Made by a program: the position numbers and the translations under genes. The notes under the pieces are model-generated. The model saw nothing but the letters and a program-made list of their open reading frames with translations. It was not told where the DNA came from and did not search any database. This document shows, one piece after another, positions 1-64,000 of a DNA stretch of 64,000 nt (its first letter is position 1; each line of letters begins with the position of its first letter). The DNA comes from Klebsormidium nitens (Eukaryota > Plantae > Klebsormidiophyceae): contig DF237348.1 of NCBI GenBank assembly GCA_000708835.1, forward strand, positions 1-64,000, written 5' to 3'.

Positions 1-497
1 GAATGTTGCCGGCGATTCGTCCGGCATGCCCCGGCACGGTCGCCGTTGCCGAGCGGCGATGTGTCTTTATACCGTGCCGCGAGGTGCCGGCGGCACTGCC
101 CGGCACCTTACCGGCGACCCCCGCTTTATCCGATGAAAACGCTAAAGATATCTGCGTCAATCATTAAGGCTTACGTTGACGAGTCCCGTAAAGCAAGTCT
201 GAGTAGTACGCAACGGCTTGCTAACATCAGCAACGGTTGACTCATAAAGGGGCGTTTTTCCTCTACTAATTCGTTCATCAACACAGCCTAAGTCGGCTGT
301 CGTTCGTCGACATGAAATGCCATTGGGATCCGTCCTGAGGACGCTCGAATGACGCTTTCTAAGGTTAGCTATTGGCCGTCATGTTCTGAGTGTCGGAAAA
401 GCGTGGTGCTGTCTCAAGGCATTAAAAATGAAGTTCGATACAGAATGACACCAACTGAACACTTGCTGGTCTTGTACCCATGAAGCAGGATACGGCC

Positions 498-987
498 CCC
501 GGGGTGGCAGCTCCATGGATAAAAATAAAAGCAATAAATCTTAATAAATGCATTTATCGTCAAGAATCCGAGTGAATATTTCACTTCCGTTTGCACCATC
601 GCATTCCTCTCGTCGAGCTGAGCACATATCACCACTTATATTCAGATTTTGTTTAGGGGGGGGTATGTTTATTCAATTTATTCGGCCGGATAAATACCAA
701 ATACTTCCAATAGTAGGGTGCCAGCACGGATATGCCAGGATTCAGACCCGAATATATTCAATAATATTGGATATATTGCTGATAAAATACAAATATGAGC
801 TTATACCTGCATTTAATCGAGAATTTGGATATTTATACAGTGCAAAATTCTCGAAAGCAAGCTTTTATATCAAATATATTGGATATATCGAATATATTTC
901 TCGATAGATATATCGGAAAAGCAAGCCCCTCCACCGTTGAATATTCTGGCAGGTACTACGGGTTATCCAGGGAGCTGCCACCCCGGG
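498..987. mobile_element. Non-autonomous TIR element (MITE), 490 bp, with 8-bp TSD
   Basis: 25-bp TIRs cccggggtggcagctccatggataa (498-522) and ttatccagggagctgccaccccggg (963-987) with 1 mismatch. Exact 8-bp direct repeat atacggcc at 490-497 and 988-995. AT-rich interior with repeated atattggatatat motifs. An 8-bp TSD fits hAT, P or MULE; superfamily not resolved. Confidence 0.92.
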
Positions 988-1473
988 ATACGGCCGGTAT
1001 TTGCACAAACAAGCTGGTCAGATATCGGACCACAATTGAATGCGCAATCAAAGAACCCGATACTTTGTTTTTCGCACGTGGAGCCCAAATTACCAGCACA
1101 CATGCAATTTTTCTCTGAACTCACAACCGCTGTCAACACATCAAACAACTTTCTGAATAGCACATCCTGAACTAGTACAAACATCTTGGCGCCCACGATT
1201 CTCCGGCAAGCTGTTCCGCTTGAGGTTTTCCTCCGGGAAATCTCATTCATGTTCTCCTTGTGCTCATATTGTCCACGCAAAGACATCTCTACTGTATCGT
1301 CCCAAAAATTTGACATCGAATGAAAATTTGGCCTGCAATTCGGAACATGCTCAAACGGTTACTTAGGTCGTGGGACCTAGAGAAGATCTCAAAGGCCCCC
1401 GCAGCTTAAGTATGATTCTGCCAAATGAAAACGACACCAAAAACGAGACCTAATCCTTGGGCTTACGAATGCA

Positions 1474-2356
1474 CTACTGTCCTTCGCTTCCTTTATCCAT
1501 CTCTGAACCAAGGGGGCCTTGCATTGCGATGTCACTGTACACCTTGCGCCCCTGTTGACGCTTTTCAATCAAGGCTCTGATGCCTGTGCAGGGCTGGGAC
1601 GCGCAGAAGAAAAAAACGAGATTCGTCGCAATGAACAACCCCGAACCCCACATGAGCATCGAACCCGCGAGCATGAGAAGGAAACTTTTGGGCCCGCGAG
1701 CAATATGATAGAGGGCCTGACCGGGAGCATCAGGGTAGAGCAGCTCTTGCAGTTGGTGACAGCTGTCAGCGAATCCTATGTACACCTGAGGAAGGTCTCG
1801 AATGGTGCACAGGTAGAGGGTGACGTTCTGGGCGCTGGATGCCAGCACGTGGCGGAAGCTGGTTGGGTCCGAGAGTGGCACGAGGCCCATCTTGACAGAT
1901 CCAAAGACTAAGGAATACAAGACCAATCCTAAAAGAGCCCCGAACACTGAGAGCAAGGACGATAGGCGGACCTGATAGGAGTCTAGACAGTCAAGCTCGG
2001 ACCCAATGCTTAACCACTCCCCCAAGCTGATAGACATCAGCGCTCTTTTTTTGCAGCTGGAGTGGGGGGTGATCTGGAAACAACGGGTTGAACAAAGTCT
2101 CATTGCCGCGGAGGAAAGCGTTGAGGGGCTCAGGATCAGGTAGGCTTGTGCTTCCTTCCACTTGTACGTGGTAGATCACTTGAACAAACTCGGGGGTAAC
2201 GTTGAACGACTCGCTTCTTCGAACTAGAGCTGCCACAAGGATTGCTAACAGGACCCTCAAGGCAGGGCCTCCTTGAAGGAGACTCCGTCGGTTACCTCTA
2301 CTGTAGGTCGCCATTAGTGCGCCGAACGCGAGGGGCCAAAAAGGCTGCTGTTGCAT
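1474..2356 (-). pseudogene. Orphan membrane protein, tandem paralog 1 (frameshifted, internally shortened)
   Basis: ORF 1991-2356 (signal-like N-terminus, LPDPEPLNAFLRGNETLFNPLFPDHPPLQLQ) and ORF 1474-2103 (NVTLYLCTIR..QVYIGFADSC plus TM segments) each align with the ORF at 3295-4290 but lie in different frames. About 65 aa present in paralog 2 are missing here. Confidence 0.6.
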
Positions 2357-3298
2357 CCGTTAACACAAACCTCAACAATCTACCGATTCCTGCCGCCCTC
2401 TTCGTGTGCAAAATTGAAATTCTAGTACTAGTGGTAAGGACCTGCCTCGTCTCGGGGGCGCTCACCGCGCGCTCGAGTCCTCGAAGCCACGTGCCAGAGG
2501 GTTTCGGGATTCCGCCTTCCGACCTGTCCGATTCCCGGGCCGTCCGGTCAAAGACACGCGGTCTGCCTGAGCAAAACAATCTTTTGAGGGGATAACATAG
2601 ACCTGCCCAGATCCGTTCATGCAGTTGAAAGGTAAAACTGCGGACAGGTGATCTCACGCGCGTGTCCCGCATGGAATCGAGCGAAACTCTATTGCATTCA
2701 ACGATATCATTGATGCATTGGTTCTACATGAAGACAACTCATGCATGATAGCCCAAAGATGACACCTAACGAGAAGCTCGTTAAGGGCCGCAGTCAAGGA
2801 CTGAACACTCTTGCCGCTGTTCCCAACGGCTAAATGAATATCGAGCAGCTATCCATGATCAGTTTCGTACGAGATTCCGGTTTCCGGCGGACATCAAAGC
2901 GGCCATTGCGATCAAGGCACGTAATGTGGTGCAGCATAGACTTGTCGTGGCAATCAGCGCGTCAAAAAGCAGGCAATCCGTCGTGAATTAGCTGCAAAAT
3001 CGAGGCGTTTGAGAGACATGTCGACTAGTACCCACTGGCGGGCAGATGAGGGAATGAAGCAAACGCGTGTCAGCTGTTCATACAGCTGCTAGCTCTTCAA
3101 CTCGGACCTCCTTGAGACATGTTCTCTGTTCTGGCGCTCGCTTTTTCTATGGATTTAGGACTTCTACTGCAGCACTTGGGTACAACGAGCAAACTCCAAA
3201 CTAGTGTACAGAAAGTTCTGCTGAAGACGAGATGTCACGGACTGGTCGAACCACAGATCTATGCAGCTACCTTTGCCTATCAACCCTATACAACTCAG

Positions 3299-4290
3299 CT
3301 ACACAGCCGATCCGGCCGGGGCCTGCATCTCGACATGATACACCTTGCGCCTCTCCTTGAGCCAACGGCACCCTTCAGCCAGGGCGCTTGGCCCCCAGAA
3401 GAAGAAGCATTGGAGCAATGCCCCCGTGAAGAAGAGCGCGGTCCAAAAGACGGTAAAATGGCGAAGACCATGAGGACTGTCATGTCAGGCCCATGCTCCA
3501 TCACAGCAGGGACAGGTGCCCATACTCCAGGGTAGAAGGCATCTTGCACTTGGTCTTGATTGCAACTCTGAGCGAAACCTATGTAGACCTGGAAGGCTCC
3601 TCTAATTGTACACAGGTAAAGGGTGACATTCTGGCCAGTCGACACTAGCAGCTGGTTCAGGCTGGTTGGTTCGGGCAGGTTTACAAGCTCGAGGCGACTC
3701 AGTCCAAAGATGGTCATGTATAGGACCACGCTTAGAACGATGCTGCCGGTAGATGTAACAAAAAGCCACAGTACACCAAAAGCTCTCTTGACTTCCGAGC
3801 TGTGAGCCCGAAAACCGAAGACAGAATCGAAGAGAAAGCCCAAGGCTTTGGTGAACAAGCGTTTGAAGGTCTTGCTAAGATGGCAGATGATTATGCAAAG
3901 AATGATCAGCCCGAAAAGTACCGCGTTCCAAATCCAACAGACCTTTTCATAGGTCCGCACGATTCTGTCTTGGTTAGCATTCTTAACCATGCCTGGTGCC
4001 TTGCCGCATCCGCCAGGGTGCTGAGCTGTGTAGAAGTCAAAGGCAGTCCGGAACAAACTAGATCTGCAGGCTTGCAGCTGGAGAGGAGGATGAGATGGAA
4101 ACAGTGGATTGAAGACGCTTGTGTTGGCCCTAAGAAAGGCGTTGATTGGCCCGGGGTCAGGCAGGCCGGTGCTCCCATCCACGTGAACAACCACCACCTC
4201 AACCGTGAAGTTAGCAGCTTCAGTTAGCTGCAACAATGTAGCTGCGACAAGCACAGCCTCTAGCAAGGCCAGAACGTTGGAGTTCGCCAT
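3299..4290 (-). CDS. Orphan intronless membrane protein, tandem paralog 2 (signal peptide, ~3 TM; apparent 1-nt frameshift near 3455-3458)
   Basis: The 331-aa ORF has an N-terminal hydrophobic signal, N-x-S/T sequons and TM stretches. After VLMVFAI an alternative frame reads FTVFWTALFFTGALLQCFFFW...RKVYHVEMQAP-stop(3299). This matches the paralog 1 C-terminus WGSGLFIATNLVFFFC...RKVYSDIAMQGP. Confidence 0.7.
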
Positions 4291-4750
4291 TGCTCAGGTG
4301 CGCTTCAGATTGCGATGCACTTCCGCAGCCCTCGCTCTTGATTTGCTCCACAGATTCTTCGGACTGGACCTCTGCAAAGGAGACTAGAGATTCTTGGAAC
4401 GAAAAAGCAAGGATGCTTGAAGACAGATCATCCGCGGCGCCCTCAGCCGTCAAAGTTCGCGCGCGGCCGGCCGCCGCATTCATTTCGCAAACGGGGGTTT
4501 TGCAGGGTTTCTGCTGTTGGGTCAGCAAAAGTTGGTTAAGTTTAACCAAGCAATTCAGCGGCTGATTTCGGGTTTCAATAATACTTGGGGTTATAAAGCA
4601 TGACCAACCTGGCCATGGAGGATACAGAATTCAGGTCTGCAGACCGCATCTGACTTGTAGAAAGCCTTACGAGCTGCCTATGCAACCTTCTGCGCCTCTG
4701 CTTCAGCTCTAAATTGTCTGTTCCTGCACCACTGCCTGCCGACCGCAGCG

Positions 4751-7656
4751 ATGGACGATGATGCGCTGTTGAAGGACTTCTTCGCTGAAGTCAGTGGAGT
4801 TGAGCGGGACAATGAGGTCGAAAGGGTGTTGAGCAGCTTCAAGCTGAATCCATTCGAGCACCTCAACCTTTCCTTCGACTCCACACCCGAGGAAGTCAAG
4901 AAGCAGTATCGGAAGGTGAGAGCCTCACCGGGCATGGTTTTTTTGGCCTTCAAAGTCATTTGTCTGCAAAAAACCTGCGAAGTTGTTATGGAGGGCGCAA
5001 GAAACCTGGAGCAAGCGACAGCTATTGTGCACTTGGTGCAATGAAAGTCTGGACGCCTGTGGCAATAAGTGAATGGGTGGGTAAATTTAGGGTTTGGATG
5101 TGTGGATGCTCACTTCACTCTGCTTGGGCAAAGTGGTTGTACTACCCATCGATGGACTTCAGAGGTGAGTATCTATCAGAATGCTGTTCAGATCATCCCT
5201 TCAGGTGCTGCATTTTTGAAAGATTCTCAGTGGTGATAAAAGGACAGGGCTTTGCTTGCGGCAGACAATGATGACCTGTGCTAAAGCTGAAAAGGAATGC
5301 GGCTATTTGTAACCTTGTGTTGCCTAGGTCCACTCGCGCCGGTGTCGCTTCCACCTTGTCAAATCTTCCCCGCTGGACTTCAAGGGGGCATAAGGTTCTC
5401 ACAAGAGCTGTTTGGAGGCGAAGGAACATGTGGCCTTTGTGTTCATTACAAAGCAGAACTACCTTATGGGGTTGCTTGAAGTCATAGAGCCCTCCGTTAT
5501 GCGCCTGACACATCGTTTTGACCACGCAGATCTCGCTCATGATCCATCCCGACAAGTGCCACCACCCGCGCGCAAAGGAAGCCTTCGCCGCCATCGCGAA
5601 GGCGCAGACCACGTTGCTTGACCCCGACGAACGCGGCTACCTTCTGCAGCAGATCAATCAGGCCAAAGGTGAGGGGGATCCCTCCGGAACATGCGTCAGA
5701 GTAGGAAGGGGGCTCATGTCAGAGCACGACAAGGTGATACGCCTCTGGAAAAGCAAGCTTTCTGCAATAGATCGATGAGGCAAAGGGTAAATGGCGACAA
5801 GCGGAAGAGTCTGTCAGAATTTGGACAAGGAGAAAGTCCGCTCACAATCGGAACCCGGGACGCTGTTGGACGGATGCCGGAGAGTCTGGCCCGGCAAGTC
5901 TCAGCCTTCGTTGCCTTCTCAGGAGCAAGATGGACGGCTCCTGAGTTTTGCCTCAGAGACCATGACGGCAGAGCTCGATTGAACCGTCAGATTGCGTTTC
6001 TTGAGACCATCCGACGGTTCAAAAGGCCAAGCGTATGTCGCCACCACCTTTCCACCGGTGTCCCCGGCTCCAGTACTGCGATATCTGTTTCTCCTTGTCC
6101 CCACTCTGTCAGGCAGTGGAAAGATTCGATGAGAAGGGCTGCGGTGTTTGACGTCTGAGGAGCTCCAATCAGCAACGTCTAGGGCGTCACATTGGAGTTG
6201 CATCAGGATCCGAACAGGCACGCGGGATGGGAGTCAATTTTGGACTCTCAATCCAACCTACCTCTCTTCAGCCACTTGACCACCAGCGTGATGCCATATT
6301 CACGAAGTCTCGATCCTAAACCGATGTGAAGTTGGACAATGTGGTGATCGACGTGGAGTGCACATACAAATTGACGACCTCTAACGGTCTTCAACTTGGT
6401 CAGGTTTCAGGCCCGTTGGGTTTCTAACATACGCTTCGCTTGCACCGACTCTACGCAGGGCAGCTTCTGTCGAGTCACCCACAGCCAGAAACCGTTATAC
6501 CTGAAACTGTTTGCGATTTCATCATGTTTTTTGACTGGATAAATCGTTGATTGCGGTTTTACAGAGGCGATCATCAAAGCAAAGAAGAAGGAGATCAAGC
6601 GGGACCACACGGCGCAGCTGCTGTCGTTGGTGGACAAGGATGCTCTCACCGAGTTCCTCAAAACGGACGAGTTCCAGGCAGAGTGGAAGAAGAAGACGCG
6701 GGAGCTCTTGACCGAGCACGTGAGCGTTCTTTCTTGTTTTGCTCTACTCCTCTTTGCGTCCCTCCTAAATTCATCACCCCTGTGGATCTAATAAAGTGTA
6801 CATTTTCCTGTTCTTATGTTTCGCAATGTGATGGTCTTTTGAGCCTAATGTGGGGCGCAGGCGTCAGAGGTCCATCTGTCAGAGAAACGTCAACGTCATC
6901 AATGGCAGAGAAATTGACGTCTTGGCTTCGGCCTTGGAACTTTCGGCTCTTGTCGGAAGACTGCTTGGGCCCTTTATCACATTTGGAGGAACGAAGCACT
7001 CCATGTAGCCATCTTTGTGAGGAAATCGACGGGTCGACTTGCGGCTGATACCATACTGTCGAGCAAGGATGCCGCCATCTTTTCGAATTCAAAACCCGTA
7101 CATGTGATCTTGCAATCTCTGCAATGTCTTTTCCAATGACTTTGTCAGGTTGAATCCCCTCAGCATCATAATCCAAAACCAAACCTTGTAGTGGCCCTCT
7201 CCAGTGCATCAGTATGTGGATACGGGTGAGCATCGACAGAATTTTTGCTGAGCGCTGCTCTTTGAGGCATCCTTCCTTGAAGGTGACGAACGTGGACAAT
7301 CGTGATATGTTGGGAGTCCACTCCCCAGCCTCAGCTCCGCACTTTTGGCACCCTTGCTTCGACCTTACCGGGCGGTTTCTACCGTGCAGGAATGGCGGCG
7401 ACGAAAAATGAGCCTGAGGATCTCCGAGGAGGAGGGCCGGTTGCACAAAGAAGAGGAGGAGACACGGGACATGTACAAGCGGAAGCGGGAGGAGAACGAG
7501 AAGTGGGAGAATACACGAGAGAACCGGGTGTCTAGCTGGCGGGACTTTCAAAAGGGGGGGAAGAAACCGAAGTCCGGGGGGCCGATCAAACCCCCCAAGT
7601 TGAAGACGGAGGACGCGACCAAGAGTTACATCCAGCGGCCGGTCATTAAGCGGTGA
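4751..7656 (+). CDS. DNAJC8: J-domain protein, DNAJC8/Spf31-like (4 exons)
   Basis: Exons ~4751-4915 (MDDDALLKDFFAEVSGVERDNEV...KQYRK), ~5531-5669 (ISLMIHPDKCHHPRAKEAF, HPD motif), ~6564-6719 and ~7391-7656 (EWRRRKMSLR...RVSSWRDFQK...KPPKLKTED), all with GT-AG borders. Confidence 0.9.
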
Positions 7657-8746
7657 CATTTGGTCAAGGGACCATCTCGTTTGTGTACATACTCGTTGGT
7701 TCCAGTTTTAGTGCCTTTGTGTTGCACTTGGGGCGTTGTCGAAGTCAATGACCCACATAATGTCCATGAGATCAGCCGTCGCGCCTCACTTTTGCTGGGT
7801 CCAAGCTGATTGAAGTCTGCTTGACGATGATTGTTTCGACCGACACAATTTCAGGCTGGCGTCGTCCGTCCACCCTCGTGAACGTTCGGTGTTTTCACAA
7901 GTGCATAAGCGATGTAGTACTTCAAGTATAAATGAGTATAGCAGTGTGTTCGCCTAGCAGCCTAGTGACTCGTATATTCGAATCTGAGTTCTCAAACTCA
8001 GCATAGCTGGGCTCCCATCAACCTGGGCCGGCTCAGCTGCAAACGCTATGATGATATCCTCTAAAAGCAACTTCATTAGCCCGCGACAGAGCTAAGCAAA
8101 GTCGCACATGCAGGCTATAGTATAACCAGAAAGCGGCATCATGGTGCAAATTATGTCATATCTAGTGACTGCAATCCCAACATAGATGACGGACGCTATG
8201 AGTATTGACAATATTTTTAACAAACAGTAAGTCCATGTTCGGCAAGTACGTTGTATATATATACGCAGATTAGTGGACATGCTCTTGTTCCAATGTATAC
8301 GGAGTTTCGCCCAATCAAGCCCATATCCAGAACTTGGAAATCAGACCTGGACGGTGAGGACACACCTCCTGAGACAGAGCGACTCTCGACAACTTGGGAA
8401 ACTTCTGATGACTGCCCTCAGAAGATGGCTTACGACTCCTTTGATGATTAGTGTCCTGACACTGCTCCAAGACTTCCACACAGTCCTGTTGATTTTAAAA
8501 CACTTTCTATGGCCGTTCAACTCCCTACCGAAACCACATATCCGAGCGCGCATCCACTTTGGAACGCCTTTCGATTCAGGCGCCTTCCAGACGCCTCTAT
8601 CCGGTCACATGACCGTTTTGATCTTTCGCTCGAGACGACCGACGCTCTATCTCCATCCAACATGGCTCGGTGCATTGTCGTGCCCGATGATTAAATAGCC
8701 GTACTATCCCAGGTTATGTGTGACGTATGCACCAACTTTGTATACA

Positions 8747-11700
8747 TTAGATCCGGCTCAGGGAGCCCTCGTCTTTTACCACTTGGGGCCTCCCTTCTAC
8801 GAGTCCGAGCATCTCCACGTTGCCCTCGTCATTGTCATCGATGTCGTCCACGTCATCCGTCTTCCACGTGGACTCATCCTGGATCTCGTAGATCGGCAGG
8901 GCGGTTCGAGCATCGGGTTGTGACGACCTGCAAGCGGACACGGAAGAGAACGATTCTCAACGCGTACGCCCCAGGAGCAAAAGATGCGGTTGGAACGGCA
9001 GACGCGATACTGGAGTGCCGTGCATTTGTACACCAAAGCAGAAATGCACATTGCGTAATTGCGCTCCAAAATTCGACAAAGGTTGGATGGTATTGTGCTT
9101 TGAGTGCTTGATGAGATGGTACTTTTGGAAGGGGGCCCTTTTCCGCTGGAAGGCACGTACGTGACCCTATTTTAAGGGACTTGACGAACAACCTTCACAT
9201 ACGTGTAGCTGACACTGCAATCTGCTCGTTAAATGTATGTAGGAAGTCCAGGGACACAAACGGCATTGAAGCTTCAGAACGAGGCTTCCGAGCAAGATGT
9301 CCAAGTGACGGCTTGCTGTCTGGGCGGGCCTTATAATTGCAGAAACTTCGACAGCCTTTAGGTTTGTTCAGGTAAAGTTTCGTAGAGTAATCGGATCGTC
9401 TTGCCTCTGCCCAATCTCCATTCGTTACAAAGTGTTTTCTGGCTGTGTGTGAGGCAAGGCATGAAGCTTCAATGGCCGAAACGTCAAAGCGCAGTTCATA
9501 GACCGCACACTGCGTTTTGATAAAGCGGAAGACTTGGCGAGTGACGACAGGGTCACATCCCATCCGAATCTCCCCACCCGGAAAGTCGATAGGGACTGTT
9601 GTCGGCCGCCTTACCCAATAAGGTTATAGTCGCCCGCAAGATCGTCGGTGTTGACCAGCTCTACTCTTCCGATGGAGCACAGAGCAAACCAGTCAATACT
9701 AAACCTCAAAACCCCCAACCCACGAAGTAGTAGAGGACCACAATCGGCCGCCTTACCCAATAAGGTTGTAGTCGCCCGAAAGACTGTCGGTGTCGACCAG
9801 GTGTACTCTCCCGGTGGAGCAGCGGTAGAGCGTCCAGAGCAGGCCGAAGAGCAGCGCACCGCAGATGGAGGCCAGGCCCAACACGAAGAAGTGCGCGCCT
9901 ATGTGCCAGCCCATGCGGTCCTGCGGGTTAAGAATAACGCAAAATTCAGGTACGACATCGAAAACTTCGAAACGCCTGTGGGTAAAGCTTAGGCAAGGGA
10001 CGACTGATCCGAACGGGAGGCGTTCGACGTCTCTAGGGCAGGCACCAAGTAATGCAGCTTTTTGCAGTTTGTACTGGGATTACATTTGAAAGACGAGCAT
10101 GAAAACGAGTAAGCTACATCATTCGTCCATAATCGCAGAGCTGTCGCACTTGCTGAATATGCTGCGGCCTACGAGTGTAGGATGTCCGCGCAGTGAAAGT
10201 GAACGACAGGAGCCAGGGCCGCCTGCACTTCAAAGATGCACTCGCTCCAGCAAGGGCGCCACCCCACCGGCGCATTCCCGCAAGATCCGTCATAGAAGCG
10301 CGAGCGCTTTCTTACAAACTGCGAGGTGTTCAGAAGGAGATTCAAAAAGGGGGTTGTTACTACGGGTCAATTCACACCGAAGGGGGCGCGTTCTCACCAG
10401 CGCGAGCTGCGTCCCGCCTTGCACCAGAAGCGCCAGCGTGGCATTGGTCCCGAAGAGCAGCGCGAACCGGCCGTTGGGAACTAGAGTGGCGGATTGCGCA
10501 AAGACGAGGCACAGGAGCATCTGCGCGATGCCAGCTGTCAGGATGAGGCTGATATAAGCGGTCCCCAAGCTCTCAATAAGCAGAGCCCCAACCGCTACGA
10601 CGCCGATAATTAGAGATCCGCCGAAGTAGGCCCAGCCGCCGTTACGCGCGACCGGGGCGGCGAGCTTGATGGCGATAAGCGCGCCGACGGCCGATAGGAT
10701 ATGGACGATGTTGATAGCGTATTGGTTGAAGAAGGCGTCGGGGGAGACCTCGGTGAGGAGGTCTGGGGCGTAGTTAAGGAGGGACGCGTTGACGGCGCTA
10801 GCGAAGATCCACCTGTCGACAACAGGGACTGCCTTAGCAACACTACTTTTTGCAACGTATATTACCCTTCAAATCGAAATGGCTTACTTAGTTTCGATTC
10901 GGACACTTCCTTATGTCGGCTTGGTCGCAAAGTTGCATCCCTTGCACCAAGCTCCATCTCTATGCGAGTCCGCACGATGGCACTTATGAGTTGACTGCTG
11001 CCAAGTGATACATGCCACTTTCGACGTCGAGCAAAAGGACGACCCACAACCGAGAATGTAAATTATAAGATACCACCGAGAACGACCATGGACAAAGTCT
11101 GTCGGAAGCTCACCAGAACGACAAGATGCACACTGGCAAGTTCTTGTACACTGCAACGAACTCGCCCAGAAGGCCCTGCAGTGGAAAAGCAGAGCCTCGA
11201 TATTCTGTGGCCGCGTGGCAGCGCAGGAGTCCTTCGTCACGTGTCTTCAGCTTCTCATCGCACTTCTCTTCGACCGGTTTGTACCGGCCGGACCTCGGGT
11301 TAGTATCTTTTCCCCGACCCAGTCTCAAGAAGTTTAAGCGACCACCGAATCGCGAAAGGGCTTATGATTGCGAGGCGACAACCTCGAACTCCGGCCTTCA
11401 GACTCACGGGCACACGCCCGGCCGGCCCTTGCCTGGTGAAAAGATTCACCATTACTCCTTACAAGAACTCAAGCCCCTCCGTTACTGTGGCAGCCCAAGA
11501 ATGTTCAAATCTCGAACTGGGCAATTTCGGACGGTTCGAAAGCGGACTTCTTTTGGGTGTCCGAGTATTGTCGCGTGCGTACCTCCCGTCCGAAGAAGCC
11601 CCGGAGGGGCAGGCGTGCGGAGTTGTTGCGGTCGCCCTTAGTGCGGTCCATTTCGTCACGGACCGGGTCCTGGGGTAGCAGCGAGGCCACAAACGCAGCG

Positions 11701-14700
11701 AGGAGCATCTGCAAAATAATGAAGGTATTTTCTGCCTGAGATCGACCAGAAAGCCCCAAAATTTTCGTCCGGAACAGTGAGAAATGAGAAGATCAGAAAA
11801 CTGTAGGGACATACAAAACGGACCGGGTCTTGAGGTAGCAGCGAGGCCGCAAACGTAGCGAGGAGCATCTGCGAAAGAAGGAGCTCGTTCCGCGTTTGAT
11901 ACTGAACGAATTTCCCTACGCTCTCCAGCTAAACAAAGCAAAAGAAGAGCCACAAACGCAGCGAGGAGCATCTGAGAAAGAGGGAGCGCGTTCTAGGGCT
12001 GATACTGAACGAATGCCACTACGCTTTCTCCCCAATACCAAGCAAACGAAGCCGCTAAGGGCATTTTGAACCTGGGGTCGACCGGAACGTGCTAGCATTT
12101 CGCCCGGAACGGAGAATGAGAAGATCAGGGCAGCGCAGCGATATGCAAAACCAGAATGAAAGACGAAGCTTAGAAGACAAACATTCGATGCAATCTGTAA
12201 GGGCGTCAGAAGCCGAAAGGACCGCCAAACGAAGCTCAGTGCCAGCATTCTGAAAGGCGCCAGAATCGAAGTGGTGGCAGGAGCGTGGACCTACCGATCC
12301 CAGGGGCAGCCATTGGATTAGGACGTCCGGCATAAAGAACTGCATCAGCTGGCCTGCACGCGTCCAAAACGCCCGGATTAGGAAACAGGCCTTGGATCTT
12401 CATTGTCAAGATAAGAAGCTGTCAACATATCCCTGTGCGGAAAACAGGCATAAACAGGCAAACTTTTTGACAAGAGCAAAGGCGTCCTGAAATCTGTGTC
12501 GCGATAAGCAGCGTCCAAACTTGTTCGTCAGATACCAAGCGAACGAGAAAGAGCGCCAAGAAGGGAACATTGAGAGACTGCAATTAAAGTGAAAGAGTCG
12601 AAAATTTCGTTGTCGCAAAAGCAAGCTTTTGAAACATATAGCAATAACAGCTGCCCGGAAATACCGAAAATTTGAGCCTGTCACGTCGCACTCACTGATT
12701 GCGGCAGCTCCGACGACTCCGAGCGCGCTCGCGGCCACGACGACGCTCGTTGCTAGCTGGAAGTGGCGCTCGGCCACGTGGAGGAACAGGAAGGCCACCA
12801 AGATGACGTCAGCAGCGGCACCGATGCCGTACTGGATCTGCGAGAAGTGAGGCCGGTCTCAGCGAGAATAAAGGGTCTCAGCAGCAGAGTGCAACGTTCA
12901 GGCTGCAGGGTGTTCATTTCTGCGGTTCCTGTTCGCTTCTGGGCAGACTGTCGACGAGCAGCGACACATATTTAAAACGGGTTTTGCAACTGGACGGAGT
13001 GCCTGGCTACCTTTCCTTCTTTTTAAGTAGCGTAGATTTAAAGATGCTGGCAGGCAAGTCAAAAGTTGCACGTAGAGTAGAGTGATGCTCCATATCCGTT
13101 GCTAGCAAGAGCCCCGTAGGGTTTCTTGTAGGGTCCTCTTACAACTCGACAACCACCAACAGAGCGAGGTCCATTCGCGAACCTAGGTTGGACCTGAGTG
13201 GCTGCAGACTATCGGTCCGATTGTGTCACAAGCAAGCACCGCATAGTGTTCCCGGAGAACCGACTTTCAGCACATTGACACCGCAAAGGCCACGTGGCTC
13301 CGCATGGGAGCTTGGGATTTACCTGGGCGGCGGCCAGGGGCATGCCGAACAGCAAGACCAGTTGGATCAGCACCCGGGCAAACGCGCCTGCAACAAGAGC
13401 ACAAACAGCTTCAGACTGCACACTTTGAAACAACTGCATTTCTTCCGAAGTCGTCACATCTCAGATGATTAAGTCCTTCTTAATTTCTTATTGATTCATT
13501 CGGAAACCTGCATTGGAATGCGTTGGAGCAGGTTCGTCCAGCTGCCAGCATCCTAAGACCGGTGGGGACATCAGCATATGTGTAGCTCGTGGTGCAGTGT
13601 CCTTGATATAAGAGGACCGGAAATGAGCACCTCTCGTGCACTGGCTGGTGCACCTGCTAATTCAATGACTGAAACCTCTCAAGGCCCTGCCAAAGAATGC
13701 TAGAAGACTTCCAAGTTTCTCACATACAACATGTTACACAGAAGTGACCTGACAACTCTGCATAACGTGTCGTTTCGCGAGTGACGACTGCCTTAACGGA
13801 ACTAGGGCCCAATTCCCCGATACTGATGTGCAAATCGTTAGCAGAAGCTTCGGGTTCTCAAAACAGGGAAACGCGGCCGGCAAGTCGATAGCAGAAGCTT
13901 CGGAACCTGGTCAAACAGGGAAATGCAAGCCGGCGCTTACCAATAGACACGACGGTCTTGTAACCAAAGAGCTCGGCGATGGGCCCCGCAACGGCAGTGC
14001 ACACGAGGGTGGAGTAGAAGCTGATGGGGAGCCCCTTCAGAATCCACTGCGACTGTAGCAGAGAAAAGAGAGGGATGATTACACTGTTTGACCAAAAACG
14101 AAGCGAAGCCGTTCATTCCAAGCGAATAGAAGGCTTCTGGAGCCACAGTGGCTGAGTGCGCGGGTCTCTTTCGCAGTCAACTGAAAGCTCCGAGGGCTCT
14201 TTTGAATGTTCTGTTCATTCCACGCAGCCCCTTCGACTCAGTCTAGTTAGTAAGGTGGGACCCGTCCTTAAAAGCTTTGCAGGACATACGGATGTGAGGA
14301 TATGTGTGTTTTCAAGGCTGCCCAGGTTAAGTATGCCCACTATGTGTTATACTGGTAACTCTGATACAGTATCGACTGGAGATTGTCTTGAGATACATAA
14401 GCCCCGGGCACGTCAACAACAAACCTAACCCAACTATTACCTGCTCCGCACCTGCACCTACCCTCACCTTCAAAGTAACCCCGCATGTTCCCCAGGTGCT
14501 GATATTAAAACAATTGGCCCTTAACACAATCGAGATTTAGTGGAGTCTACGTAATTGAGAGGAGCCTTTCCTTTCAATCAGCCCATGCGCATCAACCCTT
14601 GCCTTTTATTTCTGCACCCAGGCATCCCGACTGCAGCGCTGACCAAATAACGCACTGGAAACAAAAAGCGGGCACCTTTCCTTTCGCACATTGCCCACTC

Positions 14701-16465
14701 CACAGGACCGAAGAAGGAGTCCGACGTCTGCTTCTCTCCCAAAGAAAATAAGGAAGGAGCGTTCACATACCACGGGCATGTTCTGGCCCTCCTCTGACAT
14801 CGGCGCTGACGGTGTCTGGTCCACAGCACTCCCCGTGCCCTCCCCTGCCGCTGGCGTCTCCGTCGAGACTTCTGGTGCTGGCGTGGGGGGTTCAGGTGCC
14901 GGGGTGGGAAGCTCTGGCTCGGGGGTAGGCATCTCTGGTTCTGGAGTGGGCATCTCTGGTTCAGGGGTAGGGAGCTCTGGCTCGGGGGTAGGGAGTTCTG
15001 CTTCTGGGGTGGGGAAGTATGGTGCATCGGTGGGGATTTCAGGAGCAGGGGTAGGGAGCTCTGGGGCTGGGGTAGAGAGTTCGGGGGCCAGGGTAGGGTT
15101 CTCCATCTCCGGGGCGGGGGTAGAGAGTTCCGGTTCAGGGGTCACCACCGGCGCCGCCGTGGCTTGGGGTGCGGCAATTGTCTCTGTCGGAGTGGGGGCC
15201 AGTTCCTCGGGGGTCAGCTCGCGGACCTTCTGGACCCAGATTGCGTTGATGTACGGCCAGTCGATGATGGGAATGAACTCGATCGCCATCTTGTGGTTCT
15301 TGACCGAGTAGAAGGTACCGAAGTTGGCGTTGTTCATGGGGCCTCCGCCCCTCGTGATCAAGTCCACGAAGCTCCACTCCGTCGGCTGGCCGTTGATCGA
15401 CACGTTGAACACGCGCTGCCCGGGGGCGGTCCAGTACCCCTCCGAGGCGTAAAAGGTGATCCAGTACGCGCCGTCCTCGAGCGGCGGCATCTGGTAGACG
15501 ATCGGGCCGAACCGCCCCAACGTGTAAAGCGGCGCGTCGTTGGTGCCTTGGACGGTGTACGTGCCGTCAAGTGTTTGCTCGGTGAAGTTCATTACGCCGA
15601 TCCCGGTGCCCTCCATGTAGTACGGCTCATCGCTCACAAACTTGCGCCCGTCGGAGTCGAAGTACGGCTCCGAGTCGACGGGCTCGCCGCAGTTGATCCC
15701 GATGGAGCTGACGTAGTGCAAGGGCTCCGCGACCGTTTCTTCTGTCGGGGCAGGGGTGGCTGTTTCGGGAGCAGGCACCGTGCCTAGTTCTCCCACCTTC
15801 TGCAGCCAGATGGCGTTTATCTTCGGCTGGTCAACCAGAGGCTGAAGGGAGATGACCATTTCGTTGTCGAAGACCGACTGCTGGAGGGTCAGGTCCAGTG
15901 CCATTCTTGCCCCCCCCGACTGCAGAAACAGGTCCACGCTGCTCGCGGTGCTGAGCGTGTCATCGACGTACACGGCGAAGATGCGCTTCCCCGGCTCTGT
16001 GTACCAGGCCTCCGTCTCGTAGAGCGTGATCTCATACACGCCGTTCTCCAGGTTTGGGAAGTTGTACACGACAGGGCCGAAGCGCTCCCTCACGTACAGA
16101 CCCTGGTCGAACGCGCCTTGGATCTCGAACCCGTCCGTGAAGCTGAAGTCGCCGATGTTTTGCTCAGTGTCCGTGCCTGGGGCGAGGTAGTTCAGGTCGC
16201 TGACAAACGTGCGGCCGTCTGACGCGACATAGACCGTGCCTGCTGGCTCCCCGCAAGTGATGCCAACTGACGTGACAAGCTGGGGGAATGCTTCCTGCAA
16301 ACCGCGTGTAGAGCGGTTGCTGGGGTGTGAGGCGCCCGGGAACCAACCGACCGGGCGCTCAAAGGGGTCCACTTCCTGCTGGGGGGGTCGCGCTTGGAGC
16401 AGGAAAGCGAAGAGGGCCGCCAAGAGGATGAAGCGGACGGTCCCCTTGTCCAAATACGACGCCAT
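8747..16465 (-). CDS. SLC19 (reduced folate/thiamine carrier)-like transporter with two malectin domains and a Pro/Glu/Thr stalk inserted after TM1; ~1006 aa
   Basis: Hand-built exons: 16465-14771, 14052-13941, 13387-13323, 12837-12696, 12353-12295, 11708-11583, 11175-11114, 10812-10398, 9920-9757, 8927-8747. All GT-AG and phase-compatible, total 3021 nt. SLC19-like segments include LFAFLLQARP, LPISFYS...AELFGYKTVV, QYGIGAAADV, SFWWIFASAV..LLNY and GRFALLFGTNATLALLVQ. The exon 3/4 junction is ~3 aa shorter than recalled human SLC19, so a microexon may be missed. Confidence 0.8.
14875..15130 (-). repeat. Coding 21-bp tandem repeat (PEPELPT/PAPELPT-type heptads, mucin-like stalk)
   Basis: Translation TPAPELPTPAPEIPT...TPEPELPTPEPEMPTPEPEMPTPEPELPTPAPEPPTPAPE in ORF 14606..16495. 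Confidence 0.9.
15227..16279 (-). other. Two tandem malectin-like domains (15797-16279 and 15227-15716)
   Basis: Each has (I/V)GI(T/N)CG...SDGR(T/K)FVSD...LY..(E/G)RFGP(V/I)VY..P.LE(N/D)G.Y.IT.Y..E..(Y/W)T.PG.R(I/V)F.V...VDL...GG...P.INAIW(L/V)QK, the malectin pattern. Confidence 0.9.
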
Positions 16466-18448
16466 TGGGGAGGCTAGAGGGTGGAGGGTCGGCACGGGAG
16501 GAGAGTGGTAAGGTCAGGAGCTTTAGGGGTGGCGAGCAAACCTGGGGAAGGAGAAAGTGGGGTTAAGTTGGTGCCTAACTTCACAGTCTTGAGAGAGAGG
16601 AGGTTGGTGATACAGGCACCTTTTAGATATTCAGGTTGTGAGATCCCTCTATCAAAGGAAATTACAGCAGGTGACATCACTCATGTAGTTTTTAACACCT
16701 TAATGCACAAAGCCATGTCAATATTCTGCAGGGAGCAGGCACTTGCAGAATCGACATTGTCAGGAGCCCAAACACGAGAGCTTCACTCGCTCGATCGAAC
16801 TTTTGAAAGTACTTAGGTTTGAAGTGACCACCGGATGCAGGAAGTGCCGAAACTGGGCGGGAAAGGGCATCTAAGAGCAACTGGAACTTGAAGGAAAATC
16901 TCAGACAGCACCAGGACTCTTAGGGTTGGAAATAGGTGGTTTTAAGGACTGTACTGACCAGTTTCACCAAAAAGCTTGGCGACATGTCAATTGCAAATAT
17001 TCAAAATAGACCCTCAAGCACATAACTTTGTGTTTTCAGTGCTCTCTGAATATTCAAGTGGCAGGCTCTAGACCTGGAGTCATCACTCATGAGGCACAAG
17101 CAACAATGCATTATGCTCCATGCTATGCGACCAAGAGAATCAGGAGGAAAATCAGCTCTTTCCACTTAGATCTACAGATGCAGAAGATAGTCAATCTGTC
17201 AGGTGTTCAAGCAGGGGCTCATGGGATCTTAGCTTACAAGGTGAAGTTACACTCGGCTCAAAGGCATCTGTTTGGCAGCCTTTCCATCCCACAACACTTG
17301 CTTGTATGATCACTCAGAGAATTTCTCAGGTTGAGTACCTGACCAGCAAGCCAGACCTCCAGCGATGGGCTGGATGCTGGGCCTTCCTTTTGGGTTCTAT
17401 TTAATGTCCTAGGTGGATGCAAGGACCAAGGATGTGTGCATTTGATCTGGTTCAGTAGAGATCTCACAGTTTGAGCATCGCACCCGAGCGCATTCTGTCC
17501 CTTATCTTTCCCTTGAAAGAAACCTTTTGGGGGGGTATTGACTCTCAGCACTAAGGGCAAAGCGGCTTACCTCCTTTGAAGTGAAAAGCTCTCTTAACAG
17601 GGTTCCCCTTAAAATGCCAGCCCCTAGATCCAATGCATTGTCCTCAAAGGCAGCAGGAGCAGCGTTCAAAGCAGCTCCCTTTTCGTCCACACTTCTTTGA
17701 CCACCTCTTCGGAACTTTTAGAGCTCTGCGAATCCTTGGGAGGAATGCACCTCTATTCAATTTCTAGGCGCAGCATTGCATCTCTCCAGTGCTCTGCTGG
17801 TGCTGTTGACAGAGCCTGAGGCCCAGGGCAGAGCCGGTCCCTGTCTTTCAGGTGGTCACGTCAGAGTACGGGTAATCCCCTGATTTTACGGCAAGGGCGT
17901 GGGGTAAGGTATAAAGGCAGTGTCAAAACTCAAAGTATGATGGTGGTATGTAAACGGTTGACACTGTTTTCACATTTCTGCCAGGTAGTGAAGTGGCGGG
18001 AGATTCCGATCAGCTCGTGCAGGCGGAAAATCCGGGATGGAAGGATTGAACTCAGTCACTCAGAGTGGTAATGGTGACGCGTAACCATTAACGTTTTCTC
18101 GCCGCAACGAGAGCGAGGGCCACATGATGAAAAGAAGGGGACAAAGTTCAACCAAAACTTCAGGAGGAGGGGGAGAAGAACTTGGAAGTTGGAGGAGGAG
18201 GAGAAAGGAGCAGCTTTCGAGTGCTAACGCCTGCTTCAGATCCTGTTTCTGTCCTTTGCTTAGTTCAGGTTTCCAAATCGATGCACAGATTTTGGAGCTG
18301 CTGGCACCATTAGAGAAACCAGTCATTGAAGCGAACTGTGGGCAGTGAGAAAGAGGTATTGCAAGCTGAAGCTCTAGATTCCCATTGGAAGACTCCCTAG
18401 TTTTAGAGAAACTTCTCACAACCGGTGGTGGTTGCCTCGTAGAAAGTC

Positions 18449-21400
18449 ATGTCGTCGTTGAGGAACGCCGTCAAGAGGCGGACGCACAAGGAGCGCTCGC
18501 AGCCGTAAGTTCAACTCAACTTACTAAAGTCAGAGGGGACAAGGGGATGCTTGAGGTTGAAAGACAGGGCGGTGGTGACGCCAGAAATTTGGGTAGCATG
18601 ACCTGCTGTAAGCCGATTGCAAGGGCCTGACATGTGTTACTGTCCAGAGTCGCTTTTTCAGCTACTTTATTCACGCGCTTATTGCTTTTGCAAGATTGAA
18701 GTTCTGCAACATTCATCTCTTGATCTTCGTGTCTGTGAATGTGCAGAAGCGATCGCAAGCGGTTTGGCCTGCTTGAGAAGCACAAGGACTATGTCCTGCG
18801 CGCCAGGGACTACCACAAGAAGGAGGAAGCAATCAGGGTAAGCGTTGGCTCGTTCTGTGACCAGCCGTATGTAGGACATACGCAACGGTCGCCTTTGATT
18901 AAGGTGACTGCATACTCTTCAGGAGAACAGTGGCGGTGCAACCGATCAGTAGGTTGATTCGGCCTTAGGCCAGTACCTTCTTTCATCGAATCATTTCAGT
19001 GCCCTCTCAGCGGATAATCTGAAAAGTTTTGGCTCTACTACAATGGCCAATAGTTTTCTTTTTTGAACGCACTCGATGGTCCCTGAAGGCTGCAGTCAGG
19101 GAGTTGAGTTCACGGCCTGTTTCAAAATGGTATTTGGCGCATTCCCCTGCAGGTCTTGAAAGAGAAGGCCGCCTCTCGCAACCCCGATGAATTCTACTTC
19201 AAGATGCAAAACAGCCAAACGGTTGGAGGCATTCACATTGGAAGGTGAGCAAAGGTGTTTCATGCTGAAAAGAGGCCATGTTGTGAGTCCCTGCCATACT
19301 CAGGAAGACAGGGGCTCGTAGGTGTTCGGTGGAACGGGTGTTCCTCATTAGGGCATCTTTGGCTTTGCTGTGTGTACTTTGCACTGTTCAAAGCAGCTGC
19401 TCTTTAGTATCTTGATTCAAGCTTTGTTGGTTGAGTACCGCAGGCTTTGGCACTTGCGAGCTTCGGTGACTGCCATGCATCGAGGTTTTATCTTCTTGGA
19501 TCTCTGTTAGGACGCTCGTATAGCCAAATCTGATTCCATCAAGCGGAACCCCCAATGAGTACCTTGCTGCAATTACCCCGATGACTTCAGAGTTTCGAGC
19601 TTAGCAAGGCTATGCTTCTTTGAGAAGCGGGTATGTGATACTTCTACCCTGCTCGTCGTCGTCCATCTACTTTTCTTGCTTTCATTTTTCCAAGCGCCTA
19701 TTGTAGTGCGGCAATTGATCTTACATTTTTCCCCGAGGCAGGAGGGTAGTCGTCTGATAACCATCTCATTAGCAGGATTTGTTTGTTTTGTCTGCACAGG
19801 AAGGACGAGAAGAATAAATACACCCAGGAGCAGTTGCGGTTGATGAAGACACAAGACATTGGTTATGTCCTGAACAGGGCCCAAGAAGAGAGGAAGGTAG
19901 GCTTATTGACTCAAATCGTGTTCCGGTCGATTCAGCGTGGTGCTGGCTTTGATGGCAGGCTTCCTTTCTTTTGCCTCTGGGGAGATCTATGTTTTTGCAA
20001 CGACTCCCTTCGTTGGGCGACGTATGATTCGAGAAGCGTCGGTTGAGCTTGCGAACCCGAGTTTGTGTTTATGGTCCAAACGCTCCGTCTTTTCGCACGA
20101 AGGTGAATCTGTGTTCTTGTTGCAGATGCTTCAAATAAGAAAAGCGTTACGGGCAGTTGTTTGATGTGCCGTCCTCATCTTGCAGAAAGTAGAGCGGATG
20201 CAAGCAACTTTGCATGGGCTGGGGCGCGAGCGACAAAACAAGAAGGTTCTTTTCGTGGACGAGGGGTAAGTAAAATGTGTTTTCTCACTGCCTTCAAGTC
20301 ACCATACTCTCATGCTTACCTTATTTTCACAGGAAACAGACTGCCCCATCCACTTTTGAAGTCTTCGAACGAAAAGCCTGGATTTTGGTGTTTGCAAGCC
20401 CGTTGCTTTACTCTCGTGGCAAATCTATTGACTTAGGACGTCTTTTAGCTGTCTTCTTTGTAGCTTGCCCCCGCTGCGCGTTACCTTGTCACGACTACTT
20501 TTTCGGGAGCTTCGTTGACCGAGGACGTCCTCGTTGAGATCGTCTCATGCCTGCTCTAATAACAGTGAAACACGCAGCATGAGCTGTTTGAACGGCGAGC
20601 TCCGACTTGGCTGGCAATTGCGTCAGCAATCGTCGATAAAGAAGTTCAACCACGGGTCGTCTTTATTTGCTTTATAGTTGAGACCCAGTGTTTCTTTTTC
20701 CATATGAATTTGCATGTCGCCTCTAACTCCTTGGCCCTGACCAGCACAAATCTTTCTTCCTGAAATCAGGGAAGACGTTGGCGACCGGCTCCCTTCTGGC
20801 AGCGGCCAGCAAGAGGACGGCTCTGCGCTCTCCGTTCTACCGAAGCGGATTGAAAAGTAGGTCACCTATTTGCACGTCTTTGACGAACTTGTCGTACGCG
20901 ATTGGCTCGTTTCAGCAGTGCGGTTACATTCTGACATTCGCATCTGGATTCTTGCTTGTGAAGGTTGGAAATGTTCTCTGGATTTGTGGAATGTCTGGAA
21001 TCCTTGAAAAGTGACTAATCGACGTGATGAACACGGAGGGCCGAACCAGTTTTATGTTAGGCCTGGTTAGCCTGTACTTTAACTAGAATGGAGTGAGTTA
21101 CTGAAATCGGAGCGCTTACTTTCAGGCGTCGACAAGCAGCGTACCGGGAGCTGCGGGAACGGAAAGAACGCGCCGAGAGCATGAGCCACATAGCAAACAA
21201 AATGCTGCTGCAAAAGGAACTGATGGTAAGTCCTGCTGGCCATTCGCTTCCTCTGTCCGCATATGCCTACCCTCACGATTGTACACGTTTGATTCGCTAC
21301 GGATTCATTCCGCTGCTGCCTGAAGGAGGGTCGAGAAGCAGGGGGCTCTTTTACTAGTTTTGTTGCCGCCATTTGGTGTTGTGTGGTCGAAAGGTTGTGG

Positions 21401-21533
21401 CCCACGCTGCTCTCCCCTCATGCGGCCTTTTCTTGTTCAGGGAAAGGGAAGGAAACGGAAGTTGACGCCAGAAGAGGTAGAAAATCCTGGGAAAGGCTCA
21501 GTTTTCAAATGGAAGCGTGAACGGAAAAAGTAG
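18449..21533 (+). CDS. UTP11: U3 snoRNA-associated protein 11 (SSU processome)
   Basis: Spliced exons read MSSLRNAVKRRTHKERSQP / RKRFGLLEKHKDYVLRARDYHKKE / LKEKAASRNPDEFYFKM / QLRLMKTQDIGYV / ... / FKWKRERKK-stop(21531-21533). Confidence 0.95.
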
Positions 21534-22469
21534 GCGTTGCAAAACCAACTTTCATCCAGAGGGCCGATGGGTTCAACCACAGACTTGCTCAATGTTACGA
21601 ATATCGTTTCTGTGCACGTCGTTGACCTGCTATTCTTGTCCCTTGATCGACGAAATGCAGATGCCATCTTTAAATTGGCTGGGCGTGATAAGAAGTCTCA
21701 CGCAGACGCTTGCACAAGGTTATAAGCAAAGCGATTTCGCAAAAGCGTACAAGAACGTCGCTAGGCGGATCAAACATTAACTGATTGCAGCTAAACGACG
21801 ACAGCTGCAGTGACAGCCGCTGTGCACAATCTGAACCCTTTTCGAAGCCCCTTGAAAGTATGTACCGTACTTTAATTTGATTGAATGTCGAACACTTGGT
21901 AAATGCCAGCGTGCGCAAACCGTTTTGTTTGCTTTGCCAGCCCTGCAATTACACATGCTGGCATGCAATCGTAATCACTTCGATCACGTGCTGCTATGTA
22001 CCTCTGTACGTACATAATTACACGCGCATGACAGCCATTGACCCATCCGATGTGACTTGCGAGCTGAACATCAACGTTCGTCACCATGATATCTAGATTC
22101 TCTATATGTATACTTAACACCTAAACAGTATGCGTTAGTACTGATCTTCAGGTAAGGCAGGAGCTCGGCCGCCCAGGTAGAAGGTCGGTGTCACACAACT
22201 CGTAAAACTTTCTGCCATTCGGATGCATAGCAGATTGCTTGGGCGCAAACTCGCAATGTGGCAAGCAAGATGTCCTGTACGAGACTACTCGAGGCTGCTC
22301 CGTAAGTTGCAACAATAGATGGTCCGACCGTTTTCCTGAAACAGGACCTCTTGTTGTGCTCAGCGGATGGTGCTGCCGCCTCAACAGCAGATTATGGTAC
22401 CCTTGTATCCTGCCTATCTTCGACTACGCCAGCTGTGCCTATGTACAAAAGCTATAGAGTATCAAAACC

Positions 22470-23737
22470 TTACAGAATCACGCAGCACCTATTCAGCTTC
22501 TTTGCGTTCTTGAGGTAGATCTTCGAGTTTTCGCTGAGGTCTTGGCTCTTGTCCATTAGGACCTCCAACTTCTCCCCTCGATCTAATAGACTATTGATTG
22601 TTTTATGAGCTACCTCTGCGACGTCGTCGATTTGCCGCTGAACTTTGATAATCTTATCTGCTTGCATCGGATCCTGGTAATGTCGCAGCGCGTCGTTGAG
22701 GAGCGGGAGTGACTCTTTACAGTCTGCGTGTATGAGCGCCCATGAGTCCCCCATCCGCCGTTCATAATCGTCGAGGATCTTATTGATGACTGAGTATGCG
22801 GCCCGTTCGGGATAGTCTTTGTCTGCAAGGACCACACCCACCAAGCCCTGCAAAGGGATCCAAAGATAAGCTGACTGCATTTGGAGGATCTGTAGGTCAC
22901 TACCAGTGTCTTGCTGGTTTTCTGGAGGGAGCAGACGCCGGAGAATCACCAACACTAATACTAGCAGGTTGCGCTCAACCTGGATAAACGCGGAGTCTGA
23001 TCATTGGGAATCCTTTTGAGCTACCGTAAGCAGGAAGTAGCTGAGGAGGGAGGGGGGGGCGCACCTGTTTGTTGTAGGCATGGACCAGATACTCCTCATG
23101 CTGGAGCGTTGACTTGTTCCCCTCAGGAGTCCTTCCCCCCACCAGTCTTGACACAAACAGGATCATCTCCTTAACTGTGAGACAGAAGTTACGCCAAAGC
23201 TCAGGTTAGTGACTGCAATTGGACAGCTGCATAGCTCAGGTTGACATAAAGGTGCTTGTCGGGAATCGAAGAATTGCTGAGCAGAGAGGCAAAAATGGAC
23301 ACACAGACTGTTGTTGATAGAACCAGCTCAAATGAGATGCCCTGTGTGCCTGAACTGCCAAAGAGCACAAAAAGGCAGAGCTTGGATTGCGTCCAGCATC
23401 CACAAGTGAATAGCACAACACAGTAGCAATGCTTGACCTTCTACTGAAAGCTAAGAAGAGCAGCCAGCCTAAAAGAAGGTCCAGGAACTTACAGCTGGAC
23501 CCATGGACATCCGACAAGATGTAACACCCTGCCAAACTTATCCGCGCATAGAAAGTAGCAAACACAATTAGGGTTCCACTGCTCCTGATACCTGATATGC
23601 AGCCAATCAGAGCATGGGACCTTACCTGTGGCCCTCTGGAAGTAGCCAAAGTCTTTCACATCGCTGGCGGTCCCCAGGATCCATGGATCCCCACCCTGAC
23701 TGTTTGCCTTCACAATGGATAGGGCGATGATCTTCAT
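22470..23737 (-). CDS. YKT6: Longin R-SNARE YKT6-like with C-terminal CCaaX (3 exons)
   Basis: MKIIALSIVK...DFGYFQRAT / VKEMILFVSR...QHEEYLVHAYN / GLVGVVLADKDYPERAAY...KTINSLLDRGEKL...KKLNRCCVIL. Confidence 0.93.
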
Positions 23738-24665
23738 CACAATTCACGTGAAACGGGCAGCTGGCGAGCAGAGTGGCAGACCAGTGGCAAGTATTGAACT
23801 GAAAGTGGCCACCAATCGCCAGCTTTAAGATACTGGGCAATCACACGGGGAAGAAGATCCACAGCCTACAGGTGTGTCTGATCATCTGGATAGAGCGCTG
23901 CAGACTTCGAGAAGCAATGACCACGAAAAGCTGCCATCAACCTGTCATTGGTCACGGAAAAGTCGCGTGCTGTTGCAGTAAATCGCACCAAATTGTGTGC
24001 CATTGCTTGCAAACACTTTCAAGCTGTATTTGGAGCGACTCACCAAACTCGCGCGAGGGCTCCCTCAAGGCCTGCTTCCGGTTCCGCTTGATCTTAGTTC
24101 CGTTCTGCTCAAGGCTCAGCAGAGCCAAATTGCAGGACCAACCCAGCCAAAACATGTAGCGTCCAGTAGCGAGCAGCCCGTATGGGCTCCACCGCTGGCG
24201 CGTCCACGAAACTTTGCAGACGTCATATATGGTCTGTTGGCTACCATTTCCACCCATTTTCGAGTCAGCGCACCCGGTGGAGCCCTCAGTGTCAAGGACG
24301 AAGTAAACCTATGTCTGACTTGCCCAGCTAAATTGAAAAATCTGGGCATTAAAATGGACCGGCCGAATGACACCCAATGATGGCGGAAACTTGTAGAGAA
24401 CGTTTTGGGACCTAGCCAAGACGTTTTGACCTTGTGGGCAGTTTGGATATGATGCTTCCGCCCGCTTACAATTCTGCTTGCGCCAACATTTTGGCTGGCG
24501 TCTGCGCCCTCTGGACCAACTTGAAGTTGAAGTTGAAGCCTGAGGCCGCAGAGGCAGAGGTGGGCACCGCAGAGGAGAAAGGCGATACGCGGGTGCACAG
24601 GCTGCTAATGTTGCTCACCTACTGATACAAGTTGATTGATTGGATGATCTGCTTGCACCCGCATC

Positions 24666-27600
24666 ATGGCACTCTTGGCACTGCTTGCGGGCCGGCAAGC
24701 CACAAGGCAGGCTTCGGAAGCTTCCAGCCGCCTCTTCTCAAGTCTGGAAGGCGATCTGCTGTTGAAGAGCCTGCATGCTGAATCACTTGGGTCTCAAATG
24801 ACGGGGTTCTTTGCGAGGCAGCACACATCGAGTGCGGGAGCCTTGCGAGAAAGGCTTCTGGAAGGAGGGGGAAAGAGGGCATTCACGAGCGGTGTGGGAA
24901 AGGTGCTGGCTCCGTTTGCTGCAGGTAAGTTGCAATATGATTCTGCTCTTGAAGAGCACCAGAAAAGGTTAGAGCTGTGTGTGTCAATGTTGATGATCCT
25001 GGTTTATCCTCAAAACCAAGGCAACGAGCGGTTTGCTTGGTGGCACCTCGATGGTGTGTTTTTATGGCCTCTGGAATTTTAGTCAGTGTACAGCAGACTT
25101 TGTTGTCTTCCAAGATTCAAATTTGCTGGTTGTGCAAAGTTTTTGCGGAAGGATTCGCTTGCACTCCAGCTTCCCCTCCAGGCATTTGAGCTACAAGGCC
25201 AGTTTCTTGTGCTTTCGCCTAGACTAGATTCATAGATGCCACTTGCACAGATGCATTGGAGGGAATTGGAATAGATCGTCAGTCAAAGACTTTTCGGGGC
25301 AGCCAGTGCGTTTTTTGAACAGTGCTCGATCTTTTGTACAGATGCTGCTGTTTCTGTTTCGTCCGGGGTACTCTCACATCCCTCTGCCACCAAGCCGCTG
25401 GCGCTGTCCATCGCGTACTGGGGCCGGTGCTACTACGAGCTTTCAAAAGCGAGGTTGAGGTGAGTAATCCTCTTTTGTCTACTCACTTAGTTATCCTTTT
25501 CATGAAACGTCATAAAATGCAAAGATGCGGAACCTGCAGAGACCATCTAATCAGGGGGACATAAGTTGATCGTGATTTGCCATATGAATGGCTCTTATCT
25601 GGTGTGCACTTTATCGACTTATTTTCATTTCTCCAGTTTGTGCTTGATACTTGTCTCCTTGCTGATCACACCAACCTGCTGCTTCTATGGCATATTGCCC
25701 CCCCTCATGAATCACAAATGAGCTTATATAAGTACTTGTAAAACGTGATCCAGTGCCCTGGTTGTCGCCACTGCTGCTGGAGGGTATATCATGGGAAGCG
25801 GCGAGGTGATTGATTGGGCCGGCCTGGGGTGGACCTCTCTTGGCACATACATGGCCGCTGCATCAGCCAATGCATTCAATCAGGTAATTGCCGAATGCTG
25901 CCCCTCTGTGAATGTACGGCTGCTCTGCTCTCAAACCTCGTGTGTCTGACATCACTATCGCTGACCATGATAAGAGTCTGGTGTACAGGGATAGCCAAAA
26001 GTACTACCGTGGTACTCTTAGTGTACGCAGCACTTGTCTCTCAGCATTGTTGCAGGCTTGAGTTATGCAGTTCTTCAGATATTTTTTGGTGATTCATAGT
26101 GTTTCGTGCAGAGATTGTTTTTGATTGGCTTTCCTTTGACCGAAGCCCTATCCAAGGGAGCAGATCTCAGACAAGCTTGTGGTCATCCCGCAGGTCATCG
26201 AAATTTCCAACGATGGCCGGATGAGAAGGACGATGCGGCGGCCGCTGCCCTCTGGCCGGATGTCCAGAGCACACGCGCTGAGCTTTGCGATAACGATGGG
26301 CGTCGGAGGCGTGTCGTTACTTGCTTCCAAGGCAAGGCTTTCCTCAATCATCCCTCTTTTGACTAGTCAGCTTGACCCGGTTGCTGGCGAAGTGATTGAT
26401 GTATGGGCGTGGCTGGGATGGATTGCAGTTGGGTGTTGGTTTTATAGTTCGTTACTGGATCAGCTAACATAACTTTCTGATTCAATCTTTGACCCGTCGG
26501 CTTTCGTTGCCGTCATGTCCCGTTCGGTTGCAGCAAATCTCTTCAAAAGCCTTCCACGAGAGGTGACACTTCTGAAGCGCTTACCTCCTTCGCATCTGCC
26601 CTTATCTGCCATTCTGTATTGAAAACGAGGAAAAGGAGCAGACGCTTACAGTGCAAGCCAGGTATGGCGGACGCGCGGCCCAGCTATCTAAAAGCTTCCC
26701 TCCTCCTCTTGCAGACGAACCCTCTGACAGCGCAGCTCGGAGCTGGCAACATCGGTCTCTACGCCCTTGCGTACACCCCTCTGAAGCAGATTCACCCCAT
26801 CAACACCTGGGTCGGTGCCGTGGTGGGAGCCATCCCGCCGCTTATGGGGTGAGCGAACACAAGTGCCTGGGCTTTTGTTCCCTTATCCAAATAATGAAGA
26901 GGTTGTAAAGTCGACCGAACGAGTTGTAATGTCGAGCATCTTTGTGCGTGGGGTCACGTCAGATTCGAAGACAAAAATAACGCTAGGTACTTCGCTCACT
27001 TTCTTTGAGGTGGCCTCTTAAAGCTTTTCAGTTTTTCCCCGTGGATAGATGGAGAGTTGTCTCTCGTGCGCAGCCTCTGTGGACTGTGTCAGATTCCAAC
27101 GAGAAGAGGTTCTTTTTCTGGTCTTTGAGCCCGCATCACTGAGCGCTAACCGCGCTGTATCTTACCCAACCATCTCAGTTCTGCTCCCGTAATCTTCCTT
27201 CCTCGTCATGCATCGCTCTCGCTCTTCAACTAAGTTGCTGGACTCGTCCCTCGAGGTCGAAGCACATTCGCTTTAGGAAGGTGAAGTCCGAAGATCCTCA
27301 GCGCTAGGCGCTCAACGCAAACTTCTCCGTATATGGAGCTCGGCAGCCCGTTTTCCAGCCTCGAAGATTGCTTCGTGCCCTGTCGCGAGTCTGTGCGAAC
27401 CAATAAAATCCTTTCCACTCTCGTTCAGATGGGCTGCGGCGGCCGGACAACTAGACCCGGGCGCCGCAGTGCTGGGCGCCGCGCTCTATTTCTGGCAGAT
27501 GCCGCACTTCATGGCGCTCGCGTACATGTGTCGAAACGACTATGCAACCGGAGGGTGAGTTACACTTCAGTAGGCGTGCGACGAACTGTTCATTGCTGAA

Positions 27601-28794
27601 ATCTCCGAGCTGCACCAAATTAGTAAGGTCCATTCAGAAGGATCTAAGGGTGGCTTCAATGTATCGTAACAAGGGCGGTTGGTCGTGCTATTACCTGAGG
27701 GGAAGCGATATAGTGAAGTCAGGAAGTCTCTGCTGAGGCTCAGTCAGTGGGTCCAGAAAGAGGAGACAGTCGAACTTTTTTGAGTAACATTTTGACGTAC
27801 CTAAGTCTGACGTGGCGAGACTCTGAAAGCCACGGCGCGTTTTCGTTGCAGGTACAAGATGCTGTCGCTGGTTGACAAGACGGGGCGCCGCGTCGCAGCG
27901 GTGTCGCTCCGAAACTGCCTGTACATGGTTCCTCTCGGCTTCCTGGCGCTTCACTGTAAGTACCTAGTTGAACCCTGTGGAGAGAGTACGCAGCGAGAAT
28001 GGAAGCACGTGACTCGATTGGAATGCTACTTCGAAGGGGCTTGATTCCTGAGAACGTTACTCCTGGTCGTTGCAAGAAGGGGAGGGCTAGTTCGCCTGGA
28101 TTTTGATTATCCGGTTGGAGTGTTTTCTTGTGTTGGATTTGGACGCCTGCAGGAAACTCTCACTGTAATTTCGGTGTCTGCAGGAACTTCCGAGTCTTAC
28201 CCCACTGTTCTGAGATGCATGTGACACGTCCTTCGTGCCTAGCAATGTCAAATCAACAGTAGTCTACGATGAAATGGAGCGGATCAATCTGACAGTCTTG
28301 GGCTCTTAGCAGATTCTTTTCGTCTGCCTCCCTTACGTCGATTAACCAATTCACGTTCCTTCGGTGCAGATGGCGTCACCTCTTCCTACTTCACCTCAGA
28401 AAACGTCCTTCTCACGGGTTGGCTCGGCTTATCAGCGGCCGCCTTCTACCGCACCCCCAGCCCTGAAACCGCGCGCAAGCTCTTCCGCCACAGTCTGCTT
28501 TACTTGCCTCTCCTTATGGGCGCAATGTTCCTTCACAGAATACCGAACAAAAACGCTCAGAGCCACGACGCAAAGCAAAATTTAGACGTCCCACTCTCGC
28601 TAGAAGCGAGCAGTAGTAGTCGAGAAGATTCACATGAAGCCAGTCGGAAGAAGCATTGTGAGAGCTTCGTGCTGGATGAAGGAAGGTGGGGCCGTTCCAG
28701 GCAGCAGTATGACGTCGTCGGTAGGCCACCGATAGCGTTTCTCTCTGCAGCACCGTTTCCGTTCTTGCCAGTTCCGGACTTTGCTAGCAGGTAA
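24666..28794 (+). CDS. COX10: Protoheme IX farnesyltransferase (heme O synthase), mitochondrial
   Basis: Transit-like N-terminus. Exons with [57 protein letters not shown] and [13 protein letters not shown]-terminus [17 protein letters not shown]. Confidence 0.95.
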
Positions 28795-29668
28795 TAAATT
28801 GCGAGCAAGTGTCTCTGCGATTCGTTTGCAGCCGGGAAACTTGGTTATAAATTCATATTCGCCAATGGCAAAGCGACGCGCATCTATAGCACACTTCAAA
28901 ACGATAGCAACCTGATATTGGACACGCCTCATATAGCCGTAGCAAGCTGTGGAGTCAAGAAGCAAGCCCCCGGCCTTGCTGAGACGTGCTCCACGGCCAT
29001 GGCGGCAAATCAGCGTTAGGAATTGGAAGTTACCATTGCAAATGACTCAAAATGGGGCATACACACTTGATGGATGCGACGTGTCCCTCGATCCACCAAT
29101 AACATACACGGAGGCAGGAGTGGGGGGGAAATCAGGTGAAGGCTCTTACCTAACTGCCAATGATGGCTGCCAAGCAAAATTGTCAAGCTCGTGTAGCACA
29201 TGAACAACACGATTTTGGAGGAAGAGCTACCATGGCGGCGCAATTGAAAATGACAATTTAAAATACTATTTTAAACAGGACAAGGTCCGACAAGGTGCAA
29301 ATTGTCAACAAAGCAATCGACATGCAGCATCATCAGCTGGAGGCTGGGCTATACAGGACGTGGTCTCTAGTTGTTGCACGGCGTACTGGGCTGCATGATC
29401 TAGGACAATTTAGTCAGATTTATCATACTTTGGAGCCTCAGTGTTGCGAAACATACACATAGAGTATTAGTCAACAATTTAAGTCACATGCAATGCCTTG
29501 CATGGCAATTCGACTATTCGATGCAATCCAGGCATGATTCTGTGTAAGTTTCACTTTCATAAAGAAGGATCGAGGCCGATCGGACGGTTTAGAAAAAAGA
29601 TCTCCTTGTGCACTTTTTGCGTTTGGTCATGGCATTCCGGAAAAGGAGGCGCCCTCGCTCCTAGGGCG

Positions 29669-29705
29669 CCCTAAAACCCTAAAACCCTAAAACCCTAAAA
29701 CCCTA
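29669..29705 (-). repeat. Interstitial telomere-type repeat (CCCTAAAA)4 + CCCTA
   Basis: Read directly at 29669-29705. TTTTAGGG is the Chlamydomonas-type telomere unit. Confidence 0.95.
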
Positions 29706-30800
29706 CCGCAATTTTATCCTCTAGGTTCAAAAAGGTTCTGAGGCTTTTTGTGCCCCTATCTTCGAGGATGAATCGGAATTCTTTTCTTAAATCTTCGTAC
29801 GCTATACAATCATAGACGAAGGGAGCTTCATCCTCTATTGCACCCGAATGACAAACTTGGCAAAGTCTTTCCGCCCTGTCTATTCCTTGCCATCTCCCGG
29901 TTTCGACAGCCAGATTATGGCAGCCTATGCGGAGCTTGGCCAAGGTATGGAGAAATGGGAGACGGCCTAAACTGTCTAAGTAAGGCTCAAATGAGTAACC
30001 TTCCTTGACATCTTCGAAGTATGTCCTATACCTAGTTCCACCTTCCTCTCGCAAATCTTGCATGTACGCCATCTCTGAATTGTCGCGCAACACCTGCAAG
30101 TCGAAACCCCTCTCGAGATGTTCGTCGGTCACCAACTCCCTGGCCTTCTCCATCACTTTAGCGTACCATCCCCCCCGGCCTGCTTTCCACATCGACTTTG
30201 ACTCCTGTAGAGCCAAACGTGCCAAGCGGTCGCTTGGAAGAGTCGAAGTTCGCTTAACGAATTTGAAGACCTGCTCCCACCTTCCGATGGCAAGCGGGAA
30301 ACGGCCCATCTCTCCAAGAACCGCTTTTGAGAGAGTCGACTTCCTAGCTCGGAGTAGACTGCGCAGAAAAAGACGATGCACCGTCTCCAAACAGTCCCCA
30401 TCACCATTCCAGCCCCACTCCGGACTGAACCCAGGACCCCACACCTCCGCCCCATACTGGAGGATTGGCCTGACAAGGGTGTCAAAGAGTCCGAGCTTCG
30501 TGCTGAGCTTTAGCAACCCCAACTCCTTGCATCTCCGGTCCATCGCAAACACCGCCTTCCGCCCCGCCCCCGCCAAAAGTTGGACCCCCATTGGACCCCA
30601 AGCCGAAAGCTTCCGCTACAGTGAAACTGTACCCCCAGATAGTGATAGCTTTGGACGATCTCGACGCGCTCCTCCCCATACCAAAACTCATGCTTCGCTC
30701 GTTGCGCTTCCACTTTTCCCCCAAACACTACCGTGACAATCTCCGTTTTCTGCAAGTTTACAAAGACACAAAGAGTTCGGTCTTTGTACACAACTTCTAG
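29695..30800 (-). mobile_element. 5'-truncated, degenerate non-LTR retrotransposon (RTE/RTEX-like RT C-terminus)
   Basis: ORF 30510-30791 has VNLQKTEIV...VQSYHYLGVQF (RT thumb). ORF 29695-30591 has LFDTLVRPILQYGAEVW, and LRIGCHNLAVETGRW..R.ERLCQVC...IEDEAPFVYDC (CCHC-like, with H replaced by P). The two frames are separated by an 11-nt near-duplication (tgggggtccaa) around 30580-30600. No TSD found. Confidence 0.88.
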
Positions 30801-31358
30801 TGACTACATACGCACGCCGCACGATGTACCGTGTATGGTGCACCGTGCGTGTATGCATGCATATCCACCATAGGCACCATCATTCAGCTCACTTGTATCA
30901 CTTGTACGTCAAGGACAAGACTTGTCTTTATCTAGGCTCCGGGAGCGGTTGATTCTGCGAGTTGTGGAGTTGATCCGGCAAAAGCGCATTGAGGAGACAC
31001 TGGACAACTTCAACCGTCAAGAAGTCTGAGGGGAGTCTGAGAAGTGCTGAAAGAAAATGGTGGGTGGATACTTGAGCTATTGAAAAGCCGCTCCACTGAG
31101 CCTCCAGGGCACGAGAGCGAACACGCCGCACGGCCTTCACAAGTTACCTGAGCGAAGTTAGCGAACCCGACGCGAAGGCGGCGACGAGCCGCGGCGTGTA
31201 ATGTTGAAGTCAAACCTTTAGTACGGTACGCGGCGTAAAAAAAGGCCTGAGAGACTAGAGTCAACCTTTTAGGTAGGTAGGTAGTACGGTTATTACACTA
31301 CGGTTATTACACCGCCGAGTCCCGACCGGTACTTGCGGCGTAAAAAAGGCCTAGGACC

Positions 31359-31859
31359 TAGGGCTGCCTCCACACTGGGGGATACTTGGGGATACTGGAG
31401 TACCCGGCTACTTCTCAAATTTCTCCAAGGAACCGGGAGCTTCTCCGCAGAATGCGGGAGCCGAAGTAGCCGCTTCCACACCGGGGGCTACTTCGGACAT
31501 CGGCTACTTCCGCCGGTCACTCTCAGCGTGCCACGTTGGCTCAAAGATTCGCGCAATCATTCAAGAAAGCAGACTGTCGGTGTTAGAACTTCGGTTCAAC
31601 AACTGGACCGTTATGCTCAAATCTGATTGGCCAACCGCCCAGTAGCCGGCCAAGTAGCCTACTTTTTGAAGGATACTTGCCGGGCTACTCGTTCACACGT
31701 GTGAAGGCGAAGTAGCTCCCGATCATCGCGGAACGCAAAGTAGCCGGGTGGAATATCCCGCAGTCTGGACGGGCACTTGCCCGGGATACTCCAGAGGGGG
31801 GTACTCGGAGTAGCCGACGACCCAAGTATCCGGCAGTGTGGACTCTGGAGGCAGCCCAG
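31359..31859. mobile_element. Old non-autonomous TIR element, hAT-like (~500 bp)
   Basis: Imperfect inverted ends tagggctgcctcc..acactg..ggatacttggg versus the reverse complement of cccaagtatccggcagtgt..ggaggcagcccag. About 10 GGCTACT/AGTAGCC motifs in both orientations at 31406-31815. No clean TSD. Confidence 0.6.
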
Positions 31860-32336
31860 GTGGACTTTCAAGCTTGAAAGTCCACCTCTACGTGGTAGTT
31901 TGGTACCTACATACCGTACCGTAATGATGGGCTTTTAATGGTAAACAGATTATCTTGAGGACCGTAATCATTGACGATGTCTGGAAGCCACTCACAATAG
32001 GTACCGGTACTGTCACAGTATTACTGTGCAGTGTGCAGTCACCAGTGTGCACTGTGCACTTCTCTGTGAGAGGCTGAGCCTGAGATCAACTAGGCTGTCA
32101 AGACCAGTACAAACCTAAGAAACTGAGTCTCGACACGATTTCGGCAGCCTGCAACAGGCGTGCAATGCGCTGCATTGATTGATCAGTGCATGAAGCATTG
32201 CTACCTAGTACCAATTCGGATGGCAGTGAAGCTGGGGTGCAGGGCTTTTAGAAGGCAAGAGAAGCTGCAGGAGCGCGGCTAGCGTCGCAGGATCAGCGGA
32301 GCCACAGGAGCGAGAGCTAGCTAGCAAATCACAAGT

Positions 32337-33971
32337 ATGGCGGCCTTTGTTGTCGACGGGATCGGCATAGCGCTTGCTAGCCTTCTCGTTTTGTCAAACG
32401 GGTTCATGTTCGTCTTCCTGCTGAGGGTTGGCTACAAAAGGGACAGGGCGTTATCGGTGGATGTTTCTGTGATCCTGAACAGCTTTGACGACAATCATGA
32501 GGGGAGGCCTAGAAAGAGATCTGGGAAGCGGGTGCAGGGAAGGCATTTCGAGATTGGAGTTGCAGGCGGCACGCCCGACACCCTCAAGAATCTCAATGCA
32601 GTCTCGCTTGCAGCTGAGGACGCCAAAAAAGTGACACACATTGAATGTAAGACTGGTGAAGGTGACATTATAGTATTCCAAAAGTCAACCGAGGAGGCTC
32701 CAGATCGAACTGCTGGGCGGGACTTGGCTGAGCATGAGGAAACTAATCAGAAGCATCTCACTGCCATGCGATCCATCAGACGGCACTCGGCTGAGGAGAC
32801 TCATCAGGAGCTGCCTCCAAGACCGTCGGGCGGAATCAAAATTGCTCACTCTTTCTTGAGTGACAAGATGTTGAGTATCCAGCAAGGGACGATGATGCTT
32901 TGCACAGTGATGGACATTGCATCCATCTTATTATCGGTGCTCCGGTCAGAAATGCGGCGCCCCCGGGAGAATGGGGGCGGAGAGCCAACAGTGCACTCAT
33001 ATCCATTTGCGTACCTGCTGACCGTGGCTGCTTTTGCCGTGCTGGCCCAAGAGGTTGTGCTCAAGGTCCTATTGGGAGCTAGCTGGTTGGTGGTGCTTCC
33101 CGCCATCATAAAGAACAGCGTCAACTCCATGTGCCAAAGGAACGGCATTGTTTTCAGGAAAGCAGGTGACAAACCGAAAGAATGGCGGGAGGTTTTGTGG
33201 GTCACCTCAAAGTTTGACAAGCGAAGGGGCCTGTGGTGTGACCATGGGGGCCTGGGGATCCAGTATGCCCATGCTGTCCTGTCTATCGAAGAAGCATACG
33301 CTGCCGGCGATGCTTGCTTGGTGCAACTGGCCGTTGCCACGGGGGTGTACTCCTTTGTGATCGTTGCTGCTGTTGCGATGATCATAACGTTGGGCTCTGC
33401 CTACTTTCCTGGAGCTGGAGCCGTGCTTTCTGCGGCAGCCGCGATCACAACAGCGGTCACCGCGAGCATGGCGCTGATCTGCACCCACTTGACAATGTTG
33501 TGTTACCACGTCGGCAAGGGAAGGCGTATCATGAGGGAGGTCAACGGAGGTATGAGCTTTGCCACCGGGAAGAGCATAAGGGAATTCCAGCTGGGACCCG
33601 GGTGGGGGAGCCCGGAAGCTGTGCGAGCTGCTCTGCTCTATGTCCTGTGCCCCATGATGCTGATGAATAAGGTGTTCAAGCCAAAGCCTGGGATGCACCT
33701 CTCTTTCCTTTCCAAGTGGGGTGGACACGGAGGACAGGCGGCGGCGCAGTTCATGCGTGCGGATATTGTAACAAGGGCAGACTCCTCCGATCTGATGCGA
33801 GATGCACGTCCGGTCAGAGACCAATGCCTTAGTGTACGCATGGGCACGCACGTTGAAACATTGAGTTCCTGTACCACGCGAAGGGTCTCGTATAATACGG
33901 AGGGGGATGTTGAATTAGGCGTAGCAACGCCAATGGTCCACGAGCCTATCAGTGACCTTAACAGGTTCTAA
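32337..33971 (+). CDS. Intronless 544-aa multi-pass membrane protein of unknown function
   Basis: Long uninterrupted ATG-to-stop ORF. Hydrophobic stretches at the N-terminus (GIGIALASLLVLSNGFMFVFLL), the middle (YPFAYLLTVAAFAVLA) and an Ala/Gly-rich hairpin (VATGVYSFVIVAAVAMIITLG...AVLSAAAAITTAVTASMALIC). No family recognised. Confidence 0.75.
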   Translation: MAAFVVDGIGIALASLLVLSNGFMFVFLLRVGYKRDRALSVDVSVILNSFDDNHEGRPRKRSGKRVQGRHFEIGVAGGTPDTLKNLNAVSLAAEDAKKVTHIECKTGEGDIIVFQKSTEEAPDRTAGRDLAEHEETNQKHLTAMRSIRRHSAEETHQELPPRPSGGIKIAHSFLSDKMLSIQQGTMMLCTVMDIASILLSVLRSEMRRPRENGGGEPTVHSYPFAYLLTVAAFAVLAQEVVLKVLLGASWLVVLPAIIKNSVNSMCQRNGIVFRKAGDKPKEWREVLWVTSKFDKRRGLWCDHGGLGIQYAHAVLSIEEAYAAGDACLVQLAVATGVYSFVIVAAVAMIITLGSAYFPGAGAVLSAAAAITTAVTASMALICTHLTMLCYHVGKGRRIMREVNGGMSFATGKSIREFQLGPGWGSPEAVRAALLYVLCPMMLMNKVFKPKPGMHLSFLSKWGGHGGQAAAQFMRADIVTRADSSDLMRDARPVRDQCLSVRMGTHVETLSSCTTRRVSYNTEGDVELGVATPMVHEPISDLNRF

Positions 33972-34587
33972 ATATGCTGTTCTTGACCTTCAGGCTTCAC
34001 GTACTTGTTGATCTAGGCTGGACGCATGCATGTGCCAGAGTGACTGATTTTGAGATTTGAAACAGCTAGCTTCAGGCTACAGGGTGGTTAAAATCTAGTG
34101 CCAAAACGATCTCGTTGGATCAGCTAGGTCTTTCGTGCATGGCTGATCCTCAAATAAAACGTCTCGTTCACGTTTCTGCTTGGACGTGGATTCCTACAGT
34201 CTAGGAAAGCTAGTAAGCCATGACCTTCGCCGTCAGCTACTACTGCTCCACTTCTATATGAACTCGAGTGCCACCTGCCAAATTCTCCGAAGCGTCGGAT
34301 CATGTGGTTTCATTAAGGCAACTTGAGAAGCATTGTGTTTAAGGGTACTACCCATCCCTACATGCGTACTCGTACTGCTGGCCGCCAACACTTGCTTCAT
34401 CGCCTGCATTTCCAGCCCGATCACATCATCCGACATACGCCCGCAGTCACTAAGCGATTCGGATGCCATTCAGGATGCCTCAAATGCTAAATACGCTGCC
34501 GCTGCCGGGTTCTGATGCGCGGATTGCATACACGGAGAATAGATGAAAAATAGAAGTGGTGGAGAGCGCTAGCATGCTAATTGCTAT

Positions 34588-34670
34588 AGTATCGTCGTAT
34601 CCTTCTGCATCATGCATCATCCATCATGCATCGTCGTATCCATCATGCATCATGCATCATCCTTCATGAC
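34588..34670. repeat. Degenerate CAT/CATG-rich simple repeat
   Basis: atcgtcgtatcc...catcatgcatcatccatcatgcatcgtcgtatccatcatgcatcatgcatcatcc. Confidence 0.8.
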
Positions 34671-35675
34671 ATCTCATGCAAACCAAGCAAATCGAATACG
34701 AGATGTCTACTCGAAGTGTCAAATCCGTGTTTCATGGCGCTCCGCATATTCTAGCGGGTCTAGCGCATGAGGATCATTGGATGCAATCAACTATTCTGTC
34801 TCCGACAAAGTCACGACCCCCACATATTTTCGTCTACAAATCCCGGCATGCAAGCGTTTAACGGACATATACCTATGGAGTCATTCAATCTGATTGCCTC
34901 TCGGGCGGGACAGGACTGAGCTTTCGTCAAGCTTGCTTGACTAACTCACCATTTTAATGATGATGGTGAAGAGAAAGATTGAAAGAGTTCTTCCTCTTCC
35001 TCGGTTCTAATTGTATTAGGTGATTCTCTAGGCATAACTAAAAGTACAAGGGCCGGGCTTCTGATCGTGTACGAGGTCCGACGTGTCACTGCACGGAGAG
35101 CTTACATAAAGGTATAGTCTTAGTCTCACGGAGCTTCTCCGAGGGCGATCACTAGAGCAGGATTGCCCGTCACTACAAGAAAGCCCATGAGCCCGACAAC
35201 CGTCAAATCAGACCGTCTGCCGCGCAGCACATGGGTGCGCTCTGCACACTCGTTCTAGACGGGGTCAGGAGAGCCGTGGCGCAGGCCGCAACTTTCGTGT
35301 GGCTTGGATAGTGGCACTCGATCCTGCTGCGCCAATTGCGAGATGAACACTAGGGCCCCTGGTGGCAATTTTGGACTTAAGGACTGATCAATCTAGCATC
35401 TTTTCCAGATTGAGATGAAGATTACTGTATGAAGAAGAGATGAGAATAACTGTACAAGCCCGGAACATTTGTGAGTGACCTGATACCTCTGCACAGATCG
35501 AGCTTTGATTCCTCGTGCATTAACGGAGGTAAGTGCCGCCTAGCGCCGCACTTAGCATATCAACTAGACAATGTTGGAATTTCGTAGCTCTGGTAAGTTC
35601 CGTCGCCAAATGGTGTCCATAGCTTGATCAAGGTGCCCCTACATCATAACCGCTACGCGTGCGCGTGCAACCCAC

Positions 35676-38600
35676 TTAATGGAATATCTGCTGTGAAGCG
35701 TAGTATTCGCTCTCCCTAAAAGCCGGCCTCAGATCCTCGTCCCTCGTGAATTCGAGCGGAAAGGTAACAAGATGGCCTCTAACTGCGTCCAATAACCCAT
35801 CAACCTCTGAAGACAATGACGATGTGGACGGCTTCGATTCCGTCATCTGATCTCGGCTAACATCTTCTTTGGCCTTAGCCTTCTGGGCAGCCTCAGCTTG
35901 GCGCAGGGCGGACCTGAGGTGGACGATGGTTATGTGTGAGAGGGATCCCTTAAAATCAGGCTTGGCCGAATTGTCATTCGCCGCTTGCTCACTATAGCAG
36001 GATCTCGCACGAAAAGCATCGTCTCTCTGAACGCCGAAGCATTATGGTCCTCTCTACACTTCCGAGCAAGCCGCCAGTGGTTATACCATCGTATCGAGCA
36101 GACTTCACGAGCTCTATATTGCATCTTCTCCCCACATCGTCTAGCCGAGTATGATGTAAGGAGCTGAGAAACTTCAACCGTTGAAATCTTGTTGGTGCGT
36201 TTAGAGAAGCTGTGTGGTAACGCACCTGGAGTGGATGGCGTCGCTGGGTATGCATAGGAGGGCGGCCTCGTATATGGCGGTGTTGGACTTGGCACGTGCC
36301 ATCCAGAGGCCCCAGTAGGTGCGGTCGTGCACCGGGTCCCGGATTCCGTCCATCTGTACACGGAAATGGAAGTCGAGTGTCCTCAAAAAACTTGCATACG
36401 ACACGGCCACTAATCCGCAGCGCAGAATTGCACACAGCAGCGGCTGCTGTAACAGACTGGCTCTTGCGTGAAAGAGACGAGTGAAAGGTATACAACCTGT
36501 ACGGGAACAGGAACGCCAAAGAAGGTGGGCCGAAAAGTACATTATTCAAGATCCAGAAGAGAGGTACGGAACACTATTCTCTGCGGAAAGGTTCCAGAGT
36601 CCAGAATCCAAACCTCGTAGAAGCTCTTGTGGAAAACTTTCTTCACAAAGAGACCAAAAAGGAGCAAACAACGCTCACGTCCGCTTCTTTGAGCCCCAGG
36701 TGCTCCGCCCAGAGCGCCATGCGCAGCGACTGCGCGAACCGGCCCGCGCGCCAGGGGCGCCCGTCCATGGCGCCCGGTACGTACCGCTCGTCCTGGATCA
36801 CCGCTGCGATCTCGGAGTCGCGCGAGCCGAGCAGGCTGCGGTCGTTCAGATTGGCGGACCCGATCAGCGCCACCCGGTCGTCCACCAGCATCAGCTTGCT
36901 GTGGACGTACACCTGGACACGCGTGACGTCAGCATGACGTCATCTTCGTCGGGTTACGAAAGGCCCTGACAATAGGTCCAGTGGGTCCTGCCCATGGCAT
37001 CGGAATCTGGTGCACATTAGACGGAAGAAGCCTCCGAAAGACCAGCATCAGCTTGCTGTGCCCATACACTGGACACGCGTGACGTCAGCTTGATCTCATC
37101 TTCGTCAGCCTATGATGAAGGGTCTAGAAAGAAGACCTTCGGAAAAGGTCCAGGTGGGTCCTGCTGTCGGAATCTGGTGAGTACTAGACGCAGAAAGCCT
37201 TCGGAAAGAACCGCATCAGCTTGCTGTACTCCTGGACCCGTCTGACGTCAGCGTGAGGCTTACTTCGTCGGGTTACGACAATACAAGCAAAAAGCAGCAA
37301 CGGCTTGCTGTGAACACCTGAGAAACCTAGTTCTGTCGCTCCTCTCTGCTGAATGGCTCTTCTCCCTACATGTTTACTCTGCGCTCTCAGGCCCTCCGCT
37401 ACTTCCTAACCACAGAGCAGAGCCCTATTTTCTTTGACAATCATACGATGATGGACCGCGCTCAGGAAATCAATAATCACGGCGGGACTACTCTACTCAC
37501 AGCGGCCCCAGGAAGAAGTCCCCTCCATCCTGGAAAAACCCACGATTCCGAGTTCCGTCATTCGCAATCTGTTAAACTTTTGAGACCTGCTGATTCTCCA
37601 AGGGGCTCACGATCTAAACTCCGCAAACAACCCACCTGGCTGGTTGCCACGTGTCCCCCCGGCGTGAGCCTCCCGTGGCTCCTTAGCGCAAAGAACCCAA
37701 CATATTCGGACACCGCCGCCGCCGTGCCTAGTTCCTCCGCGAGCCGCGTGAGCAGCGAGTGCTTGCCCCGGCAGATAGTGCGGTACTGCCAGTGCATGAT
37801 GGCGCGGACCGAGGCCGCGCCGGCATCGTCGACTCCGCCCTGCAGAGAGTTCAATTGTCAGACTTTGCAGATCTTCTGAATCTTGCCCATAAGGGTTTAT
37901 GAATCTGCTGCCGACCATACGGTAAGCGCCAGTAACTGCGCTGATGAAACAGTACTGCCAGTCCATGATGGCGCGCACTGAGGCCGCGCCGGCGTCGTTA
38001 ACGCCCCCCCACAATCGGCAGGGTTTCCAAATGTCAGATTCCGCAGCTTTTCGTACTCTTGCACACAAGGGTGAGTTGTATAGTCCGCAGCCAATCGAGA
38101 GCGCCAATCGACCGCGTTCCCACCTAATGAGACAGTGCTGCAAGTGCGTGATGGCGCACACTGAGGACATGCCGGCATCGTCTGCCCCGCCATGCTATCA
38201 GCAATTTTTCGGTTTATGATATTTGAAAGCTTGCACTTAGAGGTTCGAGGCTCTGCTGCTCCTTCAACTGATTGACAGGCACTCGCCTCCTCTTCGTCAA
38301 AGAGCCCTTGTGACCAACTTATAGCAGTAGAAAACTCTTAATATGCAGGATTGTGAGGTGGCTTGAATTACGGTAGCAAGGTCTGATTGTCTGGCGTTCT
38401 TTACTGCGGATTGACAGAGCAAGCAAGCGAGGGTTTGGAAAAACGTCTTGCAGAAGGGTGGGTCTAACGAATAACAGTAGCGACGTTCTTGAAACCCTCG
38501 AATGGTATTATGCCCCCTTAGTCGTTCCTTTGGCCTTGATTCCGCGAGCCTCTAGTCGACTCGAGAGGTGAGAATTATTGACAACCGCCAAGAAGGTGTC

Positions 38601-41600
38601 AAAGCGAGGTCCTCCTTTGCTCGTCCACCCTCCGGTCTCCAGTTAAAGATTCAAAACCTGTTGAGTACCCTCGAGAGTATAGTAAATCAAGGCCAAAGAA
38701 TACCTGGAAGCCGGGCAGCAACAGCATGACATCAATAAGCGGACGCTCCGTGTAATTGGCTACATTCGGTCCAAAGGCAAGGCCTGGAATCCGCAATAAC
38801 TGCCAGGTCTTCAGTGAGCGGACCGTCCCCGACCGTACCTGGAACCCGGGCAGCAACGGCATGACAACAATAACCCGGAAGGTTGCGCGCTCCCTGTGCG
38901 CGCGCAGGATCCTGGCGAACAGCGCCTGGAGGACACGGTTTTGGATGGTGTCGTCCTCGTCCAGGCCCGACACGAAGAATTGGTTCTGCAAAGGGCGGCA
39001 GAAACAGGATTTCTTTGGCCGAAACACCGAAGAATTGGCTATGAAAGGGGAGGGAGACAGGGCATGTTAAACAAGTCGAATAATTGGTTCTGCGAGGAGT
39101 TACGGAAGCCGGGCCTCTTGAAGACGAAGTCGGGGGGGCGGTGGGCGCATGTTGTTTGAGCACGTGACTGCGGGAGCGCAAGAGCTGGTGGTGGATGCAG
39201 TTCTGCAGGCTTCTTCATATGTACCTTTCACAGGAGAAAAACGTCAACGTGCATGCAGAACGGGAGTGCTAGTACGTTATGAGCAGATTCCTTAGTACAC
39301 TACCGAGAGCGATCTGATCGGTAATCAGGAGCTTAACCCATGGTGATGACATGCCCGGTTGGACACTTCTAAAGGTGATTGTCTGGCTTCGTCGAGCCCC
39401 GATTCAAATCGGTGGCAACCAAGTAAAAATCCACTAACACTGATTTGACAATGACAGAGAATCGCACACCGTGTTTTGCAGTCGGATGTTTCACAGCGAG
39501 GGGTTGGGCTCACCTCAATATACACAAAGTGCTGCGCGTTTGTAATAAGCGTGCAGTACGCCTCGTGGATGCTGCGCTCCTCCGCCTGCGTCGTCCCGGC
39601 GGACCACTGCCCCACGCTGCGGACAATCTGCGGACAAACGAATATGGTGGTCATTTTGAAAGTGACAATGTTTTCTCTGAAACAGAATGGGCAATCCCCT
39701 TCTCCGAAATGTGGGTCAACTCCCCAAAGCACTATTCGCAACTGCCGTCTGTTAGCACACTTCTGAAAGGAACACAGCATTGATGAGGTAGAAGCTTAAC
39801 GTTGTGTTTGGTGTGGGCTGGGCTATGAGGAGAGCATGCGGGGCATTCATTACGAGCGACGTCATCAAACAAATTCGATACCAACCATCTTCAGCAACTG
39901 TCCACGTGTCCTTCTCTTAACTAGCCCGGCCAACAGACTCGAACGTACCGGTACGTCGCCTTCCATGGCTTTCCCCACTTCCTTTTCGTGCTGCGTAATT
40001 ACCTTGAGCTTTTCAAGGTAAGCTTGAAAAGCTCTCTTGGTGTCAAATGTGAGCTTCTTAATACGGTGTCCGAATGCAGACCTGGCCTCGAAGGGTGAAA
40101 CCTTACCTGGCACCGACACGACACCCTCTGACCCGCTTCGCCGGACGGCACCGAAGCGCCCACCAAACTCTCGCCCTCTAGTTGCTTGTGAGGCGTTTCA
40201 TCTCCCCTTTCGCCGCTCGCTCTCCTCTGGGGGGTATCCAACAGTGGCTGCTCCAGGCGCTCCTGCCCCCCCGTTTCGGAACCGGTCATCAACTCTACCT
40301 GAAGGTGCTTTTTCCCCTTCCCCGCAGACCCCGGTGTGAACTCGCCCCGTTTCTCTGCACTTGCAAGTGTGCCCCGCTTGTCGGACGGTGTGGAAGGGCC
40401 TCGCTTACCGGATGGTGTAAATGCGCCCCTCCGAGCGAACTGCGCCCACTTCTCCCGCAGCCGCGCCGCCGACTCCTGAGCGTCGGCCCAGGTCAGACCG
40501 AGGGTTTTCACAACGGGCCTCTGGCCCCGGCCGGCCGGCGGTGTGAATGACCCGCTCCTCCGAAGCTCCGCCATGTCATTCATCTCCGCATTTCCGGACG
40601 TCGACGCAAACGCGCCAGAGTCTTCCCGACCGATCTCCCCGTCCAAAAGCCGTCCGACATCGTCCGACTGGTTGGCCCGCCCGAGAGTTTTCACACTGCC
40701 CAGGAACAGGGTGCCCACAGACCGGAAAAGGCTGTCGGCACTGCGGGAGTGTGAATGCGTTCCGCGGAAACGGCCGGGGGTCAAGGTGGGGGCTTCTTCC
40801 TGGGGCAAAAGGAGGGGGATGGAAAGGACGCTCGAGCGGCGCGAGGGCGGTTCGGAGGCTTCGCCGCTGGCAGCATCCGGCAGGGCATGCGCCTCAATGA
40901 CCTACGAAAACCAATTTCAAAATTGTTAGCAACAATTGCTTGCTGATCAAACTGGACCGAAGCTCTTAGAAGTTCGACTGCAATGTTCCAGCTGGTTGGA
41001 AACTTTGAGAGGCTCGAAAACCTTATTTTTCGCAAGCGTTCAGGTAGAGAAATGGCAAGTTTTAGGACGTGCGCACATAGGTTCTGATTTGATTGAAAAG
41101 GGAACAAGCTTCAAAAAGTGGCTGGATGCACGGAAAGGGTACGTATAAAGAATATCCTGAGAAATGTGCTCCTAACTCTTCGCTGCTCGTCTACACTGAT
41201 CGCAAATGCCAGGTTAGATGGCCAGTCAATCACTCGTTGTCGCCTTACACAAGTGCATCCTTTAATGCTCGCAGCTGCATAGAACATGCAAGGAGTGTGA
41301 ATATGGCCTGACCTGTTCCTCTTGCTTGCGCTGCTCCTCGATTTCGCGAGCCTCGTCGCCGCTCCGGTAGTGCGGGATGACCATGTGCTGGTGGGGCAAC
41401 AGCAACGGGATGGCGTCCTGATTGGGCGCCTTGCTCCGCTGCAACAGAGAAAAACTGTGTCAGGGTCTCACGGTGTCTCCGTTGTTAACGTGAGAGACGT
41501 GGAAACTAGCTCCGCTGCAACACAGACGACAACGTTCAGAACAGCAGGGATGCATTGTTGAAAAGAGGACCGTGATTGTCCTTACTCCGCAGCCCACGAT

Positions 41601-44600
41601 TCGAGTTGAATTTGATCGGCAATATTGAACTCGGTCTGCCGACAAAAAGGAAAGGGTAGTTTTTTTATCTCATCTCAAACCTCGTCCTCCCGTCCGAGCC
41701 AAGAACTTGCGTCACAGGAAGCGGCTTGATGGCTGGGCTTCCCAGCTGAGATACGGGATATAAAGCAGCGGAAGTCAGAGAATTGAAACTGAAGTTGAGG
41801 TTTTAGATGAAAAGCGGAATAACGGAATGGTAAAGAAGCGACGCCCCACCTTGGCATAGTTCCAGCGCTGCACGAAGTGGCGCGCGACGTCGCGACAGGG
41901 CGGCCCCCAGAGCGCGCAGTGGACGTCGTGCCAGGGCATGCGCGGGGTGCGGCTGCGCTCCAGCTCGTCCTTGTGCGGGTCCTCCCACGAGTTGGGCTCG
42001 CGCTCCCTACAGGGTTTGGGAAACTAGGTTAGTGTTTGAAGGTTAACCAGCTCGCCCTCCTTGGAACAGCAATTGTAATGGGTGTTTGTTCAAAGCAGTG
42101 GAATGCAGCTTACAAACGTGAGTAACAGATAGTTTATGTAGGTTCGTTCACGGGTTGGGCTCGCACTTCGTGCGGGTTTTGGGTCAGGGTTAAGATTTGA
42201 AGTTAGTTATTGGATTACAGCAGTTCGCGAGTCGGTGTGGACAATCGTACTTGAAAGTTTCACAATTGGAGCCTCGGTAAGGGAGCGGGATCAAAGAACT
42301 GGAATCATTAGTGGACCTGCAATCTTCATTGTAGCGTGGATGCTAAACAGGCAGAGGTTCTTCCAAGCGTTTGACTTGCGCTCCCTTCAGATCCCGGCGG
42401 ATCAAGTGCTCACAGCGGTAGAAGGACTTTCTTTTCGCTGCGCCCACCAGAGTTTTGCGAGCTTGCACGCTCCTGACAGCGAAGGACTCCGCAAGCGACA
42501 CGTGGCATTTAGGCGACCCACAAGAAGCTTACCTGGGGTTGTAGTAGTCCTTCCCCGGCCAGACGGTCGCCGGCAGGTCCCCCAGGGAGTGCTCGGGGGT
42601 GTCGTACCGACCGAAGCACAGGTCCAAGCCGCCCAGAAAGGCCACCCGGTGATCAACCACCACGATCTTCTCGTGGTGGGACCTGGGCAAAAATGGGGAC
42701 GCATTACGACCGAGGGTGTTCCTGCTTTTGAATCTGTCGAATAAAGGTACTCAAAGCGTCTCATTGTGGGCTCTTGAGATCAGTAACTGTGGTTATATGA
42801 GTTGAGGTACTAGAGTTTCGTTGGAAGGATCCCAGGATGGCTGGGAGCTTGCAAACTTCGGTTGCAAGGATGAACGACAACGTGGTGGGTTCCTCTCCAT
42901 CTTGCGAGACCTTTTGAGCTGCGTGCTGGCTGCATAAAAGAGCACGCGCCAATTGCTTCTTCAGCTAGACGCAAAAGAAATGGAACATGGAAATAGCGAG
43001 TAGGAAAACAGGGCAAAGGGCTCACCAGAGATAGACCCCCGCCGAAAAGTGGTCCGGATGCCGCACGACCTTGATGTTCTCGTGCAGCGCTTGCAGCTTC
43101 TTCTTGCTGTATAAGCTATTGATCTTGAGCGCGATGGACACCTCCTTATACATCAGTATGTACACCTGCACGCCCGCCCGCGCGCGCTCCTCCAGAATGG
43201 CGGCGACCGTGGACTGGCCGTGGCTGGCGAAGGGTCGCCGGAGGAAGAGGTCGGGGCAGAGCCACCAGCCGGTGATATAGATCTGCGGTCAACAAACTTA
43301 CGAGGGTTTGTTGAAGCACAACAGGACGGCGATGTGATGAACAACGCAACCGTCCAGGTTCGACTCGCCCCAAAGCAAGGCAGAAGATACTGTGAAAGAC
43401 CGATGGACAAAGCAGGTTTGCAAGTCTCGTCCGGCAAATAGGGAGGAGCGACGGGTAGTACTTCCTCTCAACAATCATTCGACGGATGGATTCACACACT
43501 TCGAACTCGGGATACGCACTTGGAAAGCAAAACAACTCAGATCTTTGTATTCAAATATCCGGCTTCCCTCGTTACAAATTTCCTCTTTGCCGGTAAACCA
43601 CACCCTCAGGAACAAACTCAGGGCCTCGACAGAAAGCGCAGAAGGCATTGACATCCAAGAAGCTGAACCATACCACACGAGCTACCAAACACGTGCCTTT
43701 CTTATCCAGCACCGTTGCAAAGAAGCTTAGAAACCGACTGCAATCAAATACCAGATTCCCCACCTCGTTCTTCGCTGACTCCAGCGCATTGGCCACCGCC
43801 TCAAACGCTGCCCTCCCGTCAACGAGCCACTGTGCTTCGCTGCCATCGGCAATCATCCCCCGAGGGGGCGCAAATGAGCCGAAGCGGTGGGGGTGGCACC
43901 ACGCCTCGGGGGCCTGCAACCCGGCCTCGTTGATCGCAGCCACCCAGTCTTTCGAACCCGCCCCATGCCTGACAAAAGAAGCAAATTTTGATATTGGTAA
44001 AGTTCACTTGCGGTCCAGATTTTAGGTACTCATTTGAGCACAGGGTTCCCTCCAACTCGATGAATGAGGTCTTCTGAACCCGCCGCATGCCTGACCAGAA
44101 GCGTATAGGTGAAATACATTTGCGGTCATGACTTCTGGAAGCCGTTTGAGGAGATCCACTCTAACTCGATGGATCAGGAACCACTGATGTCGAGACAGCG
44201 CTACTTCTGCGGAGGTGATAACGTTGAACGTTGGCATAAGGAACAGGCCCATCGACATTGGCGCGAATCGACGGCTCTCTCTTTAAGGCTACGTTCTACA
44301 GAGCGCTCCGTGTTCGTCGTTTTGGGGAAGCGACCGTCAGAAAAGGTTGCCACATGACCACGGAGCAGCCGCACATGCTACGAGCTCACCAGCAGCCGGC
44401 AATTGCGATCTCGTCAAACGTGTGTTGTAACATCGTGGAATCGACGATGATGTCTCACCTGGTCCGTATTTGCAGAACTCGGCCCCCACCCGCAACCTCA
44501 AACCCAAACCACATTGGCCGCTTGTACTTGTGCGGCCTCGCCAGCCGCACGCCCTCGTCCTTCCGCTCCATTCCGTCGTTCCGCTCGGTTCCGCCGTTCC

Positions 44601-47152
44601 GTTCCGCTGTCTGAAGGACATCGAAGAGGATGATGTCCACCGGCTTCTTGTCGAGGGGGTCAGCTAGCAGTGCGAGGAAGCCAGGCTTGAGAACCCCCCA
44701 TACCTCCTGCCAGTTTCCGCGGCAGCACGTGCTTCCGCAAAAGCAGGAAAAGAGGCGGCGGAACCAGCCGGGGCGCGTCTTCTTCCGGGGGGGTAGGTCT
44801 TGTTCCTTGTCGCCTGCAGAAGTGAGCCGGCTGTAAGATGGCCAAGAAATAGAAGAGCGCAGTAATAAGGGACACACGAAGGTTGCTCGCAACATCAGAA
44901 GCCTCCGACATGGCGACGTTTCATCGACTCCTGTCATCGAGCGGCTAAGGAAGTCGCTGCAGCGTTATCGGAAGTCTGACGTTGGCATGACGTCAGTCAG
45001 TCCAAACCTGTGAAGTGCGAGGTTCGATCCCCCTCGGTAAACCTGATGACTCAAGGTCCTATCGTGGGGTATGCGGAAGGAGCGTACTGAGTTGGAACTC
45101 CACACAAAGCGATTGCAGGAGAGAGATCAACGTGCCGGACAAACCACACCCACCAACCCCACGCACCTTCCTCGTCATCGTCTGCCTCCGTGTCCAGGTC
45201 CGCCAGGTGGCGCACGCTGAGCCAGCCCTCATGGAGCTTGGGGCCATACTCGCGCGCAAATGACAGCCGCGACACCTCCAAGAAGCGGCACACCTCGCGC
45301 GTGTTCACCAACTCTAAGTTTTCCAAAAAGCTGCAGAAAAGGGGCCGTTCGGACGTTGTCAAGCTTCTCGCAAGGTTTGGTTTATTGCTGAAATCCCGTT
45401 TGGCTTAATCACTGAGGAGGTGATTTCGATTTCCACTGTGTCAGAAAAAGCTTGTAAATCGGTTGCAGGGTATTGATCTGAAAATCCTTTTAGTCGGGTT
45501 GACCGACAGGATCAGCGAGAGTATGTATTTTAAGGAGGAGTGTGACTCCTGAGAATAGGCATCAAAGCATTGTCGATCATGACAATCATACAGACAAAAA
45601 CGAGGGCATAGGAGCCCAAAAGAAGTTCCTGAGACGTCACCATTGCTAGCAAGATCAGAACTAAGAGTGTTACGGACCCGCGTCCCTTCCATAAGAGACT
45701 GAACTCTGGTTGCGCGCGGATGTGAGCTTCATTCCAAGTCGAATTTTTCGAGAAGGTGATGGTCGAAAAAGGTGGTGGATGCCGGAGCCGAGCAGAAGCA
45801 GGGGGGTGAAAACGCGTCTTCGTTAGTGCAATTTTGAGCAAAACAGTGTTTTTGAGTGTTTCTTGAGGCCAGACAAATCGAACTAAGCGGACAACCGAAT
45901 CAACTGACACACAAGTTGGCCGGAAACTGCGGTGGGAATCTGTTCAGAATCGTCGAGCACAACGCAACAAAGCACAGAAAACTCGAAGGCATCCCCTTAC
46001 TGGTTCACATAATCCTGCATCACTCGCATCGCATCCTCTGCCGCACTCCCGCTCCTCCCTAACGTCGGCTTCATCACCGAGAACGCCGCCTCCACTGGGA
46101 CGCTCACGTCCACCTTCCGGGGGGTGCTCTGCCCAGCCTCCGGCTCCCCCCCTTCCCGAAAAGGATCCTCCAACCCCTCCTCGCCTCCCTCGGCAACCCC
46201 CCCAGAAAACCGGAAGGAGTGCCCCCGAAATGAGTGCTCCGGCAGAAGACGGTCTAGGTAAGACTTGAGGTTCTCTTGCTGTCGGTCCCAGTAAAGCTTG
46301 AACTGCTCCTGCCGCGTGCGCAGCTCGACGGTGAGCGCGCGGCGCTTGAGGCGGAAGTGGAGGGCGAGGACCTGGCCCGCGCGCTTCTCCAGGCGCCACG
46401 AGAACTAGAACAGGGGGGAAAGAGCGTGTGTGGCTTAGTCAGACTTGTTACACTTGAGATTCATGGAAGGGCTGAGTGGGAGTTGACTTGTGTTCTGAGA
46501 AGTTGGTGGTAGCTGGGGACTCTGCGGCAGCCTACTAGTAGAGCTTCTCCAGGCAGCTCAGTGGGGGGAACCAAAGTTCAAGGAAAACATTTGACGCTCT
46601 GAGAGATGCATCATCAGGAGAATGACAAAAGGCAATACGAGGTTTTGAACAAACAACAGGCGGGGCTTTCAGGAGCCGGAGCACGTTTTTGGTACTTCCA
46701 AGAAATGCAAAGTCTAATCAAAAGCCGACTTTTCAGCTGATAAGCTGTCTTCTCCCAATCAAGCAAGTTATCAAATCATGCTGTCAACAGGGACCCATAC
46801 CACCCAAGCATCCAGAACGCTTGAATTTCATGACTGACAGCCTGATCTCCAGAGCATCATGAACAACTTTGTCCAAACTGTACCACCTTCAGCAACTGGG
46901 AATCCCATCGCAACTCACCTGCCTGTAGCGCATCTCAATTGTGTACACCAATTGCACATCCGTAACATCAGCTCTGGTGACCCCTGTGACCCTTGCCACC
47001 GGCAACTCTTCAAAGACTGCCGCCTCGGCTTTCGCTGCAGCATCTTTTTCATTCCCATCACAATCTACGGCTGAATCATGTGCGACCTGTCCCTCAATTG
47101 GTCTGTACTCCCCCTTTCTTTCCGCTGAAGGATGGTCCTCAGACCGCGCCAT
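35676..47152 (-). CDS. PLDZ: Phospholipase D zeta (PX-PH PLD), multi-exon
   Basis: First exon [15 protein letters not shown]...YTIEMRYRQ (PX). [18 protein letters not shown]1 [28 protein letters not shown] and HKD2 [48 protein letters not shown]. Final exon [30 protein letters not shown]-stop(35676). Confidence 0.95.
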
Positions 47153-47932
47153 GGCTTGGGAACATTAGAATCAAGAGATTCACGTCAGTGAGCAATTTAA
47201 AACTTTGAATTTGAAGCATCAAACTATGAGGACTTGCAAGAACCAGCGCTGAACCAAGCCTTTGCGCAGCTGCTGGCTGGACAACTGCCTCTCGAAGCTG
47301 CAGCAATGCACTGAAGCAGCTGGCAGTGGGAGTGGGTCTGCGCACATCCCAGGGCCAAAGCTTTCTCCATCATGGAACTCGGAAAAGCAAGCTCACATGC
47401 ACTGGTGGCAGTGGTGACTGACTTTGACAAGCTTGAACTTGCATGAAGCAGCTGCTTTGAAGTGAATGATAAAGTGCAGATGTGCACAATTAAAGGCAAT
47501 GTTTTTCGACCAGGCATAAGTACATGGAGAGGATGGGACGCAAATGGACGCATAAGCGCGTAGCTTTGCTCTGAGTCTAAGGTAGATTTTGAGAAAGACT
47601 CAAAGAGTGGCTCAATCTACCAGTATTGAGACCTCCTACAGGAATTCCAGATTTTTTGGAATTATAAGCTTAGGTACGTCTTTAGCCACGTATGCGCGGT
47701 GAGTTGACCACCTGGGCACTAGGAAATCTGAAAAGCCACGCACATATGGCGTGTGAAGAGCTCTATAGCAGTAGTAAAAGGTAGATACTAGAGCCTGAGG
47801 CGTTTCCTTCTCCCTCCTCCCGCAGCGATTGTACGTCTCACTTTTGCTGAGAATGAAACCTTGATTGTGGCTTTTTTTGCTCTCGCTTGGCCTTTCCCAC
47901 CGCGGTTGTGGTACAATCCACTTAGATTGGCC

Positions 47933-49224
47933 ATGCTCTCTAATCTGCTGCGACGGCCTTTTGCTGCGGCTGCTGCCACCGTGCGGCGCACGCGGGGTCT
48001 TGAGGAGTTTTTTGAAGGGGGGCCTCTTAAGAAGGACGAGCCGCTGGTGGTTGGGAGGGAATGGAAGGTGAGCCTCGTGGGAGATACTCGAATTTGAAGC
48101 TGGTTCTTAGTAGATTTCAAGGCAAGCACCTTTCTTAGATACAAAGGTGGTCACAACGCTCTGCCCTTCTAACATATCCAAAGTGATTGTGAGATGTGGG
48201 CAAAAGGGTTGGTGTACCACCTGGTGGCGAATGCAGAAGTGAAGCGCTTGCCACTTGACAGCTTGAGCGTGGCTCGTCAAAATGGCCTTCAGAAGCTTAC
48301 GATGCAAAGAGTGGTGCAAGCCTGTGATGCAACAAGCGGTGGTGGCTCGAGAGGTGGCTATAGTTCTTGTTGCTTAATGGTTTAGCCAAAGTGGCGTGAT
48401 GCTATGCATCCGATCTGCACACTGGACAGATTGCCCAGCATTGAAAATTGTAAGATTGAAAGCGTGCACTTTTCTGCTTGGACAATCGTTTCGTGGTTAA
48501 AAGTACACTCAGAAGCTGAAAGAGTTGATACTCAATTTTGATGTCAGGCACCTTAAGTTCCGCAATGGTTTAACAGGGCAAAAGATTGCTGATTGGGTAC
48601 TGCCCTCAGCATGATTCTTGTTGCTTCTTATTCTGTTTCTTCTCTGATTTTACCTTTTGACATGTCTACGGCGAAGTCAGGGCAGCTCCAGGCATCTGCG
48701 GCTCACTTTGAGAAGCTATCAATGAGCACCGATGGACGATGAACACTGTTCAGCATCTGGCTTTTGCAGGCCAGCGATTTGCGGCTAAAGTCGTTTGACG
48801 ACCTTCACAAGCTGTGGTATGTGTTGCTTAAGGAGCGGAACATGCTGGCAACACAGAAGGAAATCCATCGAAAGGCCGGCTATGTCATGCCCCGCTTGGA
48901 CCGGATACCGAAGGTGGGTAAAGGGGCATCCTTGCTTATTGCGCTGTCATGGTGTTCTTTGTTTTAGATCCATGTATGATCAGGGGGCGAAAGCCTTTTC
49001 TTTCTAATATTACATGATGGGGAGAACGTACAATTTCAGTACAGGATTGCAGTACGGACTTTTCATTCTTGTGACTCAAGGGCAGATCTATCAATGGAAT
49101 TGTTTAATGAATGCAGGTGCGGAAGGCCATGTGTCGAATAAAACACGTTCTTACTGAGAGAGCACTCGCCGAATCTGACGTCCAAAAACGGGCTGTAGCA
49201 AAGAAAGTAATTAACGACATGTGA
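47933..49224 (+). CDS. MRPL47: Mitochondrial ribosomal protein L47 (uL29m), 3 exons
   Basis: GLEEFFE...VGREWK / ASDLRLKSFDDLHKLWYVLLKERNML / VRKAMCRIKHVLTERA...INDM-stop. Confidence 0.93.
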
Positions 49225-50260
49225 AATGGGACGCTGATTCCAGCGCATATTACTCTGTAGAATACAATGGACAGTGAAGCCTCCAGATCTGACCATCTTG
49301 CCATCAGGTTTAGATCATCATGGTAGGAATGACACACCAGGTTTGGTGCCAGCCAATCAGAATCGGTTGAGTTACGTTTGCAATTGAAGGTCCACTTGCA
49401 CATGTGCCATGCAGCAGACTGAGTAAGATATTGTGCTACTATATGGTATGACTTTGAATGATTGCAATGATCCGAAGACTTTGGATGCAATTGAACTAGC
49501 GATGAAATACATCAATGGCGCGTTTATGCATGGTTGTTTGGCATGAGTAACAATGAATGCACGCAGACTGCGCAATGTGTATAGGACTCATATGAAAATA
49601 GCATCATGGTTGTTTTTCGGAATAAACGCGTGCGCATATGCAATCGATCCTGGCACACTTGGGAGAGAATTCTCACTCAGCCAGCTGCAACTGACGGCCA
49701 TCTGGTCTGTGGCCCTGCATAGCATAATCTAGTACCTAATAGAGCTTCCATAATAGGTGGCTAGCGTATGTAAAATCTACACTCGCTGATGTCGTGCAAG
49801 CAAGTTGCAACTCTCTGCTAACGACGAGACGTAGCGGGTGCGTCTTGGTGCAGCCACATGTGCAGTGGCACCACGCCTATGGTTTGAGATCAACAACAAC
49901 TGCGTGCCGCCAACGAGTGCGCTGGATTCCTTCTTTATACTGTCCCCTATCCAAATGAACTGGATGTATGTCTAGTTTTCAAGCTCGTTTGCACAGTTTC
50001 AAAGCAACTTAATCCGACTTCAAAGCAACTGATCTAGTAACTTAAGAAACCATCAAATGTTTAGAACGTATCAATGTCACCTTCCATTGGAGTGTTATGT
50101 ACTCGCCTGAAAGTGGAGACCCATCGTAATGATCCCAATATACAAACCCTCTATATGGTTACAGTCCAAGCCAGCATTTTTGCTGCTTGTCAATGTCAAG
50201 CTAGTCATATCAGCCCTCCGATTAACGGACGCAGTAGAACTGACTCAAAGCAAGGGGCCC

Positions 50261-52172
50261 TCATAAGTAGGTCTTCACTTTTGCAGCTTCGCCGATTTTC
50301 CGGAGAGCCAGAACAAGTTCAGACATCCCGGCTAGGAGCTCAACCTGCTGTCGCCATGTCAAAACACCCAAGACCTTCTTCACCGTCGTTAACCTCAATT
50401 CGTCTCCCTGATGAACCAGTTGCTTCAGCGAAACTAACCTCTCGTGCATTGCAGCCTTGATGCTCACAGAGAAAGCATCTGGGTCTGCTTTGGAAGGGTC
50501 AGCCAGGCCGGGAAGGGGCAGGTCGGCAAGATTCATTTGCAGTGATGCAGACTCGTCACTCAAGTCATCTTCAATCTGCAAGAAAATTCCACAATTTAGC
50601 AGCCTACTACCCATGTTGTAATTGTCTGGGTTACACAGCGTGCCTTCACCAACCTGAGCTGTGCGCTCTAACACTTCTCTCCCTCACCAATGCCTAACCC
50701 CACGAGTTGCTCAAGTTCTCCTAGGTTGCAACTCGCAGCTCACTGAAACTGAAAACTCCACACTTTGGATTTCAGATGGTTAACAGCAAATCTGACATTC
50801 TCAGATTGGATTGGATTGGCATCCCAGCGTGAACCATGATGTGCGTACAAGCAATCAGTGCTGACGGATGACAAACTGTGCACGATTAGCAACAGACGAG
50901 CTGATGCAAACTGCTGGTCATCAAACCCTAGGGACAGCAAAAAAATCTTAACAGATCGACGCCCCAGGATCGAACAAAACCTACCAAGCTTGACTCCGAA
51001 CTCCAAGCGCTATCCAACTTCAGGTAGCAACTAAAAATTGAGCCTTCTTCCAAGGAGCGCCGCAACTCTGAACATCCCGGCCAAAACCGAAACCACTCAC
51101 TTTTGTAGTCGCGAGCTGCATACTCGACAGCTCTTCCAGTTGCTTCCCTGTCAGGCTGGCCATTGGGGGGAACGCCCCCCCGCTTAAAAGCAGGCCCAAG
51201 CTGTTCTCAATTTGGGACCCAACCATATGATAGATCAGCTGGAAGAGAGTGGTCGGCCGCAGGCCCCCGTTCCAAAGAAACGACACCTCTAAAGGCGTCC
51301 TCCAGAGGCCCGCCATTACCTGCAAAAACACATGCCAGGAACAAGTGGGTGGGAGTCTCAAACTATGCAATGCCTGCATATTTTGTATTTAAAGCCTGGC
51401 AACATTCTGCAAAAGTGGCTCTGTCAAAGGGTCACAAAAAGCAACACCCCCCTTCGATGATGTCACCCGTTGCCGAATAGTTTAGTCATGGAGAACGCAG
51501 ATCTTGGAATTTACCCACTTTGCTCCTGAAGCGCACCGCTGCCCTATACTGTCACTCTTCTGACATCAGGAATTGCTAAAACAGTCAACCTTGATTCAAG
51601 GAACTCACATGGAGGACATCTGCGTCTACCGCCCGACACTTCTCCGCAAACAGGTCTACAACTGCACGGAGGCTCTCTTCCACAAGCTCTTTACACTGTT
51701 CCGCGCCCGCGTCGTCACTGATCGCTTTCTTCAGCTTCTCCAACCTCATCCTGTACTCATGAAACCAGGTGTCTGCATACTTGTCAAAATGTGCAATTAT
51801 CTCAGCAGAGCCCTGTTTTGTCAAACCCTCGGGGTTTGAAGCTTGCCAATCTTGGCTTGTGGACGACTCCTCTGCCCTACCCCCCCTCAAGCTAGGAACA
51901 CGTTGCACTTCCATGGGTGCCGCAGACTCCTGCTCCTCCTCCATTGGCGAGTCCGTTGCCGCTTTATTAAAATCCTCCCCACCAGCCTCCCGTCGCTCAG
52001 TGCTGGAAACAGTGTCGTCGTTCCCTGCACCACCTTCATGTCCGTGCCCAATCATCTTCAGCTCCATTGAACCTGCTCGTGACTCTTCGTCATCAGAAAG
52101 CCCACCCTGAGCCTTCCGTTTGACCATTGAGGAGCCGCCCTCTGCCAAAATGCCTGGAAGCTCAGCTCGCAT
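50261..52172 (-). CDS. DOG1-domain protein without bZIP (3 exons; start codon uncertain, 52172 or 52127)
   Basis: Exons ..-51609, 51319-51101 and 50575-50261 join as DADVLH|VMAGLWRTPLEVSFLWNGGLRPTTLFQLIY...IEDDLS..LQMNLAD...LRLTTVKKVLGVLTWRQQVELL. This is the DOG1/TGA C-terminal domain pattern. Confidence 0.85.
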
Positions 52173-52357
52173 CGCCGCAATGGCAGCAAGAAACGGATTT
52201 GCTTTCTCCTCAGCAGTGATCCTCAAAAAGGTAGATCTGTATCAGCTTTTGCGCGTGCTTATCCGCCCCATATGTGGCAGTGTGAAGACGACGCTGCGAG
52301 TTTCCATTATGTTTCAAGGGTTGACATTTACATGAGCAAGGACCCCCTTACGAGCTA

Positions 52358-52631
52358 CCGTAGTGGCACGACCCATTCGCGACCCCTCTCTGCGAACATT
52401 ATTTTTTTCACTTATTTTTTTTCACACCAAGCTCAAGAGGATTTATTTCATTTCGTACCAGCAATATAACCCTACAGAATCAGGTGATTAACCACCCAAA
52501 ACAGACGTAACCAATCAACTAACCCGGATCTTTTAGTTTCGCAGTTTCACACAAGCTGTTCAGAATTAATTATTTTTTTCACACAAGCCCAAAATAATTA
52601 ATTTCAGGGTGAATGGGTCGTGCCACTACGG
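52358..52631. mobile_element. Tc1/mariner-type MITE, 274 bp, TA TSD
   Basis: Perfect 21-bp TIRs ccgtagtggcacgacccattc (52358-52378) and gaatgggtcgtgccactacgg (52611-52631), flanked by TA at 52356-52357 and 52632-52633. AT-rich interior with repeated ttattttttt(t)cacac motifs. Confidence 0.9.
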
Positions 52632-53102
52632 TAAACTGGTTCTTGAGACGTCATCCTGGGACGGCGCGAGCGGTGCTCATTATTGAGCGCGTCACCTTTT
52701 ATCCAATCATTTGGCCCAAAAGAGCATCTGAGTGCCCCGTGTTCACGCACCGGCCACTCACGCAAAACTTCAGTCCTGAAATCCTTTCTCAGGGCAGACT
52801 GGTTGAAGGCAGACTACGCTCGGGGAGGAGCCACGGGTTGACAATCATATCGGATTCGACGATACGGGGAGCCTGGAACCTATTCACACTGAGTTGTGAT
52901 CAAGAAAAGCTGAGCCGCAAGTCAAGCGAAGCATCTCACGTGGTCACCATCCTTTTCACTTTTGACTTGGAACTTGCAGCGTGCACATTTGCCTGAGCCA
53001 GGTGGGTCCTGTCTTCCCACTGGCAATCGCCACACAAAAAGGAGACAGGTAAAGGACCATCTGCAGGAGTTTTGTTTCGGGTGCGTTCAGACGTCAGCAG
53101 CA

Positions 53103-56100
53103 ATGTCGCTGCGTGTGACGTCGCCGGCCTTGAGTACTAGGAGCTGTGGGGGATGGCAGAGCAGCACGTTCGGCGATTCTGCAAGTTGTATTGAAGCCAA
53201 AAATGTCTGCCTGGTACCGAGTTTCACCAAGCGACTAGCAGGCAGTTTCACAGGAACAGAGAAAGCTCAAAGGTTCGCTGCGCGGACATATTCAGGACCC
53301 TTAAGGACCATTGCAGCAGTAGCAGATGCGGCAGCTGACGGTATGTCCTCCGATTTAAGCTTGGTATATTCACCATTTGACCTTGCGGCATTGCCCAAAA
53401 CCGCTCAAGTCCTGTACGTCTAAATTTTTTGCTTCAAGGAGGTTCCAATCTTTATTCTGGGCCGTATCAATCCTGCCTGAATCGTTTCTTGATATGATGA
53501 AGGCCTCACATCATTTTCAAGCCGCTTGTTCACATCTAGGATTGTCCAATAGTTGCGCAAGGAAACCACTTTGTGCGCCATCGCATGGTAATGGTGAAGG
53601 GTTTTGTGTGTTTCTTAAATGCAGTATAAGGTGTTTCACGCCCTCAACTTTTATTGTTAGTATTTGATGAAGCAAAACGTGGAAGAGGAAGTGCATTGCT
53701 AAGCGCTGTTTCCCGTGTAGATTGGATTCTAAACCTGACCGCATCAGCATATGGAATATGTAGGCATGGCCTTTTGAACGCCATCCGCCTGCGCAAGATA
53801 ATATATGAGAGGGTGCTCGGGGCAAGGAACACCTCACATATCAGAATTTCTTGCCGGAAGTGGGAAGTATTGAAACCCTGATGCCCGTTATAGCAAGTGA
53901 TGCTCAGTACGATGAAGCAGCATTTGGGAAAGTGCGATGGATTGGTGGTGGAAATTGACGCCCTCTTTAGAGTCGCGGCTTCAGTTCGGGAATTCTTGAG
54001 CATTAAGGATTTGAGTGGGGCCTGGTAAGCCTAACCTGTCAGCATCTTACTTGTGAGCTGCTTCTGGAACTCAGAACTGTCAAGAGTGATAGTCAAGCAA
54101 TCAAGAAACAGAGCAATGACAGTCTTCGCTTTTTCAAATTCAGCTCCTGCCAAGCAGCGGAGCTGGCGAGAGAAAGCACGACCGATCCAGCCAGGCAGCG
54201 CGTACCCAGCGAAAGAGCACTGCAGGTAAGCCGCCATCGTTGGTGCATAACTGCAAGTCTTTGTTCATCACAATTGTGTTCAGTTCCATTGGGCCTGGAA
54301 GATTCCTGCAGTATGGTACTCGTCTCCATCTCAATCCATCGTGACTGCTCCAGATCGGTCCATAAAGCTCAATTGCAGCACTTGCCTTTCACATCTCTAG
54401 TTGGAAGTCCTGTTCATGAGATATACCAGCGCAATTTCCTGTCTTTTACCTTTCATAGCTGTTGCCAACCAGGCTGCAGCTGCATATTCAGAGTCTGCAC
54501 AATCAAGATCGCACCTCATATTGTTTCCCCTGAGCCACAACACTCTGTTTTATGTGTCCCTTTTCAGCAATTGTGGCCTGTGCGACACCTACTACGTAGC
54601 ACACGTGAAGGACGCGTGTGCTTTTCTGGGGGACGGCATGTCCAGGGTCGAGGTATGGGTATCTCCTAGTCCATTTCTGTATCAAGTTGACCAAGCTTTC
54701 GCAGTTAAAACAGCACCTGGTGCCGGATCACTCCTTGATCTTAAAAATCGATGCTACGATGGCGTGCAAAGCCGCAGCATTTGTTGTATGTTTTCCGTCC
54801 GCTTCCAATGGTCATGCACGGATGGATCAAGGACCCCTGGTCAGAATCGCAAGTTAACCTCGGTTATCCCAAACCCTGTCGCAGGATCTTGAGCCACGGG
54901 TACACGGACGGGGTCGGGACCCAGACTCGCTGGACGACGCTCACTTTGGAGTGCACAAAGAGATGCTGTATGCCAAGAAGACGAACCCAATTGAAGGAGC
55001 GCAGTGGACTGGAATTGTAACTGGCATTGCAATGGAGATGCTGCGGTCGGGCAAAGTGGACGCGGTCGTGTGCGTGCAAAGGTGAGCTTGGTGGCAACGC
55101 AGGCGACGCCGCAGCGAGTTCTACGTGTTCTGAAGTGCCCTGCGTGTTCTGAAGTGCTCTCAAAGAAGTAGTTCGAGATCGACTAGGAGTTGGTGCGGTC
55201 ATTGGACAGGGTTGGTATCCAAAGACCGTTTGACATCCAAGTTGAACGGGTGATCTCAGTCGTCATATCAATCGTAGCCTTCTTGCAGGGAACGTTTGAT
55301 GAAAGGCAGAGTCCGTGTTGTCCAATTACCAACGAACTTCTTACAACGTTTGCATCAATATTGACGAGCGTTGTGATCTGATTGTGAATGGAGTCGTCCA
55401 TTGCTCGCAGCGATCCTGAAGACCGGTTCAAACCAAAGCCGGTGCTAGCCCGTACACCTGAGGAGGTTCTGGCTGCGAGGGGCGTCAAGCCAACGCTGTC
55501 ACCAAACCTGAACGTGCTAGCTCTTGTAGAGGTGCGTGGTCGGATGAAAAAACCCTTCGCACGATACGATTTGTCAGAGGAAGCTAGAGCAATCAAACAG
55601 AGTCCGTTGACTCTGGTTTTAGGAAACCAATAGAAAGAGACGTCACTGGTTTTGCCGCTGACGGTTTAGAAACAAGTCGAGAGTCCTTGCTTATTGACAA
55701 TATGAAGTTCCTTGAAAAGGTGCAATTGCTTCAGGTAATTTGGTCACCTTTTTCGGGCCATGATGGAGTTTCTCAATAAGGATAGGTGCCTTCAAGAACG
55801 GGCCTCTTGTGAGCACTAAGGCCGTGTGCAGCACTAAGGCCGTCAAGTAAAAATGTTGAAATGGGAATGCTTTCGTCTTTGCAGGCAGCAGGTGTAAAAC
55901 GGCTGCTGTTCTGTGGAGTCGGCTGTCAAGTACAAGGTACGTGGGCGCCTTGCTCGTAGAAAAGTTTCTCAGTCCCAAGCGCTTTTGCGCACCTTTCACT
56001 TCAGCTCGGAAGGTTGACCGGAGTCAAAGAGGTGTGAGATTCGATCTTGCCAGTTTGCGCATTGATGTCGTTTCGAGAAGCTCACAGTTTGACAAGGATA

Positions 56101-59100
56101 ATGACCCTTGCGTGGTTGAAGGGGACCCATCGAACGGCTTAAGATCGTGGTTCAGATAACAGATCTACTGTCTGCCGGGCTTTGGGTTTCAAGCAAAGCC
56201 TTTGATATCGGACCCTCGCCTCGTTTCTTCGCCCCGATGTCCACTGCATAAAACTCGCTGGTGCCAGAGCTCGTAGAAAAGAAGGACTAATTTGAATAAA
56301 CCGTTTTTTTGTATTTTCTTTATATAAAAAATTGATCTTGAGCCGTTTCTTTAGGACAACTGCTACGCAAAGAACGGGCGTAAAAGGAGTGGGTTTGAAA
56401 GGTGCGTAGTCCCTCATTCAAGCCGCTTTTTACGGCGAGTGACATTCTAATCCAATGCTGGCCCCTTCCTTGCAGCGCTGCGCTCGGTGGAGCAACATCT
56501 GGGACTGGAGAAGCTCTACGTTCTGGGGACCAACTGTGGTAAGTCACTGACCATCAGTTGTACTGGTCTGCACAACTTTCCTCTGGTACTCACAGATTTG
56601 ACATGGAGCAATTAGAGTGCTGCGGTCGAGAGACACATTGATTCGTCAGGTTTTATAGGAGCAAAGTACAAATCTTCTGTCGTGGCCGTCATGGTTGTTT
56701 CTTGATGTTTCGACCTCAGCAACTTTCTACCGCCGCGCTCGATGGCACTTGACTAAAGCGAACCTTATGCCCCGCACTGGACCCCTGTCCTTGGATGCGC
56801 CAGGAGAAACCGGGTTTGTGTGCGGCGAGCGACTCAGCAATAGAAGAGTGGACCACTAGGTTTTTTCGGATACGTACAGATGGCCTTCCCCCACTTGCAG
56901 TGACGGCGGACATGTGAACAGCTTAGCTTCTCGCAGTGAAAACTGGTCACTGAACAGGGCTGGAGAAGTTTCTGCCCGCTGCGAGCGACTCAAGGTTCGA
57001 AAATAGACGTTTCTGACTACGCCTTTCTCTTTCCCGCGAGTAGAGTCTCTCAAACCTGGCTTGTTCCTCGCAGTGGACAACGGTCCCCGCGCAGGGCTGG
57101 AGAAGTTTTTGAACGCCGCGAGCGACGAGCCGGAGACGGTGCTGCACTACGAGTTCATGCAGGACTACAAGGTGCACTTGAAGCACCTCGACGGGCGCAA
57201 CGAGGAGGTACGGTCGTCGTCGCTTTCCGCCTGCTTGATCCGTCCCACTAAGCAAGACTCATGCTTAGATTTTGACGTTTATTCGGCCCCTATCCAGAAG
57301 TTGTAGCTGGTCGAGGGCTTTCTGTCCTTTGCAGGAACGGCATAAAATAGAATCTGAAAGTGTTTCTCCTTGCTGCCGCGGAGTCTTCCGTTGTAGGGTG
57401 CCCTTGCGGCCATGACTCCCATACCTCTATACCTTAGCAGAGCTCCTGCGGGATTGGCGCGTTATATGGATTACGAGCATTTGCGCAATCTCAAAAACGA
57501 ACACTTGATCTGCGCATTCCTTTTCATCAAGGAAGCGTTTTCGCTCGGAAACTTGCGCCCAAGCCAGTCTCTCATCCAACCTCTAATACTGCCGCTGCAG
57601 GTGCCGTACTTCTGTCTGCCAGCGGACGACTTAAAGGACGTTATCGCCCCCTCCTGTTACACGTAAGCGTCAGGTGGCCCGTTGTCTCTGGGAACCTGCC
57701 CTTCTTACAACACTGCTTGCAAGCTCGTGATGGGCTCGAGGGCTGTTATGGTGTCGGAGTGGAGGTCAGCCTTTTAGAAAGGGACGCAGCTCTTGCGGGG
57801 GGTCCCTGAGGATATCAAACCCTCAGGACGCAGGAATGTTGACGTGGCTGGCTTACCATGTAGATATCCAATCACTCCGTCGAAAGATATGCAAATTGTT
57901 GTTGATAGTCGGCTGCCTCGCATGAGGCTCCAGGTTCGAGAGTTTCGGCGGGGCGATTGCGGGGCCGAATTGGAAGCATCTGACTCGTTCTTCGAATCGC
58001 TTTCAGGTGCTTCGACTACACAAACGGACTAGCGGTAAGCAGCTCGGCTCTGCACTGATGTTTTTTTGTGATGATGTCTTTTTGTGACGAGAGTGTGTGG
58101 TTTTGTGGATGAAATACTCTTACGTCGCTTGTCGGCAGCGACGAAAGCCAGCATCGACTGAAAAGGGCTTGTGCATCCAACAAGATGTTGCTCATTTGCT
58201 CCTTGCTGTTTTGGCTCTGTCTCAAATAGGCAGAGGGCCGATGCAGTCAAGGCGGTAAGGCAAGTAAGGGAGTGCTGAAGTCCAGTCGACACTCGGATTG
58301 TTGCTCAGCTCCACTAGTACTTAGGACATAGCCAGTCCCGTGTTGAAATCCAAGTTCCGGACTGTCGATTTTCTGCGGGTTTTGATAGGAGACGCTGGCT
58401 TTGATATGGTGGTGGCCCGTCCAAGCGAACCCTCCGCTTGCACCTATCGCGAAAACGGTTAGAGCACCTAGTTGCTGAGGTCAGCGGCTCTCTTCCCCGG
58501 TGCAGGATCTGGTGGTCGGGTATATGGGCGTGCCCAAGTCGGAGGGAGTCCCCATGACACGGCACCCACAATACGTCACCGTAAGGTGAGGCCTCTTTCA
58601 GTCATGATCGCATCCCATCTCACGTTCATCTGCGGAAGTGTCACTGGTTTGCTGCTCCGGCCTTGTGCACGCTTCAAGGCACCGTGCATTTCCGAGACGT
58701 GCTTTCAGTACGAAAAACGCCTTCAAGTACCGTTAGAGACGGTTCGGGTTGCCCTGTTATCACTTCCCGGACAAAGTAAAGTTCAGAAGCACCCACCAAC
58801 TCTTCCAGAACAGTGTCACCCGCCTCTCTGGCTCTGTCGGTTGCCTACTGGTTTTGTTGCACCAGTCAAATCTGCACCATAAGCATTCTGTGTTCTCCGG
58901 ATAGTGCTCAGCTCTCGGTCTCTTTCTACTTCGCAGGAATGACCGGGGGGCGGAGATGCTGGACCTCGTTAGAAATCAGCTGGAAATCACACCGACGGTC
59001 AGCTCGGTAAGCAGGCTTTTCCACCCCGTGCAACGGCCCCGTGAGTCTGATCACATTGAGGACAAAGACGTGAAAGTACAGATAAATGCTGGGGTTTTTT

Positions 59101-60990
59101 TCTGCACTGAAAGCGCTATTTGCTCGTGTCAGATCAAACAAGAGTTCGAAGAACAACGTACGACGGCGTTTGGACGCTGACCTTTCCATGTGGACTCTAA
59201 TGTCAGTCAGCCCTCTGACCCATCCGTACCTACATTGCTCAAAGCTTGTACTGCCGGCAGCAAGCTCACGATGACCTTCGCTTTAGGTTCCGCGTCGACC
59301 GAAAACTGCTTGGCTCGCCAGCTTCGCATCTCCGGTCCGCGTACAGCTTTGGACAGTACCGCTCCAGCTAAAACTTGTACTAGGTCTGTACTTTTTTTAC
59401 CACGTGATCCATTGAAGCGTTCTAATTGGTCGTCACGACCGGAGACGAGCGCTAAGCCATTTCGGTCGACGCGGAACCTTACGGGGTCAAAGGACGCTTC
59501 CTTGCAAGGAATCGTGCGGCTGGTGCGTATTACTAACGCAACCTGTGATTCCGCATGCAGGGTGACAGAAAGTCGTTCGTCCTAGAGACGGTCAAGGCAG
59601 ACGACAAGGCCACGATCGGTAAGCCACCCCATTCTGCGGAGATTTGTACTCTCTGTTGAGGGGAGAATGTCAAGAAGTAAACCTGGTTCTTTGCCTCTTC
59701 GCCGACGGAAAGGTTCAGATTCGATTTCGTGATATTTCGTCGTGCACTCGGAGTGTCGTGTTCGTCGAGCTATATTCTCGGTCTGCTGGCGAAAAGCTCT
59801 GCGCCGTTTGCCTAGACACCGTCAGGCTGCCGTGTGCCCCTTGGAGACGGATTGCCGCAAGAACGTTCGGACTCCAGCAAAACGACGTCATCAACAGTCG
59901 TTTTTTATTGTTGCAGGCCTAGAAACAACAGTCCCGGCGCCTCTGTTTATCGGCAACGCCATCGCGTGGGTGCTAGACAAGATTGGACCCAAAGGTCTTG
60001 AGTTCGGACGCTACTCTATAGACTACCACTTCATCCGAAACTACTTATACGTAGTCCGGACCTGGGGTCCGAAAAGGTCCGTGTCGGCGTCTCTCATATT
60101 TTATATCATGCAGAGTTCCACAAATTCTACAGGCAAAAGGTTTTCAAATAAAGCAAAAGAAGTAGCAAAGAATAAGGAGATGGAAAGAAGCTTTGCGGGT
60201 AACTTCTTAAGTAAGGCTGGTAGCTTTCGGAGGCAGAATGGCTTTCGTGGGTTGTTGCAGTGACCCTGTCTGACGCGTTTGCGGTCAGTGTGGCTGCACC
60301 CTTCCGTCAGTTACGCGCAGGCAGTGTGCGAGTCAAGGTGTCGTCTCGTGTTGTCGTCGAACATACACTCCTTCGTCTAGTTGCTTCTAAATAGTGTTTT
60401 CTGTGACTCTTTTCTGTTGTTTGGGAGTTCAAGCCAGTGGTGGCTTGCTATTCTGTCGTAGTAGCTGGCAGGACTTGTCAGCTTGAAGTGCGCTGCGCGA
60501 TTGATTCTGGTCTGCGCAGTCTTCTTCATCAACGGCTCTCTTTGGCTCCCTTTGAGTTTCTCGCTCGGTTGCTCAGAAATGGCTAGCACCACTACAGTTA
60601 CAGTCACTCTCGGATTTTTAAACCCCACGTTATCGTTGGACCTATTCAAAAGCCGAAACTGATTTTCTCCATCTTTTCTGTTGCAGGGCTGCGCAGCATA
60701 TACCGGCCTACGCCCAACGGCTGGTTAACATGTACAACAAGAAGGGCGAAATAGACCGCATTTTAGATGAAGGTGCCCTCGCTATGGAGTTCAAGAAGCA
60801 GATTGAGGGGAGGCCCAAGCGGGAGCCAAAAGCGATTTGGGAAAAGCTCTACGGGGTTCAAGAAGACTTTGGGTACACAGAGGATGGGGCGACGCGGCAT
60901 CGAAACGAGCTATTGTCTCTTGCGCTAGCATACGGGGTTGTGACGCTCGTTTTGAAATACTTGTTTGACAGCGGATTCATTCATCCTTAG
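53103..60990 (+). CDS. HCAR: 7-hydroxymethyl chlorophyll a reductase, plastid-targeted, multi-exon
   Basis: Transit-like start. YPAKEHC/SNCGLCDTYYVAHVKDACAFLG, GAQWTGIVT, GVKPTLSPNL, LLFCGVGCQVQ, LGTNC/VDNG, TVLHYEFMQDYKVHLKH, VPYFCLPADDL..VIAPSCY and IDYHFIRNYLYV. Confidence 0.95.
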
Positions 60991-61971
60991 TCAGTTCGCA
61001 CTTTTGACTGGTTACCGTACCTCATAAGCGGACAGACCACAGTGTATATAAGAGTTGACATAACAGGTTGTTCCCCAAAGATTTTTTAGGTAGTTCGTAG
61101 GTGACGCAGAGGCAAGCACCAAGTGGTTTCCAACGCACTTTTGTATCGGAAGGTTGACCAATCGTGACCAATGATTTCTGTCCTAAGAGCAGGCGGCCCT
61201 ACACCTCCGAAAAGGCAATCCGCGGTCTGAATCCAAAGTCTTTTGTCCAAAGCTTCGCTTCTTGGGAAGCTAGCAAATGAATGCGCATGGTTGACGAACT
61301 AGCAGTTTGTGTCAACGATTGATATGCAAATGAAGATCCAAGGACCGAGCCTGAGCATTAAACTAGCTCCGTGGGCTCAGTCCTTGCTGGTTGTGTTTGA
61401 CATGCTGGATATACTGCCGCGAAATTCCGTTGGGAAGTCAGACTTCATCAAGAATCAGCACGTACGTATAGATGATACAAGAAAGCATGATCTACAGCAG
61501 CCGGGTAGTGCTGATGCATGTCGACAGGTTGCTAACCGCGCGGTTAAAACTTAAGATGATAAACCGTGGCGGTTACCGCGTACGTGGTTTCCACGTTCGG
61601 ATATTCCAACTTTTTTGCCAGCGTGGCACTTGCAACCAATAGGGTGCGCTTCCGAGATCTTGCCTTCACTTTGGCCAGCCACGTAAGCGTCGACGGAAGA
61701 TTCACTTCGTTGCAGTCTGCACTTCAGTCTCGTCACCAGAGGGCAGGGCTCAACTTTCAAGCAAGAAGAAAGCGAAGGAAAAGCAACCTGAAGAGCATCA
61801 GGGCGCTCTTGGAACAATCGACGGCGGTTGAAACCATCTGACTACCTTGCATTCTCCTTACTCTCTTCGTGGTTGAGCGTCTTGTTTTTGAACAGGTTTC
61901 AGCGAAGCGCTTCGCTTTATAGCAGTTTTTTTGCTTCAACAAGAAGCTTGCACGCGTTCAATAATAAGAAA

Positions 61972-62570
61972 ATGGAGGCCGTGGCCTCTCCGGCCCTGCA
62001 CACCCAGGCAGCAGCTGCAGGGTTCGGACAGAGGACGCATGGTACGCACGTGCAAACGCAGGTTCGGACACAGGCCGCCCTGCTGCCTCGGCAACAGAGG
62101 CATCCAAAGCTCCACAGCTTTGGCTCCGCAAAAAGCATTGCAGGCCAGAAAGTTTGTGCAGAGTCTGAGGGGTTTAGGAGGGATAGAAAGGGGCGGGGGC
62201 ATGCCAGGGCAGCGGGGACGCAAAGTCCGACAAGGGAAAGGCCCTCAGTGAAAGAGGCGGCCGAGAAGATCGTAGGGGGTCTAGGGGGCGGGCTAGATGA
62301 GGTTAAGCTGGATGAGGTAGCGGGGCAGGTAGCAAAGGAGACGGGGAGCGAGAAGGCGCAGATCAGTGAGTTTTTGAAGCGGGAGTACAAGGCAGGGTTT
62401 GTGACTGACATCCAGTCAGAGAGGATTCCGAGGGGGTTGTCAGAGGAGACAGTCAGGACTATCTCGGCAAAGAAGAACGAGCCGCAGTGGATGCTCGACT
62501 ATCGCCTGCGGGCCTACCGCCAGTGGCTGAAGATGGAGGAGCCACGCTGGTCGGACAACAAGTATCCCAG
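61972..62570 (+). CDS. SUFB: Plastid Fe-S scaffold SufB, first exon only
   Basis: Transit-like N-terminus, then REYKAGFVTDIQSERIPRGLSEETVRTISAKKNEPQWMLDYRLRAYRQWLKMEEPRWSDNKYP and a gtaagc donor at 62571. The next exon was not recognised within the window. Confidence 0.9.
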
Positions 62571-64000
62571 GTAAGCTCAATCCTCATTTCTTTCCCACAG
62601 CTCACCTTCGTATTTTAGAGTTCAGCACTCTGAAAGATTTCTTTCTATCTTGTCGTCGCTTTGAGTTTTTTTCTGCTGAAGATTTTGGTAATGGTGGCTG
62701 GCCCTTTACAATCTGTACCTTGTCTTGAAGCAATCCTACTCTAACATAAGTGTCTGGATGAAGATCCCACATGGACGACGCTCCTTTTCTTTAATTGGGT
62801 GAGCTCTATAACGGGCTACAAGGGTGAAGGAAAGGTTGTCTGGCGTGCTCCACTGCGTGTGGCAGCTACGTAGTTGTTTGAATCGTATCGTAAGGAGTTT
62901 GTGATTTGCATAGTATTGAGGCTTTTGCTTATTCTTAAAGCTGCCTTTCACAATTGCAAGGCTGGTGCAACATTGAGATTAACTAAATGCTGTCGCATGT
63001 AGTAGCTCCATTGCAGGAGTGCTTGGCAATGTGCAGTGTGTAGCAGACATTGCTTGCTTTCAGAAACTTTGGAGATCTGACTTTCCGCACTTCGATGTGC
63101 AGAGGAAATAGCTCTGCATATACTGGAGTTACCAACTTGTCCTTCCAGTATTTCACATGGAGTGATCGAGCGAACCCTACTTCTAGCTGATTTCCTTCTC
63201 TATACCATCATTTTGCACACGTCCCGAAAGGAGACAATGCTGTTCGTCTAGTTTGTTGTCTAAGTGCGCCGGTTGCTTGAATTCTCCCGAGCATATTCTG
63301 TTGCTGGTGGTGGCTCTATCTTGAAAAGGTGCACTGGTGTCCCTGAAAAATCATTGAATTCAAGATTGCAAGTATCTCCTAATGAGCTGGGCTCCTTAAA
63401 GTAGAATCCAACGTCCTTTTTTGACCCTGGGTGCTTAATAGCATCTAGACGCTGGCAAGCGAGCCTGCTCCGAGCTTGTTCTCTGGAGAACTATTCACCT
63501 GTGGCCATTGGGGATTCCTTGTCTGCCTCATCCTAGTTCAGGGTGTCATTCCCCCTCTGCTTATGGTCCTTTGACCAGCCTCGGTTCGCCTGCTCATTTT
63601 GCCCCATCCTACAATTACAAAAGAGAGTCTTCATGGTGTTCTGCGTGAAGGCTCACAAGGAGGACATGAAGGCTCTTCTTCACAATTGTCTGCTCCCTTT
63701 CCTAGCCCTCTGATGGTCCCCCCGCCCTCGTTTCGCCCCTGCATTTGCACAGGTTGTCTACCAAGGAGCTCTGCAGTTGAGATCCATGAACCGGCATTGC
63801 AGCTCCTCGCCCCTAGATTGCTGAGTGAAACTACTTCTCATTGAGGCAGAAAAGTCCAAATGAAGAACTTTTAGAGCTAGTTTGCCTTCACCCCCTCAAG
63901 CCCCATGACTCAATTGTCCCCTTTTACCAGCTTCTATATTCATATTCTGAGGTTTAGGAGCTACGCACAGACCATGGCAGAATGCATTGTCAGTTTTCCC

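What the first reader, a model, noticed from the sequence alone, without database searches (positions are those of the whole stretch)
8747..16465. SLC19-like vitamin carrier with two malectin domains and a mucin stalk inserted in extracellular loop 1 (candidate transceptor)
Seen in sequence: the malectin ORF begins VRFILLAALFAFLLQARPPQQEVDPF. This aligns without gaps to human SLC19A1 TM1 as I recall it (LVCYLCFYGFMAQIRPGESFITPY; shared F..Q.RP and the later P-aromatic pair). The exon ends GQNMPV at a gtatgt donor (14770) in phase 0. The next transporter exon starts in phase 0 at 14052, giving QNMPVSQWILKGLPISFYS, collinear with recalled KNFTREQVTNEITPVLSYS. I found no other TM1 candidate in the 718-nt intron. 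About 525 aa (malectin x2 plus a Pro/Glu/Thr stalk) therefore replace a ~4-aa spacer in loop 1. Established: SLC19 loop 1 is extracellular, and malectin domains bind glycans or sit in plant cell-wall receptor kinases. Inference: a wall- or glycan-sensing module is coupled to folate/thiamine-type uptake, or tethers the carrier to the wall or to microbial glycans. I do not know of this architecture, but I could not search.
Basis: partly seen in the sequence, partly recalled or inferred. Interest (0 to 1): 0.9.

Follow-up and report, generated by a model that had tools for sequence, protein, structure and literature searches.

The report
Vitamin-type carrier with built-in lectin domains
In this streptophyte-like alga, one spliced and well-expressed gene encodes an SLC19-type (thiamine/folate family) membrane carrier with two sugar-binding malectin domains on a proline-rich stalk inserted into its first outside loop; I found this domain combination in no database or paper, and what it does is still untested.

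Summary
Assembled transcripts from four RNA runs (four studies) all carry the 14771/14052 junction: a 718-nt GT..AG intron in phase 0. They run in one contig from the malectin exon through seven transporter exons.

The joined reading frame gives a 1006-aa protein:
- an N-terminal helix;
- two Malectin domains (Pfam E 2e-16 and 3.5e-13; fold model TM 0.73 to human malectin);
- a 7-aa-repeat Pro/Thr/Glu stalk;
- TM2–TM12 of a Folate_carrier/SLC19-like MFS protein (E 4e-73 against a profile of streptophyte homologues, starting exactly after TM1 and loop 1).

Two orthologous loci (dS about 0.5 and 1.2) keep all ten exons, their lengths and phases, and full ORFs.

The N-terminal 54 residues are as constrained as the transporter core (dN/dS 0.015–0.10). 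They align without gaps to SLC19 TM1 (F..Q.RP…P-aromatic). This favours a retained TM1 over a cleaved signal peptide.

The four basic folate-binding residues are absent, and an Asp sits at the thiamine-Glu/folate-Arg position in TM4.

No other protein with this architecture turned up, and no paper describes it. The "transceptor" idea has no support, because there is no cytosolic signalling domain. The function of the lectin module is inferred, not shown.

The parts
17573..17827 (-). 5' UTR exon. Its 3' end at 17573 is exact; its 5' end is approximate, taken from the 222-255 nt of contig beyond 16543.
   Evidence: The loose end of the transcript contigs at 16543 maps uniquely at 17573-17602. 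This implies a 1029-nt intron at 16544-17572.
14771..16543 (-). Exon 1: the rest of the 5' UTR plus codons 1-565 (ATG at 16465). It encodes TM1, the proximal part of loop 1, Malectin 1, a linker, Malectin 2 and the stalk.
   Evidence: It is contiguous in the transcript contigs of 4 runs. There is an in-frame stop upstream of the ATG. The orthologues P0001 and P0002 align over its whole length.
16379..16447 (-). Residues 7-29, the putative TM1 / signal anchor (KGTVRFILLAALFAFLLQARPPQ). The F..Q.RP motif is in gapless register with SLC19 TM1.
   Evidence: - Hydropathy peak at residues 5-25; helix 7-24 in the AF2 model.
- hhalign puts it on the TM1 columns of the streptophyte SLC19-like alignment, P = 0.015.
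- Removing the insert in silico adds 15.1 bits, and 0 of 300 shuffles reach that.
- dN/dS is 0.015-0.10.
15761..16288 (-). Malectin domain 1 (residues about 60-235).
   Evidence: - Pfam PF11721: E 2e-16, 60.8 bits against a cut-off of 23, covering profile positions 4-163 of 163.
- AF2 model pLDDT 90.5.
- Foldseek: human malectin 9ikp with TM 0.73, and the ANX1/2 and FER ectodomains with TM 0.72-0.75.
15218..15715 (-). Malectin domain 2 (residues about 251-416).
   Evidence: Pfam PF11721: E 3.5e-13, 50.3 bits against a cut-off of 23. dN/dS is 0.15-0.27.
14771..15217 (-). Pro/Thr/Glu/Ala-rich stalk (residues 417-565), with a 21-nt (7-aa, PTP[A/E]PE[L/M]) tandem array at 14871-15098.
   Evidence: - TRF: period 21, 10.9 copies.
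- Composition: P 29%, E 17%, T 15%, A 12%, with 26 [TAS]P dipeptides.
- Copy number varies among the orthologues.
- No Pfam family.
14053..14770 (-). Intron 1: 718 nt, GT..AG, phase 0. Its removal joins the stalk to TM2.
   Evidence: The joint 14052/14771 is present in 4 of 4 RNA runs, with 113 nt on the shorter side. The donor, acceptor and phase are conserved in L001 and L002. The intron holds no TM1-like frame.
13941..14052 (-). Exon 2 (TM2: SQWILKGLPISFYSTLVCTAVAGPIAELFGYKTVVSIG).
   Evidence: It aligns to profile positions 61 onward.
13323..13387 (-). Exon 3 (TM3).
12696..12837 (-). Exon 4 (TM4-TM5). It contains Asp634 at the hRFC Arg133 / hSLC19A3 Glu110 position.
   Evidence: Pfam Folate_carrier matches the enclosing frame.
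12295..12353 (-). Exon 5 (start of TM6).
11583..11708 (-). Exon 6 (TM6 and the cytosolic loop).
11114..11175 (-). Exon 7 (end of the loop, start of TM7).
10398..10812 (-). Exon 8 (TM7-TM11).
   Evidence: - The 5' junction is seen in RNA.
- Pfam Folate_carrier: 33.5 bits against a cut-off of 27.
- The GTGAGA donor at 10397 is conserved and the exon is 415 nt in all three loci.
9757..9920 (-). Exon 9 (TM12 and the start of the tail). It is inferred, not read from RNA junctions.
   Evidence: It is conserved with AG/GT boundaries and an identical length of 164 nt in L001 and L002. It keeps the frame. The transcript contigs extend at least 1205 nt beyond 10750.
8747..8927 (-). Exon 10 coding part (acidic C-terminal tail and stop codon). 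It is inferred from orthology.
   Evidence: All three loci end ...VVKDEGSLSR[I/V]*.

Best explanation
This is one gene for a 12-helix SLC19-like (Folate_carrier family) MFS carrier. Its first extracellular loop has been expanded from about 15 to about 535 residues by two malectin (carbohydrate-binding) domains carried on a Pro/Thr/Glu repeat stalk.

Shown:
- The mRNA is spliced in frame from the stalk into TM2.
- The whole arrangement is conserved and under purifying selection in three related taxa.

Inferred:
- The conserved N-terminal helix is the family's TM1. It acts as an uncleaved, N-in signal anchor, so the lectin module faces outward and TM2 re-enters the membrane.
- TM1 and TM2 both belong to the N-terminal bundle, which moves as a rigid body in the rocker-switch cycle. 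A large insert between them can therefore be tolerated, as in the STP10 lid (and the SLC22 ectodomains, from my own knowledge), and the carrier still transports.
- The substrate is a small, probably cationic or neutral, vitamin-like molecule rather than folate. The basic folate-binding residues are missing, and acidic residues sit at the hRFC D88 and R133 positions.
- The stalk, which probably carries O-linked glycans, holds the two lectin domains away from the membrane. There they bind a glucan or glycan of the cell wall, the extracellular matrix or neighbouring microbes. This would tether or position the carrier, or modulate its access to substrate.

Confidence by layer: about 0.95 for one gene and one mRNA with this architecture; about 0.8 to 0.85 for a retained TM1 with the insert in loop 1; about 0.4 for the tethered, working-carrier mechanism. 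The single figure given is a blend of these.
For: Gene structure:
- in 4 of 4 RNA runs, one contig of 2.5-3.9 kb (3.8-3.9 kb in three of the runs) joins exon 1 (16543-14771) to 14052-13941. In three of them the same contig carries all seven downstream GT..AG junctions; the shorter X1 contig shows most of them.
- 20 runs from 7 studies hold 0.67-0.77 of the sampled words, which is close to the exon-only fraction.
- there is an open frame across every junction, giving 1006 aa.

Conservation:
- orthologous loci L001 and L002 have the same 10 exons, lengths and phases, with full ORFs of 996 and 985 aa.
- dN/dS is 0.015-0.10 for residues 1-54, 0.035-0.065 for TM2-6, 0.15-0.27 for the malectin domains and 0.15-0.20 for the stalk.

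Domain identity:
- both malectin domains pass the Pfam cut-off, and the fold model matches malectin and the CrRLK1L ectodomains.
- residues 571-937 match positions 61-425 of a 437-position profile of streptophyte SLC19-like proteins, so only TM1 and loop 1 are missing from the downstream exons.

TM1:
- the N-terminus aligns to the TM1 columns.
- hydropathy gives TM1 plus ten further clear peaks. TM11 falls below the threshold but aligns in the profile.

Other:
- the mapping to hRFC residues.
- GC3 is uniform (0.79-0.92 in the insert, 0.81 in the carrier), so the insert is an old, integrated part of the gene.
- PMC8154325: STP10 has a lid domain between TM1 and TM2, and PepT1/2 have ectodomains. 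These are precedents for extra domains in MFS outside loops.
Against: - The sequence similarity of the N-terminus to TM1 is modest. On its own it scores 1.7 bits against the profile, and a random upstream frame scores 1.1. hhalign gives P = 0.015 only.
- The hydrophobic run is 12-13 residues followed by Q-A|R-P, so signal-peptidase cleavage cannot be excluded from sequence alone.
- The TM1 Glu that contacts substrate in hRFC and hSLC19A3 is Gln29 here.
- The aromatic clamp Tyr113 of hSLC19A3 is Leu, so thiamine itself is not assured.
- No full-length structure could be predicted.
- No ligand, localisation or transport data exist.
- The last two exons rest on orthology, not on RNA junctions.
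- Contigs cannot reveal minor isoforms or internal transcription start sites.
Confidence: 0.6

Rival explanations
1. The N-terminal segment is an ordinary cleaved signal peptide. The mature protein would be an 11-helix membrane protein with a free N-terminal lectin ectodomain. The MFS part would then lack TM1 and might not transport.
For: The hydrophobic core is short (FILLAALFAFLL), with a positive n-region and Ala at -1 before Arg-Pro. The stand-alone profile score of the N-terminus is weak.
Against: - Residues 1-54 are 91-98% identical among orthologues whose malectin domains are 56-65% identical in the distant pair. Their dN/dS of 0.015-0.10 equals that of the TM core, whereas signal peptides normally drift.
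- The family motif F..Q.[RK]P...P-aromatic is kept in register.
- The profile match of the downstream exons begins exactly after TM1 and loop 1.
- Bona fide SLC19 TM1 helices have an equally short apolar run before the RP motif.
Confidence: 0.12
2. The carrier half no longer transports. It serves as a polytopic membrane anchor for a wall-binding lectin, acting as a wall-to-membrane linker.
For: The canonical substrate-contact residues have diverged (Q29 for the TM1 Glu, L637 for the clamp Tyr, and no Arg/Lys set). A lectin plus stalk resembles wall-associated proteins.
Against: The TM helices are the most constrained part of the gene (dN/dS 0.035-0.065 in TM2-6), including the charged intramembrane residues E592 and D634. 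A mere anchor would not need 12 conserved helices.
Confidence: 0.1
3. It is a transceptor: glycan binding by the ectodomain is signalled to the cell, or it gates transport allosterically.
For: In land plants, malectin-like ectodomains sit on the receptor kinases FER and ANX, which are structural neighbours of domain 1. The insert lies directly over the extracellular gate.
Against: No kinase or other signalling domain is present. The cytosolic loop is about 45 aa, and the roughly 85-aa acidic tail has no Pfam hit. Nothing here tests gating.
Confidence: 0.08
4. These are two separate genes (a secreted di-malectin protein and a transporter with its own start) joined by assembly artefact or read-through.
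For: The exon-1 ORF can run on for 54 codons past the donor. The read-laying output itself warns that a contig across two genes does not prove a single transcript.
Against: - The joint is a canonical in-frame GT..AG intron inside the ORF, and it is identical in 4 runs from 4 studies.
- Exon 2 has no Met and no TM1.
- Intron-1 reads are at depth 2 against 236 for the spliced contig.
- In L002 the unspliced frame stops 3 codons after the donor, so no anchor or conserved tail exists.
- The junction phase is conserved in three taxa.
Confidence: 0.02

Closest known systems
SLC19 / reduced folate carrier family (Pfam PF01770; human SLC19A1-A3; streptophyte 'thiamine transporter 1-like' proteins of Selaginella, Coleochaete and Mesotaenium)
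   Same: Residues 571-937 align to TM2-TM12 of the family (E 4e-73 to the streptophyte profile). That profile hits human SLC19A1/A2/A3 structures at E about 1e-70. TM1 keeps F..Q.RP...PF in register. The acidic residue at hRFC D88 is kept (E592).
   Different: - About 520 extra residues lie in loop 1, whereas all homologues found are 357-481 aa.
- The closest full-length homologue is only 37% identical in exon 8.
- The TM1 Glu is Gln.
- hRFC R133, R157, R373 and K411 are D, V, A and V here.
- hSLC19A3 Y113 is Leu here.
Malectin (ER lectin; PDB 2k46, 9ikp), CBM57-type bacterial modules, and the malectin-like ectodomains of CrRLK1L kinases (FERONIA, ANXUR)
   Same: Both domains pass Pfam Malectin. 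The domain-1 model superposes on human malectin (TM 0.73) and on ANX/FER (TM 0.72-0.75). An aromatic pair at the position of malectin's ...EVYF... (WY and YW here) stays aromatic in all three orthologues. That this pair is part of the sugar-binding site is from my memory.
   Different: The domains are not on a type-I ER protein, a glycosidase or a kinase; they sit inside a transporter loop. Sequence identity to any outside protein is at most about 29% over both domains, and the nearest are bacterial multi-domain proteins.
MFS transporters with extra domains in outside loops: the plant STP10 lid (TM1-TM2), SLC22 OCT/OAT ectodomains (TM1-TM2; my own knowledge), PepT1/2 Ig-like domains (TM9-10) and the SV2 luminal domain
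   Same: A folded module is inserted in an extracellular loop of an otherwise standard 12-TM MFS. STP10 and SLC22 use the same TM1-TM2 loop (PMC8154325).
   Different: Those inserts are 50-200 aa and are not lectins. Here there are two lectin domains plus a stalk of about 150 aa, roughly 520 aa in all, which is larger than the carrier's own N-terminal bundle.

Membership tests
SLC19 / Folate_carrier (PF01770) MFS carriers | A significant match to the family profile above the curated cut-off. | tested here: met
   Exon-8 frame: 33.5 bits against a cut-off of 27, E 2.6e-8. Exon-4 frame: 20.4 bits. The full model against a profile of 7 streptophyte family members: 232.7 bits, E 4e-73. Those members score 167-212 bits on PF01770.
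SLC19 / Folate_carrier (PF01770) MFS carriers | Twelve transmembrane helices in two six-helix bundles. | tested here: inconclusive
   Hydropathy gives TM1 (5-25) and ten clear peaks in 569-921. TM11 aligns to the profile but falls below the hydropathy threshold. No full-length structure could be predicted, because a spliced protein has no reference for the tool.
SLC19 / Folate_carrier (PF01770) MFS carriers | TM1 with the family motif (F..Q.[RK]P.E....P-aromatic). | tested here: inconclusive
   The register and F21, Q24, R26, P27, P34 and F35 are kept. The gain is +15.1 bits against a shuffle maximum of 13.1, and hhalign gives P = 0.015. But the Glu is Gln29, and the stand-alone score is only 1.7 bits.
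SLC19A1-type folate carrier | Basic substrate-binding residues (hRFC R133, R157, R373, K411). Their role is from my own knowledge of the hRFC literature. | tested here: not met
   By transfer through the two profile alignments, the equivalents are D634, Val, Ala and Val.
SLC19A2/A3-type thiamine carrier | Glu32 (TM1), Glu110 and Tyr113 (TM4) contacting the aminopyrimidine ring (PMC11447181). | tested here: inconclusive
   The Glu110 position holds Asp634, so it stays acidic. The Glu32 position holds Gln29, with Glu31 two residues on. The Tyr113 position holds Leu637. Asn297 and Glu320 were not mapped.
Malectin domain (PF11721) | Profile match above the cut-off, and the malectin beta-sandwich fold. 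| tested here: met
   Domain 1 scores 60.8 bits and domain 2 scores 50.3 bits against a cut-off of 23. A profile including both domains hits malectin PDB chains at E 4e-22. The AF2 model has pLDDT 90.5. Foldseek gives 9ikp at TM 0.73, E 3e-10.
Malectin domain (PF11721) | Carbohydrate binding. | not testable with these tools
   Only the conserved aromatic pair (W154-Y155; Y-W in domain 2) was seen.
Transceptor / receptor | A cytosolic signalling or effector domain. | tested here: not met
   The C-terminal tail frame has no Pfam family (protein 6). The cytosolic loop is about 45 aa and the tail is about 85 aa and acidic.

The most novel reading that the evidence does not exclude
The lectin module is not a passive tether. 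Glycan binding over the extracellular gate would couple the state of the cell wall or of a microbial partner to vitamin or metabolite uptake. That would make it a ligand-gated MFS carrier, an algal counterpart to the malectin-like wall sensors of land plants but built on a transporter instead of a kinase.
Probability: 0.1. Interest if true: 0.85.

Novelty: new variant of a known kind. Interest (0 to 1): 0.6.

Why it matters
Both halves belong to well-known families. A lectin pair built into the first outside loop of an SLC19-type carrier was found neither in about 5.8 billion clustered proteins searched from the malectin side, nor in 1.84 billion representatives searched from the carrier side, nor in the paper library. 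It is expressed, spliced as predicted, and kept under selection across species that differ by dS of about 1.2.

It gives three things:
- a natural test of how large an insert the TM1-TM2 loop of an MFS carrier tolerates;
- a candidate physical link between the cell wall or matrix glycans and nutrient uptake in a lineage close to land-plant ancestors, where malectin-type wall sensing later became attached to kinases;
- a warning for annotation, because ORF-based gene callers split it (P0001 and P0002 are exon-1 calls only).

Tried and rejected
- AF2 of the whole exon-1 product with 3 sequences gave pLDDT 39.6 and was unusable. A domain-1 alignment with 16 rows worked instead.
- phmmer of single pieces against PDB sequences found nothing relevant. 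Profiles were needed.
- Pfam on the N-terminal 55 aa alone gave no Folate_carrier hit.
- The stand-alone profile score of the N-terminus (1.7 bits) is no better than a chance upstream frame (1.1 bits). Sequence similarity alone does not prove TM1, so the argument rests on register, conservation and the missing-piece logic.
- A search for a hidden TM1 exon in intron 1, the 5' intron and 1.4 kb upstream found none. Intron 1 is conserved with L001 only near the splice sites.
- A foreign or recent origin of the insert is rejected, because GC3 of the insert equals that of the carrier.
- The first homologue search was swamped by stalk low-complexity words and was repeated on the malectin region only.
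- A full-length structure prediction and full-length database searches were not run.
- Earlier scan notes near this place: none.

Full report
**1. What is in the sequence**

On the minus strand, a 629-codon ORF (16495-14606) contains an in-frame stop followed by ATG 16465. It reads MASYLDKGTVRFILLAALFAFLLQARPPQQEVDPF.... Pfam finds Malectin (PF11721) in it (E 3.3e-29, two stretches). Each half passes the curated cut-off on its own: 60.8 and 50.3 bits against a cut-off of 23.

The last 149 residues of the exon are 29% Pro, 17% Glu, 15% Thr and 12% Ala. They include a 21-nt (7-aa) tandem array at 14871-15098.

Downstream frames carry Folate_carrier (PF01770) matches: 33.5 bits against a cut-off of 27 for 10868-10293, and 20.4 bits for 12858-12409.

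**2. RNA evidence**

Twenty RNA runs from seven studies hold 0.67-0.77 of the sampled words of 13900-16500, which is close to the exon-only fraction. Four of these runs, from four studies and two organism labels, were laid on 10750-16700.

- Every run holds a transcript contig (3.8-3.9 kb in three runs, 2.5 kb in X1) that runs 16543-14771 | 14052-13941. In three runs the same contig then continues through 13387-13323, 12837-12696, 12353-12295, 11708-11583, 11175-11114 and 10812 onward. The shorter X1 contig covers most of these.
- Every skipped stretch is a GT..AG intron.
- The contigs go on for at least 1205 nt below 10750, and for 222-255 nt above 16543. The upper part maps to a 5' UTR exon ending at 17573.
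- Intronic contigs exist only at depth 2-3.7, against 236 for the spliced contig.

**3. Gene model**

Joining the exons keeps one frame throughout. The last two exons (9920-9757 and 8927-8747) were placed by GT/AG sites and orthology.

Hydropathy shows a peak at residues 5-25, nothing in 26-568, and then ten clear peaks in 569-921. TM11 is weaker but is aligned by the family profile.

**4. Relatives**

The malectin exon has two close relatives in the protein collection, P0001 (80% identity) and P0002 (55%). Both are ORF calls on genomic contigs. Their loci are L001 (a Logan assembly) and L002 (a JGI metagenome).

- Both loci carry all nine downstream exons with identical lengths (112, 65, 142, 59, 126, 62, 415, 164 and 181/178 nt) and AG/GT boundaries.
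- The exon 1/2 junction is phase 0 in both.
- Full ORFs of 996 and 985 aa result.
- In L002 the unspliced frame stops three codons after the donor, so the malectin exon has no alternative conserved ending.

Pairwise dS is about 0.5 (window against L001) and about 1.2 (window against L002). The table gives dN/dS by segment.

| Segment | dN/dS |
|---|---|
| Residues 1-54 | 0.015-0.10 |
| TM2-6 | 0.035-0.065 |
| TM7-12 | 0.10-0.22 |
| Malectin domains | 0.15-0.27 |
| Stalk | 0.15-0.20 |

All parts are under purifying selection. The N-terminal segment is as constrained as the carrier core.

**5. Is the N-terminus TM1?**

A phmmer scan of 1.84 billion representatives with exon 8 found only 26 relatives. 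The full-length ones (357-481 aa) come from Coleochaete, Mesotaenium, Selaginella and Vanilla, and some are named 'thiamine transporter 1-like' or 'folate transporter 1'. They score 167-212 bits on PF01770.

- A profile of seven of them matches model residues 571-937 at profile positions 61-425 of 437 (E 4e-73). The downstream exons therefore lack exactly TM1 and the start of loop 1.
- With the insert removed in silico, the alignment extends to profile position 17 and gains up to 15.1 bits.
- Segment-wise and full shuffles of the N-terminus (300 each) gain 3.8 ± 2.0 and 3.5 ± 2.0 bits, with maxima of 13.1 and 12.5. None reaches 15.1.
- hhalign of the three orthologous N-termini against the homologue alignment picks the TM1 columns (residues 9-40 against columns 25-56, P = 0.015).
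- The same gapless register holds against human SLC19A1: F21/F37, Q24/Q40, R26/R42, P27/P43, P34/P50, F35/Y51.

Caveats remain. On its own the N-terminus scores 1.7 bits, no better than a chance upstream frame at 1.1 bits. A Q-A|R-P signal-peptidase site cannot be excluded. I put the retained-TM1 reading at roughly 0.8 to 0.85. That figure rests mainly on the conservation pattern, the register and the missing-piece logic.

**6. Where the insert sits**

P574 aligns with hRFC P70 and F35 with hRFC Y51. So hRFC residues 52-66 (15 aa of loop 1) correspond to residues 36-570 here, a net gain of about 520 aa. K7 and R11 lie before the helix, which fits an N-in orientation with the lectin module outside. 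This is inference from the positive-inside rule.

**7. The lectin module**

- A profile that includes both domains hits malectin structures at E 4e-22 and FERONIA at 5e-15.
- An AF2 model of domain 1 (pLDDT 90.5) matches human malectin 9ikp (TM 0.73), the ANX1/2 and FER ectodomains (0.72-0.75) and the C-terminal sugar-binding domain of Bacteroides GH2 enzymes.
- The aromatic pair aligned with malectin's ...EVYF... is WY in domain 1 and YW in domain 2, and it stays aromatic in all orthologues. That this pair is part of malectin's sugar site is from my memory.
- Outside the two orthologues, the nearest proteins are mostly metagenome-derived (one named bacterial, Dehalococcoidia) multi-domain carbohydrate-active proteins, at 25-30% identity where most of the region aligns. 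None carries PF01770 or an MFS domain.
- GC3 of the insert (0.79-0.92) equals that of the carrier (0.81), so the insert is long integrated.

**8. Substrate clues**

Residues were transferred through the two profile alignments.

| Reference residue | Residue here |
|---|---|
| hRFC D88 | E592 |
| hRFC R133 / hSLC19A3 E110 | D634 |
| hRFC R157 | Val |
| hRFC R373 | Ala |
| hRFC K411 | Val |
| hRFC E45 / hSLC19A3 E32 | Q29 (E31 lies two residues later) |
| hSLC19A3 Y113 | L637 |

The roles of E32, E110 and Y113 in thiamine binding are from PMC11447181. The roles of the hRFC basic residues are from my own knowledge. Folate is therefore unlikely. A cationic or neutral vitamin-like substrate is plausible but open.

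**9. Mechanism (inferred)**

TM1 works as an uncleaved signal anchor, and the lectin-plus-stalk module is translocated before TM2 re-enters the membrane. TM1 and TM2 belong to the same rigid bundle in rocker-switch transport, so a large loop between them need not block the cycle. Precedents are the STP10 lid between TM1 and TM2 and the PepT1/2 ectodomains (PMC8154325), and the SLC22 ectodomains (my knowledge).

The stalk has 26 [TAS]P dipeptides, which are AGP-like glycomodules by plant knowledge, so it is probably O-glycosylated and extended. The two malectin domains would bind a glucan or glycan of the wall, the matrix or neighbouring microbes, and so position or tether a working carrier.

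There is no cytosolic signalling domain, so 'transceptor' is unsupported.

**10. Novelty**

- From the malectin side (candidates of 346-1100 aa, with precomputed Pfam domains listed), no hit has PF01770 or MFS_1.
- From the carrier side (no length limit), no hit is longer than 526 aa.
- No paper in the library holds malectin together with SLC19. Among the listed papers that hold at least two of malectin, folate carrier, thiamine transporter, folate transporter and major facilitator, none mentions malectin.

There are limits.

Earlier first-stage notes in the same genome mention secreted tetra-malectin/AGP-like proteins and a separate SLC19-type gene. These are possible sources of the two halves, and I did not check them.

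**Verdict**

This is a real, expressed and conserved new domain architecture of two known families. The reading that the insert sits in loop 1 is well supported. The function of the insert and the substrate are not established.

Noticed in passing
window 9608-9679 (minus), inside intron 9: A second copy of the 3' end of exon 9, including its GTAAGG donor (GRVELVNTDDLAGDYNLIG against the exon's GRVHLVDTDSLSGDYNLIG). With an upstream AG it would form a 51-nt in-frame cassette. L001 has the copy too.
   Followed up: partly
window 14871-15098; the same part of P0001 and P0002: The stalk is a 21-nt tandem array of about 11 units. Unit number differs among the orthologues (PTP count 9, 9 and 4) and there are indels in the alignment. 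It behaves as a length-variable spacer.
   Followed up: yes
window 14378-14417: In run X11, one contig matches only these 40 nt of intron 1 and continues into unrelated sequence on both sides. This is probably a short dispersed repeat.
   Followed up: no
L001 3543-3914 and L002 2694-3077: A synaptobrevin/longin gene lies about 6-7 kb upstream of the malectin exon in both orthologous loci. L001 also has Utp11, UbiA and DnaJ-like calls. The neighbourhood is syntenic between the two relatives. It was not checked in the window.
   Followed up: no
P0001 and P0002 (protein collection): Public ORF-based gene calls for the relatives stop at the end of exon 1 (601 and 547 aa, 'hypothetical protein'). 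No full-length model of this gene or its orthologues was found in the collections searched.
   Followed up: yes
window 11148-11555 and 14467-14732: Run X1 holds low-depth contigs (3.7 and 2, against 236 for the spliced contig) inside introns 6 and 1. This is pre-mRNA-level intron retention, not an alternative isoform of note.
   Followed up: partly
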